A stretch of 64,000 nt of DNA from Parcubacteria group bacterium (GTDB lineage: Bacteria > Patescibacteriota > Minisyncoccia > 2-02-FULL-40-12). The stretch covers positions 5,036-69,035 of the forward strand of contig JACPLU010000001.1 of the NCBI GenBank assembly GCA_016186395.1, written 5' to 3'. The notes beneath the pieces were generated by a model that ran no database searches, had not been told where the DNA came from, and was given only the letters and a program-made list of their open reading frames with translations. Position 1 is the first letter of the stretch. Each line of letters begins with the position of its first letter. The position numbers and the translations under genes are program-made. Shown piece after piece: positions 1 to 64,000 of this stretch.

Positions 1-75
1 TTTTTGAGGATAGTTGAACAATCGAATGTTCCTGAAGAAGAATTCAAATGAAGGAATATTCTTTATGGACTTAAT

Positions 76-768
76 TTGCTCAAGAATATTAAGGGTCTCA
101 CTCCAGTAGTTATTATTTTTATTGTTCTCGCCGTTGCCGCGGTTGGATATTTGGGGTTGAATTCTACAAGCTGTATTGATTTTACTACTGGAAAGGATGG
201 TCAAATATATATTTGTCAGACTTATTTCAAAAAACTGGTTAATAAATTTTCAGATTTTCAATCTCAAGTCGAACAAATCTCCGATACATCAGGTTGGAAA
301 ACGTATCGGAATGATCAGTACGGATTTGAGGTAAAGTATCCGCCTGAATGGAGTATAGAAGAAAAATATAACTATTCCGTAGACCGTGTTTATATTCGGG
401 GTAAAGGAGATGCAATGGTTCTTATCGCACCGATTGGTTGGGCAACAGGACGCGGAGGAACTATTAGGATAGAAAATTCTGATATATTCATTGATCGCTT
501 AAGGGCCACGAAAGAAACAAGTTTGACGGAAAGTGGTGACGAGTTCTCAAGTTTTATAAGGTTAGTTGATGTCCCTAGGGCATGGACATCAGAGAATTTT
601 ATAATCACCGACGCTAACATTATTGACGAAAGGATAGAGTGCGGAAAACCAGTGTCATCTGATGGAGAATGTGAGTTCGGTGACGGGGTGCGTTATTTTG
701 GCAGTACCAATATTCAAGATCAAAAGACTATTAATTCTATTCTTTCTACCTTCAAATTTATAGATTAA
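76..768 (+). CDS. Hypothetical membrane-anchored or secreted protein (N-terminal TM/signal segment, TTG start)
   Basis: 230-aa ORF with a hydrophobic N-terminus (VVIIFIVLAVAAVGYLGL). No recognisable catalytic motif. Confidence 0.45.
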   Translation: MLKNIKGLTPVVIIFIVLAVAAVGYLGLNSTSCIDFTTGKDGQIYICQTYFKKLVNKFSDFQSQVEQISDTSGWKTYRNDQYGFEVKYPPEWSIEEKYNYSVDRVYIRGKGDAMVLIAPIGWATGRGGTIRIENSDIFIDRLRATKETSLTESGDEFSSFIRLVDVPRAWTSENFIITDANIIDERIECGKPVSSDGECEFGDGVRYFGSTNIQDQKTINSILSTFKFID

Positions 769-830
769 CTTTTCGAGTTTCATGACTTAAGCTTCAAGTT
801 TTATGTTTTAAGTTTCATGTTTCAGGCTCT

Positions 831-1178
831 ATGATTAGCGATATTTTTTGTAAAATCGTTCAAAAGGAACTGCCGGCAGAAATAGTTTATGAAGACGAAG
901 AATTTTTAGTTATAAAAGACATTCATCCGCAAGCACCGGTGCATTTGTTGGTAGTTCCTAAAAAACATTTTGATCAGATTCATGCGGCGAGTCATGAGGA
1001 TTTAGATTTGCTTGGTAAGATGGTGCTTGTAGCTGGTAAAGCCGCAAAACTTGCAGGAACTGAAGAAAAAGGTTATAGATTAATAATTAATCAAGGTCAA
1101 GATGGGGGTCAATTAGTTCCTCATTTGCATTTGCATTTATTAGGCGGAAAAGCGTTAGGGCCTAAGATAATCAGATAA
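831..1178 (+). CDS. HIT-family (histidine triad) nucleotide hydrolase
   Basis: C-terminal HLHLHLLGG histidine-triad motif. Typical ~115-aa size. Confidence 0.85.
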   Translation: MISDIFCKIVQKELPAEIVYEDEEFLVIKDIHPQAPVHLLVVPKKHFDQIHAASHEDLDLLGKMVLVAGKAAKLAGTEEKGYRLIINQGQDGGQLVPHLHLHLLGGKALGPKIIR

Positions 1179-1186
1179 GCTCAACG

Positions 1187-1252
1187 TCTAATGACTAAGG
1201 TCTAAGGCAAATTGGTTTCTAGCTTTAGACTTTAGACTTTAGACTTTAGACT
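1187..1252. repeat. Family A intergenic hairpin repeat (GTCTAAAG...CTTTAGAC with tandem TAGACTTTAGAC units)
   Basis: Contains tctaatgactaagg...ctttagactttagactttagactttagac. Related copies occur at 13128, 14424, 24743, 27427, 33982 and 37771. Confidence 0.8.
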
Positions 1253-1255
1253 AGT

Positions 1256-1522
1256 TTGGTTCAAGTTTACCGAAAACCAAGAGAAACAATCCCAAGCCTA
1301 ATCAGGCGTTTTAGTCGTGCAGTTCAAACAAGTGGTGTTTTAGATCAGGCCAAGGCTAAAAGATCTAGTCGTCGTAAGCCGTCAGAAAGAGTTATCAAGC
1401 AAAGAGCGATTATGGCTTTTCATTTAAGAAAACTTAGAATACATCTTGAAAAGGTGGGTCAATATAGTGAAGAAAAATTTGAGATTGAAAAAAAGAAGTT
1501 GAAACAAAAACTCGGACTCTAA
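1256..1522 (+). CDS. rpsU: 30S ribosomal protein bS21
   Basis: LIRRFSRAVQTSGVL...RRKPSERVIKQRA matches the S21 pattern (ALRRFKR..EK.G.L....R.YEKP...RK). Basic protein of 88 aa; TTG start, so the exact start is uncertain. Confidence 0.7.
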   Translation: MVQVYRKPRETIPSLIRRFSRAVQTSGVLDQAKAKRSSRRKPSERVIKQRAIMAFHLRKLRIHLEKVGQYSEEKFEIEKKKLKQKLGL

Positions 1523-1542
1523 AGTGTAAATTTCAACTCTTA

Positions 1543-1666
1543 GAAAAATTATATCCTTTCAGCACGCAAATTTTCTCCAGCGGGAAATTTGCTAAGTGCA
1601 GCATTAGATTTTGTTCTTTCTAGAACAAACCAAGCAATCTAATGCCGCAATTACTTCAAGGATATA
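1543..1666 (+). other. Candidate structured RNA or complex attenuator: three nested hairpins closed by a 15-bp helix
   Basis: gaaaaattatatcctt (1543-1558) pairs with aaggatataatttttc (1651-1666). Internal hairpins are gcaaattt-N11-aaatttgc, gcattagatt...aatctaatgc and ttgttct-ttc-tagaacaa. Confidence 0.4.
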
Positions 1667-1682
1667 ATTTTTCTCCCCCATC

Positions 1683-2180
1683 TTGTTAAAAGAAAGAATT
1701 AAAAATGATGTGGTTCAGGCACTAAAGATGCATGACGAAAAAGGGCGGTTAGTTTTAGGTTCTTTGCTTGCCGTTATTCAAAATAAAGAGATAGAGAAAA
1801 GGAGTTTTGCCGTAAAGAAAAATCTTTTTAGTTCCCAAGAAGAGTTAGTAAAGGCGTCGGAGCTTTCTGACGATGACGTTATTCAAGTTATTCAATCTGA
1901 AGTTAAAAAACGGAAAGAAGCAGTTGAACTTTTTAGAAAAGGTAACAGAGATGAACTGGCTCAAAAAGAAGAAGATGAAATCATAATTTTATCTGGATAT
2001 TTGCCGGAACAACTAAACGAGGAAGAGTTGAAAGAAATAGTTAGAAATACGATTAATGAATTGGGTGCGAAGGATGTTAAAGAAATGGGTAGAGTAATAA
2101 ATACTGTTATGCAAAAAGTTAAAGGCAGGGCTGACGGTTCTATGGTTAGTAGGTTGGCTAAAGATTTATTGGTTTCATGA
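1683..2180 (+). CDS. GatB/YqeY-domain protein
   Basis: The C-terminal region (LPEQLNEEELKEIVRNTINELGAKDVKEMGRVINTVMQKVKGRADGSMVSRLAKDLL) is typical of the YqeY/GatB C-terminal domain. Confidence 0.8.
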   Translation: MLKERIKNDVVQALKMHDEKGRLVLGSLLAVIQNKEIEKRSFAVKKNLFSSQEELVKASELSDDDVIQVIQSEVKKRKEAVELFRKGNRDELAQKEEDEIIILSGYLPEQLNEEELKEIVRNTINELGAKDVKEMGRVINTVMQKVKGRADGSMVSRLAKDLLVS

Positions 2181-2665
2181 AGTCAAATTTTACTTTCAAT
2201 AATTTCACGAAAATTCGGTCCTTGAAAAAGGGCTTTTTTAATAAAGTGATAAGCAAGGTTTTAGAAGAACTTAAATTAGGAAGAGAAAATTTGGCTTTTA
2301 GTTTAAGTATTGTTGATTCAAAAAGAATGAAGGAACTCAACAGAAATTATAGAGGAAAAAACAAAACCACGGATGTGCTTTCGTTTTCTTATGTTAAGGA
2401 CGGAAAACTTTCTAATGCAGAATTGTTACGTTTTATCAAAAAAGAAAAAATTGTGGAACTCGGGGATATTTTTATTGATCCGTCGGTAGCAAAGAAACAA
2501 GCCCAGCAAGTTAAAAATGACGGCCATTCTTTAGAGTATGAATTTGCAATGTTAACAACTCATGGGCTCTTACATTTACTTGGTTATGATCACGAACGTT
2601 CTAAGAAGGACGAAAAGAGGGTGTATGATCTCCAAGCTAAAATTTTAAAGGGTTTGCACTTATAA
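2177..2665 (+). CDS. ybeY: rRNA maturation endoribonuclease YbeY
   Basis: HGLLHLLGYDHE zinc-binding motif (H..H..GYDH). Overlaps the upstream gene by 4 bp. Confidence 0.85.
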   Translation: MKSNFTFNNFTKIRSLKKGFFNKVISKVLEELKLGRENLAFSLSIVDSKRMKELNRNYRGKNKTTDVLSFSYVKDGKLSNAELLRFIKKEKIVELGDIFIDPSVAKKQAQQVKNDGHSLEYEFAMLTTHGLLHLLGYDHERSKKDEKRVYDLQAKILKGLHL

Positions 2666-2797
2666 TACATATTTTGTGATTTAGGTTTCATGTTTTACGT
2701 TCCATTTTCCCGCCTTATCCACCTTTAAATTTGTAAAATAGGGCCTCAATTGTTATTGTTAAATCAATAAATTATTCTATTTTTAAATTTTTAGTTT

Positions 2798-4045
2798 TTG
2801 GCTATGCCCAAAGGTCACGTAATAACGGGTCTTGATATCGGAAACTCTGCGATCAAAGCTGTGATGGTTGAAATACATCCTGATTTTGCGCGTCCGCAAG
2901 TTATAGGGATCGGTACAGCGACTTCAAATGGTATGAGGCATGGCATGGTGGTAGATATGGAAGAGATAGTAAAGGATTTAGACATAGCGGTAAATCAAGC
3001 GGCTCAAACTTCCGGAGTGAAACCTAATAGGGTTTATGTAAATATTAACGGTTCATATATTAGAACGCAGAATTCCCGAGGAGTTATAGCGGTTTCTCGC
3101 GCAGATAATGAGATTTCCGAAGCGGATGTTCAAAGAGTAATTGAGGCGGCATCGGCAGTAAGCTTACCGCCAAACAGAGAAATACTTCATATTATACCAA
3201 GACATTTTATCGTAGATGGGCATGACCAGGTTAAAAATCCAATAGGTATGACAGGCGTTAGGTTAGAAGCAGAAGTTATGTTAATTGACGTTTTATCGCC
3301 ATATATAAAAAATTTGGCTAAGGCAGTAAATCAAAATAATTTGGAAGTAGCAGAATTTGTTTTTACTCCTCTTGCGGCATCTCGTGCTGTTTTAGATAAG
3401 AAGGCAAGAGAACATGGGGCGATGGTTTTAGATATTGGTGGCGGTTTATGCAGTATGGCGATTTTTGAAGAAGGGGATCTTGTCTATACCGGGGTTTTGC
3501 CTTTAGGTAGCCGGCACATTACAAATGATCTGGCTATTGTACTTAGAACATCTCTAGATAATGCTGAGCAGATAAAATTGGAATATGGGTTTGTCGGTAC
3601 TGACAACCTTTCTAAAAAAGATGTTGTTAACCTCTCGGGGGTTATTGGTGAAGAAGAATTTATTGTTCCTAAAAAACAAATTGCTGAAGTTGTAGAAGCT
3701 CGAGTTTTAGAACTTCTTGATCTTGTAAATAAAGAACTTAAAAGAAGTGGTAAAAATTTATTGCCGGCTGGCGTGATGTTGACCGGCGGTGGTATAAAGC
3801 TTCCAGGCCTGGTTCATTTAGTAAAAGAAACTCTTAAACTGCCGGTGCATCTTGGTATCTCAAAAGAGGTTGACGGCATCGTAAATCGTTTAGACGATTC
3901 TGTTTTTACTACTGCAGTTGGCCTTACATTGTGGGGTGCTGACAAAGAAGGGGCCTATTTAAATAAAAGACATTCTTTTCAGGTGTTTGGCAAGAATGCG
4001 GCTATAAATAAAATGAGGGATTGGTTTAAAAATTTTATGCCCTAG
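2798..4045 (+). CDS. ftsA: Cell division protein FtsA
   Basis: Actin-like ATPase N-terminus (ITGLDIGNSAIKAVMVE), a LDIGGG phosphate loop, and its position immediately upstream of ftsZ. Confidence 0.9.
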   Translation: MAMPKGHVITGLDIGNSAIKAVMVEIHPDFARPQVIGIGTATSNGMRHGMVVDMEEIVKDLDIAVNQAAQTSGVKPNRVYVNINGSYIRTQNSRGVIAVSRADNEISEADVQRVIEAASAVSLPPNREILHIIPRHFIVDGHDQVKNPIGMTGVRLEAEVMLIDVLSPYIKNLAKAVNQNNLEVAEFVFTPLAASRAVLDKKAREHGAMVLDIGGGLCSMAIFEEGDLVYTGVLPLGSRHITNDLAIVLRTSLDNAEQIKLEYGFVGTDNLSKKDVVNLSGVIGEEEFIVPKKQIAEVVEARVLELLDLVNKELKRSGKNLLPAGVMLTGGGIKLPGLVHLVKETLKLPVHLGISKEVDGIVNRLDDSVFTTAVGLTLWGADKEGAYLNKRHSFQVFGKNAAINKMRDWFKNFMP

Positions 4046-4071
4046 TTTCTTAAAACAAGGAAAACTAAAGA

Positions 4072-4098
4072 GGAACGGATTCAAGGTCCGTTTTTGTT
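4072..4098 (+). terminator. Rho-independent terminator after ftsA
   Basis: aacggat-tcaagg-tccgtt hairpin followed by a T-run (tccgtttttgtttg). Confidence 0.5.
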
Positions 4099-4214
4099 TG
4101 TTACTCCTTGCATTGTAAAGTCATGTATGATAATGAATATGAAAACAACGGTTTATGGATTTTGTAACATTTGGATCCAAATGTTAAGTGTTTCTTCATA
4201 AATCGATATAAATA

Positions 4215-5348
4215 GTGCCTCAATTAAAACCTCCTTTTGAAACCTTTGCCCGTATAAAAGTAATTGGTGCCGGTGGTTCCGGAAGTAACGCTATTCAGCG
4301 GATGATAGCTGAAAAAATTCATGGCGTAGAATTAATTGCTGTAAATACTGATGCCCAAGATCTTCATAAGTCCGGGGCACCCACTAAGATTCATATAGGC
4401 AAAAATTTAACCAGAGGTCTTGGAGCTGGTATGAACCCAGAAATTGGACGACAAGCTGCTGAAGAGACTCGTGACGAACTTCACGAAGTTATTAAGGGTG
4501 CTGATATGGTGTTCATAACTTGTGGACTCGGGGGCGGTACTGGAACTGGTGCGGCACCGATAATTGCCGAAGTAGCAAAAGATGCCGGGGCCTTAACCGT
4601 TGCTATTGTTACCAGGCCGTTTAGTTTTGAAGGAGCTCAAAGAGGGAAAATAGCTGAAACTGGGTGGAACCAGTTAAGAGAAAAAGTAGATGCTCTTATT
4701 ACAATTCCAAACGATAGACTTTTATCAATTATAGAAAGAAAAACTCCTTTGCTTGAAGCCTTTAGAATAGTTGATGAAGTTTTGCGTCAGGGGGTTCAGG
4801 GAATATCAGATCTTATTACTACTCCGGGGATAGTTAATGTTGATTTTGCAGACGTTAAGGCAATCATGGCAAACTCTGGTTCAGCTTTAATGGGTATTGG
4901 AAGGGCAACGGGTGAAGATCGTGCTATTGAAGCTGCTAAAGCAGCAATAAATTCTCCGCTTTTAGAAATTTCAATTGATGGTGCGCGTGGAGTGCTATTT
5001 AATGTTGCTGGCGGTTCAGACCTATCTATGGCTGAAATTAACGATGCCGCTAAAGTAATAACAGAATCAATAGATACAGACGCTAAAGTTATTTTTGGTG
5101 CCACTCAAGACGATGGTTTAAAAAAAGGAGAGATTAAGATTACAGTTATAGCAACTGGTTTTGGAAATGGAGGAGTTAAACCAAGGGGTGCTACAAGTTT
5201 TGGATTATTTGAGCAGGAAAATACCAAAACCTCCTTGACACCTTCTCTAAGTAATTCTCAAAATTCTAAAAAAGTAATCGATGATCTAAATTCAGATGAA
5301 GAAGAGTATGATGTTCCGGCGTTTATTCGCCAAAAAATGAAAAAATAG
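4215..5348 (+). CDS. ftsZ: Cell division GTPase FtsZ
   Basis: Tubulin signature [19 protein letters not shown], and the full FtsZ architecture. Confidence 0.95.
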
Positions 5349-5410
5349 TTGAAATTTGTGGATAATTACAAAAAAATGCCCAAGTGGCGTTTTTTTGTTG
5401 GTTTCTGGGT

Positions 5411-5449
5411 TTGGTGAATAATACTATTTCTCTTTCTTCGTCCCCCCCC
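5411..5449. mobile_element. Partial copy (left end only) of the MITE-like element, followed by a C9 homopolymer
   Basis: tttggtgaataatactatttctctttcttcg matches the left arm of the 14994 and 30098 elements, then ccccccccc. Confidence 0.55.
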
Positions 5450-5684
5450 CACCTAACTTTTGTGGAAACTTGATTAGTTTAACTACATAATTGTCTTAAT
5501 TAATATTTAGTAATTCTGTCTATTAAAATAAAAGTTAGGTGGGGGTTGACTTCTTATTCGGAGGGTTTAAAATAAGAATTAAAGTGACTCTTAGAATCTT
5601 AAATATTTATAAAAGTTAGAATTAGTTTTTGGCGCCTTCACGGCGCCGACACTGTTTTAACAAAAGAATTAATTTTTCTCAAAT

Positions 5685-8497
5685 ATGACAAATCAATTTG
5701 TTTTTCCTCAAATTTCGACAGACAATGATAAAGAAAAGTTGGTAACCAGTTCTAAGCAAGGAAACGGAAAGTCTTATGGTTTAAACTGGCCCAGGTTTTT
5801 TGGCGAAGGTGATCCCTATGACTTTATTCAATGGGAAAGAAGGACAGCAAAAATAACCAAATCTGATGGCAGTATAGTTTTTGAGCAGAAAGATATTGAG
5901 GCACCCTCTTTTTGGTCTCAAACGGCTACAGATATTGTTGCCTCAAAATATTTCAGGGGGAAGATTAACAGTCCGGAAAGAGAAACAAGTGTTAGGCAGA
6001 TGATTGATCGAGTTAGTATTACGATAGCTAATTGGGGAAAAGCCGAAGGAAGGTTTATAAGTGATCAGGATTACGAAAACTTTTTACAAGATTTGAAATT
6101 TTTGCTGATAAATCAATACGCGTCTTTTAACAGTCCTGTTTGGTTTAATGTGGGTGTTTATGAACGTCCTCAATGTTCAGCTTGTTTTATCTTATCTGTA
6201 AAAGACGATATGCAATCCATCATGGATTGGGTTCAGGATGAAGGCTGGATATTTAAGAACGGTTCTGGTTCTGGAGTCAATCTTTCTTCTTTGCGCTCTT
6301 CCAAAGAGCCTTTATCCAAAGGTGGTCATTCTTCTGGTCCAGTCTCTTTCATGAAGGCTGCTGACGGCATGGCTAACTCGATTCGTTCCGGTGGAACAAC
6401 TCGACGCGCTGCCAAAATGGTAATTCTAAATGCAGATCACCCCGATATCAAAGATTTTATTTATTCTAAAAAAATAATTGAGGACATGACTAAAGCTTTG
6501 GCTCGAGAAGGCTTTAAAGATTCAATTACCGCAGATCTTTTTGACCCTTATACTCTTTTGCCGTATCAAAATGCTAATAATTCTGTTCGGGTGACAAATG
6601 AGTTTATGCATGCAGTAAAAGAAAATCGGGATTGGAATTTAAAAGCTGTTACTTCGGGAGATGTGATTGAGAGGATGCCAGCGAAAGATATACTTAGATG
6701 GTGTGCAGAGGCCGCTTGGCACTCTGCCGATCCAGGAATGCAATATGACACGGTTATAAACGATTGGCATACGTGTCCCAATAGTGGAAGGATTAGCGCC
6801 TCAAATCCATGCTCTGAATACATGCATCTTGATAACAGCGCCTGTAACCTTGCCTCACTGAACCTTTTAAAGTTTTTGCGTGAAGATGGAACTTTTGACG
6901 TCAATACTTTTAAAAATGCCGTTGGAACAATTATTCTTGCTCAAGATATTTTAGTTGATAATTCATCTTATCCAACTGAAAAAATAACCGAGAACGCTAA
7001 GAACTATCGTGAGTTAGGACTGGGTTATGCAAATCTTGGAGCTTTACTTATGACATTGGGACTTCCATATGATTCTGATCAAGGTAGGGCGTTGGCTGGT
7101 AGCATCACATCTTTAATGTGTGGGGAGGCTTATAGGATGTCGGCTATTATGGCGTCAAAATCTGGCCCCTTTGGTGGTTATATGAAAAATGAAGGACCAA
7201 TGTTGCGTGTTATAGAGAAGCATCAAAAAGCAGCCGATAATTTGGTTGAAAATATTAGATCAGATGGTCTAATTAATGAAGAAGACCTAATTTCTAACAG
7301 TCAATCTGTTTGGTATGAAGCGTTGGAATTGGGTAAACAGTACGGATACCGCAATTCTCAAGTTACAGTGCTTGCTCCTACGGGTACGATTTCGTTTATG
7401 ATGGATTGTAAAACAACAGGAATTGAACCGGATCTTGCTTTGGTAAGTTATAAAAAACTGGTTGGCGGAGGAACAATAAAATTAGTAAATAACCAAGTGC
7501 CGTCAGCTTTAAGGCGGCTTGGTTATTCTGAAGAACAGGTAAAATTATTTCGGATCATCTCATAGAAAAGGATACCATAGAGGGAGCTCCCGGACTTAAA
7601 GGGGAAGATTTGGCAGTTTTTGATTGTTCATTTAAACCACAAAATGGTAAAAGAACAATCAATTATATGGGACATCTTAAAATGATGGCGGTTGCTCAGC
7701 CATTTATATCCGGGGCTATTTCTAAAACTGTTAATCTTCCAAGCGAGGCAACTGTAGAGGATATAGAGCAGGCATTTATTGATTCTTGGGAGTTGGGTCT
7801 TAAAGCAGTCGCTTTTTATAGAGATGGTTCAAAAACCATACAGCCGTTAAGTACGTCAAAAGAAGATAAATTAGTTGAGCACATTAACGGATATACGCGT
7901 ATAAAACTGCCAGATGAACGGCCTTCTATAACCCATAAATTTACAATTGGTGGTTATGAGGGCTACATAACAACAGGTCTTTATCCGGGTACTCAAAAGC
8001 CCGGGGAGACTTTTCTAGTTGCTGCGAAAGAAGGCAGTACCGTATCGGGGTTATTAGATACAATTGCAACTTTAATTTCTATGTGTTTACAGTCCGGAAT
8101 TCCACTTAAGACCTTGGTCAAAAAGTTTAAGGATTTGCGTTTTGAACCAGCTGGTTATACAAACAACCCGGAAGTTCCTTTGGCAAAATCAATTGTTGAC
8201 TATGTATTTCGATATCTGGGTACAAAGTTTTTAACTCCAGAAGATAAGGAAGAAGTCTTTGGACCGCCTCATGATTTTAACGCTTCTGAAAAGGATATGA
8301 GTGCGATTACTACGCTGGCCTCCATAAATAATGTTCAAGTTTCCTCGGATCCGCTTCTTTGGAATCCACCGCCTAGACTCGGCGAGGCTGGCAACGAAGC
8401 GAGTGCTCCTGTTTGTAACTGCGGTGCTTTAATGTTTAGAGCCGGTTCTTGTTATACTTGTCCTAACTGTTTTTCTACTACTGGGGTTTGCAATTAA
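5685..8497 (+). CDS. nrdJ: Class II (adenosylcobalamin-dependent) ribonucleotide reductase NrdJ, interrupted by a -1 frameshift near 7541-7546
   Basis: ORF 5685-7565 and ORF 7610-8497 both carry RNR motifs (NPCSEYMHLDNSACNLASLNL; VFDCSFK...AVAQPFISGAISKTVN; C-terminal CxxC...CxxC). Reading from 7541 in the second frame gives the continuous KIISDHLIEKDTIEGAPGLKGEDLAVFDCSF. Confidence 0.8.
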
Positions 8498-8582
8498 GGA
8501 CTTTGTCTAAATTTAAGCGAAGCGCAGAAAATTTAGATACAAAACCGGAGTAGGATTCAAAAAACAGAATGGTGTAAATTAA

Positions 8583-8610
8583 AAACTCCTAAAGGGGAGT
8601 TTTGTTTTTA
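8583..8610. terminator. Bidirectional rho-independent terminator between nrdJ and the convergent small ORF
   Basis: aactcc-taaagg-ggagtt hairpin flanked by A and T runs. Confidence 0.55.
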
Positions 8611-8623
8611 TTAGAACATTGGG

Positions 8624-8821
8624 TTATTGATTTTGGGCGAGGTATTTTGCTGCCATTGAGCCGATAAATAAAGCCAAGATTACTTGTAAAAGAGTAAAGT
8701 CAATTTTGGCTGAAAGTTGAATGAAGCCGCTAAATAAAGTTATTCTGGCGAATTCAACAAGAAGTATGAGTCCTAGCCAAAAGAGTCCTTGGCTGATGAA
8801 AAACAATATCTTTTGATACAT
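8624..8821 (-). CDS. Small hypothetical membrane protein (65 aa, two TM segments)
   Basis: Hydrophobic ORF convergent with nrdJ. No motif. Confidence 0.35.
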   Translation of the reverse strand: MYQKILFFISQGLFWLGLILLVEFARITLFSGFIQLSAKIDFTLLQVILALFIGSMAAKYLAQNQ

Positions 8822-8869
8822 GATGAGTCTCCGAATTATTTAAAATAGCTATATTATAAGCATAGCATC

Positions 8870-10450
8870 GTGGTCAAAATTTACTATCCCCAGTTAATGA
8901 AATACGACTTGAGTTGGAAGCGTTACTTGGTTATAGTTTTACATATGATTTTAAGTCGCTCAAAGATTTTTTTAATTTGTCTTTTGGCATTTATTTTTGG
9001 GGTGGGATTGGGCTCATTTGTAAATGTAGCTGAAAAAGCAGCTCTTATAATCTTTTTAGTTTTAGGAATTCTGTTTTTGGGCGTCGGCTTGGTAGATAAA
9101 AGCAAAAGTTTATGGATTTTTTTGTTGGTTATAGTTTTTGCAGGTATTGTTAGATTTAACATAGAAAAAACAAATAGAGCGCAGTTTGATGGATTTATAG
9201 GTGTAAACTTTGCCGTTACAGTCAGAGGCTACATAAATGATCAGCCGCAGATTTTTGAAGATAAGCAACGTTTCATTTTTAAAGCAGAACAGATTATTGC
9301 CAATGATTTAGTAGTCAGTGTTGCAGACAATATTTTAATAACTTCAGATTTGTATCCCAAATATAATTTTGGAGATATTTTGGAGATAGAAGGAGAATTT
9401 CAAAAGCCAACTAGTTTTGATGACTTTGATTATGCCGCTTATTTGGCGAAAGACGATATCTATGTTTTGTCGTACTACCCCAAAATTAAAAAAATCTGTG
9501 AGGACAAACCAAATTGTTTAACACACTCATTTGCAACTACCTTGAAAAATGATTTTTTCAGAATTGTTTTTAACTGGAAACAAAAATTTGAAAATTCATT
9601 AAATTATTCTGTTAATGAACCCAATGCTTCGTTCTTAAATGGTGTGATTTTAGGATCTCGTTCAAATATCCCAATAGATTTGAAGGAGGACTTTAAAAAG
9701 ACCGGCACAAGTCATATCTTTGCTATTTCCGGATGGAATATTACCATTATCGGACAGATTATAGGTGGTTTCTTTTTATTATTTTTTAGAAGGCCAGTGG
9801 CTTTTTGGTTTACCGTCGGAGTAATTGCAACTTTTGTTTTATTAACCGGTGCTTCTGCATCTGTTGTAAGGGCGGCTGTTATGGGAGTTTTAGTTCTTTT
9901 GGCATACAAAGAAGGTAGATTTTACAATGCTACTAATGCAGTTGTTTTTGCAGGGGCGTTAATGATTTTAGTTAATCCTAAAATTTTGCGTTTTGACGTT
10001 GGATTTCAGCTTTCTTTTCTTGCGACACTTGGGCTCTTATACATTGGTCCGGTTATAGAAAGATTTTTTAAGCGATTGCCGAGCCTTTTTAAATTTAAAG
10101 AAAATTTAATTGCAACCTTATCAGCTACGGTTGCAATTTTACCGCTTGCAATTTTTTATTTTCGTCAGTTTTCAATAGTTTCTGTTCCAACCAATATTTT
10201 AGTTTTGCCAGCTATTCCTTGGGCAATGCTTTTTGGGTTTCTTTCAGGAATTCTGGGTTTATTATTTAATCCTTTGGGTCAGGCAGTCGGATGGACTGCT
10301 TGGCTATTCTCTTTTTACGCGCTGGGCATTATAAAGTTATTTGCTAAATTATCTTTTGCGGTGTTTGAAGTTCGCTGGCACTGGGTTGTAGTCTTTGTTT
10401 ACTACGTTATTTTGTCATTTGTTTTAAGAAGAAATTTTAAACAAATTTAA
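8870..10450 (+). CDS. comEC: ComEC/Rec2 DNA-uptake channel protein (N-terminal DUF4131 plus competence domain); the metallo-beta-lactamase domain is a separate downstream ORF
   Basis: Polytopic membrane protein. The N-terminal domain motif DFDYAAYLAKDDIYVLSYY and the many TM segments are typical of the ComEC core. Confidence 0.75.
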   Translation: MVKIYYPQLMKYDLSWKRYLVIVLHMILSRSKIFLICLLAFIFGVGLGSFVNVAEKAALIIFLVLGILFLGVGLVDKSKSLWIFLLVIVFAGIVRFNIEKTNRAQFDGFIGVNFAVTVRGYINDQPQIFEDKQRFIFKAEQIIANDLVVSVADNILITSDLYPKYNFGDILEIEGEFQKPTSFDDFDYAAYLAKDDIYVLSYYPKIKKICEDKPNCLTHSFATTLKNDFFRIVFNWKQKFENSLNYSVNEPNASFLNGVILGSRSNIPIDLKEDFKKTGTSHIFAISGWNITIIGQIIGGFFLLFFRRPVAFWFTVGVIATFVLLTGASASVVRAAVMGVLVLLAYKEGRFYNATNAVVFAGALMILVNPKILRFDVGFQLSFLATLGLLYIGPVIERFFKRLPSLFKFKENLIATLSATVAILPLAIFYFRQFSIVSVPTNILVLPAIPWAMLFGFLSGILGLLFNPLGQAVGWTAWLFSFYALGIIKLFAKLSFAVFEVRWHWVVVFVYYVILSFVLRRNFKQI

Positions 10451-10452
10451 AA

Positions 10453-11340
10453 ATGTTTAACCTATACAACAAAGTTATCAAGGTAATTATTTGCATTTTA
10501 ATATTAATCAACGGATTAGTATTTTCACTCTCTCTAAGTCTTAAAGATAACGATGAACTTAAAATCTATTTTTTTGACATTGGTCAGGGTGACAGTATTT
10601 TTGTTGAGACTCCAAGTCGCAAACAAATTTTAATTGATAGTGGACCTTCAACAAGAGTCGTTCAAAAGCTTGGTAAAGTAATGCCATTTTTTGATCATTC
10701 AATAGACACGTTAATACTTACTCATACTGATAAAGATCATATCGGCGGGATGCCGGAAGTATTAAATCGTTTTAAGGTAAGGTCAATTTTAGATACCGGT
10801 ATTATTTGTATTACATCAATATGTGACGAGTATAATAAAGCAGTTGGAAATGAATTAAGCCATGGTGCTGTCAGAGTTTTGACGCATACCGGACAGAGGT
10901 GGGATTTTGGGGATGGAGTGTTTTTAACTATTTTAAGTCCTTTTGAGAAATTGGATCAGGTCGAGGTTTCAAAGCCAAACGAAACATCTGTCGTTGTAAG
11001 GCTTGATTATGCGGGGCGTTCAGTTTTGTTTACAGGAGACATCGGTGGGCAGACAGAAGAAAAATTAGTTCTTGCCGATATAAAACTTAAAAGCGATATT
11101 TTGAAGGTTCCTCATCATGGAAGTAAATATTCAAGTTCGGATATTTTTCTGAAGTCGATTGATCCTGACTATGCTGTAATCAGTGTAGCCGCAAAGAATT
11201 CTTATGGTCATCCTACCAAGGAGGCACTGGAAAGACTTGCAAATTCAGGCGCAACTTTGTATCGTACTGATGAAGATGGGGATATTTTACTACATATAAA
11301 CAGTAAAGGAAAGTTATGGTTAGAAAAAAACAAAATCTAA
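10453..11340 (+). CDS. Metallo-beta-lactamase domain protein (the ComEC C-terminal domain encoded as a separate ORF with its own signal/TM)
   Basis: HxHxDH motif (ILTHTDKDHIGG), then D at GDIGG, and H at VPHHGSKYSS. It starts 2 nt after the ComEC stop. Confidence 0.8.
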   Translation: MFNLYNKVIKVIICILILINGLVFSLSLSLKDNDELKIYFFDIGQGDSIFVETPSRKQILIDSGPSTRVVQKLGKVMPFFDHSIDTLILTHTDKDHIGGMPEVLNRFKVRSILDTGIICITSICDEYNKAVGNELSHGAVRVLTHTGQRWDFGDGVFLTILSPFEKLDQVEVSKPNETSVVVRLDYAGRSVLFTGDIGGQTEEKLVLADIKLKSDILKVPHHGSKYSSSDIFLKSIDPDYAVISVAAKNSYGHPTKEALERLANSGATLYRTDEDGDILLHINSKGKLWLEKNKI

Positions 11341-11954
11341 AAAATAAGAAAACAGCATTAGACTTTATTCACCCACTACATGAGCGTACCTTTGTTTTAG
11401 TAAAGCCAGACGGATTGTTGAGGGGCCTTGTTGGTGATATTCTCTCCCGTTTTGAAAAACGTGGTTTAAAAATCATAGCCTTAAAAATGGTATGGCCCAC
11501 ACGAGAACACGTTTACAAACATTATCCTGAATCAGAAGATTGGTTTTCTAACATAGGTTCAAGAACCTCAGAGTTTTTTAAAGAACATAACATGAGAGTT
11601 GAAGACCATTTTGGAACTAAAGACGAAGTCAGAATAGGGAGAAAAGTTAAAGATTGGTTGGGAGACTATTTAACACAGGGACCGGTTGTAGCAATGATAA
11701 TTCAGGGAATGCATGCGATTAAAACAGTACGAAAGTTGGTTGGGCACACTTATCCAATTGAGGCTTTGCCGGGAACCATAAGAGGCGACTTTTCGGTGGA
11801 TACTCCAACCGCAGCAAACGTAGAAAAAAGAGTGGTTAAAAATATTATTCATGCCTCGGGTAATCTAAAGGAGGCAGAACATGAAATTGAACACTGGTTT
11901 AGTCCCGAAGAAATCTATTCTTATAAAAGATCCGATGAAAGCACAATGTTCTAA
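11316..11954 (+). CDS. ndk: Nucleoside diphosphate kinase (with an insertion)
   Basis: ERTFVLVKPDG...GDILSRFEKRGLKIIALKM, and the active-site region IHASGNLKEAEHEIEHWF. Confidence 0.85.
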   Translation: MVRKKQNLKNKKTALDFIHPLHERTFVLVKPDGLLRGLVGDILSRFEKRGLKIIALKMVWPTREHVYKHYPESEDWFSNIGSRTSEFFKEHNMRVEDHFGTKDEVRIGRKVKDWLGDYLTQGPVVAMIIQGMHAIKTVRKLVGHTYPIEALPGTIRGDFSVDTPTAANVEKRVVKNIIHASGNLKEAEHEIEHWFSPEEIYSYKRSDESTMF

Positions 11955-11961
11955 AGATTAA

Positions 11962-11984
11962 AAAAAGCGTTCCATTGGAACGCT
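11962..11984. terminator. Bidirectional terminator between ndk and the sigma factor gene
   Basis: aaaagcgttcc-attg-gaacgctttt perfect hairpin. Confidence 0.6.
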
Positions 11985-11985
11985 T

Positions 11986-12660
11986 TTAAGTAGGGTTGGG
12001 AATATCATATTTTTTAGGTTTGGCTTTGACGTTGAGCATATGTTGGACTTTAAGTCTGGCTTTATGAAGCTGACTTTTTGTGGTTCCGGCTGTTACGCCG
12101 AGAAACGCACCAACTTCCTCGTGCTCATATCCTTCTATATCATGGAGAGACAAAACTGCTAAATAACCGCGTGACAATTTAGGGATGACTTGTTTTAAAG
12201 TTAAACATTCCGTGTCTAAATTGTATTGTTGGTATCCGAATCTAGGGTCGTGATCAATTTTTCTAGATGTGCCAAGAATATCATCTTGATAACTGCCTTC
12301 TTTGTTTCTTTTAGTTTTTAATGTTCTAAGCGCCATTAAGGCTTGATTTACACTTAAACGATATAGCCAAGTAGAAAATGAAGAGTTCCAACGAAAAGTA
12401 TTTAGTTTTCTTACTACCTGCCATATTGCTATTTGGGTCACTTCTTCTGCTTCGTCGGGATTGCCTATTATTCTTAAAATGATTGAATAAACTCTTCTTT
12501 TATAAATTTGGTAGAATTCAGACCATAGGTCTTCAAACTCTTGGCCATTGTTTTGATGGTTGTTAGGGTCGTACTTTTGGAGTTTTCTAATGAGTTCATC
12601 CTTGTTGTGTATGTCTAATTTGTCTTTTTTTGTGGCTACAGCTGTAGTGGTATTTGTCAT
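11986..12660 (-). CDS. Sigma-70 family (ECF-like) RNA polymerase sigma factor
   Basis: Region 2 (NPDEAEEVTQIAIWQVVRKLNTFRWNSSFSTWLYRLSVNQALMALR). Region 4 HTH (LSLHDIEGYEHEEVGAFLGVTAGTTKSQLHKARLK). Confidence 0.8.
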   Translation of the reverse strand: MTNTTTAVATKKDKLDIHNKDELIRKLQKYDPNNHQNNGQEFEDLWSEFYQIYKRRVYSIILRIIGNPDEAEEVTQIAIWQVVRKLNTFRWNSSFSTWLYRLSVNQALMALRTLKTKRNKEGSYQDDILGTSRKIDHDPRFGYQQYNLDTECLTLKQVIPKLSRGYLAVLSLHDIEGYEHEEVGAFLGVTAGTTKSQLHKARLKVQHMLNVKAKPKKYDIPNPT

Positions 12661-12720
12661 TTCCTCACCTGTTTTTAGAGAACTAATTTATTGAGGTCAG
12701 TTTAGCCCAAGTATTTTAAA

Positions 12721-12760
12721 AGTCAAACCCCATTCTTGAGTTCAAGAATGGGGTTTGACT
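12721..12760 (-). terminator. 18-bp perfect inverted repeat; terminator of the minus-strand tRNA unit
   Basis: gtcaaaccccattcttga-gt-tcaagaatggggtttgac. Confidence 0.5.
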
Positions 12761-12769
12761 TTTCTTGAT

Positions 12770-12819
12770 TGGTCAGGGTGCCGGGATTTGAACCCGAACT
12801 ACATCCACTTTCACCCGCC
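12770..12819 (-). pseudogene. 3'-half tRNA remnant (T-arm, acceptor 3' strand, encoded CCA) lacking D and anticodon arms
   Basis: Minus strand reads GGCGGGTGAAAGTGGATGTAGTTCGGGTTCAAATCCCGGCACCCTGACCA. It has a canonical T-arm and CCA but cannot fold into a cloverleaf. Confidence 0.5.
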
Positions 12820-12833
12820 TAATTTTTTATCAA

Positions 12834-12904
12834 TCGGGGTATTGGGATTCGAACCCAAATTAAATCCACCCCATGGACTCGTGCTACCGTTGCACTATAC
12901 CCCG
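12834..12904 (-). tRNA. tRNA-Pro (anticodon GGG)
   Basis: Manual fold gives a 7-bp acceptor CGGGGTA/TACCCCG, D-stem GTGC/GCAC, anticodon stem AGTCC/GGATT with loop ATGGGGT (U33, GGG, G37), T-arm TTGGG-TTCGAAT-CCCAA, discriminator A. CCA is not encoded. Confidence 0.8.
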
Positions 12905-12915
12905 TAGTTTTAATA

Positions 12916-13116
12916 TTAAGCCGGTAATTTTGTCAGGCTTTTAATGCATTGAGTGCAGATTTGCATTCTTTTAATGCCTTTGGGTGTTGAGATTTTCGCC
13001 CACTGTAAATTAGGGTACTGTCTGTACTTTTTTGTAGGATTATAATGGCCACGCAAAAGTTTGCGTTTAACTGCCATAATTGCTTTTTTACCGCATGTTG
13101 GACAACGAGTAGCCAT
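12916..13116 (-). CDS. rpmB: 50S ribosomal protein bL28
   Basis: CPTCGKK...YPNLQ...GIKRMQICTQC matches the L28 pattern (C..CGK...PNLQ....RM..C..C). Confidence 0.8.
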   Translation of the reverse strand: MATRCPTCGKKAIMAVKRKLLRGHYNPTKKYRQYPNLQWAKISTPKGIKRMQICTQCIKSLTKLPA

Positions 13117-13127
13117 GAGAATTAAGT

Positions 13128-13214
13128 TTAATGTCTAGTGACTAAAGTCTAGAGTCTAGGGTCTAAAGACTTTAAAAAATTTTGCTTTAGACTTTAGCCA
13201 TTAGACTTTAAGCC
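13128..13214. repeat. Family A hairpin repeat
   Basis: taatgtctagtgactaaag...gtctaaagac-tttaaaaaattttg-ctttagac tttagccattagactttaag. Confidence 0.8.
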
Positions 13215-13224
13215 TTATTCACTG

Positions 13225-13872
13225 TTGTTACTTTACCATTTTCATGATACTTTTACAAGCATACTTATGCTTGTAGTTTTATTTAAAATAATCGTTGTTT
13301 TGTTCTCGGTTGTTATTCACGAGGTTTCCCACGGCCTTATGGCATATAGATTAGGAGACCCGACGGCGAAAAGGTTAGGTCGTCTTACATTAAATCCTTT
13401 TCCTCATTTAGATTTATTTGGGTCAATTCTTTTGCCATTTCTATCCTTTATGTTTGGCGGTTTTGTCTTTGGATATGCAAAACCAGTCCCATATAATCCA
13501 TTATTCTTGAGGGATCAAAAATACGGACCAGCAAAGGTGGGTTTTTCTGGACCGGCGTCAAACTTAGTTTTGGCCGTAATATTTGGATTGATTTTAAGAT
13601 TCCTCCCGCCATTTTTATATCAAACGTCTATTCCCGAGCTTTTTACTTTTATCGTTTTTATAAATCTCGGCCTTGCTATATTTAATTTAATGCCAGTTCC
13701 TCCGCTAGATGGCCACTGGCTTTTGTTGTCGTTTTTGCCAGATAGATTTTATCGGCTTAAACAAATGTACTCTCAATACGGTTTATTATTGTTTTTTGTT
13801 TTTTTGTTCATCGTCTTTCCTTTAATCCTGCCGCTAGTTCAAATATTATTCAGGTTAATCGTGGGAGTGTAA
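13225..13872 (+). CDS. Site-2 protease family (peptidase M50) membrane metalloprotease
   Basis: HEVSHG zinc motif in a TM helix, and LNLMPVPPLDG (NxxPxxPLDG motif). Confidence 0.75.
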   Translation: MLLYHFHDTFTSILMLVVLFKIIVVLFSVVIHEVSHGLMAYRLGDPTAKRLGRLTLNPFPHLDLFGSILLPFLSFMFGGFVFGYAKPVPYNPLFLRDQKYGPAKVGFSGPASNLVLAVIFGLILRFLPPFLYQTSIPELFTFIVFINLGLAIFNLMPVPPLDGHWLLLSFLPDRFYRLKQMYSQYGLLLFFVFLFIVFPLILPLVQILFRLIVGV

Positions 13873-13991
13873 AAAGTTCGTTTTTGACTATTTTTGACTG
13901 ACAGATGGTCAAATGTTAAACTATTGAAATTAGAAGATGCTTTTGGTAACATACTAAAGGCCTATAAGGCCTTTTTGATTGCAATTTAAAT

Positions 13992-14408
13992 ATGCCGACA
14001 TTTAATCAACTTTTAAAAAAATCTAAAACTAGAAGAATTTCAAAGGCGAAAACAAAATCGCCCGCTTTATCATTTGGATTCAATACTTTAAAGAATAAAC
14101 CGAGTTTTTATCCAGCGCCGTTTAAAAGAGGGGTTTGTTTGCAAGTGAGAACAACAACGCCAAAAAAACCAAATTCAGCTTTACGTAAAATCGCCAGAGT
14201 GAGATTGACTAACGGAATGGAGGTTACTGCTTATATCCCTGGTGTGGGGCACAATCTTCAAGAACACTCGGTGGTTTTAATAAGAGGAGGCAGGGTTAAA
14301 GATTTACCCGGTGTTCGTTATCATATTGTTAGAGGAGTATACGACTCTGGAGGGGTTGAGGGTCGTAAACAACAAAGATCAAAGTACGGCGCAAAAAGAT
14401 TGAAATAA
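13992..14408 (+). CDS. rpsL: 30S ribosomal protein uS12
   Basis: [36 protein letters not shown]. Confidence 0.95.
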
Positions 14409-14423
14409 GTTTTTGTCTGGTGG

Positions 14424-14482
14424 CAAAAGTCTAAAGCAAAATTTTTTAAAGCCTTTAGACCTTAGTCTTTAGACTCTAGACG
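14424..14482. repeat. Family A hairpin repeat
   Basis: gtctaaagc-aaaattttttaaagc-ctttagac cttagtctttagactctagac. Confidence 0.8.
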
Positions 14483-14485
14483 GAT

Positions 14486-14953
14486 TTGAGAAGAGGCCCA
14501 ATAACCAAAAAATTGTTAGAACCAGATTTAAAATATCAGAGTTCTTTGGTTACCCGTTTTATAAATTATGTAATGGATTCAGGTAGGAAGTCAGCTGCCA
14601 AAAAGATCGTTTATGGAGCCTTAGCTCACGCTGAAAAAAAAGTTAATAAACCTGCCCTAGAAATTTTAGATGCTGTTATTAAAAATGCCGGTCCGGAACA
14701 GGAACTACGCTCTCGGAGAGTCGGCGGCGCTAATTATCAGGTGCCTCATCCAGTAAACGCGGATAGAAGAGTAACTTTAGCGTATCGTTGGATTATCGCT
14801 GCGGCTCACTCTAAAAAAGGAAAACCAATGTCAGAAAAACTTGCTCAGGAGTTAATTGACGCCTTTAATAATACTGGAATCGCAGTCAAGAAAAAGACAG
14901 ACACACATAAAATGGCCGATGCGAATAAAGCTTTTGCTCATTTTGCGTGGTAG
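14486..14953 (+). CDS. rpsG: 30S ribosomal protein uS7
   Basis: S7 pattern (DSGRKSAAKKIVYGAL...RRVGGANYQVP). Confidence 0.95.
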   Translation: MRRGPITKKLLEPDLKYQSSLVTRFINYVMDSGRKSAAKKIVYGALAHAEKKVNKPALEILDAVIKNAGPEQELRSRRVGGANYQVPHPVNADRRVTLAYRWIIAAAHSKKGKPMSEKLAQELIDAFNNTGIAVKKKTDTHKMADANKAFAHFAW

Positions 14954-14993
14954 AATTTTTCGCCTTTCTCAATAAAATATAAAATTGAAAGAA

Positions 14994-15198
14994 CTTGATA
15001 AATAATACTCTTTCTCTTTCTTCGCAAACCCCAGCGTGGTTTGCTCAGGGGTTGAGCTCTTTGCTCTTATCCAACTCTTTCTTTTGAAAGAGCTGGGTAA
15101 ACCATGCCCGTCCCGATTTCTGCTCCGCAGAATCGAGGATCCTCGATAGCATCGGGACTACGGGCTCAAAACCCGTTCAAGAGTATTATTCACCAAGT
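14994..15198. mobile_element. MITE-like element, copy 1 (about 205 bp; 19-bp TIR CTTGGTGAATAATACTCTT; palindromic core AATCGAGGATCCTCGATT; central hairpin cassette variant 1)
   Basis: Left end cttgataaataatactctt and right end aagagtattattcaccaag are inverted. Both arms are nearly identical to the inverted arms of the 30098-30317 copy. It is inserted between rpsG and fusA. Confidence 0.8.
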
Positions 15199-15266
15199 TC
15201 AATTGAAAAGGTAAATATTAAAATGACAAATAAATTTTAAATTTTGCATTGTCATTCTGAATTTTT

Positions 15267-17381
15267 ATGAGGGACTACCCAATCGAAAAAACTCGTGACA
15301 TAGGAATCATCGCTCACATAGATGCTGGAAAAACTACGGTAAGTGAGCGTGTTTTATTTTATACCGGAGTTTCGCATAAAATAGGCGAGGTGCACGAAGG
15401 AGAAGCAATAATGGATTGGATGGAACAAGAGCGTGAACGTGGTATTACAATTACTGCTGCTGCAACAACGACTTTTTGGATTCCAACTGATAAAACAAAT
15501 GCTCCAGATAGAAAGAATTACGAACATAAAATAAATATTATAGACACTCCAGGACATGTTGATTTTACGGTTGAAGTTGAGCGTTCTTTAAGAGTTTTAG
15601 ATGGAGCCGTAGTTGTTTTTGACGGGGTTGCTGGAGTAGAGCCACAGTCTGAAACTGTTTGGCGTCAAGCAGACAAATATAAAGTTCCCAGGGTATGTTT
15701 TATAAACAAACTAGACAGATTGGGGGCATCTTTTGAGCGTTCTTTTCAATCTATTTTAGATCGTTTAACCCCCAACGCTGTAAGAATGCAAATTCCCGAT
15801 GGACACGAAGATAAATTCTTGGGAGTCGTGGACCTTTTGACAATGAGATATTATACATTTGAGGGAAAGTCTGGAGAAAAGATTGAAGAACATGAAATCC
15901 CCGAAAATCTAAAATTAGACGCAGAAAGATATCATCATGAGTTAGTAGAGAAAATAGTGGAGCAAGACGAAATTTTAATGAATCAATATTTGGAAGGTAA
16001 AGAGCCGTCAACATTGGAATTAATGAGGGTTTTGCGAGATGCGGTTTTAAATTATAAATTAGTTCCTGTATTTTGTGGAGCCGCATTAAGAAATAAGGGA
16101 GTGCAATTTATGTTGGATGCAGTTGTGCATTATTTACCATCGCCGTTAGATGTACCTCCGGTTAGGGGAATTAACGTTAAGACCGGGGAAGAAGAACTAA
16201 GAGAAACAAAAGATGATGCACCTTTTTCAGCCTTAGCATTTAAAGTAGCAACAGACCCATATGTGGGACAGTTAACTTACTTTAGGGTTTACTCGGGGCA
16301 GTTAAAAGCCGGATCGTATGTTTTAAACACTTCGAGCGGTCAACAAGAACGTGTCGGCAGAATTTTACAGATGCATGCCAATGAGAGGAAAGAAATGCAA
16401 GAAGTTTATGCTGGTTATATTGCGGCAACGGTTGGTTTAAAAAGTACAAAAACTGGACACACCCTTTGTGATCCGGAACACCCAGTTAGGTTGGAAGAAA
16501 TTACTTTTCCTGAACCAGTTATTTCTTTAAGAATTGAACCAAGGACTAAGGCTGATCAGGAAAAAATGGGAGTTGCTTTAAAAAGATTATCCGACGAGGA
16601 TCCTACATTTCGTCTTAAGGGAGATGAAGAAACAGGGGATACCATTATTTCAGGAATGGGAGAGTTGCATCTTGAAATAATTGTAGATCGAATGAAAAGA
16701 GAATTTGGGGTTGAGGCGAACGTCGGCCGGCCACAGGTAGCTTATAAGGAAACAATTCAGAAGTTGACTGAAAGTGAAGGGAAATATATTCGTCAATCCG
16801 GAGGCCGCGGACAATATGGACATGTTTGGTTGCGTTTAGAGCCGTTGGAACGAAGTAAGGGGTATGAATTTGTAAATGCTCTTAAAGGTGGAGTTATACC
16901 AAATGAGTTTGTTCCGGCAGTTGAGAAGGGGGTAAAAGAAGCTATAGAAAAAGGAATATTGGCTGGTTACCCGGTGGTAGATGTAAAGGTTACTGTTTAT
17001 GATGGGTCTTATCATGAGGTTGATTCGTCAGAAATGGCATTCAAGATTGCCTCCTCCATTTCTTTTCAGGAAGGAGCAAAAAGAGCCAATCCAATTATTT
17101 TGGAGCCCATTATGAAGGTTGAAGTTATAATGCCGGATTCGTTTTTGGGTGAGGTAACTGGGGATCTTAATTCCAGGAGAGGTCAAATTTTCAATATAGG
17201 CGATAGAACGGGCTTGAATCTAAAAGTTATTGATGCTAAAGTGCCATTGGCTGAAATGTTTGGTTATGCAACGACTATAAGGTCTTTAACTGAAGGTCGT
17301 GGAACATTTACGATGGAGTTTGGCAATTACGAACCAGTTCCAGCAAGTATCGTACAGCAGATCGTAGAGGGGAAGAAGTAA
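15267..17381 (+). CDS. fusA: Elongation factor G
   Basis: G1 [17 protein letters not shown], and full EF-G length with domains IV and V. Confidence 0.97.
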
Positions 17382-17389
17382 GTTTTTGT

Positions 17390-17677
17390 CTGAACACAGT
17401 GACTTGTGATGAGCTTGCTTGCCCTGAACTTGTTGAAGGGGTTGAATCAAACGAGCACAGTTATAAAAAGTTACCCAGCCCCACTTTTACTATTTGAATA
17501 ACGGCAATTTAAAGCTTTAAATTGCCGGGCTAAATGGCCTTATATAATCTTTTAGTAGTAAGTTCATATTGCAATGGTAAAAGTGGAGCTGGGTGCGGAT
17601 AACTGTGGTTATTCGCTTCCTAAAACATTTTTCAAATGTTCGGGCTAGTCCGTGCGTAGGCACTACGCCCTAGGACG
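17390..17677 (+). other. Non-coding structured segment between fusA and tuf
   Basis: acccagccccacttttac (17472-17490) pairs with gtaaaagtggagctgggt (17578-17596). It encloses the perfect hairpin cggcaatttaaag/ctttaaattgccg. A further GC-rich hairpin is gcgtaggcactacgc. Confidence 0.4.
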
Positions 17678-17706
17678 ATCATTATTCAATATAATTGAAT
17701 AATGAT
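17678..17706. promoter_or_regulatory. 29-bp operator-like palindrome (13-bp perfect arms, 3-bp spacer), 26 bp upstream of ORF 17732
   Basis: atcattattcaat-ata-attgaataatgat. Confidence 0.5.
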
Positions 17707-17731
17707 TTAGTCGCTCATAAACATTTATCGC

Positions 17732-18112
17732 ATGCTAACTAAGGAATTACAAAATTTAACTGATAAATTGGGAGGTGTGGTTTTGGTTGAGGATGGTAAC
17801 CCTAAATTTGTTTTACTTTCATATAAGAAATTTAATGAATTATCTGGTGGTAATGGACTTGAGCCACATAATGATCCAACAATAGTCGCCCACGAATCAA
17901 TTAATAGTGGGTTTGAACATGTAAGTTCGGGAATCTCCAACAAACAAAACGAATTAGTAAATTTGTATCAGACAAACAGAACAGAACCTGTAATAATTGA
18001 GGACGGTGAATTAATTGAAAGATTAAACAAAGAGATTATGACCCTAAAAGAAGAAATTGAAGCAAAAGAGAAAGAGCTTGGTTTAACGGCGGATGTGGAG
18101 AGTATTGGATGA
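17732..18112 (+). CDS. Small hypothetical protein: Phd/YefM-antitoxin-like N-terminus plus C-terminal coiled coil
   Basis: N-terminus LTKELQNLTDKLGGVVLVEDGNPKFVLLSYKKFNEL resembles the Phd/YefM fold pattern. C-terminus LIERLNKEIMTLKEEIEAKEKEL. No toxin partner is present. Confidence 0.4.
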   Translation: MLTKELQNLTDKLGGVVLVEDGNPKFVLLSYKKFNELSGGNGLEPHNDPTIVAHESINSGFEHVSSGISNKQNELVNLYQTNRTEPVIIEDGELIERLNKEIMTLKEEIEAKEKELGLTADVESIG

Positions 18113-18247
18113 GGATAAAAGAATGTTTGACGGTTTATTTTTTCCTGTTATAATAACATAGGAATTACTTCTATATATAAAGACAAAGGGATGGAAACAA
18201 GGGGCAAAGCCGTTTGTTCTCTATTACCTGTCGCTTAAAGCTCATTT

Positions 18248-19450
18248 ATGCCAGAAAAATTTGAAAGGAATAAACCACATATGAATGTCGGAACCGTTGG
18301 TCATGTTGACCATGGAAAGACTACATTAACTGCGTCAATTTTACATGTCGCTAATTTGTTATCTGGCCAAGGCTATAAAGCCAGAGTCGAGGGGGTCAAT
18401 GATATTGATAATGCTCCAGAAGAAAAAGCTCGAGGTATTACTATTGCCCTTCACCATTCCGAATACGAAACACCCAAAAGGCATTATGCGCACGTAGATG
18501 CTCCTGGGCATGCAGATTATATCAAAAATATGATAACCGGTGCCGCTCAAATGGACGGTGCGGTTTTAGTTGTGTCAGCCGCAGATGGCCCAATGCCTCA
18601 AACAAGGGAACACATTCTTTTGGCTCGTCAGGTTGGTGTGCCATCAATTGTTGTATTTTTAAATAAAGCTGATCAAGTTTCTGACCCGGAGCTTATTGAT
18701 CTTGTAGAAACTGAAGTTAGAGAGCTTTTGAATAAGTATCAATTTCCTGGTAACGAGACCCCAATTATTAGAGGTTCAGCGCTTAAAGCATTAGAGGCAA
18801 AGTCTGCTGACGACGAAGCAGTTAAACCAATTAAACAACTTTTAGACACATTAGATTCTTACATGCCTGAACCGGTTCGAGATATGGATAAGCCATTTTT
18901 AATGCCAATTGAAGATATTTTTTCTATTGAAGGCCGAGGCACTGTAGTTACCGGAAAAGCGGAAAGAGGAAAACTAAAGTTAAATGATACTGTTGAGATT
19001 GTGGGTCTTAAGCCAACTCAAAATACTGTAATTACTGGAGTTGAAATGTTTAATAAACAGATGGATGAAACTATTGCTGGAGATAATGTTGGTTTATTAT
19101 TGCGTGGTTTGAAAAAAGAAGACGTAATGAGAGGACAAGTACTTGCCGCTCCTGGTTCTATAACTCCTCATACCGAATTTGACGCGGAGGTTTATATTTT
19201 AACCAAAGAAGAAGGCGGAAGACACACCCCATTTTTTAAGGGTTATAAACCCCAATTTTATGTAAGAACTACAGATGTAACTGGAGAAGTGATTTTACCA
19301 GAAGGTACTGAAATGGTAATGCCAGGAGATACCGTAAATTTGAAGATTAAATTAATTGCTCCGATTGCCTTAGAGGTAAAGATGAGATTTGCCATAAGAG
19401 AGGGGGGTAAAACTGTTGGTGCCGGAGTGGTTACAAAGATTACAGCGTAA
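18248..19450 (+). CDS. tuf: Elongation factor Tu
   Basis: [40 protein letters not shown]. Confidence 0.97.
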
Positions 19451-19454
19451 ATGG

Positions 19455-19565
19455 AATACAAATTTACAAATGATATGCGAATGCAACAAATAATATTATG
19501 TATCAAATAGTAAGCATGAATTATTCGTACGTGCGCATTCGTAGCGCGCTATTAGCATACTGTTC
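19455..19565. repeat. Family D leader-like repeat (diverged copy) upstream of rpsJ
   Basis: caaatttacaaatgatatgcgaatgcaac and attcgtacgtgcgcattcgtagcgcg resemble the 24023 and 26152 copies. Confidence 0.5.
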
Positions 19566-19573
19566 TTTAGAAA

Positions 19574-19909
19574 ATGCCCACTAAAAAACCCAAAAAAGAG
19601 GAGTTACAACAGAGAATTAGGATCAAACTAAAAGCGTTTGACGGTAGAGTTATTGACCGTTCAACAAAACAGATTGTTGAGACTATTGAACGTTATGGCG
19701 CAAAGATGATTGGTCCAGTTCCGTTACCTACAGAAATTTCAAGAGTAACGGTTAACAGGTCACCTTTTGTTCACAAAAATAGTAGAGAGCAATACGAAAT
19801 GAGAGTGCATAAGCGCTTAATTGATATTTTAAACCCAACCCCACAGATTATAGATTCTTTGATGAATTTAAACCTGCCCGCCGGAGTAGATATTGAAGTT
19901 AAAATGTAA
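19574..19909 (+). CDS. rpsJ: 30S ribosomal protein uS10
   Basis: [10 protein letters not shown]...GPVPLPT...[16 protein letters not shown]. Confidence 0.95.
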
Positions 19910-19914
19910 ATAAC

Positions 19915-19995
19915 GTTCTGTGAGCCCGCCTATGGGCGAGACGAGCGGCTAGCGGAATTTATCCCGAGGAGCATAAGCGACGAGGGACGGATTCT
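19915..19995 (+). other. Anomalously GC-rich segment immediately after rpsJ
   Basis: gagcccgcctatgggcgagacgagcggctagcgg...cccgaggagcataagcgacgagggacgg, in an otherwise AT-rich context. Confidence 0.35.
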
Positions 19996-20124
19996 TTAAA
20001 AAATGGAAAACGAACCAAAAACTGAAAAATATTTTCTCAACAAAGACGAAAAATAGAGATTCTTGGCTCAATTAAAGTTGCAGCATTAGAGATACAAAAA
20101 AGGGCGGCAGAGCTGATTGACTTA

Positions 20125-20277
20125 ATGCAACAAGCAGAAGACAATATTGATAAGAATGGGGAAATAACTATGACCGAAGATCTAAAAGAAGGTGTTCTTA
20201 GAGGAATCTATAATATAAAAAGGAGGCAAGAAGTTTTTTCTCGGATTGAGCATATAGAAGAGTTTAAGGATAAATAA
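20125..20277 (+). CDS. Possible small ORF (50 aa from the ATG; open from 20032) in the rpsJ-rplC spacer
   Basis: MQQAEDNIDKNGEITMTEDLKEGVLRGIYNIKRRQEVFSRIEHIEEFKDK. Not in the supplied track. Coding status uncertain. Confidence 0.25.
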   Translation: MQQAEDNIDKNGEITMTEDLKEGVLRGIYNIKRRQEVFSRIEHIEEFKDK

Positions 20278-20292
20278 AATTATTCCCTTCCT

Positions 20293-20350
20293 CTTGCCAT
20301 AATTCATGGTTCGAGCTTCAAGCTTCATGTTTCATGAATAGGTGGCAAGC
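20293..20350. repeat. Family B repeat (TTCATGTTTCA/GTTTCAAG units) inside a 7-bp hairpin cttgcca...tggcaag
   Basis: cttgccataattcatggttcgagcttcaagcttcatgtttcatgaataggtggcaag. Confidence 0.75.
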
Positions 20351-20477
20351 GATAAGGTAGTAATGCCTTAGTAAATGAAAATTATGGTTTTACCGTTACT
20401 AAAGCCAGACTAAAATTAAAGTATACAAAGATTTAGCGTTTTTATTATGCCCAGCTAAATCTGGGTTTTTTGTTGAA

Positions 20478-21113
20478 ATGACTAAGTTTATTCTAGGTAA
20501 AAAAATCGGTATGTCGCAAGTATTTAAAGAAGACGGAGCGGTTATTCCGGTTACTTTAGTTGAAGCCGGACCAGTTACAGTCACCAAGCTTAGGACAAAA
20601 GAAAAAGACGGTTATGAAGCGATCCAGATAGGATCGCAAAAATCAAAAATCAAAAATCCCCGGCCTCGCCAAGCGAAGCGGGGCGGGCAAAAATCAAAAT
20701 TTGAGAACCTGAAAGAATTTAAACCCAAGTTTCAAGATTCAAGTTTCAAGATTCAAGACTTCACTCTTGGTCAAAAAATTGATGTATCTATTTTTGAAGA
20801 AGGAGAAGTTGTAAAAATTAGCGGAGTTTCTAAGGGTAAGGGTTTTCAAGGAGGAGTGAAACGTCATGGATTTCACGGTATGCCGGCAAGTCATGGTCAT
20901 AAGCATGTTACTCGTACTCCAGGATCAATCGGGCAGAGGTTTCCACAGCACACTCTTAAAGGAACAAGAATGGCTGGTCATATGGGTCATGAAAGGGTAA
21001 CTGTTGAGGGGTTAAAAGTTGTTAAGGTAGACAAGGAAAATAATATTTTATTGATAAAAGGAGCGATTCCGGGTAGACGGGGAACTCTAGTTGAGATTGT
21101 TAATGATAATTAA
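20478..21113 (+). CDS. rplC: 50S ribosomal protein uL3 (contains an in-frame family B-like tandem unit at 20728-20760)
   Basis: GKKIGMSQVF...VTKGKGFQG...HGSIGQRFPQ. The internal aagtttcaagattcaagtttcaagattcaagac encodes KFQDSSFKIQDF. Confidence 0.95.
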   Translation: MTKFILGKKIGMSQVFKEDGAVIPVTLVEAGPVTVTKLRTKEKDGYEAIQIGSQKSKIKNPRPRQAKRGGQKSKFENLKEFKPKFQDSSFKIQDFTLGQKIDVSIFEEGEVVKISGVSKGKGFQGGVKRHGFHGMPASHGHKHVTRTPGSIGQRFPQHTLKGTRMAGHMGHERVTVEGLKVVKVDKENNILLIKGAIPGRRGTLVEIVNDN

Positions 21114-21116
21114 ATC

Positions 21117-21776
21117 ATGAAGACGGATTTATATAATCAAGAAGGAGAAGTTATTCAGAAAATCGAAATTCCCGATAAGATTTTTAACATTTCAATAAAT
21201 CAAGATTTAATACATCAAGCAGTACTAGCCCAGGATGCAAATTCAAGGTTGTCATTGGCACATGCAAAAGATAGGTCAGAAGTAAGGGGAGGGGGAAAAA
21301 AACCTTGGCGGCAAAAGGGTACTGGTCGTGCCAGGCATGGTTCCATTCGTTCACCTATTTGGGTTGGGGGTGGGGTAACCCACGGGCCTCTTAAGTCCAA
21401 GATATTTCAAAAGAAAATTAATAAAATAATGAAAAGAAATGCTTTGTTAATGGCTCTTTCCTCAAAAGTTAAGGATAGCCAGGTTTTGTTTGTAGATAAA
21501 TTATCACCGAAAGATTATAAAACAAAACAACTGGTTTCTATTTTAAATCGTCTTTCAAGTAAACTTCAAAATTATAAAAAGACAAAAATAAAACAAGATA
21601 GCATTTTAATTTTAAGCAATGGTCAAGATAAAAATTTAAATATTGCTTCCAAGAATATTCCCTATTTGTTAAATCTGAGATCTGACAGTTTAAATATAAA
21701 AGATGTTTTGGTTAATAAGTATTTAATTGTGTTAGAAGAGGCGATACCTACAATAGAAAAGATGTATTTAAGGTAA
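21117..21776 (+). CDS. rplD: 50S ribosomal protein uL4
   Basis: RGGGKKPWRQKGTGRARHGS. Confidence 0.95.
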   Translation: MKTDLYNQEGEVIQKIEIPDKIFNISINQDLIHQAVLAQDANSRLSLAHAKDRSEVRGGGKKPWRQKGTGRARHGSIRSPIWVGGGVTHGPLKSKIFQKKINKIMKRNALLMALSSKVKDSQVLFVDKLSPKDYKTKQLVSILNRLSSKLQNYKKTKIKQDSILILSNGQDKNLNIASKNIPYLLNLRSDSLNIKDVLVNKYLIVLEEAIPTIEKMYLR

Positions 21777-21786
21777 AATTTTAAAC

Positions 21787-22206
21787 ATGGCACTATTTAA
21801 AAAGTCTAAAAAAGAAAAAGAAGAAAAAATGAAAATCGAAGAAAGCGATAAGTTTTTAGATAACGGCAAAAAGTCTAAAGATAACGATGGCGCAAAAACC
21901 TTTTTGCCTAAAGGCAAAGACTCAAAGTCTTATTTATTAATAAAAATACCTCATACTACAGAAAAAGCGGTATTTTTAAAACAAAGTAGAAATCAGTACA
22001 CGTTTGAAGTCTTTCCTAATGCAAATAAGAATGAGATTAAAAAAGCAGTAGAAAGATTGTATGAAGTTAAAGTAAAGAAAGTTATGGTAACCAGAACTTC
22101 AGGAAAGGTTCGTCAGCTCGGTCGTTTTACAGGTTTTAAGTCCGGTATTAAGAAAGCTGTAGTTGTTCTTGCGAAGGGTCATAAAATAGATATTTTATCA
22201 ACATGA
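21787..22206 (+). CDS. rplW: 50S ribosomal protein uL23 with a lysine-rich N-terminal extension
   Basis: YTFEVFPNANKNEIKKAVERLYEVKVKKV. Confidence 0.9.
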   Translation: MALFKKSKKEKEEKMKIEESDKFLDNGKKSKDNDGAKTFLPKGKDSKSYLLIKIPHTTEKAVFLKQSRNQYTFEVFPNANKNEIKKAVERLYEVKVKKVMVTRTSGKVRQLGRFTGFKSGIKKAVVVLAKGHKIDILST

Positions 22207-23033
22207 TAAAAAAATATAATCCTACAACTCCTGGCAGAAGACAGATGACAGGTTATGATTTTTCTAACTTAAGCAAAGTTGAGCCTTTAAGATCTTTAAA
22301 AATGGGCTTGAGAAGGTCAGTTGGTAGGAATAATCAAGGAAGAATCACTACTCTTCATAAAGGGGGTGGAGTAAAACGTTCTTATAGAATGATTGATTTT
22401 AACCAACTTGATAAGTTAGATATTCCGGCCAGAGTGGAAACGATTGAATATGATCCGAATCGTTCCGCTAGGATTGCTAGAATTCTCTATCTCGATGGAT
22501 CAAGAAGCTATATTCTTGCTCCCGATAGTTTAAAAGCTGGAGATCGTGTAACCTCATTTTCTAAAACCGGATCTTTAGCGGTTGGCAATAGGTTAAAACT
22601 GCGCTATATTCCACAAGGCACCCAAATATATAATATAGAGTTACAACCTGGAAAAGGTGGGCAGATTGTTCGTTCTGCCGGTTCAACGGCTCAAATGTTA
22701 GCTGTTGAAGATGACAAATATGTACAGGTTAAAATGCCTTCTGGTGAGGTCCGTCGTTTCTTGGCTGACTCGATGGCAAGCATTGGGCAATTATCAAACC
22801 AAGAGCATATGCATATTAGTTTAGGCAAAGCAGGAAGGTCACGCTGGTTAGGTCGTAGGCCGGCTGTGCGTGGAACAGCCATGAATCCAGTTGATCATCC
22901 TCATGGAGGAGGTGAAGGAAAACAGCCATTGGGAATGCCACCAAAGACTCCGTGGGGGAAAAAGGCTATGGGAGTTAAAACTAGGAAAAGAAAGAAAATA
23001 AGTAACAGATTAATAGTAAAGAGAAGAAAATAA
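22203..23033 (+). CDS. rplB: 50S ribosomal protein uL2
   Basis: GRNNQGRIT..HKGGG, VDHPHGGGEGK. Confidence 0.97.
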   Translation: MIKKYNPTTPGRRQMTGYDFSNLSKVEPLRSLKMGLRRSVGRNNQGRITTLHKGGGVKRSYRMIDFNQLDKLDIPARVETIEYDPNRSARIARILYLDGSRSYILAPDSLKAGDRVTSFSKTGSLAVGNRLKLRYIPQGTQIYNIELQPGKGGQIVRSAGSTAQMLAVEDDKYVQVKMPSGEVRRFLADSMASIGQLSNQEHMHISLGKAGRSRWLGRRPAVRGTAMNPVDHPHGGGEGKQPLGMPPKTPWGKKAMGVKTRKRKKISNRLIVKRRK

Positions 23034-23039
23034 AATTAT

Positions 23040-23387
23040 ATGTCTAGAAGTCTGAAAAAGGGACCATATGTAAATCCGAAGCTGTTAAAAAAAATAGCTA
23101 AACTTCGTGCTGGCGACAAAACAATTATAAAAACTTGGGCTAGAAGTTCAACCATTACTCCTGAAATGGTTGGATTTACTTTTGGAGTGCACAACGGAAA
23201 AATTCATATACCGGTTTTGATAACAGAAGAAATAGTTGGCCACAAGTTAGGAGAGTTTGCGCACACAAGAAGGTTTAGCCGTCATGGTGGTCGTATGCAG
23301 AGAGAATTGGAAGCCGCGGCCAAACAAAGAGAAGTTGACGCAGCAAAGGCGGCAAAGACAGCAACAGAAGAAAAAGGTGGAAAGTAA
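23040..23387 (+). CDS. rpsS: 30S ribosomal protein uS19 with a C-terminal extension
   Basis: SLKKGPYV...[30 protein letters not shown]. Confidence 0.95.
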
Positions 23388-23455
23388 AAACGTGAAACCT
23401 GAATCATGAAACTTTAAATTTAAGAATGTTTCAAGTTATAGGTTTCAAGTTGTAG
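23388..23455. repeat. Family B repeat
   Basis: aaacgtgaaacctgaatcatgaaactttaaatttaagaatgtttcaagttataggtttcaagttg. Confidence 0.75.
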
Positions 23456-23457
23456 AA

Positions 23458-24021
23458 TTGCAGGTAACCGCACAACTAAATCAGTTAAGAATTGCACCGA
23501 GAAAGGTCAGAATAGTAGCACATCAATTACGTGGGCTTGATATAGTATCGGCCAAAAGTAAATTGAAATATGTGATAAGACGAGCGAGTCATCCGATTGA
23601 AAAGTTGCTTGATTCGGCAATATCAAATGCTGTGAATAATCATGGTCTTGATAAGGATTCACTTTTCATAAAAGATTTGGTGGTAAATGAGGGTAGAAAG
23701 TTAAAACGTTTTAAGGCTAGAGGATTTGGCATGACCATGCCTATTCAAAGAAAATCAAGTAACTTAAGGATAGTTTTAGACCAATTGTCAGAAGAAAAAT
23801 TAGAAAAGATTAAAACAAGATTGTCTAGAAGAAAAGTTTTAAATCAAATGCCTGAAGTTAAGGAATTGAAACAAGGTTTAGAAACGGAAAAAAGGAAGTC
23901 TTCTGATAAAGAATATGAAAAGCCCAGGTTTACCGAGAAACAGAGTCTAGGTAAAAATAAAAGTTTTCTCGGAGGCATAAAGGGTTTAAGTAGAAAGATG
24001 TTTAGAAGAAAATCAGTGTAA
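23458..24021 (+). CDS. rplV: 50S ribosomal protein uL22 with a roughly 70-aa basic C-terminal extension (TTG start)
   Basis: RIAPRKVRIVAHQLRG...AISNAVNN...FKARGFG. Confidence 0.9.
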   Translation: MQVTAQLNQLRIAPRKVRIVAHQLRGLDIVSAKSKLKYVIRRASHPIEKLLDSAISNAVNNHGLDKDSLFIKDLVVNEGRKLKRFKARGFGMTMPIQRKSSNLRIVLDQLSEEKLEKIKTRLSRRKVLNQMPEVKELKQGLETEKRKSSDKEYEKPRFTEKQSLGKNKSFLGGIKGLSRKMFRRKSV

Positions 24022-24022
24022 A

Positions 24023-24117
24023 ATCGATTCAAATATACAAATTGATGCGAATGATACGAATCAGACTAGAGACAAATGAATGCTATTCGTATAATTAGTA
24101 TATTTGTATCGCAGAAT
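24023..24117. repeat. Family D leader-like repeat (about 90 bp), copy 2
   Basis: aaaatcgattcaaatatacaaattgatgcgaatgatacgaatc...gtataattagtatatttgtatcgcag. Its first 44 bp match 26152-26196 at 41/44 bp. Confidence 0.8.
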
Positions 24118-24747
24118 TTGGCACAAAAAAATTCACCCATCGCAAATAGGCTTGGAATTATCGAGGATTGGAGATCTCGGTGGTTTTCTATTAAAAACTA
24201 CAAATCCTATCTTCATGATGATTTGAGAATCCGTGAATATTTAGACAAGCGGTTACGGGGTTTTTCTGTGGACAAGATAGAAATTGAAAGAAGCCCGGGC
24301 CAGTTAATGTTGCGTCTATGGACTGCTAGGCCGGGTTTGATTATTGGTCGTGGGGGTACTGGTATAGAAGAGTTGAAAAGCGAGTTGGAGTCAATTATTG
24401 AAGATAAAACGAGAGTTAGACTCGAAGTTCAAGAAATAAAAAAACCGACGATGTCTGCCGCTATTGTAGCCGAACAGATTGCCGAACAGATTGAAAGAAG
24501 GGTGCCATTTAGAAGAACGATGAAACAGGCCTTCGCAAAAATTATTGCTAATCCTGAAGTTAAGGGAGCCAAAATTCAAATTTCTGGAAGGCTGGACGGG
24601 AGCGAGATTGCCAGAGAAGAACATACTGAATCAGGCCTACTTCCTTTACAGACATTGAGGGAAAAAATTGATTATGCTCAAAATACTGCTTTTACAACTT
24701 ATGGCACCGTAGGAATCAAGGTGTGGATCTATAAACCAGGCGACTAA
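24076..24747 (+). CDS. rpsC: 30S ribosomal protein uS3 (the track start lies inside repeat D; probable true start is TTG at 24118)
   Basis: IANRLGIIEDWRSRWF...KH-domain GRGG...TMKQAFA...GRLDGSEIAR. The first 14 codons are encoded by the repeat. Confidence 0.9.
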   Translation: MNAIRIISIFVSQNLAQKNSPIANRLGIIEDWRSRWFSIKNYKSYLHDDLRIREYLDKRLRGFSVDKIEIERSPGQLMLRLWTARPGLIIGRGGTGIEELKSELESIIEDKTRVRLEVQEIKKPTMSAAIVAEQIAEQIERRVPFRRTMKQAFAKIIANPEVKGAKIQISGRLDGSEIAREEHTESGLLPLQTLREKIDYAQNTAFTTYGTVGIKVWIYKPGD

Positions 24748-24832
24748 AGACCAAAGTCTAAAGCTCAGTGATTAAAGACCAAAGCCAGAAATTTAATTAG
24801 CCTTAGCCTTTAGTCATTAAACTTTAGACAAG
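24743..24832. repeat. Family A hairpin repeat (the rpsC stop codon lies inside it)
   Basis: gactaaagaccaaagtctaaag...ctttagtcattaaactttagac. Confidence 0.8.
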
Positions 24833-24838
24833 TTTTGT

Positions 24839-25243
24839 ATGCTTCAACCCAAAAGATTAAAACATCGAAAGGTATTTCGTCGGCACATAGCGCCGGTTGC
24901 TTCGCGTGGTAATTATATTTCTTTTGGATCCTTTGGGTTAAAGACAGAAGAGTCGTATTGGCTTAAAGCAAATCAGATTGAGGCGGCTAGAAAAAGTATA
25001 ACAAGATATTTAGAAAAGGGTGGTAAGTTATGGATTAGGGTTTTTCCCCATGTTCCTCAAACTGCTAAAAGTGCAGAAGTTGGAATGGGCGGAGGTTCAG
25101 GACCAATAGTTGGTTTTTCGGCTCCAGTTGAAGCAGGAAGAATTTTATTTGAGATAGATGGAGTCGACGAAAAGGTTGCCAGAGAAGCTTTCAGACTGGC
25201 TAGCAGTAAGCTGCCGGTAAAAACAAGATTTATAAAAAAGTAA
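24839..25243 (+). CDS. rplP: 50S ribosomal protein uL16
   Basis: MLQPKRLKHRKVFRR...G. Confidence 0.95.
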   Translation: MLQPKRLKHRKVFRRHIAPVASRGNYISFGSFGLKTEESYWLKANQIEAARKSITRYLEKGGKLWIRVFPHVPQTAKSAEVGMGGGSGPIVGFSAPVEAGRILFEIDGVDEKVAREAFRLASSKLPVKTRFIKK

Positions 25244-25250
25244 TATAATT

Positions 25251-25460
25251 ATGGCTACCAAATTTAAAGAATTTAAACAAAAAACGATATTAGAACTGAA
25301 TAACCTTTTGAATGAAAAGAAGGTTGAACTTGGCCATTTGCGGTTCCAGTTGCAAGATAAACAGTTAAAAAACGTTAACAAGATTAAAGAAACAAAAAGA
25401 GATGTAGCGAGAATTAAAACTTTATTGTCCAATAAAGACGTTAAGTTGGTCCAAAAATAA
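25251..25460 (+). CDS. rpmC: 50S ribosomal protein uL29
   Basis: Position and size match; L29 coiled-coil pattern (ELNNLLNEKKVELGHLRFQL). Confidence 0.85.
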   Translation: MATKFKEFKQKTILELNNLLNEKKVELGHLRFQLQDKQLKNVNKIKETKRDVARIKTLLSNKDVKLVQK

Positions 25461-25711
25461 TGGATAACCCTAAAATTAAAATAAAACGCAAGCTCAAGGG
25501 AGTTATAGTATCTGATAAAATGCAGAAAACTGTTGTGGTGTCCATAACCAGATTAAAGAAACATCCAAAGTATAAGAAATTTTATAAAATAACCAATCGT
25601 TTTAAAGCTCATGATGAAAAAAATGAATATAAGGTTGGTGAAAGGGTTATCATTCAAGAAACCAGGCCGATATCAAAAGAGAAGCACTGGAGAGTTGCGG
25701 GCAGGGTTTAG
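25460..25711 (+). CDS. rpsQ: 30S ribosomal protein uS17
   Basis: GVIVSDKMQKTVVVSITRLKKHPKYKKF. Confidence 0.9.
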   Translation: MDNPKIKIKRKLKGVIVSDKMQKTVVVSITRLKKHPKYKKFYKITNRFKAHDEKNEYKVGERVIIQETRPISKEKHWRVAGRV

Positions 25712-25800
25712 AAATTTTAAACATGAAACTTGAAATTTGAAGCATTTCTAAATGTTCCATGATTCACGCTTCATGTTACATGATCCTTGATTCAACTTCG
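25712..25800. repeat. Family B repeat
   Basis: aaacatgaaacttgaaatttgaagc...gttccatgattcacgcttcatgttacatgatcc. Confidence 0.75.
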
Positions 25801-26152
25801 TTCAATGGTTCAGGTTGCAGATAATACCGGTGCTAAAAAAATCGGAGTTATTCGCGTACTCGGCGGTTCGTCCAGGAGATATGGTCAGATAGGAGATATA
25901 GTGGTCGGATCAATTAAAGAAGCAGAACCACGTAAACAGGTTAAGAAAAAAGATAAAGTTCGTTGTTTGATTGTCCGTCAGCGCAAGGCTTTTAGAAGAA
26001 AAGATGGTACGTATATAAAATTTGATGACAATTCAGTTGTAATTTTGGAAGGGAAAGAACCAAAGGGAGGAAGAATTTTTGGTCCTATTCCAAGAGAGAT
26101 TAAAGAATTAGGATATGCTACCATCGCTTCGTTGGCAGAAGAGCTGGTGTAA
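25787..26152 (+). CDS. rplN: 50S ribosomal protein uL14
   Basis: MIQ...VADNTGAKK...GGS. Confidence 0.95.
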   Translation: MIQLRSMVQVADNTGAKKIGVIRVLGGSSRRYGQIGDIVVGSIKEAEPRKQVKKKDKVRCLIVRQRKAFRRKDGTYIKFDDNSVVILEGKEPKGGRIFGPIPREIKELGYATIASLAEELV

Positions 26153-26236
26153 ACCGATTCAAATATACGAATTGATGCTAATGATACGAATCTTATTAGT
26201 ATAATTAGTATGCATTAGTATATTGGTATCGCGGAA
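26152..26236. repeat. Family D leader-like repeat, copy 3
   Basis: aaaccgattcaaatatacgaattgatgctaatgatacgaatc...attagtataattagtatgcattagtatattggtatcgcgg. Confidence 0.8.
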
Positions 26237-26542
26237 GTGAAATTACATAAAGGTGACAACGTAAAAATGTTATCTGGTAAAGACCATGGTAAACAGGGTA
26301 AGGTTTTGCGTGTTTTTCCTTTTGAAGAAAAGGTGGTTGTTGAAGGTCTTAATTTGGTTAAAAAACATGAGCGTGCAAAAAAGCAGGGGCAAAAAGGTCA
26401 AATTATTTCAGTTCCGAGGTTGGTGAATATTTCGAGTGTTGGTTTAGTTTGTAAAAATTGTGGTAAAGCAACAAGAGTTGGTTATAAATTTGAAGGAGAA
26501 AGAAAGGTTAGAATTTGTAAAAAGTGCGGAGCAGAAACTTAA
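26237..26542 (+). CDS. rplX: 50S ribosomal protein uL24 (GTG start) with a C-terminal Cys-rich tail
   Basis: KLHKGDNVKMLSGKDHGKQGKVLRV (KOW motif), then CKNCGK...CKKCG. Confidence 0.9.
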   Translation: MKLHKGDNVKMLSGKDHGKQGKVLRVFPFEEKVVVEGLNLVKKHERAKKQGQKGQIISVPRLVNISSVGLVCKNCGKATRVGYKFEGERKVRICKKCGAET

Positions 26543-26590
26543 AAAATGAGGTTGAAAAACGATATGTCGGCTTTATAAAAGCGATTTTTT

Positions 26591-27148
26591 ATGAAAAAAG
26601 AGTCAAATACACTTAAAGAGAAATATAAGAAAGAAGTAATTCCTGCGATGCAGGCTAAATTTGGTTATAAAAGCATTATGGCTATACCTAAGATTGAAAA
26701 AGTAACAGTAAATGTTGGGATTGGCAGGGCTTTAAAAGAAACAAATCAGAAGTTGATAGATCGGATAAAACATGATATAGCTACAATCACTGCTCAAAAG
26801 GCAGCACCGCGTAGAGCTAAAAAATCTATTGCTGGCTTTAAAACAAGGCAAGGGATGGTAGTTGGCTATCAGGTTACTTTAAGGGGGAAAAGAATGCTTG
26901 ATTTTATGGAACGTCTTATTAAAATCGCTCTGCCAAGAGTAAGGGATTTTAGAGGATTACCCGAATCTTTATTTGATCAGAATGGCAATTTAAATATAGG
27001 AATAAAAGAACAAAATATCTTTCCAGAAATAGAGTTTGAGTCGGCAAAAGATCTATTTGGTCTACAGATAACCATAACGACTTCAGCAAAAACTAAGGAA
27101 GAAGGAGTAGAATTGCTTAAATTGATGGGATTCCCGATTAAATCATGA
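26591..27148 (+). CDS. rplE: 50S ribosomal protein uL5
   Basis: PKIEKVTVNVGIG...GFKTRQGMVVG. Confidence 0.95.
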   Translation: MKKESNTLKEKYKKEVIPAMQAKFGYKSIMAIPKIEKVTVNVGIGRALKETNQKLIDRIKHDIATITAQKAAPRRAKKSIAGFKTRQGMVVGYQVTLRGKRMLDFMERLIKIALPRVRDFRGLPESLFDQNGNLNIGIKEQNIFPEIEFESAKDLFGLQITITTSAKTKEEGVELLKLMGFPIKS

Positions 27149-27214
27149 AGCATGTAGCATGTAACCCGAATCATTTAAAAAGTTTTAGGTTTCAGGTTTC
27201 AGGTTTTACGATTC
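27146..27214. repeat. Family B repeat supplying the rplE stop (TCATGA) and the rpsZ start (TTCATGG)
   Basis: aatcatgaagcatgtagcatgtaacc...gtttcaggtttcaggttttacgattcatgg. Confidence 0.75.
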
Positions 27215-27400
27215 ATGGCAAAAAAATCACTAATAGTTAGATTAAAAAAACCAAGAAAATTTCAGGTTCGTAGTAGGGGCCATTGTTTTATTTGTGGACG
27301 GACCCATGGATATTTGAGTAAATTTGGTCTTTGTAGGATACATTTTAGAGAATACGCTAATAGGGGTTTGATTCCAGGAGTAAAGAAGGCATCATGGTGA
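27215..27400 (+). CDS. rpsZ: 30S ribosomal protein uS14, zinc-binding type Z
   Basis: 61 aa, [23 protein letters not shown]. Confidence 0.9.
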
Positions 27401-27426
27401 TAATGTGCCTCACTAACGTTCGGCAC

Positions 27427-27477
27427 GACTAGGGACTAGGGACTAAAGCCTTAGACTATAGACATTAGACTTTAGAC
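27427..27477. repeat. Family A hairpin repeat
   Basis: gactagggactagggactaaagccttagactatagacattagactttagac. Confidence 0.75.
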
Positions 27478-27483
27478 AAAAAT

Positions 27484-27885
27484 ATGACTGACCCAATTTC
27501 GGATTTTTTTATAAGAATTAAGAATGCTTATGCTGCCAAAAAGGAGCGCGTATTGGTGCCGTTCTCAAATTTAAAGTTTGAAATTGCCAGCGAATTAGAA
27601 AGAGGGGGCTTTGTCCAGGAAATTGGAAAAAGAAAGAAAAAAGTTTTAAAGTCTAACCATTTATATCTGGACATAAAGTTAAAATATAAAGACAATGGCC
27701 CGGCGATGGAAGGATTAAGAATTTTTAGTTCTCCTTCAAGGCGTATCTATATAAAGTCTAAAGACATTAGACCAGTCAGGTCCGGTTATGGGATGGCTAT
27801 TTTATCTACACCAAAGGGTATAATGAGTGAAAAAGCAGCCAGAAAAGAGAATGTTGGCGGAGAACTGATTGCAGAAGTGTGGTAA
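27484..27885 (+). CDS. rpsH: 30S ribosomal protein uS8
   Basis: MTDPISDFFIRIKNA...GGELIAEVW. Confidence 0.95.
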   Translation: MTDPISDFFIRIKNAYAAKKERVLVPFSNLKFEIASELERGGFVQEIGKRKKKVLKSNHLYLDIKLKYKDNGPAMEGLRIFSSPSRRIYIKSKDIRPVRSGYGMAILSTPKGIMSEKAARKENVGGELIAEVW

Positions 27886-27889
27886 TAAA

Positions 27890-27950
27890 GTATTAAAAAT
27901 TAAACATCAAACCTTATTTTTGATTTTTGATTTTTGAATTTTAATTTTGT
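27890..27950. repeat. Family C repeat (TTTTGA/TCAAAA units)
   Basis: catcaaaccttatttttgatttttgatttttgaattttaattttgtttga. Confidence 0.7.
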
Positions 27951-28493
27951 TTGAGTCGTATAGGAAAAAAACCAATTCAGATACCACCTGGAGTTGACGC
28001 AAGAATCAACGATTTTTTGTTTTCAGCCAAAGGACCAAGAGGTCAGTTGGAAAAAAAGGTATACAATAAACTAGAAGTTCTTTTGGAAGATGAAAAAATT
28101 CTTTTAAAACCGTTGGCAACAGATAGGCATACTGCCGCAATGTGGGGGACTGAACACGCTCATATTAAGAACATGATAAAAGGAGTAACCGAAGGTTTTG
28201 AAAAAGTACTAGAGCTTGAAGGCATCGGATACAAAGCGGTTTTAAAAGACAATGGGCTTGATTTAAGCGTTGGTTTCAACAAGCCGATAACTGTTAAAGT
28301 TCCGGAGGGAATAACTTTTAGAGTAGAAAAAAATGCAATTTTTATTAACGGTAACAATAAACATTCTGTTGGTCAGATTGCTGCTGAAATAAGGAAAATT
28401 CGTCCACCCGAACCATATAAAGGAAAGGGGATTCGTTACCGAGGTGAAATTATTAAGAAAAAGGCTGGCAAGAAAGCTGTTTCAACAGGATAG
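27951..28493 (+). CDS. rplF: 50S ribosomal protein uL6 (TTG start)
   Basis: SRIGKKPIQIP. Confidence 0.95.
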   Translation: MSRIGKKPIQIPPGVDARINDFLFSAKGPRGQLEKKVYNKLEVLLEDEKILLKPLATDRHTAAMWGTEHAHIKNMIKGVTEGFEKVLELEGIGYKAVLKDNGLDLSVGFNKPITVKVPEGITFRVEKNAIFINGNNKHSVGQIAAEIRKIRPPEPYKGKGIRYRGEIIKKKAGKKAVSTG

Positions 28494-28504
28494 TTTTTAT
28501 AAGG

Positions 28505-28858
28505 ATGAATAGTAAAGAAAAACAATATAGAAAAACTAGAAGGCATAAAAGAATCAGAGCAAAAATCTCCGGAACTTTAGATTGTCCTCGTCTCTCAATA
28601 TTTAGAAGTAATCAGCATTTGTATTCTCAATTAATAGATGATATAAATGGCCGGACCCTTTTAAGTGTTTCTGATTTAAAGATTAAAAAACCTAAAACAT
28701 CTTTGAAGCAGAAAGCAAAAGATCTTGGCCTCCTTTTAGCTGAAAAGGCAAAGCAAGTAAACATAAAAACTGTTGTTTTTGATCGAGGAGGTTATAAATT
28801 TCACGGCATTATAAAAGAATTTGCAAATGCAGCAAGAGAAGGAGGCCTTAAATTTTAA
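28505..28858 (+). CDS. rplR: 50S ribosomal protein uL18
   Basis: RLSIFRSNQHLYSQLIDD...VFDRGGYKFHG. Confidence 0.95.
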   Translation: MNSKEKQYRKTRRHKRIRAKISGTLDCPRLSIFRSNQHLYSQLIDDINGRTLLSVSDLKIKKPKTSLKQKAKDLGLLLAEKAKQVNIKTVVFDRGGYKFHGIIKEFANAAREGGLKF

Positions 28859-28871
28859 ATTATAAAAATAC

Positions 28872-29004
28872 CCCGTAGTGAAAATTCGAAAGGATTTACA
28901 CATGCTAAGTCACTGTGGGGTTTAAGAGATGTAATATAAAAAGAGTTTGAATAATGTTAGCAGATTCTAAAAATCATAAAGCATTATTCGAATTTCTACT
29001 ACGG
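28872..29004. repeat. IR-flanked insert between rplR and rpsE (20-bp near-perfect inverted repeats enclosing 93 bp)
   Basis: ccccgtagtgaaaattcgaa (28872-28891) versus ttcgaatttctactacgggg (28985-29004). Confidence 0.6.
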
Positions 29005-29005
29005 G

Positions 29006-29599
29006 GTGGATACACAAATTTCTGAACAAACTCAAAATAATACAGGGGCCGAAGAGAAGGCCATTTTAGAAATACCTAAAGAACCAGTTTTAGAAGAAAT
29101 ACGTTCCGAGAAGGAAGTAATTGCTAGAATAGAGGGAAGAAATAGAAGAAGAGATGACGAATTTGATCAAAAAGTTTTGGACGTGGCAAGGGTTACCAGG
29201 GTAACTAAGGGAGGAAAACGTTTTACTTTTAGGGCAACGGTTGTTTTGGGTGATCATAAAAACAGAGTAGGTGTTGGAACGGGAAGAGGGGCAGATGTTG
29301 CTCAAGCTATTGAGAAAGCTTCACGTTTAGCTAAGAAAAATGCAATTACTGTTTTGTTAAAAAAGGGAACAATTTCACATTTGGTTGAAGCAAAGTACGC
29401 AAGCGCCAGGGTGCTTTTAAAACCAGCTATGCCTGGTTCTGGAGTAAAGGCTGGGGGTCCAGTAAGAATAATTTCGAAATTGGCCGGCATTCAGGATATT
29501 ACAAGTAAACTTATTTCAAGAACTAACAATAAGATAAATATTGCTCAGGCGGTTATTCAAGCATTAAAGCAATTAAAGAATCTAGAAATTAGAAAATAG
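29006..29599 (+). CDS. rpsE: 30S ribosomal protein uS5 (GTG start, N-terminal extension)
   Basis: VARVTRVTKGGKRFTFRATVVLGD, then the C-terminal domain. Confidence 0.95.
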   Translation: MDTQISEQTQNNTGAEEKAILEIPKEPVLEEIRSEKEVIARIEGRNRRRDDEFDQKVLDVARVTRVTKGGKRFTFRATVVLGDHKNRVGVGTGRGADVAQAIEKASRLAKKNAITVLLKKGTISHLVEAKYASARVLLKPAMPGSGVKAGGPVRIISKLAGIQDITSKLISRTNNKINIAQAVIQALKQLKNLEIRK

Positions 29600-29650
29600 A
29601 ATTTAGAATGTCGATTCTATATTTTTATTTTCTATTTCCAATTTTTAAAA

Positions 29651-30100
29651 ATGCGACTGCACGAAATTAGCTCAACAACTGGAAGAAAGAAAAAAAGAAT
29701 TGGGAGAGGAGGTAAAAGAGGTTCATATTCCGGCCACGGTGTTAAGGGTCAAAAAGCTAGAGCTGGTGCCGGAGTCAAACCTGGTTTTAGGGGTGGTGAT
29801 ACACCTATTTGGAAATTGTTCCCAAAGAAAAGAGGAGCTTCACGAAAACTTGAAATTAAAAAGCGTGGGTTTAGATTACATCAATTAAAACCTGTTGTGA
29901 TAAATCTTGATACTTTAGAGCGTTATTTTAAAGATGGGGACGCTGTTTCTCCTCAAACACTTCAAGAAAAGGGGTTAATTAAAAATACGAAACACAAGAT
30001 TAAAATCCTTGGTAGAGGCGGGCTGACAAAAAATTTAGAATTTAAAGATGTTATGTTTTCAGCTTCTGTATCAAAAATAATAAGTTTAAATAAGAAATAG
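29651..30100 (+). CDS. rplO: 50S ribosomal protein uL15 (no L30 gene lies between rpsE and rplO)
   Basis: GRKKKRIGRGGKRGSYSGHGVKGQKAR. Confidence 0.95.
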   Translation: MRLHEISSTTGRKKKRIGRGGKRGSYSGHGVKGQKARAGAGVKPGFRGGDTPIWKLFPKKRGASRKLEIKKRGFRLHQLKPVVINLDTLERYFKDGDAVSPQTLQEKGLIKNTKHKIKILGRGGLTKNLEFKDVMFSASVSKIISLNKK

Positions 30101-30317
30101 AAGTGGGCTTGGTGAATAATACTCTTGAACGGGTTTTGAGCCCGTAGTCCCGATGCTATCGAGGATCCTCGATTCTGCGGAGCAGAAATCGGGACGGGCA
30201 TGGTTTTCTCTGTCTGGATTTACAGTCCAGATAGAGAAAGAGCGAAGGGCTCAACCCCTGAGCAAACCACGCTGGGGTTTGCGAAGAAAGAGAAAGAGTA
30301 TTATTCACCAAGCTCAC
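30098..30317. mobile_element. MITE-like element, copy 2 (inverted relative to copy 1; central cassette variant 2), inserted between rplO and secY
   Basis: cttggtgaataatactctt...aagagtattattcaccaag. The arms are the reverse complement of copy 1's arms. The central 45 bp differ and form an 11-bp hairpin (ctctatctgga/tccagacagag). Confidence 0.85.
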
Positions 30318-30367
30318 GAGTTGCTGCTTGACCATCAATAATTATAGTTTAGTTAAATTAATATTAT

Positions 30368-31630
30368 ATGGATAAAATTTTAAAACTTTTTAAAATACCC
30401 GACCTTAGAAAAAGAGTGTTTTTTATAGTCGCTTTACTAATAGTATTTAGGGTGGCTGCCGCTGTGCCTGTTCCAGGTATAGATACTTCGCGTTTGGCTC
30501 AATTTTTTGAACAAAACCAACTTTTTGGATTGATAAGTTTGTTTACAGGGGGTGGTTTAGAGAATCTTTCTATTGTCATGTTGGGGGTTGGTCCTTATAT
30601 TACTGCCTCAATTATTATGCAGCTTTTAACTATGATCTTCCCGTCTTTGGAGCAAATGTATAAGTATGAAGGAGAAGCTGGTAGAGCCAAGTTTAATCAA
30701 TATTCAAGGCTTCTAACTGTACCGTTGGCAATTTTACAAGGTTTTGGCTTTTTAACTTTACTTTCTAGACAGCAAGGATTGGTTGGCTCTCTTTCTTTGA
30801 TTCAGTGGGTTACTGCCTTATTAGTGGTTACGGCTGGGACTATGTTTGTAATGTGGCTAGGGGAGTTGATTACTGAAAAGAATCTTGGAAATGGAGTTTC
30901 CCTAATTATTTTTGGCGGGATTATATCCCGGGGACCGCAAACCATTCGTCAATTAGCCGTAGGTTATGACCCTAGTCAACTGTTTACTTATATTGGTTAT
31001 TTTGTTTTGGCGATCATTATTATAGCCGGTGTGATTTACATATCTGAAGCTCAACGCAACATACCCATTACTTATGCAAAAAGAGTCCGGGGTTTTAAAG
31101 TCTATGGCGGAGTTTCAACTTATCTTCCTATGAGGGTTAACAATGCAGGTGTTATTCCTATTATTTTTGCTCTTTCACTATTATTATTTCCTGGTATGGT
31201 AGCTAATTTTTTCGCCGGTTCTAATATAGCTTTCATTTCTAAGATTTCACAGTTTTTCACGACCTTTTTGAATAATCAGTTTGCTTATGGAAGTATGTAT
31301 TTTCTTTTAGTTGTTTTATTTACATACTTTTATACCGCTGTGACATTTAGTCCAAAGTCAATTTCGGAAAATATTCAACGTCAAGGTGGCTATATACCTG
31401 GAATTAGACCTGGTCCGGCTACGGCAGATTTCTTAACTCATTTATTAAATCGGGTAACTTTAGTCGGTGCTTTATTCCTCGGGCTAATAGCAGTTTTGCC
31501 GTCTATAGTTCAGGGTGCAACTGGTATTACTGCCTTTGCTCTCGGCGGAACCTCTTTATTAATTGTCGTTTCCGTTGCTCTAGAGGTTATGAAGCAAGTT
31601 CAAGCCCAGCTTGCGATGTATGAATATTAA
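30368..31630 (+). CDS. secY: Preprotein translocase subunit SecY
   Basis: 10-TM protein in its conserved position after rplO. Confidence 0.95.
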   Translation: MDKILKLFKIPDLRKRVFFIVALLIVFRVAAAVPVPGIDTSRLAQFFEQNQLFGLISLFTGGGLENLSIVMLGVGPYITASIIMQLLTMIFPSLEQMYKYEGEAGRAKFNQYSRLLTVPLAILQGFGFLTLLSRQQGLVGSLSLIQWVTALLVVTAGTMFVMWLGELITEKNLGNGVSLIIFGGIISRGPQTIRQLAVGYDPSQLFTYIGYFVLAIIIIAGVIYISEAQRNIPITYAKRVRGFKVYGGVSTYLPMRVNNAGVIPIIFALSLLLFPGMVANFFAGSNIAFISKISQFFTTFLNNQFAYGSMYFLLVVLFTYFYTAVTFSPKSISENIQRQGGYIPGIRPGPATADFLTHLLNRVTLVGALFLGLIAVLPSIVQGATGITAFALGGTSLLIVVSVALEVMKQVQAQLAMYEY

Positions 31631-31707
31631 CTTTCTTTGAATTTTTTGGTTGAAATATTTTTCTAAATTTGATATTTTAAGATCGGTTCATTAAAATAAA
31701 AGGAGAG

Positions 31708-32382
31708 ATGACGGTTCATTCTAAAAAAACAATTTTAATTTTCGGTATGCCTGGTTCGGGTAAAGATACCCAAGCCGATCTTTTGCAAAAAAATACCGGT
31801 TTAGTTAGAGTAAGAACTTCTAAATTATTAGAAGATAAATTTAATAATACTGATCCCAGCGACACCTTTTTAATGGAACAAAAAAAGATTTGGCACGAAG
31901 GCAAACTTAACGATCCAGAATGGGTTACTTCTATCGTTATAGAAAAAATTAAAGAATTAAGTGGGAAAAATAAAGGAACCATACTTAGCGCTTCTCCAAG
32001 AACCTTATATGAGGCCAAAGTAGAAATGCCGTTGTTTGAAGAATTATATGGCAGAGACAATATCAAAATTTTCTTGCTTAAATTAAGTGACGAAGAAGCG
32101 GTAAAAAGAAATACAAAACGGCTGGTGTGTGAAGCTAACGAACATCCTATAGATCCAAAATTGGTGGAAGAAGGAATAAAAATTTGTCCAATAGACGGCA
32201 GCCTAGTTGTTACTAGGACATTAGATAATGAAGAAACTATGAAAATGCGTTTAAGCGAGTTTTATAATCGAACTTCTCCAATCTTTGATTTTTTAAGGGA
32301 AAACAGCTTTCAAATAATTGAAATTAATGGTGAACAGCCAATAGAAAAAGTTCATGAGGACATAATGGAATATTTGGCATGA
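31708..32382 (+). CDS. adk: Adenylate kinase (long, zinc-lid type)
   Basis: P-loop GMPGSGKDTQA, lid with Cys pairs (CEANEH...CPIDGS), and the secY-adk-map order. Confidence 0.8.
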   Translation: MTVHSKKTILIFGMPGSGKDTQADLLQKNTGLVRVRTSKLLEDKFNNTDPSDTFLMEQKKIWHEGKLNDPEWVTSIVIEKIKELSGKNKGTILSASPRTLYEAKVEMPLFEELYGRDNIKIFLLKLSDEEAVKRNTKRLVCEANEHPIDPKLVEEGIKICPIDGSLVVTRTLDNEETMKMRLSEFYNRTSPIFDFLRENSFQIIEINGEQPIEKVHEDIMEYLA

Positions 32383-33146
32383 TTAATCTTAAAGGCGAAA
32401 AAAATATAAAAGTGATGCTTGAAGGCGGCAAAATTTTAGGACAAATGCTTCAAGAGTTAGGTAACTTTGTTAAGCCCGGCATTACAACAAACGATGTAGA
32501 CAAGCTTGCAAAAGAGCTTGTTTTTAGCTTTGCAAAAAAATATCCTAAGGCAAAAATTCAACCTGCTTTTTTAGGTTACAATGGGTTCCCCGCCCATATT
32601 TGTATTTCAGTGAATGACGAAGTGGTTCATGGTATTCCTTCTGAAAAAGTTTTAAATGAGGGAGATGTTGTTGGCCTTGATTTTGGAATTACTTATTACG
32701 GCTGGAATCTTGATTCTGCCATAACTGTTGGTGTTGGGAAAATAAGTAGACAAGCCCAGAAATTATTAGAGGCAACAAAGAAAGCTTTAGAAATAGGAAT
32801 TGACATGGCTAGGGCTGGAAATAAGTTGGGTGATCTGGGCTTTAGCATTCAAAAATTTTTAGAGTCAAATGATTTTGCCGTAGTTAGGGATTTGGTTGGG
32901 CATGGAATAGGAGAGAAGCTACACGAAGATCCATATGTGCCAAATTACGGTGAACCAGGAGAGGGCGAAGTGTTAAAAGAGGGAATGGTAATTGCGATTG
33001 AGCCAATGGCAACTTTAGGTGATTGGCACGTGGCTTTAGACAAAGACGGTTGGACCTGGAGAACTAAAGATAAAAGTATTGCGGCTCACTTTGAGCATAC
33101 GGTGGCGATAACTAAAGATGGACCACTGGTATTGACAAGTCATTGA
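32379..33146 (+). CDS. map: Methionine aminopeptidase type I
   Basis: pita-bread metal ligands (D...D...H...E...E): VGLDFGI, VGHGIG, AIEPM. Confidence 0.95.
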   Translation: MINLKGEKNIKVMLEGGKILGQMLQELGNFVKPGITTNDVDKLAKELVFSFAKKYPKAKIQPAFLGYNGFPAHICISVNDEVVHGIPSEKVLNEGDVVGLDFGITYYGWNLDSAITVGVGKISRQAQKLLEATKKALEIGIDMARAGNKLGDLGFSIQKFLESNDFAVVRDLVGHGIGEKLHEDPYVPNYGEPGEGEVLKEGMVIAIEPMATLGDWHVALDKDGWTWRTKDKSIAAHFEHTVAITKDGPLVLTSH

Positions 33147-33204
33147 AGGCCTTTTTTTTATTCTGGTTTTTGATATTATTAAATTAATAATCTTGGGATT
33201 CAAA

Positions 33205-33268
33205 ATGCATAACAAGTTTCAGATTTTATGATCCATGTTTCACGTTTTGCGTTCCATGTTTCAAGAAT
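33205..33268. repeat. Family B repeat overlapping the start of the GT2 gene
   Basis: atgatccatgtttcacgttttgcgttccatgtttcaag encodes the first 12 codons (MIHVSRFAFHVS). Confidence 0.7.
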
Positions 33269-33986
33269 TAAACTTTCAGTCATTGTTCCTGCCTTTAATG
33301 AATCAGAAAGAATAATCCCGACTTTAGATTCTCTAAATAATTATTTGTCTAAACAGTCTTATGATTGGGAAGTTTTGGTAGTAAACGATGGTTCGACTGA
33401 CAATACTGCTGAAGTGGTTAGGAGTTTCATGTTTCATGTTTCAGGTTTCAGGTTGTTGGATAACAAAGAAAATCATGGCAAGGGTTGGGTAGTAAGGCAG
33501 GGAATGCTAGCGGCAGAAGGAGATTTTAGATTATTTATGGATGCTGATAACGCAACCAGAATTGAAACTGTTGAAAAATTCTGGCCCCTTTTTAATCAAG
33601 GTTATGATGTAGTAATTGCTTCAATTGGTATTAAGGGAGCGGACGTAGCTGGTACAGAGAAATTTTATCGGCGTATCTTTGGAAAACTGGGTAATCTTTG
33701 GATTCAATTTTGGGTTACACCCGGGATATTGGATACACAAAGAGGATTTAAAATGTTTTCAAAAGTGGCAGCCGGTAAAATTTTTCCAAAGCTTAAAATT
33801 CTAAAGTGGGGATTTGATGTAGAGGTTTTGGCTTTGGCAAGAAAATTTACTTTTAAGATAAAAGAGGTTCCAATAAAATGGGTTAATGATCCGAAGAGTC
33901 ACGTTAAGTTAACTGCTTATATTCAAGTTTTACTTGAGGTTTTGAAAATAAGATGGAATCTATGGACAAACAAATATAATGTCTAA
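33228..33986 (+). CDS. Family 2 glycosyltransferase (polyprenyl-phosphate sugar synthase-like); contains a second in-frame family B unit at 33424-33456
   Basis: LSVIVPAFNESERI...VLVVNDGSTDNT, DxD-like MDADN. The internal gtttcatgtttcatgtttcaggtttcagg encodes SFMFHVSGF. Confidence 0.8.
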   Translation: MIHVSRFAFHVSRIKLSVIVPAFNESERIIPTLDSLNNYLSKQSYDWEVLVVNDGSTDNTAEVVRSFMFHVSGFRLLDNKENHGKGWVVRQGMLAAEGDFRLFMDADNATRIETVEKFWPLFNQGYDVVIASIGIKGADVAGTEKFYRRIFGKLGNLWIQFWVTPGILDTQRGFKMFSKVAAGKIFPKLKILKWGFDVEVLALARKFTFKIKEVPIKWVNDPKSHVKLTAYIQVLLEVLKIRWNLWTNKYNV

Positions 33987-34060
33987 TGACTAAAGACCAA
34001 AGACTAAAGCTTTTTCAATCAAGCTCTAGACTCTAGATTTTTGACTTTAGTCTTTAGATC
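33982..34060. repeat. Family A hairpin repeat (supplies the GT2 stop codon and the 5' end of the galT ORF)
   Basis: taatgactaaagaccaaagactaaag...ctctagactctagatttttgactttagtctttagatc. Confidence 0.8.
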
Positions 34061-35051
34061 AGCTTTCTTGCTTAGTGAATTTAGACAAGATTTAGTTTCC
34101 GGTGAATGGGTTTTAATTTCAACCGGCCGTACTCATACCGTAAAAAAGTTTGAGGATTCTTATCAATCAAAAGATGAGTGTCCTTTTGAGGACTGGAATA
34201 TATTAAAACAAGATCTTGTAACTATTATTCCAGGTGAAATTAATTGGCGAGTGGCAGTTATAAAAAATAAATATCCTGCGGTGATGCCGGGTGAGAATGT
34301 TCCGGAAGAAAAAATCGGCCCGTTTAATATTAAAAAAGCCGTAGGAGAACACGAGGTCATCGTTTTTAGAGACCACGATATTAGATTTTACGACTTTAAT
34401 TTGGATCAGATAGCAGAGGCTATTAATATATACAAACAGCGTTATGCCGCGTTGGCTCAAAAGGATTCAAAAAAGTATATCATGATTTTTCATAATCATG
34501 GTCGTGAGGCCGGAGCCAGTATTTATCATCCCCATTCTCAAATTATTACTACTCCCATACTTCCACCCGATGTGGCCCATAGTATAAACGGTTCTTTTCA
34601 ATACTATAAAAAACACGGAAAAAGGGTATATGATGTATTATTGGATTGGGAGTTAAAAGAGAAAAAAAGAATTATTTACGAAAATGACCATTTTGTTGTT
34701 TTTTGTCCTTTTATTTCAAAGTATCCTTATGAAATAAGGGTTTTTTCAAAAGAAAGTCATGCCCATTTTGATAAGATGCCAGATGAATTAAATCAACCTT
34801 TGGCGGATGCCTTGAAATTTGCCATAGATAAACTAGGGGCAGTTTTAAATAAGCCGCCATTTAATTTTTTTATTCACACCGCACCATTGGAAAGTGAGTT
34901 TAATGATTTAATGCATGAATATTATCAATGGCATTTTGAGATAATTCCTCATATGAAAATAGATGCAGGATTTGAAATAGGTACGGGTATAGAAGTAAAT
35001 ATTATTGATCCGGATGAAGCGGCAGAAAAACTTAGAAACGTAAGACTTTAA
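34041..35051 (+). CDS. galT: Galactose-1-phosphate uridylyltransferase-like (HIT superfamily). The start is uncertain: TTG at 34041 or 34068
   Basis: SGEWVLIS, FHNHGREAGASIYHPHSQI (HxHxQ active site). Confidence 0.8.
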   Translation: MTLVFRSAFLLSEFRQDLVSGEWVLISTGRTHTVKKFEDSYQSKDECPFEDWNILKQDLVTIIPGEINWRVAVIKNKYPAVMPGENVPEEKIGPFNIKKAVGEHEVIVFRDHDIRFYDFNLDQIAEAINIYKQRYAALAQKDSKKYIMIFHNHGREAGASIYHPHSQIITTPILPPDVAHSINGSFQYYKKHGKRVYDVLLDWELKEKKRIIYENDHFVVFCPFISKYPYEIRVFSKESHAHFDKMPDELNQPLADALKFAIDKLGAVLNKPPFNFFIHTAPLESEFNDLMHEYYQWHFEIIPHMKIDAGFEIGTGIEVNIIDPDEAAEKLRNVRL

Positions 35052-35059
35052 TTTATAAA

Positions 35060-35117
35060 CTTGGCGAATAATACTCTTTCTCTTTCTTCGCAAAACCTGT
35101 TCAAGAGTATTATTCCG
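35060..35117. mobile_element. Deletion-derivative (mini) copy of the MITE, with both termini fused
   Basis: cttggcgaataatactctttctctttcttcgcaaaacc joined to tgttcaagagtattattcc. Confidence 0.7.
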
Positions 35118-35131
35118 CCATGCTTTAATTT

Positions 35132-35752
35132 ATGATTGGCCTTATTTCTTTAGTCAGTAGTTTTGCCCTTGGTTTTATTGAAAAAACCGGATATACCGGT
35201 GTTTTTGTCTTGTCATTGCTAGAAAGTGCCGCTATACCGGTCCCGTCAGAAATAGTAGTTCCGTTTTCCGGGTTTTTAGTTTCGCTGGGTAGATTTAATT
35301 TTTGGGTAATTGTAATTTTAACAAGCCTAGCTAATCTGTCCGGTTCAATAATTCTATTTTTTATAGGGAAAAGCGGTGGTCGGTGGATTTTAGAACATTA
35401 TGGTAAGTATATTTTTGTGCATCGTGACGATCTTGAGAAAAGCGATAAATGGTTTAAAAAGTATGGGTCAAAAGCAGTATTTTTTGGAAGGTTGTTGCCG
35501 GTAGTTAGAACTTTTATATCTTTGCCAGCTGGAATAGCAGAAATGAATTTTTATAAATTCAGTCTTTTTACCTTTTTAGGTGCCTTGCCTTGGAATTTTG
35601 TTTTAGCCTTGATAGGATTAAAAGCAGGAGAAAACTGGAATATCTTACATGAGTATTTTAGAAAATTAGATATTTTTATTTTATTAACCATTTTGGGTTT
35701 GATAGTTTTTTATTTATTTAAACATTTAAAAAAACAAAAAAGATATGTCTAA
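35132..35752 (+). CDS. DedA family membrane protein
   Basis: DedA signature region VFFGRLLPVVRTFISLPAGIAEMNFYKF and the TM topology. Confidence 0.8.
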   Translation: MIGLISLVSSFALGFIEKTGYTGVFVLSLLESAAIPVPSEIVVPFSGFLVSLGRFNFWVIVILTSLANLSGSIILFFIGKSGGRWILEHYGKYIFVHRDDLEKSDKWFKKYGSKAVFFGRLLPVVRTFISLPAGIAEMNFYKFSLFTFLGALPWNFVLALIGLKAGENWNILHEYFRKLDIFILLTILGLIVFYLFKHLKKQKRYV

Positions 35753-35933
35753 AAAACTGATCGTTGCAAACTGTCCCGAAAAACTTCGCGAGAGAAAATC
35801 GAGCGACTAGTTTTTTCGAGATTCCGTTTTGTTTGCCATAATCAGATATAATATTTGGCGAAGTTAACGGGATCATGAGATTGTACTTGCTCGCCTCATT
35901 GGCTCGCAAACAATTTCGGGAGAAAATTAACCT

Positions 35934-36728
35934 ATGCAAAAAAGACTAATAGTTGCTAACTGGAAGATGAATCCGCAAACTTCAACCGAGGCTAAGGAAC
36001 TTTTGGTTTCGGTTTTAAGCGATGCGTCGGATTTTAAAAATATAGAATTAGTCATTTGTCCCCCATTTGTTTATTTCTCGTCTATTTCGGCGATGATTTA
36101 TGATTTAAGTTCCAAGTTTCAAGTTTCCCTCGGTGCCCAGAATATGCATTGGGAACAAAAAGGCGCATTTACCGGAGAGATATCGGCTCAAATGCTAAAA
36201 GAGTTCGGAGTTGAATACGTAGTAGAAGGACACAGCGAGCGAAGATGGATTATGGGAGAAACTGACGAAATGATAAATAAAAAAATAAAAACTGCATTAA
36301 AATCCGGATTAATACCAATATTGGCAGTTGGTGAGAAAGAACGTAATAATTTTGATTCCTCGGGGAGGCATATTAATACTGCCGATGATGTGGTTATAGA
36401 TCAACTCACCAGAGCTTTAGATGGCGTACCTGTTTCAAAAATAAAAGATGTGGTAATTGCTTATGAACCAGTTTGGGCCATAGGTACTGGTTTAGCTGAT
36501 AATCCTGACGATGCCTTATCTGTATCGCTTCTTATAAGAAAAGTTATTTCAAAAATGACCGATGATAAAACAGCCAGGGCAATAAAAATTTTATACGGCG
36601 GAAGCGTTAACTCAAAAAATATTGCTGAATTTTTAAAACAAGACGGTATAGACGGTGCTTTGGTCGGTGGTGCAAGTATTGATAAAGATGAGTTTACTAG
36701 AATTTTAGAAATTGTTTCTTCTTTATAA
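35934..36728 (+). CDS. tpiA: Triosephosphate isomerase
   Basis: IVANWKMN, EGHSERR, AYEPVWAIGTG, GGAS. Confidence 0.95.
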   Translation: MQKRLIVANWKMNPQTSTEAKELLVSVLSDASDFKNIELVICPPFVYFSSISAMIYDLSSKFQVSLGAQNMHWEQKGAFTGEISAQMLKEFGVEYVVEGHSERRWIMGETDEMINKKIKTALKSGLIPILAVGEKERNNFDSSGRHINTADDVVIDQLTRALDGVPVSKIKDVVIAYEPVWAIGTGLADNPDDALSVSLLIRKVISKMTDDKTARAIKILYGGSVNSKNIAEFLKQDGIDGALVGGASIDKDEFTRILEIVSSL

Positions 36729-36731
36729 AAA

Positions 36732-37766
36732 ATGAAGTTAATATCAGAGATTGAAGATCTAAATAAGAAAAAAGTTCTTTTAAGGGTTGATTTTAATGTT
36801 CCTGTTGAAAATGGCAGATTAATGGAAATCTATAGACTAGAGGCCCATCGGCTAACTATTGAGTATTTGGTTAAGAATGGAAGTATTATTGTTTTATTAG
36901 CTCATTTGGGAGATGACGAATCTGAAAGTTTTCTGAATTTAGTCGGACAGTTTTCGGATTTTTATAAAAAAGATATAGAATTTATTCCAGAAACAGGAGA
37001 CATCGAAAATAAAATAAAAGATGCTTTACCAGGCAGTATTTTTTTATTGGACAATATTCGCAAATGGCCTCTTAAAAATGTACTCGACACTCCGTCTGAT
37101 GGTAAGATTTTAATTCTTGGAGGAGCTAAAATCTCAACTAAGGCCCCGGTAATTAAAGGTTTTATTGAACATTCTGACGCTATCTTAATTGGTGGGGCGG
37201 TTGCAAATCAATTTTTCAAGTTTAAGGGAGTAAATGTCGGTTCTTCAAGAGTCGAAAAGATTGCTTTAGAGGACCTCGGATTTGATATTGGTCATCCCCG
37301 TATTTTATTGCCACAAGATATGGTGATTTCTTCAGACATGACCGGTGTTGGTTCAAAGGAAGTAGTACCAGTTCAAAATATTGCCGATGATCAAAAAATC
37401 TTGGACATCGGGCCGGAAACAATTAAAAGATTTTCTAAGTTAATCAATGATTCTAAACTTATCGTATGGAACGGCCCTATGGGTTTAGCAGAGGTGGGTG
37501 CTTTTTCTGAAGGAACAAAACAGATTGTTTCTGCAATTTTTTCATCTTCCTCTCGTAAGGTAGTGGGTGGCGGTGATACAATAGCCTTTTTAGAAAAAGA
37601 AAGTCTGCTTGATAAATTTAGTGGTTTCGACAAGTCCTTCGATTCTGAAGTCCCCAGGACTGAAGGGCTCACCACAAGTTTTGTTTCTACCGGCGGCGGA
37701 GCGATGTTGGAGTTTTTGGCTGGAAATCAGTTGCCAGGTTTGGTTGCTTTGGGGTATTATCAATAG
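36732..37766 (+). CDS. pgk: Phosphoglycerate kinase (short form)
   Basis: VLLRVDFNVP...LLAHLG, GGGA...G in the C-terminal domain. Confidence 0.8.
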   Translation: MKLISEIEDLNKKKVLLRVDFNVPVENGRLMEIYRLEAHRLTIEYLVKNGSIIVLLAHLGDDESESFLNLVGQFSDFYKKDIEFIPETGDIENKIKDALPGSIFLLDNIRKWPLKNVLDTPSDGKILILGGAKISTKAPVIKGFIEHSDAILIGGAVANQFFKFKGVNVGSSRVEKIALEDLGFDIGHPRILLPQDMVISSDMTGVGSKEVVPVQNIADDQKILDIGPETIKRFSKLINDSKLIVWNGPMGLAEVGAFSEGTKQIVSAIFSSSSRKVVGGGDTIAFLEKESLLDKFSGFDKSFDSEVPRTEGLTTSFVSTGGGAMLEFLAGNQLPGLVALGYYQ

Positions 37767-37770
37767 TCAA

Positions 37771-37825
37771 ATGTCTAATGTCCAAGGCTCAAAGCATTAG
37801 TCTTTGGTCTTTAGACTTTAGTCAA
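37771..37825. repeat. Family A hairpin repeat
   Basis: atgtctaatgtccaaggctcaaagcattagtctttggtctttagactttagtc. The track ORF start at 37778 lies inside it. Confidence 0.75.
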
Positions 37826-37852
37826 AAACCATGGTTTACACTATTCATTTTC

Positions 37853-38722
37853 ATGACTAAATTTATAGAAAATAGAAAAAAGAGGCGCAAGCCGGAAAAA
37901 TCTGTTGTAGTATTTTATCATGCTGACTGCACTGATGGTTTTACTGCAGCTTGGGCCGCTTGGAAAAAGTTTGGCGATAAGGCAGAATATATTGCTCATT
38001 TTCATCAAGACGAGCCCCTTCCATTCAAAAATAAGAAGGTCTATACGTTAGATATAACTTTTCCAGAACCAGTCACTAAGAGATTAATTCGCGATAATAT
38101 TTTCGTTACCTCTATAGATCATCATAAAAGCACTAAGGATATTACTCTCTCTACTTATAAGCCTTTATTTTCTTTGGATAATTCAGGCTGCGTGTTAGCT
38201 TGGAAATATTTTCATCCCAAAAAGTCAATTCCTAAATTTTTATTAAGCGTAGAAGATTTGGATATTTGGCGGTTTAAAATTAAAGGCACTCGTGAACTGT
38301 ATGCCTATTTAGATCTTTTTGATTTTAGCTTTAAAAATTGGTCAAGCTTTGTCAGAAATTTTGAAAATAAAGAAAAGCGCAAAAAAATGCTGGATATGGG
38401 AGCAGTTATAGTTAAATATGAAAATAAAGAAATTGAACGCCAGATTAAAAAGAATGCCAGGGTAGTGAAGTTCGAGGGTTACAAGATTTATGCCGTCAAC
38501 ACTACTTTTAACACTAATTTAGTTGGAGACAGACTACGTTATTTATTGCCACCCTTTTCTGTTATGTGGAAACAAAATAATTTAGGCATGATACTTGTGT
38601 CTTTGCGTGGTGACGGGACAGTAGATACATCTTTAATCGCTAAAAAATACGGTGGCGGAGGGCATCGCGATGCCTCTGCTTTTCGCTTGCCGTCTATTAA
38701 AAACATACCTTGGACTACTTAA
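37853..38722 (+). CDS. nrnA: DHH-family phosphoesterase (NrnA-like). The probable start is ATG at 37853; the track ORF begins at 37778 inside repeat A
   Basis: VVFYHADCTDGFTAAW (DHH motif I), SIDHHKS (motif III), GGGH. Confidence 0.75.
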   Translation: MTKFIENRKKRRKPEKSVVVFYHADCTDGFTAAWAAWKKFGDKAEYIAHFHQDEPLPFKNKKVYTLDITFPEPVTKRLIRDNIFVTSIDHHKSTKDITLSTYKPLFSLDNSGCVLAWKYFHPKKSIPKFLLSVEDLDIWRFKIKGTRELYAYLDLFDFSFKNWSSFVRNFENKEKRKKMLDMGAVIVKYENKEIERQIKKNARVVKFEGYKIYAVNTTFNTNLVGDRLRYLLPPFSVMWKQNNLGMILVSLRGDGTVDTSLIAKKYGGGGHRDASAFRLPSIKNIPWTT

Positions 38723-39141
38723 TTCATACTGATGGTGGTTCGCGCGGCAATCCCGGTCCAGCCGCTATCGGGGTGGTTATTCAGTCCGCCAATAAAGGGT
38801 TAAAAAAGGAATATGGAGAATATATTGGTGAAGCAACAAATAATGTGGCTGAATACAAGGCAGTCGTTTTTGCTTTAAAAAAGTTAAAACAATTGATTGG
38901 TACCGCTAAGTCCAGTGAAGCTATGGTTCATATTCATGTTGACAGTGAGCTTTTGGCAAAACAATTAAATGGAGAGTATAAAATAAAAGAAGAAAATATC
39001 CAAAAATTGTTTTTAGAAGTTTGGAATTTGAAGACAGATTTTGAGCATGTTGAGTTTGTGCATGTTCCCAGAGAAAAAAATAAAGACGCTGATAGGATGG
39101 TAAATGCCGCGCTTGACAAAGAAGAGAACAGACTGCTATAG
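38710..39141 (+). CDS. rnhA: Ribonuclease HI
   Basis: HTDGGSRGNPGPAAIGVVI...NNVAEYKAV...D...REKNKDADRM (DEDD catalytic residues). Confidence 0.85.
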   Translation: MDYLIHTDGGSRGNPGPAAIGVVIQSANKGLKKEYGEYIGEATNNVAEYKAVVFALKKLKQLIGTAKSSEAMVHIHVDSELLAKQLNGEYKIKEENIQKLFLEVWNLKTDFEHVEFVHVPREKNKDADRMVNAALDKEENRLL

Positions 39142-39149
39142 TTTTATAT

Positions 39150-39440
39150 GGTAGATCGGGTGATTGCCTTGATGTCATAGTCAGGGAGGAAAGTCCGAAC
39201 ACTCACCTAGCGCTTTCATTGAAAGAGCTGGGTAAAATGGTAGCAGGTAACGCCTGCCATGCAAAAGCATAGAGGTGCGAACAGTGACGTCTGCGGCGCA
39301 AGCCAAAGAGAGCCCAATCCCAAGCTAGTAGGCTTAACTCCGTTATAGGGACAAAAAAACGGAGGTGAAACGAGTATTGCTATGGTAACATGGCGATCCG
39401 CTAAATCCTTACCTGGGTGCAAGATCAAACTTGATAATTT
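39150..39440 (+). ncRNA. rnpB: RNase P RNA (reduced bacterial type); boundaries approximate
   Basis: GGGAGGAAAGTCCGAAC (P4 5' strand signature), GCAGGTAACGCCTGC, GGAGGTGAAACG, AACTCCG motifs in the canonical order. Confidence 0.6.
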
Positions 39441-39550
39441 TTAAAGATTATCAAAGGAACGTAGATCGCATTGAGGCTCGATGGCGACATCGGCCCCAGA
39501 TAAATAATCACACAAATACAGAATTCGGCTTATAGATCTACCACAATCTC

Positions 39551-39577
39551 AAAGCCCCGACATTATGTCGGGGCTTT
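39551..39577 (+). terminator. Rho-independent terminator
   Basis: agccccgaca-tta-tgtcggggcttt. Confidence 0.55.
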
Positions 39578-39722
39578 GACTATCTAAATAATTTGTGGGA
39601 GATTGTTAGGTACTCAAATAATTATGAATCCCGTTAGGAGTACCCATCCAAACAATCTTCTAAAAAACAGCTATTATGAAAAATATTACCAAGTTACAAT
39701 ATAGGTTAATAATAAAACGGAT

Positions 39723-41135
39723 ATGCAAGCATATCCTACTTCTAACGGGATGAAACGCTCAGATTTTATCTTTAATATTCTACTTTTACCGGTTGATTTT
39801 GTGACGTTGATTTTAGCCGGTATATCAACCTATTTTTTGCGTACCGAGATTGTTAGTGGTTTGAGACCGGTGTTTTTTAGAATTAATTTGCCTTTTGAAA
39901 AGTACCTTCTTTTGGTCGTTGCAACAGCGGGGGTTTTCGTCATTTGTTATGCAATATCAGGTCTTTATAGTATGCGTTCGTCTCGCCGTTTTGGAGAAGA
40001 ATTTCTTAAAATAATAGTTGCTTCGTCGGCAGGTATAATGGGCATTATAGTTTACATTTTTTTAAGACAAGAACTTTTCAATTCCAGGTTTTTGGTCTTA
40101 GGTGGTTGGGTAATGGGAATAATCTTTGTCAGCCTTGGCCGCTTTGTAATGAATCGTTTGAAAAAGTTTCTTGTTTCTCATTATGATTTCGGAGTCCATA
40201 AAATCATGGTTATTGGTGACGATGATATCACAGAAAAGGTTAAGAACTTTGTTGAGCACGAACCGTCAATTGGTTACAGGTTGGTGAAACACTTGATTAA
40301 TCCGGATATAGAAGAGGTTAAGTTGGCAGTTGGAAATCCGGGAATCGACGAAGTAATTTTGGCTAATCCAAATTATCCCGCAGAAAGAGTTTTGCAGTTG
40401 GTTGATTTTTGCCACGAAAACCATATTGCTTTTAAATTTATCCCTAATTTATTTCAGACACTTACTGCTAATACTATATTGGACGATTTTGCCGGTTTGC
40501 CGATGGTGGAATTACGGAGAACAGCTTTAGACGGATGGGGTCGGGTTATAAAAAGAGCAATTGATGTTTTTGCTTCGGCTGTAGGGTTGATTATTTTATC
40601 TCCAGTACTTGGGCTTATTGCTTTTGCTATTAAGTGGGAAACCGAAGGTCCGGTTTTAGTAAGGTTGGAAAGGGTAAGCCAGAATAAAAGCCTTAGGCTT
40701 TTAAAATTCCGCTCAATGATTAAAAATGCCGAAAGATTAAAGCCTCTTTTGGCCGATTTTAACGAAAGATCTAATACTCCTTTGTTCAAAATGAGAAACG
40801 ACCCAAGACTTACCAAAGTGGGCGGATTTATAAGGAAATTCAGACTAGATGAGTTGCCCCAACTTATAAATGTTTTAAAAGGAGAAATTAGTCTTGTTGG
40901 TCCAAGGCCACATGAACCTCAAGAAATTGTACGTTATCAAAAACATCATAAAAGAGTTTTAGCCATGAAAGCTGGAGCGAGTGGTCTTGCTCAAGTATCC
41001 GGTGCTTCAGATTTAGATTTTGAAGAAGAAGTTGCTTTAGACACTTACTATATAGAACATTGGTCTTTGTGGTTAGATGTTAAAATTATTTTAAGAACCA
41101 TTGGCAAAATGTTTTTTGATAGGTCTGCAGTCTAA
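39723..41135 (+). CDS. Polyprenyl-phosphate sugar phosphotransferase (WbaP/bacterial sugar transferase family)
   Basis: N-terminal TM segments plus the C-terminal sugar transferase domain (KFRSM...DELPQLINVLKGEISLVGPRP). Confidence 0.85.
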   Translation: MQAYPTSNGMKRSDFIFNILLLPVDFVTLILAGISTYFLRTEIVSGLRPVFFRINLPFEKYLLLVVATAGVFVICYAISGLYSMRSSRRFGEEFLKIIVASSAGIMGIIVYIFLRQELFNSRFLVLGGWVMGIIFVSLGRFVMNRLKKFLVSHYDFGVHKIMVIGDDDITEKVKNFVEHEPSIGYRLVKHLINPDIEEVKLAVGNPGIDEVILANPNYPAERVLQLVDFCHENHIAFKFIPNLFQTLTANTILDDFAGLPMVELRRTALDGWGRVIKRAIDVFASAVGLIILSPVLGLIAFAIKWETEGPVLVRLERVSQNKSLRLLKFRSMIKNAERLKPLLADFNERSNTPLFKMRNDPRLTKVGGFIRKFRLDELPQLINVLKGEISLVGPRPHEPQEIVRYQKHHKRVLAMKAGASGLAQVSGASDLDFEEEVALDTYYIEHWSLWLDVKIILRTIGKMFFDRSAV

Positions 41136-41166
41136 GTGTGTGGAGTTAACTCCGAGGAGGAGTTGA

Positions 41167-41195
41167 CAGAGTTGTCTTGAAAATGTACACTATCT
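41167..41195 (+). promoter_or_regulatory. Sigma-70-like promoter (TTGACA-N17-TACACT) preceded by the palindrome GGAGTTAACTCC
   Basis: gagttgacagagttgtcttgaaaatgtacact lies directly upstream of ORF 41196. Confidence 0.4.
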
Positions 41196-41462
41196 ATGTA
41201 TATTAACAATTTAGGAGATCGTGAAATGATTAAAGGGACTTATGTTATATGTTTTGCAAATGGTAACGAACTTACTCTTAATGACGCTAATTGTGATTCA
41301 CAGCACGCAATGACTACATTTGAACAAATTAGAAAAGTAGCAAGTCTTTTTCCAAATGCTCCTGGGTATTTGCCGGTGCATCTTGTGAGGAGGGTGGAAA
41401 TTTTTGGATCTTTTGGATCAATTTTCGGATCTGTTGGGTCATATGAAGTAACTGTTATTTAG
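41196..41462 (+). CDS. Hypothetical small protein with a C-terminal FGS(I/V)GS repeat
   Basis: 88 aa; ends ...EIFGSFGSIFGSVGSYEVTVI. Confidence 0.4.
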   Translation: MYINNLGDREMIKGTYVICFANGNELTLNDANCDSQHAMTTFEQIRKVASLFPNAPGYLPVHLVRRVEIFGSFGSIFGSVGSYEVTVI

Positions 41463-41485
41463 TTTCTCGTTTTGTCAATTGAACC

Positions 41486-41512
41486 CATTGCGGGTTTTTT
41501 TGTTTGCCTATA
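41486..41512 (+). terminator. Rho-independent terminator
   Basis: aaccc-attgc-gggtt followed by ttttttg. Confidence 0.55.
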
Positions 41513-41541
41513 TTTTATTTTTTGTGCTAACTTCATAAGAC

Positions 41542-42645
41542 ATGAGAATTGCTATTGTTCACGATTATTTAACTCAATTTGGAGGAGCAGAACGGGTTTT
41601 GATGGCGTTATCGGAAATTTTTCCAGAGGCTCCTATTTTTACTTTGCTTTATAACGAGCATTTAACCGGCCATGTTTTTAAAGATAAACAGATTCATACC
41701 TCTTTTCTTCAAAAATTGCCATGGTCGCATAAAATTTTCCGGTTTTTGCCGTGGCTTATGCCATTGGCTATTGAACAATTTGACTTGGCTTCGTTTGACG
41801 TAGTGATTTCGATTTCAACCTCTTATGCCAAGGGCATTTTGACCAAACCTTACACTAGACACATTTCTTACTGTTCGACTCCACCTAGATATTTATGGCA
41901 TGAAACTCACGAGAGTTTAGACGAATTTGCTGTTCCAGATTTTGTAAAACCATTTATTCCGATGATTTTAAGTTATCTAAGAGTATGGGACTTTGATGCT
42001 TCATCGAGGGTAGATGATTTTATTGCTAATTCAGAGAATGTAAAACAAAGAATCAAAAAATATTACAATCGTGATTCGTTTGTTATTCATCCGCCGGTTG
42101 AGGCAGAAAAATTTGTTCTATCCAGTGAACCAAGGGAGTATTTTTTAATGGTTGGGCGGATGGTTCCCTATAAGCGTTTTGATATTGTAGTTCAGGCGTT
42201 TCAAGCTCCAAGTTTTAAGTTGCAAGATTCAAAACTTTTGATAATCGGTGACGGGCCGGAACGACAATATTTGAAAAGACTTGCCAGTGGTTCGCGTAAT
42301 ATTCATTTTCTTGGTTTAGTTTCTGACTCAAAACTACCGCAATATTATGCTAGAGCTAAAGCAGTTATATTCCCTCAAGAGGAAGATTTTGGGATCGTAC
42401 CGTTAGAGGCTATGGCTTCTGGTACGCCGGTTATTGCATATCGGGCTGGCGGAGTACTCGAAACAGTAATAGAAGATAAAACGGGATTGTTTTTTGATGA
42501 CCAAACTCCGGAATCGCTCAAAAATGCGATAATAAAATTTGAAAGCATGAAGTTCGATCCCGAACAAATCCGTTTGCATGCTTTGAAATGGGATAAAAGC
42601 ATTTTTCAAACTAAAATAAAAAAATATATAGAGATATGGGGATAG
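41542..42645 (+). CDS. Family 4 glycosyltransferase (GT-B, group 1)
   Basis: C-terminal EDFGIVPLEAMASGTPVIA motif. Confidence 0.85.
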   Translation: MRIAIVHDYLTQFGGAERVLMALSEIFPEAPIFTLLYNEHLTGHVFKDKQIHTSFLQKLPWSHKIFRFLPWLMPLAIEQFDLASFDVVISISTSYAKGILTKPYTRHISYCSTPPRYLWHETHESLDEFAVPDFVKPFIPMILSYLRVWDFDASSRVDDFIANSENVKQRIKKYYNRDSFVIHPPVEAEKFVLSSEPREYFLMVGRMVPYKRFDIVVQAFQAPSFKLQDSKLLIIGDGPERQYLKRLASGSRNIHFLGLVSDSKLPQYYARAKAVIFPQEEDFGIVPLEAMASGTPVIAYRAGGVLETVIEDKTGLFFDDQTPESLKNAIIKFESMKFDPEQIRLHALKWDKSIFQTKIKKYIEIWG

Positions 42646-42712
42646 GCTTGTGTTAACAGCCATTTTTTGTTATACTGTTTTTTATTAGTACATTTCTAGA
42701 TCGGAGAGTAAG

Positions 42713-42934
42713 ATGGACGCAAGAAGGATTAAAACGACAAATTTCATAATTAAATGCTTGTGTCTGGTTTTATTGGGGATGACCTTAAGTTCTTTCTATA
42801 TTCATCTTACAAACAAAGCATGGGTTTATCCAGCGTTAATAATTCTGTTGCTAGTTGTCTATGGTTTCTTAGTCAAAAAAAGAAATAAGTTGACTCAAGC
42901 TGAAGTTGAATATTGGCAAGGAAGAGATTATTAG
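42713..42934 (+). CDS. Small hypothetical membrane protein
   Basis: 73 aa, two hydrophobic segments. Confidence 0.35.
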   Translation: MDARRIKTTNFIIKCLCLVLLGMTLSSFYIHLTNKAWVYPALIILLLVVYGFLVKKRNKLTQAEVEYWQGRDY

Positions 42935-43108
42935 GTTTAACTATTAGGGACTTGTAGAAATGCGACCTTTTCGTCGCTTTTTTTAATGCTTTGATTCTGT
43001 TATCGTAAACATATTCTAATGATTATTTATATACTCAACTTGATAGTTTAATTCCTTTTTGGTACTTTCTAGCTGCACATTTAAAACTTCTAATGGAGGG
43101 TTTGTTGG

Positions 43109-43969
43109 GTGAAAGTAAAAGAATTAGGTATTAAAAAAACTGAAATTTTAATCGATTATGATTATGTTTGGGGTTTACTTAATAGGTCGGGTTTAAATGT
43201 AAGTTTTTCTAGGCCCGAAATATATGTTGGCAGTGAACATGTAGATAAATTTTTTGAGATTGCCTCACAAAAATCCTTAGTTGTGGCTAACTCTACGGAG
43301 GCTGTTTATGATTGGAAGGCAGATGCTATTTATATAAATGATGAATTAATTAATGGCGCAGGGTATAGTAGGTCCAATCTTTGTTCAAGTAGGCGTCTTG
43401 TTTTACTTCACGAATTAATTCATGCTTTTTTGTTTCACAATAATAAAAGATTCGGTGAAGAACAGGATGCTTTGACAAAATCTGAAAATAAGAGGTCTCA
43501 AGAAAGAGGCTGGGTCTATACAGTTTTTGATGAAGGCTTCGCTATAAGACTGACAGAATTAATACTAACCTTTTGGTCTGATGTTCAGGATGGAGAGTTT
43601 GCTTCCTCGTTAGCACTTATCTTAAAAGATGAATATAGAGAATTAAAATCGGATAAAGATTTTAGGTTACGTGCTTTGATATTGAAACTTCCGTGGCCTG
43701 AATCTGGTTGGAAAAAAGTGGCTTTGCGGTGGTTTGAAAAACATCCGCATGGTCTTTATGGTCTTAGTTATGTTTTGGGATATAATTTTACGGAACATAT
43801 TATTCAGGATTTGAATAAGAACTCTATTGATATGGTTAGTAGAATTGTTGAAACTCCACCTAGCCGTGTTGAACATATTTTGTATCCGCAAAGATATTTA
43901 AGCCAAAAAGTCTTTCCAAAAATGCAAAAATCAATAGGACAAAATAGAAATCCTCACAGCAAGCTGTGA
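43109..43969 (+). CDS. Hypothetical protein with an HExxH zinc-metallopeptidase-like motif (GTG start, good RBS GGAGGG)
   Basis: ...DAIYINDELINGAGYSR...RRLVLLHELIHAFLFH. The pattern resembles DUF4157-type metallopeptidase domains, but this cannot be confirmed without a profile search. Confidence 0.55.
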   Translation: MKVKELGIKKTEILIDYDYVWGLLNRSGLNVSFSRPEIYVGSEHVDKFFEIASQKSLVVANSTEAVYDWKADAIYINDELINGAGYSRSNLCSSRRLVLLHELIHAFLFHNNKRFGEEQDALTKSENKRSQERGWVYTVFDEGFAIRLTELILTFWSDVQDGEFASSLALILKDEYRELKSDKDFRLRALILKLPWPESGWKKVALRWFEKHPHGLYGLSYVLGYNFTEHIIQDLNKNSIDMVSRIVETPPSRVEHILYPQRYLSQKVFPKMQKSIGQNRNPHSKL

Positions 43970-44039
43970 GATACTCTCAAAAAGAGTACCCTACGCAATT
44001 TTTAAAAATAAATGATGTTTTTCAAACCTTTCAAAAATT

Positions 44040-44150
44040 GCTGGATTTATGTTATTTCCTCCGCTTCGTCGAGCTAAGCTCGACTTTGCTTCGGGCTTGC
44101 ATTCATCCCCACGGCAAGCCTGCCTATCGGCAGACAGGCCGCGGGAAGAA
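44040..44150 (+). other. GC-rich multi-hairpin 3' region of ORF 43109
   Basis: gtcgagc-taa-gctcgac, ggcttgc-N13-gcaagcc, gcctg...caggc. Composition is strongly atypical for the locus. Confidence 0.4.
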
Positions 44151-44155
44151 ATAAT

Positions 44156-44180
44156 AAAGCGACCTAATAGGTCGCTTTTT
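44156..44180 (+). terminator. Rho-independent terminator
   Basis: aaagcgacc-taat-aggtcgcttttt. Confidence 0.7.
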
Positions 44181-44214
44181 AAAATTTCATTATTTTGGTA
44201 CATTAAAAGGCACA

Positions 44215-46098
44215 ATGAGTGATTCAAATATCCGTAATTTCTGCATTATTGCTCACGTGGACCATGGAAAGTCGACCCTTGCGGATCGGCTTTTAGAATT
44301 AACTGGTACTATAGATAAACGCAAGATGCATGATCAATTTCTAGATATGCATCCGCTTGAACAAGAGCGGGGTATTACTATAAAACTTCAGCCTGTGAAA
44401 ATGATTTATAAATTGCCTAAAGACGAAAGACTAAAGACTAAAGAAGAAATTTACTCTGGCGTTAGTCACTTGACCTTAGACGTTGGTCAAGATTCAGAAT
44501 TTATTCTGAATCTTATTGACACACCAGGACATGTCGATTTTTCTTATGAAGTTTCTCGTTCACTTGCTGCAGTGGAAGGGGCAGTTTTGTTGGTTGATGC
44601 GACCCAAGGGGTACAGGCTCAAACTTTAGCTAATTTTAATTTAGCCAAAGAACAAAAATTAGATATTATTCCGGTTCTTAATAAAATCGATTTGCCAACT
44701 GCCAGAGTTCAGGAGTCAGAGGAACAACTGGAGTCTCTTTTGGCTAGTTATGAAAATGTCTATAAGGTTGACGGGGAAATTTTAAAAATTTCTGGGAAAC
44801 TTGGAACTAATGTAGATAAACTCTTGGGGGCAATAATTAAAAACATCAGATCACCAAAGACGGATATTAAAATACCTCTTAAAGCATTAATCTTTGATTC
44901 TCTGTTTGATCCTTATCGGGGGGTAATAGCTTATGTAAGAGTTTTTGAAGGACAGGTTAAACCTGGCGATAGTATTTTTCTTTCTGCGCAGAAAACAAAA
45001 AGTGAAGTTGTAGAAGTTGGTATTTTTGCTCCGGCACTAAAAAAAGAGGAATTATTGTTGGCTGGAGAAATTGGCTATATTGCGACCGGTCTAAAAGATA
45101 TTTCAAAAGTAAAAGTTGGAGATACAATAACCATTTATCCCCAACCGTCTGAATTTAAAGCGCTGGCCGGTTATAAAGAATGCCAGCCTTTAGTTTTTGC
45201 AAGTTTATTTCCCAGAAATCAAGACGATTTTGAATCAACTAGAGACGCATTAAATAAACTTAAACTTCAGGACGCAGCATTGCTATTTGAGCCTGAAAGC
45301 TCGTCTGGTTTAGGAAGGGGGTTTAGATGTGGTTTTCTTGGGCTTTTACACGCCGAGATTGTAGGAGAAAGATTGAAACGTGATTTTGGATTAGATCTTA
45401 TAATTTCAACTCCGTCCGTCCAATATCAAATAACTTTAATGAATGACGAAAGATTTATTATTCATTCGGCGTCTAAATTACCTGATCCAAGTAGGGTTAA
45501 ATTTATAGAAGAGCCGATTGTAAAACTTGAAATTTTAACTCCCCAAAGTTATGTGAGCCAGATTTTAGACTTAATCAAAGAGTACAGAGGGCAGTATGTT
45601 GATTCAAATTATTTAGCTGCCGATACTATAATTTTGCAGGCTAATGCCCCGTTGGCAGATATGATTGTAGATTTTTATGATAGGCTAAAAAGTGTTAGTT
45701 CTGGGTATGCGTCTTTAAGTTATGACCTCATCGGTTATAAAATAGAGAAGCTTACCCGTTTGGATATTTTGGTAGCAGGGGATATGGTTGAGCCTTTTTC
45801 AAGAATCGTACCAGAGATTAAGATTCACCAAGAAGCAAAAAGAATCGTTGAAAAATTAAAACAGTTAATCCCCCCTCAACTTTTTGAGGTTGCGATTCAA
45901 GCTGCTATAGGGGGTAAAATTATAGCTCGAGAAACACTACGTGCTAGGCGCAAAGATGTTACTGGTTATCTGTATGGTGGAGATGTAACCAGAAAAATGA
46001 AGCTTTTAAAGAAGCAAAAACGCGGCAAGGAAAGATTGAAAGAATCAGGCCGCGTTAATATTCCTCAAGAAGTATTTTTAGAGATGTTAAAACGCTAA
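44215..46098 (+). CDS. lepA: Elongation factor 4 (LepA)
   Basis: [23 protein letters not shown], and the LepA-specific C-terminal domain. Confidence 0.95.
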   Translation: MSDSNIRNFCIIAHVDHGKSTLADRLLELTGTIDKRKMHDQFLDMHPLEQERGITIKLQPVKMIYKLPKDERLKTKEEIYSGVSHLTLDVGQDSEFILNLIDTPGHVDFSYEVSRSLAAVEGAVLLVDATQGVQAQTLANFNLAKEQKLDIIPVLNKIDLPTARVQESEEQLESLLASYENVYKVDGEILKISGKLGTNVDKLLGAIIKNIRSPKTDIKIPLKALIFDSLFDPYRGVIAYVRVFEGQVKPGDSIFLSAQKTKSEVVEVGIFAPALKKEELLLAGEIGYIATGLKDISKVKVGDTITIYPQPSEFKALAGYKECQPLVFASLFPRNQDDFESTRDALNKLKLQDAALLFEPESSSGLGRGFRCGFLGLLHAEIVGERLKRDFGLDLIISTPSVQYQITLMNDERFIIHSASKLPDPSRVKFIEEPIVKLEILTPQSYVSQILDLIKEYRGQYVDSNYLAADTIILQANAPLADMIVDFYDRLKSVSSGYASLSYDLIGYKIEKLTRLDILVAGDMVEPFSRIVPEIKIHQEAKRIVEKLKQLIPPQLFEVAIQAAIGGKIIARETLRARRKDVTGYLYGGDVTRKMKLLKKQKRGKERLKESGRVNIPQEVFLEMLKR

Positions 46099-46170
46099 CC
46101 CCGCACCTTTGTGGTGAAAGTCACTAAAGCGACGTAATTTGCCTCGGGCAGTTACCACAAAGGTGCAGGG
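46099..46170 (+). other. Long hairpin (13-bp perfect stem, 39-nt loop) immediately after lepA, not followed by a T-run
   Basis: gcacctttgtggt (46102-46114) pairs with accacaaaggtgc (46154-46166). Confidence 0.5.
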
Positions 46171-46317
46171 CTAATTGGTACTAGAATAGAAGAAGGGTGT
46201 AAAATAAAACCATACTGATTGCTATGAGTATGACCAGAATAGTCCAAACTATCTTTAGTTTCTTATTGTAGAAATATTGAAGCATTACCTTATTCTGCCA
46301 TGGGCAGAATAAAAGTC

Positions 46318-46420
46318 AAAGGTCAAAACGCAAAAGGCAAAACCGCAACTCAAAAGTTAAATTTTAATTTTTGATTTGTATTTTTGAATTTAGATTTTTG
46401 AGTTTTGAATTATTTCTTTG
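46318..46420. repeat. Family C repeat
   Basis: gtcaaaggtcaaaacgcaaaaggcaaaacc...tttttgatttgtatttttgaatttagatttttgagttttgaatt. Confidence 0.7.
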
Positions 46421-46768
46421 TTTCGCTCCCCAATCTTTACAATTTTGCTATTAGTGGGTATTGGTTTTGTGGTATCCGCAATCATTAAAAACCGACCTTA
46501 TAGTTTAGAAATTGAATCAAGCCTTAATAATGTTCAAGGTCAGTTTAAAAAACTGGAGGATCAACAGAAGAACCTTGATAAGTTAGTGGATTATTTTAAA
46601 AGTATTTCTTTTCAGGAGAAAGAAGCTAGAATTAAATATAATTTAAAAAAACCAGGTGAGGAAGTTTTTATCATAAAAAAAGAAGGTTCTGAAGAACTGG
46701 ATCAAAGTGCTGAAGTTAAAAACAGTTTTTGGGGTAGTATTAAGAACTGGTTTAGTAAAATATTTTGA
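46418..46768 (+). CDS. Septum formation initiator family protein (FtsB/DivIC-like)
   Basis: N-terminal TM, then a coiled coil, then EKEARIKYNLKKPGEEVFIIK, which matches the FtsB/DivIC signature. Confidence 0.65.
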   Translation: MFRSPIFTILLLVGIGFVVSAIIKNRPYSLEIESSLNNVQGQFKKLEDQQKNLDKLVDYFKSISFQEKEARIKYNLKKPGEEVFIIKKEGSEELDQSAEVKNSFWGSIKNWFSKIF

Positions 46769-46769
46769 T

Positions 46770-46840
46770 GCGGGATTAGTACAGTGGTAGTACATCTGCT
46801 TCCCAAGCAGAGGGCGCGAGTTCGATTCTCGTATCCCGCT
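46770..46840 (+). tRNA. tRNA-Gly (anticodon CCC)
   Basis: Acceptor GCGGGAT/ATCCCGC, D-stem GTAC/GTAC, anticodon stem TCTGC/GCAGA with loop TTCCCAA, T-arm GCGAG-TTCGATT-CTCGT, discriminator T, then a T-run. Confidence 0.85.
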
Positions 46841-46963
46841 TTTTTTATGTTTAGATGCAATATTTTTTTAGGTGTTTTTGGTTTTGCGCTGACAATTATT
46901 AAACCTATTTATGTTTTATTGACAATTTATTTTATTGTAGAATGACATTTTATTTGGGCTAGT

Positions 46964-47422
46964 TTGTTGATTCTAGTTATTGTAGTTTCGGATATACTAG
47001 ATGGTGTACTTTTTAGAATGTCTAATTTTAGAAGTAATGTTCGTTTAACAAAGTTGCGACGTATTTTTGATATAGTCGGAGACCGTATCGCTATAGATGG
47101 AGTTATGATAACTCTTATATTTTATACCCAGCTTCCGTCGCATTATTATTTTATAGAGTTAATAAGAGAAATTATTCTAATTGTTGTAGTAATTTGGAGT
47201 TATATGATTCATAATCCTTTAAAAGAACCAAATTTACCTTCACGTTTATCGGCATTTTGCGCGGGGGGAGTGGCAATAGCATGGTTAAATTCTTTTCTAT
47301 TTTTATCAAATCTATTTTTAGTGGGTTTAGTGGTTTTAGGAGTTTGGGGAATTTTTATTTATTATAAAACTATAAAACTTGGTTCTATCCTCGTCACCTC
47401 AAATACATACCCCTTTTCGTGA
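46964..47422 (+). CDS. Hypothetical membrane protein (TTG start); weak CDP-alcohol phosphatidyltransferase-like D-G...R...G...D...D spacing
   Basis: DILDGVLFR...FDIVGDRIAIDG plus three or four TM segments. Confidence 0.35.
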   Translation: MLILVIVVSDILDGVLFRMSNFRSNVRLTKLRRIFDIVGDRIAIDGVMITLIFYTQLPSHYYFIELIREIILIVVVIWSYMIHNPLKEPNLPSRLSAFCAGGVAIAWLNSFLFLSNLFLVGLVVLGVWGIFIYYKTIKLGSILVTSNTYPFS

Positions 47423-47550
47423 ATATTCCTCTGCCTATTGGGCGGAATCAGTATGCTTATTATCAGACGACTTAAATTTAAGAAGGCATTGATTTAATAA
47501 TAATCTAGTGCTACCATTTTGGCAGAATGATTTACAATTAGGAGTTATTT

Positions 47551-48306
47551 ATGTCAACACAATTGAGTCAAGTACCTATTCTTTTAGGGACAGACGCCAT
47601 TATGCGAAGACCAGAAATAATAGAAAAAGCGGCCACTTGCAAGGGCTTAACGGTTAAAAGATATCGTGAGGATAGAGAATATTCTGAAACAGAAGTTATC
47701 GGGACATATAAGTTAGACAAAGGGTTACTAGAAGCACTTGGAAAAGTTGGCTTCACTTTTGAGCCTGGCAGGAAACCGCCTCATGATTCAATGATTTATC
47801 TAACGGGTAATTCTAACCAAAGAGGACAAGAAGTCTTTGAGTCCGATTGCTGGGCTTGGAAAAGAACAGACACAAACCACGAACTCACTATTTATCTAAG
47901 ACTCTCGGTCAGTGAAAAAGAAAGAGGTGTTGTTGTTGTTCCTCAAGTTTGGGGTAACTGTAGTGTTGGGGCATGTCATCGTCCGACTATTAACAAACTC
48001 GTTGTAGCAATTGGTGGGTATGCCACAGATGCACATCCTTTACTCAAAGAGATGGCCGTTGATTCATATCCTACGATTCACTGGAGTGACATCGGTTTAG
48101 GGGGCATAAAGTCAGTGGGTACTCTTTTCAGAGAGTTGTATGGGCACAATGAATCTGTTTCCAGGCTTGCGGATTCAAATGTTTCGCCCTTTGCTCCTAG
48201 TCCTAAGCAGGCTGGATATAACTACTTTGTAGTCGAATCATATCAGCCCAGATTGTTTGAACAGTGGAAGAATCAATTGCAGGAATATAAGGATAGACTT
48301 CGATAA
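47551..48306 (+). CDS. Hypothetical soluble protein (251 aa); no recognised domain
   Basis: Good RBS (AGGAG); somewhat higher GC and different codon choices than its neighbours; followed by a strong terminator. Confidence 0.5.
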   Translation: MSTQLSQVPILLGTDAIMRRPEIIEKAATCKGLTVKRYREDREYSETEVIGTYKLDKGLLEALGKVGFTFEPGRKPPHDSMIYLTGNSNQRGQEVFESDCWAWKRTDTNHELTIYLRLSVSEKERGVVVVPQVWGNCSVGACHRPTINKLVVAIGGYATDAHPLLKEMAVDSYPTIHWSDIGLGGIKSVGTLFRELYGHNESVSRLADSNVSPFAPSPKQAGYNYFVVESYQPRLFEQWKNQLQEYKDRLR

Positions 48307-48315
48307 GTAGAAACA

Positions 48316-48345
48316 TGGTGCGACAATCTCGCACCTTTTTGTTTT
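48316..48345 (+). terminator. Rho-independent terminator
   Basis: ggtgcga-caatc-tcgcacc followed by tttttgttttc. Confidence 0.7.
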
Positions 48346-48457
48346 CTCAAAAAACCCAGATAAAACAAGGACTTTTCAATTTTTACTGTGAGGCAGGGTA
48401 CAGATGACGACATTCTAATGTCATTCATTAATCCGTTCAAATTGAAAAAGTAATATA

Positions 48458-48772
48458 ATGATGTTACCTTTATTTTTAGTTATTTTAACAAAGGAGGGTT
48501 TTGTGGTTGCAGATTCAGGTGAAAATAAAGATAAAAATCAGGCAGTTGTTATTAAATTATTAGCTTGGCAAAACGCCGGTTTTATTCATGAAATGAATTG
48601 CCCAAGCGGTCATCTTTTAAGTCCGACTATTGAAGCTGAAAAAGTATTTCTTTTTTGTCATGTGTGTAAATTTAAGACTGAAACAATACCTGAAATAGTT
48701 TTGAATTTGGATTTAAAATCTTTAGAAGAATTAATACAAAGACTTCGCGAAGGAAAAGTGGAGGAAATATGA
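48458..48772 (+). CDS. Hypothetical small protein with a CxxxH...CxxC motif, translationally coupled to murB (ATGA overlap)
   Basis: NCPSGH...CHVCKF. A TATAAT box sits directly at the start codon, so the transcript may be leaderless. Confidence 0.4.
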   Translation: MMLPLFLVILTKEGFVVADSGENKDKNQAVVIKLLAWQNAGFIHEMNCPSGHLLSPTIEAEKVFLFCHVCKFKTETIPEIVLNLDLKSLEELIQRLREGKVEEI

Positions 48773-49851
48773 TTATTGAAGAAAATGTTTTGTTGGCTCC
48801 ACATACTTCTTTTAAAATTGGTGGTCCAGCCAAAAAGTTTGTAGAAATTAAAAGCATAGAAGAAGCTTTTGAAGTTTTTCGTTCGTCTGAACTTAAAGAT
48901 TTACCAGTTTTTGTGCTTGGTGAAGGAACAAATGTTTTGATAGGAGATGAGGGTTTTGATGGGCTAGCCATAAAAAACAGTATTAAAGGTTTTAGTTTCC
49001 ATAGAACTGATAGTTTTACCATGGTAACTGTTTTTGGTGGTGAGTCTTGGGATGGTTTTGTTTCTGCTTGTGTTGCGTCAAATTTAGCTGGTGTTGAAAA
49101 TCTTTCTGGAATTCCAGGAACAGTAGGTGCGGCACCTATTCAAAATATCGGTGCTTATGGTCAAAGTGTTAGTGATGTTATTGAAGAAATTTTAGTTATT
49201 GATCGGTTAACAGGCGCAAGGTTAAGTTTAAAAAAAGAAGAGTGTGGATTCGGTTATAGAAATAGTATTTTTAAATCTTGTCCTAAGCGTTACTTTATAG
49301 TTACAGTTGTTTTTAAACTATGGCCATATGTAAAACCGAATCTTGATTACCAAGATCTTAAAAAGGCTTTTGCGAAAAGAGATAGTATTACTATTGGAGA
49401 AATGAGGAGCGCAGTTTTGGGGATAAGAGAAAGAAAGGGCGCACTTATTTTATTTGGTTTTTTAGGATTTAATAGTGCGGGCTCATTTTTTAAAAATCCA
49501 ATTGTTGATTATGATTTATTCCGACGAGTTCAAATTCAGGTAGAGTTGTTTAGATTTAAAAATGAAATGTTATCTAACGAATGGTTTTGGAAGTTGTCTG
49601 ATGGCAGGGTAAAAATATTTGCCGCTTCTTTAATAGAATGTGCCGGTTTTTCCAGGGGTTCTTGTCTGGGTCAGGCGGGGATTTCTTCAAGACATGCGTT
49701 AGTTTTAGTAAACCTTGGAAAAGCAAAAGCCAAAGATATTGTAACTTTAGCTCAACTAATTCAATATTCTGTAAAAACCAATTTTGGAGTTTGGCTTGAG
49801 CCGGAAATAGAATTGGTCGGTTTTAAAGAAAACCCTTTGTTCAAAAGTTAA
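48769..49851 (+). CDS. murB: UDP-N-acetylenolpyruvoylglucosamine reductase
   Basis: FAD-binding N-terminus (APHTSFKIGGPAKKFVEIKS...PVFVLGEGTNVLI) and MurB C-terminal domain. Confidence 0.85.
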   Translation: MIIEENVLLAPHTSFKIGGPAKKFVEIKSIEEAFEVFRSSELKDLPVFVLGEGTNVLIGDEGFDGLAIKNSIKGFSFHRTDSFTMVTVFGGESWDGFVSACVASNLAGVENLSGIPGTVGAAPIQNIGAYGQSVSDVIEEILVIDRLTGARLSLKKEECGFGYRNSIFKSCPKRYFIVTVVFKLWPYVKPNLDYQDLKKAFAKRDSITIGEMRSAVLGIRERKGALILFGFLGFNSAGSFFKNPIVDYDLFRRVQIQVELFRFKNEMLSNEWFWKLSDGRVKIFAASLIECAGFSRGSCLGQAGISSRHALVLVNLGKAKAKDIVTLAQLIQYSVKTNFGVWLEPEIELVGFKENPLFKS

Positions 49852-49876
49852 TGAGCCGTTTGGTTTTTTTATTCTA

Positions 49877-49905
49877 TTGACTTTCTTTAAGTAAAAGTGT
49901 ACTAT
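49877..49905 (+). promoter_or_regulatory. Sigma-70-like promoter TTGACT-N17-TACTAT
   Basis: ttgactttctttaagtaaaagtgtactat, with RBS AGGGGG before the ATG at 49940. Confidence 0.45.
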
Positions 49906-49939
49906 TTAAAGGTGCTTTCAAAAAAAGGGGGTTAAAAGT

Positions 49940-50290
49940 ATGGCGTATGAATTAGTAAAGTGTAAAAAATGCGGGATGATGGTATATGCTGATATGAAAA
50001 ACAGAAATTGTAAATACTGTAAAGCTGATTTTGTTAGTCAGGGAGTGAACTTTCAAAAAATGGCGATTGAAGAATCAAGGGGAAATTATAGTAAGAAGTT
50101 GAAAAAGTTTATTAGAGGTTTCTTTTTCTTTGTGGCCATGGGTTTAATACTGGTTTATAGAGACGAACTTGCACATAATTGGAAAATTTGGGTTCTATTT
50201 TTTGTCTTTTTAGCATTTCCAGAGAGGATGTTAGATAAACTAGCCAGATATGTAGCAAAATTGCAATATCCTGATTCTCTTAATGTATGA
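49940..50290 (+). CDS. Hypothetical zinc-ribbon membrane protein
   Basis: CKKCG...CKYCK, then two TM helices. Confidence 0.45.
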   Translation: MAYELVKCKKCGMMVYADMKNRNCKYCKADFVSQGVNFQKMAIEESRGNYSKKLKKFIRGFFFFVAMGLILVYRDELAHNWKIWVLFFVFLAFPERMLDKLARYVAKLQYPDSLNV

Positions 50291-50313
50291 CCGACGATTA
50301 ACGTCGGTATTTT
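50291..50313 (+). terminator. Rho-independent terminator
   Basis: ccgacg-attaa-cgtcgg followed by tatttt. Confidence 0.6.
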
Positions 50314-50340
50314 AATTGATTTTTAGCTTTTTCAGTGTTA

Positions 50341-50460
50341 AATTATATCTAGATTTGCCGATGTAGTCCCGATTTTGCTCTGCAAAATCGAGGATCCTCG
50401 ATGGCAAAGCCGTCGGGACTCAACGGCAGAGTCCCGACTTTGTCGAGGATCCTCGATTAT
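50341..50460. repeat. Nested palindromic element related to the MITE core (two copies of TCGAGGATCCTCGA with GTCCCGA/TCGGGAC-type arms), immediately upstream of tRNA-Thr
   Basis: gattttgc-tct-gcaaaatc, atcgaggatcctcgat, gtcgggact-N9-agtcccgac, tcgaggatcctcga. Confidence 0.65.
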
Positions 50461-50474
50461 TAGCAGAACTTAGA

Positions 50475-50546
50475 GCCGGCATAGCTCAGTGGTAGAGCAA
50501 CTGTTTTGTAAACAGTAGGTCGTCAGTTCAAATCTGACTGCCGGCT
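50475..50546 (+). tRNA. tRNA-Thr (anticodon UGU)
   Basis: Acceptor GCCGGCA/TGCCGGC, D-arm GCTC-AGTGGTA-GAGC, anticodon stem ACTGT/ACAGT with loop TTTGTAA, T-arm GTCAG-TTCAAAT-CTGAC. Confidence 0.85.
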
Positions 50547-50662
50547 CTAAGTTCTGGATAATCGGGGCAACGCTTTTGTAAAGCGAAGGTTCCGAGTTCA
50601 AGTCTCAGGGTCGGCTCTAACGGGATAAATAGGTTATGGGTTCAAATTCCTCTGTCGGCTTG
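50547..50662 (+). pseudogene. Two tandem degenerate tRNA-Thr-derived remnants (one near full length with intact anticodon loop and T-arm but an unpaired acceptor; one 3'-half only)
   Basis: ...ACGCTTTTGTAAAGCG...CCGAGTTCAAGTCTCAGGGTCGGCTCT, then ...ATGGGTTCAAATTCCTCTGTCGGCTTG. Both end in the (T/G)CGGCT(C/T)T acceptor-like tail of the intact gene. Confidence 0.55.
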
Positions 50663-50772
50663 TTGAATACAATGAAAAAGGGAACCAAGTGACACTAATT
50701 AAAACAAAAGTTTGAAGTTTTGGAGGTAACCATTATTTATCTTTTCCGAAATTTTTGCTATAATATTCACTA

Positions 50773-51847
50773 ATGGAAAATATACTAGAAAAACTAGATG
50801 ATTTGAAGGCTAAATACCGCTTAACGGCGGACAGTCTTTGACTTAGCTAATGATAAAAAAAGGCTTGAAGAGCTGTTAGAACAAATAAATAAGCCTGATT
50901 TCTGGGCCAACAAAGAATCTGCGGCTAAGGGGTTGCAAGAGTTATCCGGTCTAAAAGAAAAGATAAAACTGGCTGAAGATATTGAAGATTCGCTTTCTTT
51001 GTTGGTTGAAACAGAAATAAATGAAGATAGTAGCAGACAGATAGAAAAAGAATTAAACAAGCTTGAAAAGAAAATAAATCAATTTGAGCGCAACAATAGG
51101 TTTACCGGAAAGTATGATAAAAATAATGCAATTCTTTCCTTTCACTCCGGTGCCGGAGGTGTGGATGCTCAAGATTGGACATCCATGCTTTTAAAAATGT
51201 ATCAGCTTCTAAGTTCGCGGCGCGGTTGGCAGTTTAATGTATTGAATGAGTCGTTTGGAGAGCAGGGAGGTATTAAAAATGCAGTTATGGAAGTTTCCGG
51301 TCAGAATGTTTTTGGAATCTTAAAAAAAGAGAGTGGAGTCCATAGATTAGTTAGAGTCTCCCCTTTCTCGGCAAAGAATTTACGTCATACTTCATTTGCA
51401 TTAGTTGATATAATGCCGGAGATTGAGAAACCAGAATTCAAACTAGATATAAAAGATTTAAAAATAGATACGTTTAGATCGTCTGGTCCAGGAGGCCAGA
51501 ATGTAAATAAGTTAGAAACGGCGATAAGGATAACTCATGTTCCAACTGGTATCGTGGTTGCAGTTCAATCAGAGCGTTCCCAGGCCCAGAATAAAGACAA
51601 GGCTATGCAGTTGCTTTTTTCAAAATTGCATCAGGAATTAGAAAAAGAGCATGTAGACGAAGTTTCAAAACTTAAAACTAAACTTGCTACAGGAATAGAG
51701 TGGGGAAACCAAATACGTTCCTATGTTTTACACCCATATAGATTGGTGAAAGATCACAGAACTAATGTTCAGGTTTCAAATCCAGATGCGGTTTTAAATG
51801 GTGAGTTGGACGAATTTCTTGATGTCGAAGTAGCCACTAGCCAATAG
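50773..51847 (+). CDS. prfB: Peptide chain release factor 2 with the programmed +1 frameshift (CTT TGA C at 50836-50842)
   Basis: ORF1 MENILEKLDDLKAKYRLTADSL ends at the UGA; the +1 frame continues DLANDKKRLEELLEQ...SGAGG...GGQNVNK...RSYVLHPY (SPF and GGQ motifs). Confidence 0.9.
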
Positions 51848-51912
51848 AAGCTAGTCCTTAGTAACTTTACTAGTGGCTAGGCACTGGATACTAGAAACTA
51901 AATAAAATTCGC

Positions 51913-52596
51913 ATGATAATTTTTGATAAAGTAACAAAAATATATAATGGAAGTGCACCAGCTTTAGATAATGTTAGTCTTGAAGTTAAAAAAGGCGACT
52001 TCATATCAATTATTGGTCCATCTGGTGCTGGGAAGTCAACGCTTTTGAAAATGCTTATTCGAGAAGATATTCCGACCGAAGGAAGGGTTATGGTTGGAAA
52101 AGTTGACGTCGCTAAGTTAAGCGATTCCGAAGTACCTGTATTAAGAAGGAAAATTGGCACTGTTTTTCAAGATTTTAAATTGTTAAATAATAAAACAGCA
52201 TTTGAAAACGTGGCCTTTGCTTTAGAGGTTGTGGGTACGGAACAAGAACAGATTCAGGAAGATGTTCCTCGGGTTTTAAAAATTGTAGGTTTGGAAGAAA
52301 GGGCAGAAAGTTTTCCTTCTCAATTATCCGGTGGAGAAAAACAAAGGGTTGCAATCGCTAGAGCCCTTGTCCACCGCCCGGAAATTTTACTTGCTGACGA
52401 ACCCACTGGAAATTTAGATTTGCTTAATACTTACGATGTCATTAAACTACTTTCTAAAATTAATGAATTTGGCACAACGGTTATATTGGCATCGCATGAT
52501 CGTGAAGTAGTAAATACGGTAGGTAAAAGAGTTATCTCTATGGAAAAAGGTAAAATCGTCAAAGAACAAGAAAGCGGTGGGAGGTATATTATTTAA
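51913..52596 (+). CDS. ftsE: Cell division ATP-binding protein FtsE
   Basis: Walker A GPSGAGKST, ABC signature LSGGEKQRVAIARAL, Walker B LLADEPTGNLD. Sits upstream of ftsX. Confidence 0.9.
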   Translation: MIIFDKVTKIYNGSAPALDNVSLEVKKGDFISIIGPSGAGKSTLLKMLIREDIPTEGRVMVGKVDVAKLSDSEVPVLRRKIGTVFQDFKLLNNKTAFENVAFALEVVGTEQEQIQEDVPRVLKIVGLEERAESFPSQLSGGEKQRVAIARALVHRPEILLADEPTGNLDLLNTYDVIKLLSKINEFGTTVILASHDREVVNTVGKRVISMEKGKIVKEQESGGRYII

Positions 52597-52660
52597 AAAT
52601 TAAAAGTCAAAACTCAAAGTTCAAAATTTAATAATTAAAAGTTGAAAGTTGAGAGTTGAA
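52597..52660. repeat. Family C repeat (TCAAAA orientation)
   Basis: aaaagtcaaaactcaaagttcaaaatttaataattaaaagttgaaagttgagagttgaag. Confidence 0.65.
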
Positions 52661-53591
52661 GTTTTTAATTTTAGAACACGGGGTGAAACAACATCTAAAA
52701 AGAATTTTTGAAGCAGGCTGGGTTAATTTTAAACGTAATTCTTGGCTTTCTTTTGGGACAACCGGAGTTATGGCCTTAACTCTGTTTTTGTTTGTTAGTT
52801 TAGTTGCTTTTAACGCCTTATCTAATAGCACAATCTCCAGTCTTAAAGAAAAGGTTGACGTTACTGCGTATTTCAGACCAGAAGCAGAACAAGATCAAAT
52901 TCTTGCTGTGCAAGACGATCTTAGTAAGTTATCAGAAGTCAAAAGCATAGAGTATATTTCTAAAGATGATGCTTTGAATAGGTTTAAGGAAAAACATGTG
53001 GCCGATGAATTAATTCAACAGTCACTTGAAGAACTGGGTGATAACCCGTTGCGCCCGGCATTAAATATTAAAGCAAAAGATTCGTCTCAATATGCTTCGA
53101 TTGTTCAATATTTAGAAGGCAATCGTTTTCGTGCCCTGATAGATAAAGTCAACTTTTATGAAAACGAAAGTGTTATTAATCGAATCCAAGGCATATCAAG
53201 CGGTTTGCAGAGAGGTGGGGTATTGGCAACAATATTTCTTGGAGCAATTGCAGTTTTAGTTTCTTTTAATACGATTCGTCTTACTATTTATACCCAAAAA
53301 AGAGAAATAGAAATTATGCGTTTGGTTGGCGCCTCCAGTTGGCATATTCGAGGGCCGTTTCTTGTAGAGGGAGGGCTTTACGGTTTATTTGCCGGGTTGT
53401 TGGTTTTGATCTTAATCTATCCGGCGCTTTATTTTGTTTCTCCAAAACTTTCTAACTTTTTACCTTCAATCAATCTTTTTTCATACTTTGGCCGATACTT
53501 TGGTCAGACCTTTTTGTTGGTTGTGGTCTCTGGCATTGTGTTGGGTATGCTCTCAAGCTTCATTGCGATTAGAAGATATCTGAAAATATAG
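52656..53591 (+). CDS. ftsX: Cell division permease FtsX (the probable true start is GTG at 52682; the first 9 track codons lie in repeat C)
   Basis: A large periplasmic loop between TM1 and TM2-4, FtsX topology, position after ftsE. Confidence 0.85.
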   Translation: MKFLILEHGVKQHLKRIFEAGWVNFKRNSWLSFGTTGVMALTLFLFVSLVAFNALSNSTISSLKEKVDVTAYFRPEAEQDQILAVQDDLSKLSEVKSIEYISKDDALNRFKEKHVADELIQQSLEELGDNPLRPALNIKAKDSSQYASIVQYLEGNRFRALIDKVNFYENESVINRIQGISSGLQRGGVLATIFLGAIAVLVSFNTIRLTIYTQKREIEIMRLVGASSWHIRGPFLVEGGLYGLFAGLLVLILIYPALYFVSPKLSNFLPSINLFSYFGRYFGQTFLLVVVSGIVLGMLSSFIAIRRYLKI

Positions 53592-53625
53592 AACATAGAA
53601 TTTAGAAACTAGAGTTAAGCTTTTA

Positions 53626-53650
53626 GTTCGGCTATAGCCGATTTTTTTTC
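53626..53650 (+). terminator. Rho-independent terminator
   Basis: gttcggcta-tagccgat followed by tttttttc. Confidence 0.7.
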
Positions 53651-53688
53651 TTGAAAAAATAAGAAAAATTTGGTAAAGTTTTCTTAAT

Positions 53689-53759
53689 TGCGAGGTCGTC
53701 TAATGGTAGGACAGCGCCCTCTGAAGGCGTTTATCTTGGTTCGAGTCCAAGCCTCGCAG
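53689..53759 (+). tRNA. tRNA-Gln (anticodon CUG)
   Basis: U1:A72 acceptor TGCGAGG/CCTCGCA, D-arm GTCT-AATGGTA-GGAC, anticodon stem GCGCC/GGCGT with loop CTCTGAA, T-arm CTTGG-TTCGAGT-CCAAG, discriminator G. Confidence 0.8.
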
Positions 53760-53880
53760 CAGTCCTGTGACAGGTTCTGGCGACCACGACCCGTCTACGC
53801 TAAAGCTACGAACAGGTACCGCGGGTCGCGCGCCATCACATGATACTTTTCCGCCAAGGAATGTATCCCTGCCGTTGTTT
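53760..53880 (+). other. GC-rich structured segment immediately after tRNA-Gln
   Basis: cctgtgacagg hairpin; cgacccg...cgggtcg pairing; about 60% GC over 100 bp in an AT-rich locus. Confidence 0.35.
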
Positions 53881-53900
53881 AATGTTGATAACTTTTATAT

Positions 53901-54437
53901 TTGTATACATCGCGGGGCGGTATAATAATAGTTATGATTAATAAAATATTTCTAGTTGTGATAACTATGGCATTGGTTGTGACCGGTTATTTTTTCTATC
54001 AAAATCAAAAGCTTTCAGCAGAGCTTAGTATTTTAAAAAATACAGATCTGGCGAAGGAAGTAGCAACTCTAAAATTTAAATTAAGGTCAGTTGAAGATGT
54101 CCTGACTCTTGAAAAGCGCGAACACGGGGATACTAAAAATCAGTTGACTACTGCCGAGGGTAGAGTAAAAACTCTGGAAGCAACCATAAAACAGGTTAGG
54201 CCATACGTTAATGTCTTAACTGCTTTCGATGATTGGCAACGTCCCACCGGGCTTCATATTCTCGACCGGGATACCAGCCAAATTGATAGCGCCGTCTCCG
54301 CTCTTGGTGATAATGAGGTTTCTGATCTGTGGCAAGAAGTTAAAGCTAACTTTTCAAGAGCAAAACAAACCGGTGACTTTCGTGATAATGAGGTACCCGT
54401 TCTAATAACTCAAAAACTCGCGAGATTGTTGAAATAA
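53901..54437 (+). CDS. Hypothetical membrane-anchored coiled-coil protein
   Basis: N-terminal TM (IFLVVITMALVVTGYFFY), then heptad-rich sequence. Confidence 0.45.
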   Translation: MYTSRGGIIIVMINKIFLVVITMALVVTGYFFYQNQKLSAELSILKNTDLAKEVATLKFKLRSVEDVLTLEKREHGDTKNQLTTAEGRVKTLEATIKQVRPYVNVLTAFDDWQRPTGLHILDRDTSQIDSAVSALGDNEVSDLWQEVKANFSRAKQTGDFRDNEVPVLITQKLARLLK

Positions 54438-54617
54438 ATGGAAAAACACTTCCTCTTTATTGCAGGTCGTACCACAAGCATAAAGAGTGGCAAATGGAAA
54501 CTTGTTTATACTGAAGCCTATCTTGATAGACGTGATGCGATAGGCCGGGAAAAGTTTTTGAAAAGTGGTTCTGGTCGTACTTATCTAAAAAAGCAATTAC
54601 GAAATTATTTAATGTAG
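54438..54617 (+). CDS. Small GIY-YIG-superfamily-like ORF (59 aa, C-terminal part of the domain only), in the same frame as ORF 53901 and separated only by TAA
   Basis: SGKWKLVYTEAYLDRRDAIGREKFLKSGSGR resembles the C-terminal half of small GIY-YIG proteins (...WKLVYYEEF...REKQIK.WK). Confidence 0.35.
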   Translation: MEKHFLFIAGRTTSIKSGKWKLVYTEAYLDRRDAIGREKFLKSGSGRTYLKKQLRNYLM

Positions 54618-54753
54618 CGGATTAGTAAGCCTGTCCCGTGGTGAAGTTTTACGGGGTTAGAACCTAAATTTAAGTTTTTTTACTCATGCGGTTAATCTTA
54701 CCTTGTGATAGAATGTGAGAATAAGATGTAAGCCGGGTTAAAATTTCTATGTT

Positions 54754-56025
54754 ATGGATGTTTCTCTTAGTGTTCTTCAAAAAGTAATCATCAAAGGCAA
54801 GATTAAGCCAGAAGAATTTCTTAAATTTGTATTGCCAAAACAGAAAAAGGCGTTGCTTGATGTTGCCGAAAAAATACGAGGGAAAAGGGTGGTGCATATA
54901 AATGCTGCGGCTATTGGGGGTGGGGTGGCCGAGATACTTCAAAGCCTCATACCATATCTGCGATCTCTCGGTATTGAGAGTGACTGGTATGTTATTAATC
55001 CATTAGTTGGAAAAGACTTTTTTGAGATAACTAATAAATTTCACAATTCGCTCCAGGGAGCAAATATTAGGATAACTTCTAAGGAGTGGGGTAAGTATAA
55101 AGAAATAAATGAGAAAATAGCTAAAGAACTTGAGGGAATTGATTGCGATGTTTTGGTTATCAATGACCCACAGCCTCTACTTGCCGGGAAATTAGCTCAT
55201 TCTAAAAAACATAAAGTATATATAAGTCATATCGATACTTCTACGGCGCACGATGCATTGTGGGGAAGGGTTTATCCGCTTATTCAGGGTTATCATCGTA
55301 TAATTTTTAGCAATAAAAATTTTGTGCATGGAAGTCTGTCGAAGCGTAAAGTCAGAGTGTTTACTCCTGCAATAGATCCTTTGGCGCCGAAACAGAAACT
55401 AATTAATTATGGAAAAGCCAGGCGATATTTAAAAAAATTCGGTGGGATACCAGCCGGGGTTCCCCTTGTAGTTCAGGTTTCACGGTTTGATATGTGGAAA
55501 AATCCAATCGAAGTCATAGGGGCGTTTCGTATTATTCAGTCAATGCATCCAGGAGCACATTTAGCCCTCGTCGGCTTTAATGAGGCAAAAGATAATCCGG
55601 CAGCGGTTGTGGTATACAAGGATGTCCGCGCTTTGGCCCATAAAGATCCGAGCATTCATCTTTATTTTGAGGTAGGGAAAAAGAACGTCCCAGAATTTAC
55701 AAACATGGTTCAAAATGGCGCCGATATTATAGTGCAGAATTCAATAAAAGAAGGGTTTGGACTTGTTGTCTCGGAGGCGATGTGGAAATCTAAGCCGGTG
55801 GTAGGAGGACCGGCTTTTGGCATAAGGAAACAGATTGTTGACGGACATAACGGATTTATAGTCACCACTCCCCAGGAACTGGCGAACAAGATATTGCTTC
55901 TCCTTAACAACGAGAAGAGGAGAAATAGAATGGGCAAGGCTGCGCGAGAAGTTGTCATAAAAAAGTTTTTGTTTCCTCGTTTGGTTTTTGATCATCTGAG
56001 AGTGTATCTCGCATGTCTTAAGTAG
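54754..56025 (+). CDS. Family 4 glycosyltransferase (trehalose-synthase/TreT-like GT-B)
   Basis: GGVAEILQSL N-terminal motif; C-terminal EGFGLVVSEAMWKSKPVV. Confidence 0.8.
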   Translation: MDVSLSVLQKVIIKGKIKPEEFLKFVLPKQKKALLDVAEKIRGKRVVHINAAAIGGGVAEILQSLIPYLRSLGIESDWYVINPLVGKDFFEITNKFHNSLQGANIRITSKEWGKYKEINEKIAKELEGIDCDVLVINDPQPLLAGKLAHSKKHKVYISHIDTSTAHDALWGRVYPLIQGYHRIIFSNKNFVHGSLSKRKVRVFTPAIDPLAPKQKLINYGKARRYLKKFGGIPAGVPLVVQVSRFDMWKNPIEVIGAFRIIQSMHPGAHLALVGFNEAKDNPAAVVVYKDVRALAHKDPSIHLYFEVGKKNVPEFTNMVQNGADIIVQNSIKEGFGLVVSEAMWKSKPVVGGPAFGIRKQIVDGHNGFIVTTPQELANKILLLLNNEKRRNRMGKAAREVVIKKFLFPRLVFDHLRVYLACLK

Positions 56026-56176
56026 AGAGTAGGACTATTTTTTGTTATGGAGGGAGTGCCGTTTGCCTGCTCGCCTCGCTGAAGCTCTGGCGAAGCGGGC
56101 CGGCAGGTATTCAAGATAAAAAAATCACCTGACCGGCGATTTTTTGTATAACAATGGTATGATTTAGGCCAAATTT

Positions 56177-57406
56177 TTGCTACGATTAAGAGCATGTTTA
56201 TATCTCTTAATCCAAGTGACTATTATCCCGTCATTTAAAATGAAGGTAGCTTTCATACACAACGATAAGAAATTAGGTACAGGAGCTCATTACATAAATG
56301 AGCTCCTGGCTATTAAACTTCGCGGAAGAGGGGTAGATGTCAAAAATTTCTATCCCAGAACATCTCTTATCGATCCGCCGATACATTTGAAAGGACTTTC
56401 GAATATTCTTTTCTTCTACTCCCTACTGGAAAAGAAAGATGAAATTATGCGTTTTAACTTAGTACAGGGTACGACATATACACCTCTTCCATTTCTGGCG
56501 TTTAATATTCCAGTAGTTAGCCATTTTGGCTCTACTACCAGGGGATTTTTAGAATCTACTCCTCAAGCCAAAGATTTGCTTTCAGACACGCGCCGCCTAT
56601 GGTACAGATTAAGAAAAGACCGCATCCTGTCCGAGCTTAATGTAAGATCCCGCAAACCGATGCGTGATATTGCGGATATGGAGGAGTATGTAGCTAAAAG
56701 AGCCGATGCAGTTATTGCTGTTTCTGAAAATGTGAAAAAAGAACTTGTAGAAGCCGGCGTGAGTTCGGATAAAATAACAGTGATTCACAATGCGATAGAG
56801 GATTATTGGTTTGAAAAAAGCTTAAAGCCGATAGTTTCTGATCCTGCAATAGTTTTTCTCGGTCGTCTTGGCGGTGATGCGTTTACTTTGAAATTAAAAG
56901 GCCTCGATCGCTTGGTGCATCTTTATTCCAAGTTTCCGAAAGTAAAGAAAATTACCATATGCCTTATTTCGAACAAAAAGTTAAAAAATTGGCTTAGGGT
57001 TTGGTTCGAGAGGCATCAAATGTTCGTCAATTTTAAGAAAGACCTTATTCCTAACGTAGTTGATGCACAGGCGGGGAGTATTCTTTTTATACCTTCCCGT
57101 TACGAAGGATTTTCCCTTAGTCTTATAGAGGGCATGTCGCAAGGTCTAATCCCGGTCAGTTATCGAGTCGGTGTTGCACCGGAGATAATCGTTAATGGAG
57201 AGAACGGCTTTCTTGTTTCATCTCAAGTCGAAGCCATTTCTGTTATTGAAAATATCTTAAAAAACGAGGCGCTACGCCGCAAACTTTCTGAAGGCGCATA
57301 TCAAACCTCATTTAAATTTAGGAGCGATGTTGTCGTAGATGAACTTCTGGATCTCTACTCGCGGACACTTAGAGAGTATGCCTCGACTCCAAAAAGAATT
57401 ATATAA
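56177..57406 (+). CDS. Family 4 glycosyltransferase
   Basis: C-terminal EGFSLSLIEGMSQGLIPV...GENGFLV. Confidence 0.8.
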   Translation: MLRLRACLYLLIQVTIIPSFKMKVAFIHNDKKLGTGAHYINELLAIKLRGRGVDVKNFYPRTSLIDPPIHLKGLSNILFFYSLLEKKDEIMRFNLVQGTTYTPLPFLAFNIPVVSHFGSTTRGFLESTPQAKDLLSDTRRLWYRLRKDRILSELNVRSRKPMRDIADMEEYVAKRADAVIAVSENVKKELVEAGVSSDKITVIHNAIEDYWFEKSLKPIVSDPAIVFLGRLGGDAFTLKLKGLDRLVHLYSKFPKVKKITICLISNKKLKNWLRVWFERHQMFVNFKKDLIPNVVDAQAGSILFIPSRYEGFSLSLIEGMSQGLIPVSYRVGVAPEIIVNGENGFLVSSQVEAISVIENILKNEALRRKLSEGAYQTSFKFRSDVVVDELLDLYSRTLREYASTPKRII

Positions 57407-57415
57407 ACAAACAAT

Positions 57416-57440
57416 CACTCTAGGGTGATTTTTTGTTATT
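57416..57440 (+). terminator. Rho-independent terminator
   Basis: atcac-tctagg-gtgat followed by tttttg. Confidence 0.55.
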
Positions 57441-58011
57441 TGGTAGAATAGATATAGAAATGAATAATCATGTAAACAACTTAATGAGAGATTTAGCACT
57501 CATCATCCTTAGTGTTTTTATTGCTATTATCCTTGCTAAAACTGGCGTCCTTAAAGATCTAATTACTTCAACCCAAGAAATGAGATTTATTGGAAGTTTT
57601 ATTGCCGGTATTTTCTTCGTATCTGTTTTTACCGCTGCTCCTGCCACTGTAGCTCTTGGAGAAATAGCCCAATCAAGCTCTGCAATCACGGTAGCTATTT
57701 TTGGAGGATTGGGCGCTTTAATTGGAGATCTAATAATTTTTCGCTTTGTTAAAGATAAGGTTTCGGAGCATTTTGATTATCTGATTAAAGTATCAAAATC
57801 AGAAAGATTATTCTCAATTTTTAAACTAAAGCTTTTTAGATGGATTATCCCTTTTGTGGGAGCTTTAATAATAGCCTCGCCATTGCCTGATGAAATTGGA
57901 GTGTCAATGCTTGGCCTATCAAAGATGAAAAATTCATATTTTGTTTTACTGTCATTTATTTTAAATTCAGCTGGTATATTGATAATCGGGTTAATTGCAA
58001 AATCTTTATGA
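57433..58011 (+). CDS. Hypothetical polytopic membrane protein
   Basis: 192 aa with five or six hydrophobic helices; translationally coupled to the downstream ATPase (ATGA overlap). Confidence 0.5.
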   Translation: MLFGRIDIEMNNHVNNLMRDLALIILSVFIAIILAKTGVLKDLITSTQEMRFIGSFIAGIFFVSVFTAAPATVALGEIAQSSSAITVAIFGGLGALIGDLIIFRFVKDKVSEHFDYLIKVSKSERLFSIFKLKLFRWIIPFVGALIIASPLPDEIGVSMLGLSKMKNSYFVLLSFILNSAGILIIGLIAKSL

Positions 58012-60608
58012 TTCAAAGAACTGAAAAGGAACAACCATTTTGGGCTCTGCCATTCTCAAAGGTTATTGAGATATTGGAGACGAATGATCGAGATGGTCTT
58101 TCAGAAAGCGAAGCAAAAAGAAGGTTAAAAATCTTTGGGCCTAATGTAATTGAGAAGCCTCGGCGAGCTCCCGGACTTTTTATTTTATTAAACCAGTTCA
58201 AAAGCCCGCTGATTTTGATTTTGTTGTTTGCCGGGGTTGTTACTTGGTTCATTGCTCACTACCGCGATGCACTTTTTATTTTTGCAGCCATAATTGCCAA
58301 TGCTTGGCTCGGCTTTTATCAGGAGTATAAGGCCGAGAAAGCGTTGGCGGAACTTAAAACATATCTTAAACAGAGAGCAAGAGTTATTCGCGGTGGTATT
58401 GAACGTGAAATAGATGCCGCAGAACTGGTGCCGGGGGACATTATCCATCTTGCCCAGGGAGATCGTATTTCCGCTGATGGGCGACTTATATTTGTTAACG
58501 ATCTACAGACTGACGAGGCGATACTAACAGGAGAATCTCTGCCAGTATCAAAATTGATTGATCCGGTGAACGTAGAATCATCTATTGGTGATCAGTATCC
58601 CATGGTTTTTGCTGGGACACTCGTAACCCAAGGTATGGGTACTGCCGTGATTTGTCGCACTGATTTTTCAACAGAGCTGGGGAAAATCGCAACACTGGTC
58701 GCGAAATCACAGCTGGAAGAAACTCTGTTACAAAATGCAATTAAGCGTTTTAGCGTAAAGGCCGGAATAATTTTAGGTATCTTTACGCTCATTATTTTTG
58801 CTGTAGGTATTGCTTTGGGGTATTCACGCGTGGATATGTTTTTGACATCCGTAGCAATCGCCGTTTCAGCGGTTCCCGAAGGTTTGCCTGTGGCTATGAC
58901 GGTTATCTTGGCAATAGGAGTTCAGCGGATGGCGCGGCGAAAAGGCGTTATCAGGAAGCTGATTGCAGCAGAAACACTGGGGAGTACCAGCGTCATTCTT
59001 ACTGATAAAACAGGGACATTAACTATGGCAAAAATGGAACTGAGCAAAGTGCTTCCAAACAGGGGCGTGGAAGAAAAAAACTTGCTTGAATTAGCACTCA
59101 TCAACACTAATGTCTTGATAGAAAATCCCAATGATTTGCCGTCAGATTGGCGAATCAGCGGACGAATACTAGAGACGGCATTAGTGCGATCATCCGCTCT
59201 TCGGGGTGTCTTTGTAGAAGAAGTCAAAAAAAGAACGTTAACTCTAAACTCACTTTTGTTTAATGCATCTAATAAATTTTCCGCTTCGCTTATACACGAT
59301 GGAGAGAAACACTTGTTGGTCTTTTTTGGCGCGCCAGATATTTTTATCAGCCATTCAACATTAAATGACACGGAGCGGAATGACGCTTTAAAAGAAATTA
59401 GTTCTCTTGCCGAATCCGGAGAACTTATAGTCGGAGTAGCGATAAAAGAAATTGAAAAAAAAGAAGATTTTATTTTTTCAAAAGACTTGGAGTTAACGAA
59501 TCTTGTATTCCAAGGCTTAATCACTTTGCGGGATCCTATAAGGCCGAATGTTAAAGAGGCGATCCAAAAGGTACAAGAATCCGGCATAAGAGTAGTAGTT
59601 ATGACCGGTGATCATCGCGGTACCGCCGAAGCTGTAGCCAGAGAGGTTGGCCTACGCATTGAGAAGGGGGGTATTCTTGACTCTTCAGAACTTAAGTTGC
59701 TGTCAGACGCGGACCTCAAAAAGTGTCTGCCATCTCTACGAGTTATTTCCCGCGTATCTCCGCTGGACAAAATGAGGATTGTAAAAATGTTTCAAGAAAC
59801 AGGAGAAGTTGTGGCAATGACTGGCGATGGTGTAAACGACGCGCCTAGTATCAAACAAGCTGACATCGGCATCGCTATGGGCTCGGGGACAGAGGTAGCG
59901 CGCGATGTTGCAGATCTAGTATTGCTGGACGATAATTTTGAAACCATCGCTGCCGCGGTGGAAGAAGGCCGCCAGATCATGCACAATATCCGTAAAGTTC
60001 TCGTATATCTTCTTTCTTCTGTTGCCGACGAGCTGCTTCTTATAGGCGGCGCTCTTATAACCGGCCTAGTTCTTCCGTTGAATGCGCTCCAAATTTTGTA
60101 TGTTAATTTTTTCTCTGATAGTTTTCCAGCTGTCGCATACGCTTTTGAAAAAAATATTGACGGTTTGGCTTATCGTCCCCAGAGCACAAAAACTGGCCTC
60201 TTTGATCCTATGATGAGATTCTTAGTTTTATTCATTGGCCTTTCTACGAGTGCTCTTCTGTTCGTCCTGTATTGGTTCTTGTTGCGGGCCGGTTTTCCGG
60301 AAGATGTTGTGAGAACATTTATTTTTGCTAGTTTCGGAAGTTATACATTATTTTTGGCATTTTCCCTGAAGAGTTTAGAGAAAAGCATTTTCAAGTATCC
60401 TATTTTTTCCAATCGTTATTTAGTCGGTGGTGTGAGCATTGGAATTATTTTAATGCTTTCAGCTATTTATGTTCCATTCCTGCGGTCTTTACTAAAGACA
60501 ACTCCGTTACCTTTTTACTGGCTTTTGGGAGTTATGTTGGTCGGCCTGATAAATATTCTAGCGGTTGAATTTGGGAAATGGATTTTTCGCCGTAAAAAGT
60601 CAATATAA
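58008..60608 (+). CDS. Cation-transporting P-type ATPase (type II, Ca2+/Mg2+-like)
   Basis: Phosphorylation motif DKTGTLT, TGES, MTGDGVNDAPS, ten TM helices. Confidence 0.95.
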   Translation: MIQRTEKEQPFWALPFSKVIEILETNDRDGLSESEAKRRLKIFGPNVIEKPRRAPGLFILLNQFKSPLILILLFAGVVTWFIAHYRDALFIFAAIIANAWLGFYQEYKAEKALAELKTYLKQRARVIRGGIEREIDAAELVPGDIIHLAQGDRISADGRLIFVNDLQTDEAILTGESLPVSKLIDPVNVESSIGDQYPMVFAGTLVTQGMGTAVICRTDFSTELGKIATLVAKSQLEETLLQNAIKRFSVKAGIILGIFTLIIFAVGIALGYSRVDMFLTSVAIAVSAVPEGLPVAMTVILAIGVQRMARRKGVIRKLIAAETLGSTSVILTDKTGTLTMAKMELSKVLPNRGVEEKNLLELALINTNVLIENPNDLPSDWRISGRILETALVRSSALRGVFVEEVKKRTLTLNSLLFNASNKFSASLIHDGEKHLLVFFGAPDIFISHSTLNDTERNDALKEISSLAESGELIVGVAIKEIEKKEDFIFSKDLELTNLVFQGLITLRDPIRPNVKEAIQKVQESGIRVVVMTGDHRGTAEAVAREVGLRIEKGGILDSSELKLLSDADLKKCLPSLRVISRVSPLDKMRIVKMFQETGEVVAMTGDGVNDAPSIKQADIGIAMGSGTEVARDVADLVLLDDNFETIAAAVEEGRQIMHNIRKVLVYLLSSVADELLLIGGALITGLVLPLNALQILYVNFFSDSFPAVAYAFEKNIDGLAYRPQSTKTGLFDPMMRFLVLFIGLSTSALLFVLYWFLLRAGFPEDVVRTFIFASFGSYTLFLAFSLKSLEKSIFKYPIFSNRYLVGGVSIGIILMLSAIYVPFLRSLLKTTPLPFYWLLGVMLVGLINILAVEFGKWIFRRKKSI

Positions 60609-60611
60609 GAA

Positions 60612-61073
60612 GTGAGACGGTCTTACTCTTTTCAAAAATTGGCAGCTACTTTTCTAAATGCGATAATTAGGGTCAGAATTTGTAATAAAATGTTTAAGAA
60701 GCTTTTCTCAATATTTATAGCCAGTTTCCTGTTGAATTTAGTTTGGGAAAATCTCCATTCATATCTGTATATCCATTATAAGGCAGGAGAAATAACCCAA
60801 CTCATATTATTGCGAGCTACATTGTTTGACGCGCTTTTTATAACACTTTTAGCCATACTATTTATTAAGTTCGCCTATTTTAAAGATAGGAAATGGTATG
60901 CATTATCGATTGGTGTTGTCTTTGCGATTTTAATAGAGTTATCTGCTTTGAAAACCGGCCGGTGGGCATATAGTGAATTTATGCCCATTATCCCACTGAT
61001 AAATACTGGCTTAACACCGACCATTCAACTTGGCATTTTGTCGTATTTAGTTTTTAAGCGGCAGATAAAATAG
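60612..61073 (+). CDS. Hypothetical membrane protein
   Basis: 153 aa, four hydrophobic segments. Confidence 0.45.
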   Translation: MRRSYSFQKLAATFLNAIIRVRICNKMFKKLFSIFIASFLLNLVWENLHSYLYIHYKAGEITQLILLRATLFDALFITLLAILFIKFAYFKDRKWYALSIGVVFAILIELSALKTGRWAYSEFMPIIPLINTGLTPTIQLGILSYLVFKRQIK

Positions 61074-61181
61074 AGAACCCACCAAAAATTTATTAGCGTA
61101 AATCCAAATCAGTCTAAGTGGCGGGCTTAGATCAGGTTGCTGGACTGACAAAAGATCACTCTAATAAATATAAATAAACTT

Positions 61182-61964
61182 ATGAAATATTTTAGTATTT
61201 TGGAGCCGCCGTCAAAAGAAGCAATTCAAGAATTTGCCGAAAAAAGAAATCTTGCCGAATATTTGACGGAAGCCTATCAACATCCACAGGAAGATTTTTT
61301 GATTGCTTTTGGTTCACCTCTTGTTTTTGTTGTTTCTGACGGAGTTACTCTGAATTTTATGAAGTTTATTGAAAGTAACATAAACTATCCAAGTCCTTCT
61401 CCTGCCGGTGATGTTTCTAGGATATTTTGTGAAGCGGTTGTTAAATATACAAAGGAGAGGTACGAGGCATTTAATGAAAAAGACGTGGTTGATGTTTTTA
61501 AATATGCCAACAGTGAAGTTGGTAAGTATAATCAGAAGGTTGGAAAGACAGAAGTTTCGGGCAACATCACTGGTTATTATGCTGCTACTGGATCGTTTGT
61601 GATTGTTAAGGAAAGTTTGGCATACTGGGCTTCTATCTGCGATTCATTTGTTGCCCATTTTGACAAAGAGATGAATTTGAAATTTATGTCTTCAGGATTA
61701 TGTGAACCATACGCAGTTATTAATGGCGAGAAACAAATGGTTGACTATATTGAAAGGGGAGTTTTAGATCTTGAGAAGGAAGATCGTATATTTATATTTA
61801 CGGATGGTTTTGAACATTACATGAAAAATCCCTATTTTTTAGGATTATTTAAAGAGTGGGATGAAAATATTAAAAGTTGTATTATAGACTTTTCTAAGGA
61901 AATGAATCAAAAGAATCCTGGAAAATACGGTCACGAACGTTCGCTGATAGCAGTTTTGTTTTAG
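61182..61964 (+). CDS. Hypothetical protein; weak PP2C-phosphatase-like motifs
   Basis: LVFVVSDGV and RIFIFTDGFEHY resemble PP2C metal-binding motifs, but the Gly-rich elements are absent. Confidence 0.35.
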   Translation: MKYFSILEPPSKEAIQEFAEKRNLAEYLTEAYQHPQEDFLIAFGSPLVFVVSDGVTLNFMKFIESNINYPSPSPAGDVSRIFCEAVVKYTKERYEAFNEKDVVDVFKYANSEVGKYNQKVGKTEVSGNITGYYAATGSFVIVKESLAYWASICDSFVAHFDKEMNLKFMSSGLCEPYAVINGEKQMVDYIERGVLDLEKEDRIFIFTDGFEHYMKNPYFLGLFKEWDENIKSCIIDFSKEMNQKNPGKYGHERSLIAVLF

Positions 61965-61993
61965 ACTAAATTAAAAACGTTAAAGCACTAATA

Positions 61994-64000
61994 ATGAAAG
62001 AACATACACAAAAAATGGAAGTTCAGAGTCAAGAAGCTGATTCTTTTAATAATATAAACCCACCGCCAACTAAGATAGAAGACGTTGTTGAAAAAGTGGG
62101 TGAACACTTGATACATGATTCATATAGATGGTTGGAAGATTCGGATAGCGAAGAAACTCAGAGTTGGATTAGGGTTCAAAATGAATATCTGGATAAATCT
62201 TTGCGGGGCAAAACATTTGAAGTCTTTTTTACTGAACTGACTAAGAGTTTTAGGGTAGTTAATTTTTCAACTCCAATTATGCGTAAGGGCAAGTATTTTT
62301 TTAGTGAACGACAACCTGGTGAAGATCATCATGCCGTTTGGTATAGGAAAAGTTTAGATAGTGAGCCGATTAAACTTGTCGACCCAAATGGTATGAATGA
62401 AACTAACACTGTTTCAGTTGACGGTTGGAGTATTTCAAAAAGTGGTAAATATCTGGTGTATGGTTTATCAGAAGGTGGCAAAGAAATGGCCACTCTGCAT
62501 TTAAAAGATGTCGAGACTAATACTGAGCTTCCTGATCAGATAGAGAGATGTCGGTTTTCTCGCGTTCAGTGGTTGTCGGATGATTCAGGTTTTTATTACA
62601 TGCGAAATCCTCATCCAGGTTCAGTATCTAAAAATGAAGAATATATGCATCAAAAAATATATTTTCACAAATTAGGTGATAATCCGGATGATGATGTACT
62701 AATTTTCGGTAAAGATCGTCCCAAAGATGATATGCTTGGTTTTTCTCTTTCAGTTGATGGAAGATATTTGTGTATTCATGTTTCTCAAAATTGGCATGAG
62801 AACGAATTGTATATTTATGATAGGCAAACAGAAACTACTACCCAGTTAGTTACTGGTATCCATGCAAAGTTTCAACTTGTTTTTCTTATAGATAGGGTGA
62901 TTATCAAAACAAACTATAGGGCAAATAATAAACGAGTACTATGGGTACCGTTGGGAAAACTTCTAACCCCAATTGACGATTGGGAAGAGTTAATTCCTGA
63001 ACAGGAATACTTGTTAGAAAGTGTGGGCGTTACTAAGAGTAAGCTTATTATTGAGTATTCTGTAAATGCATGTTCCAAGCTTAGCATTTTTAATCACGAC
63101 GGTATTAAACAAGAGGAAGTTCCAATACCGGAGTATGCGTCTCTTGTTAGTTTATCCGGTAATATAGACGAAGAAGAATTTTTTTATGGGGTAGACTCGT
63201 TTACGTTTCCAAAAATAGAGTATAGATACGATCCAAAGAAAAAAGACTTTGAAGAATTTAGAAGAGTAGAGAATCCAGTTAATCCAGATAACTATGTGGT
63301 TAAACAAGAATGGTTTAATTCAAAGGACGGAGTTAGCGTTCCCCTTTTTATTGTTTATAGAAAAGATGTTTCTGGAATTCATCCAACTGTTTTGTACGGT
63401 TATGGGGGGTTTTCTTTATCGAAGAACCCCGCGTTTATGAGAAGTTGGATACCTTGGATTAAGCGTGGTGGTGTTTTTGCTGTGGCTAATATACGAGGTG
63501 GTGGTGAATTTGGCGAACAATGGCATGAGGAAGGAATAAAGGAAAAAAAACAAAATTCATTTAACGACTTTATTTCGGCAGCAGAGCATCTTATCAAAAA
63601 AGGTTACACTGATTCAGACCATCTGGGTATCGTGGGCGGTAGTAATGGCGGGTTGCTTGTTTCGGCTGTAGAGGTCCAACGGCCTGAATTATTCAAAGCG
63701 GTTTGTTCTCAAGTGCCACTGACTGATATGGTCAGATTTCCACAGTTTGGTATAGCTATTCGCTGGATTCCTGAATACGGTGATCCTAAGAAAAAAGAAG
63801 AGTTAGAAAATATTTTAAAATGGAGTCCGTATCATAATGTAAAAGAAGGTGTTGAATATCCAGCTACGTTATTTACTACTGCAGAAAATGATACTCGAGT
63901 AAATCCGCTTCATGCTAGAAAGATGGCGGCATTGTTTCAGTCGGTGAATAAGAAAAATAATGTATTTATTTTTTCAGAAATAGAGGCTGGTCATGGTCCG
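61994..64000 (+). CDS. Prolyl oligopeptidase (S9A family), 3'-partial (runs off the window end)
   Basis: N-terminal beta-propeller region plus catalytic domain with GGSNGGLLV (the GxSxGG serine motif). The reading frame is open to position 64000. Confidence 0.85.
   Translation, partial: MKEHTQKMEVQSQEADSFNNINPPPTKIEDVVEKVGEHLIHDSYRWLEDSDSEETQSWIRVQNEYLDKSLRGKTFEVFFTELTKSFRVVNFSTPIMRKGKYFFSERQPGEDHHAVWYRKSLDSEPIKLVDPNGMNETNTVSVDGWSISKSGKYLVYGLSEGGKEMATLHLKDVETNTELPDQIERCRFSRVQWLSDDSGFYYMRNPHPGSVSKNEEYMHQKIYFHKLGDNPDDDVLIFGKDRPKDDMLGFSLSVDGRYLCIHVSQNWHENELYIYDRQTETTTQLVTGIHAKFQLVFLIDRVIIKTNYRANNKRVLWVPLGKLLTPIDDWEELIPEQEYLLESVGVTKSKLIIEYSVNACSKLSIFNHDGIKQEEVPIPEYASLVSLSGNIDEEEFFYGVDSFTFPKIEYRYDPKKKDFEEFRRVENPVNPDNYVVKQEWFNSKDGVSVPLFIVYRKDVSGIHPTVLYGYGGFSLSKNPAFMRSWIPWIKRGGVFAVANIRGGGEFGEQWHEEGIKEKKQNSFNDFISAAEHLIKKGYTDSDHLGIVGGSNGGLLVSAVEVQRPELFKAVCSQVPLTDMVRFPQFGIAIRWIPEYGDPKKKEELENILKWSPYHNVKEGVEYPATLFTTAENDTRVNPLHARKMAALFQSVNKKNNVFIFSEIEAGHGP

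Follow-up and report, generated by a model that had tools for sequence, protein, structure and literature searches.

The 120-nt segment at 50341-50460 of the window (the whole stretch of 64 kb that was analysed, low-GC Patescibacteria DNA of approximately 36% GC) is very probably part of a nested insertion complex of a mobile palindromic element, here named E, one copy of which (U2) carries a replacement tRNA-Thr gene. By two insertions of E the resident tRNA-Thr(UGU) gene was turned into a three-piece pseudogene, and the cargo of U2 is the only intact tRNA-Thr(UGU) gene at the locus and presumably its functional one. E is a kind of small non-autonomous palindromic mobile DNA, unusual in having a core frozen across phyla and in carrying, as cargo, a whole tRNA gene that replaces the one destroyed. 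No description of E was found in the full-text literature on MITEs, REPs and palindromes of CPR bacteria, on disrupted tRNAs and on GIY-YIG proteins with tRNAs, and the sole literature match of the exact 14-mer at its centre was a cloning primer.

The interrupted tRNA-Thr locus

All the palindromes listed in a preliminary description of this segment are present in the window (Table 1). The 14-mer TCGAGGATCCTCGA occurs exactly four times in the 64-kb window (15133, 30159, 50388 and 50443) against 0.01 expected from shuffles, a count reached by none of 100 shuffled sequences, and AGTCCCGA occurs six times against 0.76 expected. Folded as DNA, the 120-nt segment reaches -32.2 kcal/mol, compared with -13.4 ± 2.8 for shuffles (z = -6.7), and for the full 261-nt complex (50357-50617) the folding z is -12.1. 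In other runs, Logan assemblies of this strain agree with the region base for base, so that an artefact of assembly or of linkers in a single data set does not account for it. The view that the segment is a standalone element upstream of tRNA-Thr had to be abandoned: it comprises 1 + 2/3 copies of E lying in an older tRNA-Thr gene, its end at 50460 cuts the second unit, and that unit goes on through the present tRNA-Thr gene to 50567 (ATAATCGGGG).

Table 1. Features of the tRNA-Thr complex, E copies nested in MITEs and palindromes of the window (a slash marks an insertion point)
Feature	Coordinates	Strand	Remarks
Ancestral tRNA-Thr(UGU), fragment 1	50357-50366	+	tRNA positions 1-10, GCCGATGTAG; joined pieces fold (ARAGORN)
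E copy U1, complete	50367-50418	.	at tRNA position 10/11 (TAG/CTC)
U1 left end	50367-50372		TCCCGA
U1 arm A	50373-50387		TTTTGC-TCT-GCAAAA
U1 core	50388-50401		TCGAGGATCCTCGA
U1 arm B	50402-50412		TGGCAAAGCCG
U1 right end	50413-50418		TCGGGA
Ancestral tRNA-Thr, fragment 2	50419-50431	+	D-arm, tRNA positions 11-24, CTCAACGGCAGAG
E copy U2 with cargo	50432-50567	.	at tRNA position 24/25 (GAG/CA); inverted repeats
U2 left end	50432-50437		TCCCGA
U2 arm A	50438-50442		CTTTG
U2 core	50443-50456		
U2 arm B	50457-50561		stem + tRNA-Thr + stem
U2 right end	50562-50567		TCGGGG
Intact cargo tRNA-Thr(UGU)	50475-50547	+	ARAGORN; Rfam tRNA 76.4 bits
Ancestral tRNA-Thr, fragment 3	50568-50617	+	tRNA positions 25-73; direct repeat; ARAGORN
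Third tRNA-Thr-like piece	50630-50660	+	T-arm and 3' acceptor strand, preceded by ACGGGA; direct repeat
E copy nested in MITE 14992-15199	15111-15157	.	
E copy nested in MITE 30106-30313	30148-30194	.	exact reverse complement of 15111-15157
Palindrome gattttgc-tct-gcaaaatc	50371-50389		
Palindrome atcgaggatcctcgat	50387-50402		
Palindrome gtcgggact-N-agtcccgac	50412-50438		
Palindrome tcgaggatcctcga	50443-50456		

Removal of both E copies (50367-50418 and 50432-50567) in silico yields a 73-nt tRNA-Thr(tgt) cloverleaf (ARAGORN), with the length and layout of the intact gene and a few stem mismatches. An older tRNA-Thr(UGU) gene was therefore struck twice, at G10/C11 and at G24/C25, the two facing G/C steps of the D-stem. 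Its second fragment matches the D-arm of the cargo gene (CTCAGTGGTAGAG) at 10 of 13 positions. Arm B of U2 reads TTAT-TAG-CAGAACTTAGA, the cargo tRNA-Thr and TCTAAGTTCTG-G-ATAA, the right end TCGGGG follows it, and the sequence 3' of U2 is CAACGCTTTTGTAAAGCG...GGTCGGCT. The acceptor stem of the cargo tRNA is prolonged by 11 perfect base pairs of leader and trailer (50464-50481 pairs with 50539-50556), an 18-nt, 100% inverted repeat that forms an 18-bp stem with the tRNA-Thr at its tip; no such leader/trailer stem accompanies the other three tRNAs of the window. ARAGORN also calls an overlapping second 'tRNA-Thr' at 50540-50617, the body of which is the 3' remnant of the ancestral gene. The third tRNA-Thr-like piece, further downstream, is possibly the remnant of an even older round of replacement.

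Concerning the MITE of the window, both long copies carry one identical E unit at GCCCGTAG/CGGGC, and the whole interior is missing from the 50-bp version (35066-35115). E is therefore a passenger of the MITE and not its core, and the possibility raised earlier, that the palindromic module exists independently of the MITE, is borne out by this as well as by other genomes, where E occurs by itself in more than 100 loci.

Three further candidate features were rejected. The GTAG before U1, resembling a REP-like signature, corresponds to tRNA positions 7-10; a 12-nt inverted repeat (50327/50669), considered as an outer arm, is not significant (approximately 0.2 expected by chance); and the likeness of the core to the tRNA T-arm or to the 3' end of 16S rRNA is too weak for use.

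Architecture, spread and insertion of E

The E unit was defined by lining up 129 instances of the palindrome from fetched loci, and in 119 of them (four in the window) both ends of the unit could be assigned. Its layout is TCCCGA, arm A, TCGAGGATCCTCGA, arm B, TCGGGA, a dyad-symmetric and non-coding arrangement in which the 26 nt of the core (TCCCGA / TCGAGGATCCTCGA / TCGGGA) are invariant across units and separated by two hairpin arms of free sequence; in the window the copies measure 47-136 bp. The arms differ in sequence in every copy, each being self-complementary: on average, 55% of the bases of an arm belong to a perfect stem that begins at the junction, a share that shuffling lowers to 6.5%. 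In the 24 distinct arms of 11 nt, 99.4% of cells pair and 27 double-sided changes were counted, compared with 7.5 ± 2 in shuffles (0 of 500 reach 27). Triloops close 114 of 234 arms, and complementary loops are equally common (AAA 27 and TTT 23, TTC 14 and GAA 12). Together with the perfect dyad of the core, these counts indicate that the two strands are equivalent and that neither is preferred, as should hold for a DNA element but not for an RNA gene. A symmetric, compensated core variant, TCGCGGATCCGCGA, is borne by one copy (L144). By its sequence, E can adopt two folds, either a four-way junction made of an outer stem of 6-7 bp, arm A, a central hairpin and arm B, or two back-to-back hairpins with one bulged base each; arms of 5 nt (CTTTG, TTTTA and similar) can form hairpins only in the back-to-back fold. 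None of the 119 units contains an ORF. Rfam 15 returned only tRNA and RNase P at gathering score in the window, and nothing credible at E-value ≤ 10 within 50300-50700, no family covering E.

A scan of GTDB with the pattern GTCCCGA-N(3-25)-TCGAGGATCCTCGA located E in at least 120 loci, distributed over many classes of Patescibacteria (among the matches listed, Saccharibacteria, Yanofskybacteria, Paceibacterota, Sungbacteria, Magasanikbacteria, Kerfeldbacteria, Liptonbacteria and Wildermuthbacteria) and Bacteroidales/Rikenellaceae. Seven of the matches listed are chance matches in high-GC coding DNA, and three fall in 'Gammaproteobacteria' MAGs, which could be binning errors. The preliminary description had made its reading depend on further copies and on conservation in related genomes, and both are amply found, copies being plentiful and shared across phyla. 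The full-unit pattern gave no match in IMG/VR viral contigs, and thus no evidence of a phage vector.

Insertion is precise. Excising exactly TCCCGA...TCGGGA restores tRNAs and the register of tandem repeats with no base extra or missing, and target duplication is absent. The base that precedes the left end is G in approximately 63% of cases and otherwise mostly A, and so is, in complement, the base that follows the right end; TTG, TAG and GAG are the most frequent flanks, so that the target is a loose WWG/C. E lies within tandem arrays of 6-7-mers in four loci, inside the arms of other E copies in three (two of these nested copies being degenerate), and three times in the core of another E at the same position, TCGAGGATC/CTCGA. 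Degenerate copies are common among the loci; in the window no further degenerate copy was found, and all four copies there have perfect cores. The position of E relative to genes and promoters is not constant. The preliminary description called for a test of enrichment near tRNA genes; 10 of the 119 units lie within 100 nt of a tRNA, against approximately two expected. No empty-site allele was identified, the same-strain Logan contigs being all identical and the nearest MurB relative only 49% identical.

The arrangement of the window recurs elsewhere. A metagenome scan keyed to the D-arm junction (GGTAGAG/TCCCGA...core) gave 17 loci, approximately eight of them distinct. The U2 design, that is, an old tRNA split at 24/25 with a same-anticodon tRNA in arm B and a perfectly complementary leader and trailer, was seen in four distinct loci, three with tRNA-Thr(CGU) (L128, L131 and L135/136/141) and one with tRNA-Thr(UGU) (L138/140). 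A single excision in silico restores the old tRNA-Thr in L128, L135 and L138. L131 also has a small TCCCGA...TCGGGA hairpin at 10/11, like U1, and its split tRNA has a deletion. Additionally, in one locus (L108) a tRNA-Cys is split by E in the anticodon loop and regained upon excision, and another complete tRNA-Cys, differing by only two compensated acceptor-stem pairs, lies in arm A. E abuts tRNA fragments in eleven other loci.

The cargo tRNA of the window is identical to that of L138/L140 at 73 of 73 positions, although the hosts are only approximately 40-45% identical in PrfB and the displaced resident tRNAs show 73% identity to each other. The arm stems of the window and of L138 are unrelated despite the common cargo, and a different perfect stem flanks each cargo tRNA. 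The order tRNA-Thr then prfB is syntenic across these genomes, indicating that the same locus was overwritten independently. Such sequence relationships point to a cargo tRNA gene that spreads horizontally. The match of anticodon between cargo and victim would need no special targeting: with single-copy tRNAs, only matched replacements would survive.

Known systems and alternative readings

E resembles MITEs and other palindromic elements (Correia/NEMIS, RUP, ERIC and the Rickettsia palindromic elements) in its size of tens to approximately 150 bp, in being non-coding and multi-copy with inverted ends (TCCCGA/TCGGGA), in folding into hairpins, in inserting into genes and into its own kind, and, presumably, in relying on an enzyme in trans. 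It differs from them in the lack of a target-site duplication, in terminal repeats of only 6-7 bp accompanied by an internal 14-bp palindrome, in a 26-nt core that is invariant across phyla with freely varying arms, and in the ability of these arms to carry a whole tRNA gene. As for a parent IS, the units hold no ORF and the viral contigs no match, and E flanks small GIY-YIG genes, of a putative mobilising role, in tRNA-Glu cassettes. With REP/BIME-RAYT and IS200/IS605-derived elements E shares imperfect hairpins with extra-helical bases, precise insertion free of duplication and a probable recognition as folded DNA. In contrast to these, it is a head-to-head double hairpin of exact two-fold symmetry; unlike REPs, which are extragenic, lineage-specific and flank RAYT genes, it occurs inside tRNA genes and its core is identical in Patescibacteria and Bacteroidales. 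Neither RAYT nor TnpA was found near E, and no RAYT-like cluster exists among the ORFs around it. IS200/IS605 elements have hairpins of the same orientation on one strand and a fixed tetra- or pentanucleotide target, whereas E has a dyad and the loose WWG/C. The attC sites of integrons are marked by RYYYAAC...GTTRRRY boxes, cassette ORFs and IntI; E has no GTTRRRY boxes, and neither cassette arrays nor an integrase was seen near the segment.

Double-hairpin elements in the mitochondrial DNA of the fungus Allomyces consist of two adjacent conserved hairpins, as does E. They and the repetitive hairpin elements of sponge mtDNA (PMC2800124) are, like E, mobile and protein-free and lie both between genes and inside structural RNA genes; the organelle elements are unlike E in sequence, in their hosts and in that no cargo genes have been reported for them. 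Integrative elements that target tRNA genes also break the tRNA, supply sequence that keeps it functional and leave displaced fragments behind. They measure kilobases and code for an integrase, and the 3' part of the tRNA, where they recombine, is all that they replace, whereas E, of approximately 140 bp, inserts in the D-stem and comes with a second gene that is complete.

The palindromes had been taken in the preliminary description for the site of a dimeric DNA-binding protein. That E is a non-mobile operator or structural site regulating tRNA-Thr or its neighbours through such a protein would agree with the perfect palindromes of 14-16 bp, with the four related half-sites (TCCCGA, TCGAGGA, TCCTCGA and TCGGGA) and with a core kept across phyla, and yet it is highly improbable, given that E copies interrupt tRNA genes which excision restores, lie within tandem repeats, a MITE and the cores of other E copies, are commonly decayed and vary in position with respect to genes and promoters. 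What survives of the proposal is its symmetry: a symmetric protein, probably a nuclease or recombinase, that recognises the palindrome is plausible, the role of an operator acting on the tRNA being at odds with contexts that are tRNA genes, tandem repeats, the core of E itself and unrelated surroundings. A structured RNA folding as a four-way junction, that is, a new bacterial tRNA intron or pre-tRNA processing signal with the split tRNA still functional, deserves slightly more credit and is still very unlikely. E does lie in tRNA transcription units, at the D-arm and the anticodon loop, where archaeal introns are typically located, its arms covary strongly, and the 18-bp leader/trailer stem of the cargo tRNA is RNase III-like. 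Group I introns are, moreover, frequent in the tRNAs of Patescibacteria (PMC13011429), and the same paper makes no mention of insertions of the present kind. Against an RNA stand the perfect dyad and strand-symmetric loop counts without a preferred strand, the dominance of triloops over GNRA or UUCG tetraloops, the presence of E in tandem repeats that do not look transcribed, and the junctions, which lie in perfect helices without bulge-helix-bulge geometry; no Rfam intron or other family matched at E-value ≤ 10, and the split tRNAs are degenerate (the mismatches in the window, the deletion in L131) and always accompanied by an intact same-anticodon copy. Partial tRNA duplications beside tRNA genes are a classic integrase signature, and the fragments, with three successive tRNA-Thr 3' pieces, might accordingly be read as attL/attR scars of integrase islands later deleted, the palindromes being incidental. 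This is as improbable as the operator, the break points being in the D-stem (10/11 and 24/25) and not at the 3' end, with exactly one E unit between fragments each time and no integrase in the window or nearby; the junctions GAG/TCCCGA...TCGGGA/CA recur in unrelated genomes, and no island bearing an integrase was seen between such fragments in the 17 + 120 loci.

A different question concerns the enzyme that moves E. A single-strand HUH/Y1 transposase (as for REP/RAYT and IS200/IS605) or a tyrosine recombinase acting on folded DNA (attC-like) is a serious alternative to the GIY-YIG proteins discussed below, whose adjacency to E would then only reflect a common preference for tRNA loci; taken jointly, we regard this as possible, if on the whole unlikely. 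The absence of target duplication, hairpins with a single extra-helical base and a short motif (TTG, TAG or GAG) on the 5' side of the insertion point are shared by E with IS200/IS605, REP and attC, of which such traits are hallmarks, and most copies of E are far from any GIY-YIG gene. However, no such transposase or recombinase gene was recognised by clustering and inspection among the 1436 ORFs around E, known REPs are lineage-specific and not invariant across phyla, the ends of IS200/IS605 are direct hairpin repeats on one strand rather than a dyad, and the R-boxes of attC are missing.

Mechanism, candidate enzymes and implications

In our preferred reading, a mobile E inserted in nested fashion, the element would move as DNA. 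Each half would form a hairpin from which a single base bulges out (TCC-CGA..TCG-A-GGA and TCC-T-CGA..TCG-GGA) or, alternatively, the whole of E as a four-way junction or cruciform. A symmetric enzyme, specific for structure as well as sequence and supplied in trans, would cut at G/TCCCGA and TCGGGA/C and join E into (A/T)(A/T)G/C sites. Insertion in a single-copy tRNA gene would be survived only if E brings a tRNA with the same anticodon, and the host would from then on depend on the copy of E, in a kind of gene-replacement addiction.

An ORF survey of the window, with Pfam searches of 10 unassigned ORFs, revealed no transposase or recombinase; its only GIY-YIG ORF is truncated (54438-54617) and lies 4 kb away. 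When the 1436 ORFs of 114 E loci were clustered all against all, no family was common to more than five loci, and the 112 ORFs nearest E, inspected by eye, were mixed, with only a few GIY-YIG members. The one recurrent neighbour is a GIY-YIG protein of approximately 80 aa. About 1 Mb of E loci contains eight such ORFs, two of which lie within 45-55 nt of an E core, and the majority of E copies have no GIY-YIG gene close by. Loci of this protein were also fetched by protein similarity alone, independently of E. In eight of the nine distinct loci a displaced copy of a tRNA 5' part with one or more small triloop hairpins is followed by the GIY-YIG gene and then by an intact tRNA, and in four of the nine an E-type core ends 15-25 nt before the ATG. 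These four are tRNA-Glu cassettes (L144 with its variant core, L154, L156 and L159 with a degenerate core), in which E occupies two different D-arm positions with different arms; the cassettes are homologous and not fully independent observations. The hairpins of four other loci, from Ignavibacteria, Marinimicrobia and CPR bacteria, belong to other families.

The GIY-YIG proteins are of the UPF0213 type (BH0048 / EF2693). Among characterised proteins, the one closest to them is the nuclease SLX1, which cleaves Holliday junctions and further forms of branched DNA. By sequence, the likeness fits an E that may fold as a four-way junction. Seg proteins of phage T4 are free-standing GIY-YIG homing endonucleases, SegB being encoded in a tRNA cluster, and the genes considered here resemble them in being small and located beside tRNA genes with duplicated tRNA 5' parts. 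The present proteins are similar in sequence to structure-specific nucleases of the SLX1 type; unlike both the homing and the SLX1 types they comprise an 80-aa catalytic domain with no DNA-binding domain, and adjacency is what ties them to E. A small UPF0213/SLX1-like GIY-YIG nuclease of the tRNA-linked cassettes beside E would be the most likely enzyme, which we propose tentatively.

More speculative is the view that E and the 80-aa SLX1-like UPF0213 nucleases together make up a single system, shared across phyla, by which the tRNA genes of hosts are overwritten, a view that we consider conceivable and rather doubtful. The nuclease would recognise the four-way junction or cruciform core of E and cut at its feet, E would be pasted, bare or with a tRNA gene on board, into a resident tRNA gene at its D-stem or anticodon loop, and as the resident gene was destroyed the element-borne tRNA would turn essential. 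If true, this would be a self-addicting and horizontally spreading 'tRNA replacement drive', and it would explain the hairpin-riddled tRNA pseudogenes found beside tRNA genes in CPR, Bacteroidales, Ignavibacteria and Marinimicrobia.

That the 26-nt core does not vary between Patescibacteria and Bacteroidales implies that an enzyme recognising it is conserved too; for this enzyme the widespread UPF0213/YhbQ GIY-YIG proteins, to our knowledge of no known function, are a testable candidate. For annotation, insertion of E offers a concrete reason why tRNA calls in CPR genomes can look odd, with overlaps, duplicates and fragments, and the E core offers a simple sequence marker for such events in any genome. 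As a survival strategy, a tiny element would disrupt a single-copy tRNA gene that is essential and make good the loss from its own hairpin arm; the host would in consequence be unable to lose E, and even in minimal genomes tRNA genes would become cassettes open to horizontal exchange.

Repeat families of the window

Separate from E, the small dyad-symmetric mobile element, the window harbors a palindromic MITE-like family with terminal repeats of 19-21 bp (CTTGGTGAATAATACTCTT) and modular internal hairpins, and its two long copies are distinguished from each other by a single internal hairpin module. Additionally, about 20 arrays of tandem heptamers are located between the genes, with units such as CTTTAGA, GTTTCAG and AATTTTG among others. 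They are frequently paired in inverted orientation and thereby give long intergenic hairpins. In other genomes, precise insertions of E were seen within tandem heptamer arrays of this type.

Coordinates of repeats, gene fragments and hairpins in the window and at the comparison loci (L-numbers, fetched from other genomes and metagenomes)
Feature	Coordinates	Location or remark
MITE-like family, two long copies	14992-15199 and 30106-30313	window
MITE-like family, other copies	35058-35123, 5408-5447	window; one 50-bp minimal version, one one-ended
Heptamer arrays	1183-1256, 13130-13218, 20726-20763, 24732-24834, 27182-27206, 33424-33454, 33978-34057, 37770-37828, 46360-46411	window
ACGGGA beside third tRNA-Thr-like piece	50621-50626	window
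Third tRNA-Thr-like piece	50630-50660	3' of displaced tRNA-Thr gene; T-arm and 3' acceptor strand
Truncated GIY-YIG (UPF0213) ORF	54438-54617	window; C-terminal half of domain only
Other-family triloop hairpins	~1040-1190	L157
Other-family triloop hairpins	~1090-1190	L161 and L164
Other-family triloop hairpins	~1100-1200 and 1440-1510	L162
Other-family triloop hairpins	500-1400	L137

Genes and gene remnants of the window

The third tRNA-Thr-like fragment may be a remnant of a previous replacement round. In the same region, prfB has at 50836-50842 the CTT TGA C motif that is classic for programmed +1 frameshifting, and the ORF as listed, starting at 50933, represents the frame after the shift. 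A stretch of 100 nt with unusually high GC (53761-53860) immediately follows tRNA-Gln. The RNase P RNA (bacterial type A, 39148-39548) reaches no more than 102.7 bits where the gathering score is 100, and is thus a divergent RNA of the CPR type. Two neighboring ORFs of 626 and 295 aa in the ORF listing (5685-8497) are suspected from their sequence alone to be the two parts of one putative class II ribonucleotide reductase, perhaps with a frameshift, a split gene or an intervening element.

Hairpins and tRNA replacement at other loci

In CPR, Ignavibacteria and Marinimicrobia, mini or double triloop hairpins of further families are inserted into displaced tRNA 5' copies that adjoin genes of GIY-YIG nucleases, the candidate mobilizing enzymes of E. 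Among these hairpins are TCAGCCAAAGGCTGA with TCCGCCTCTGGCGGA, CCACCGCTTTCAGCGGGG with TTCCGCCAAAGGCGGAA, and TCCCGCATTTTGCGGGA. At L137, three tRNA-Met 5' fragments are stacked, each with a hairpin.

The tRNA-Cys pair of L108 (128-360) comprises a displaced copy and a cargo copy, the intact gene carried in an arm of E, and their sole differences are two compensated acceptor-stem base pairs. A replacement copy that needed to evade a sequence-specific nuclease would be expected to show such changes. Finally, L134 (reverse strand, ~120-230 nt downstream of the match) presents a long perfect hairpin, CCCCGCACCTTTT...AAAAGGTGCGGGG, which has an intact tRNA-Val at its tip and lacks the E core. It interrupts an older tRNA-Val in the anticodon region, and the D-arm of this older tRNA-Val also holds an E. 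The presence of a tRNA-Val in this coreless hairpin suggests that tRNA-in-a-hairpin modules may be mobile independently.
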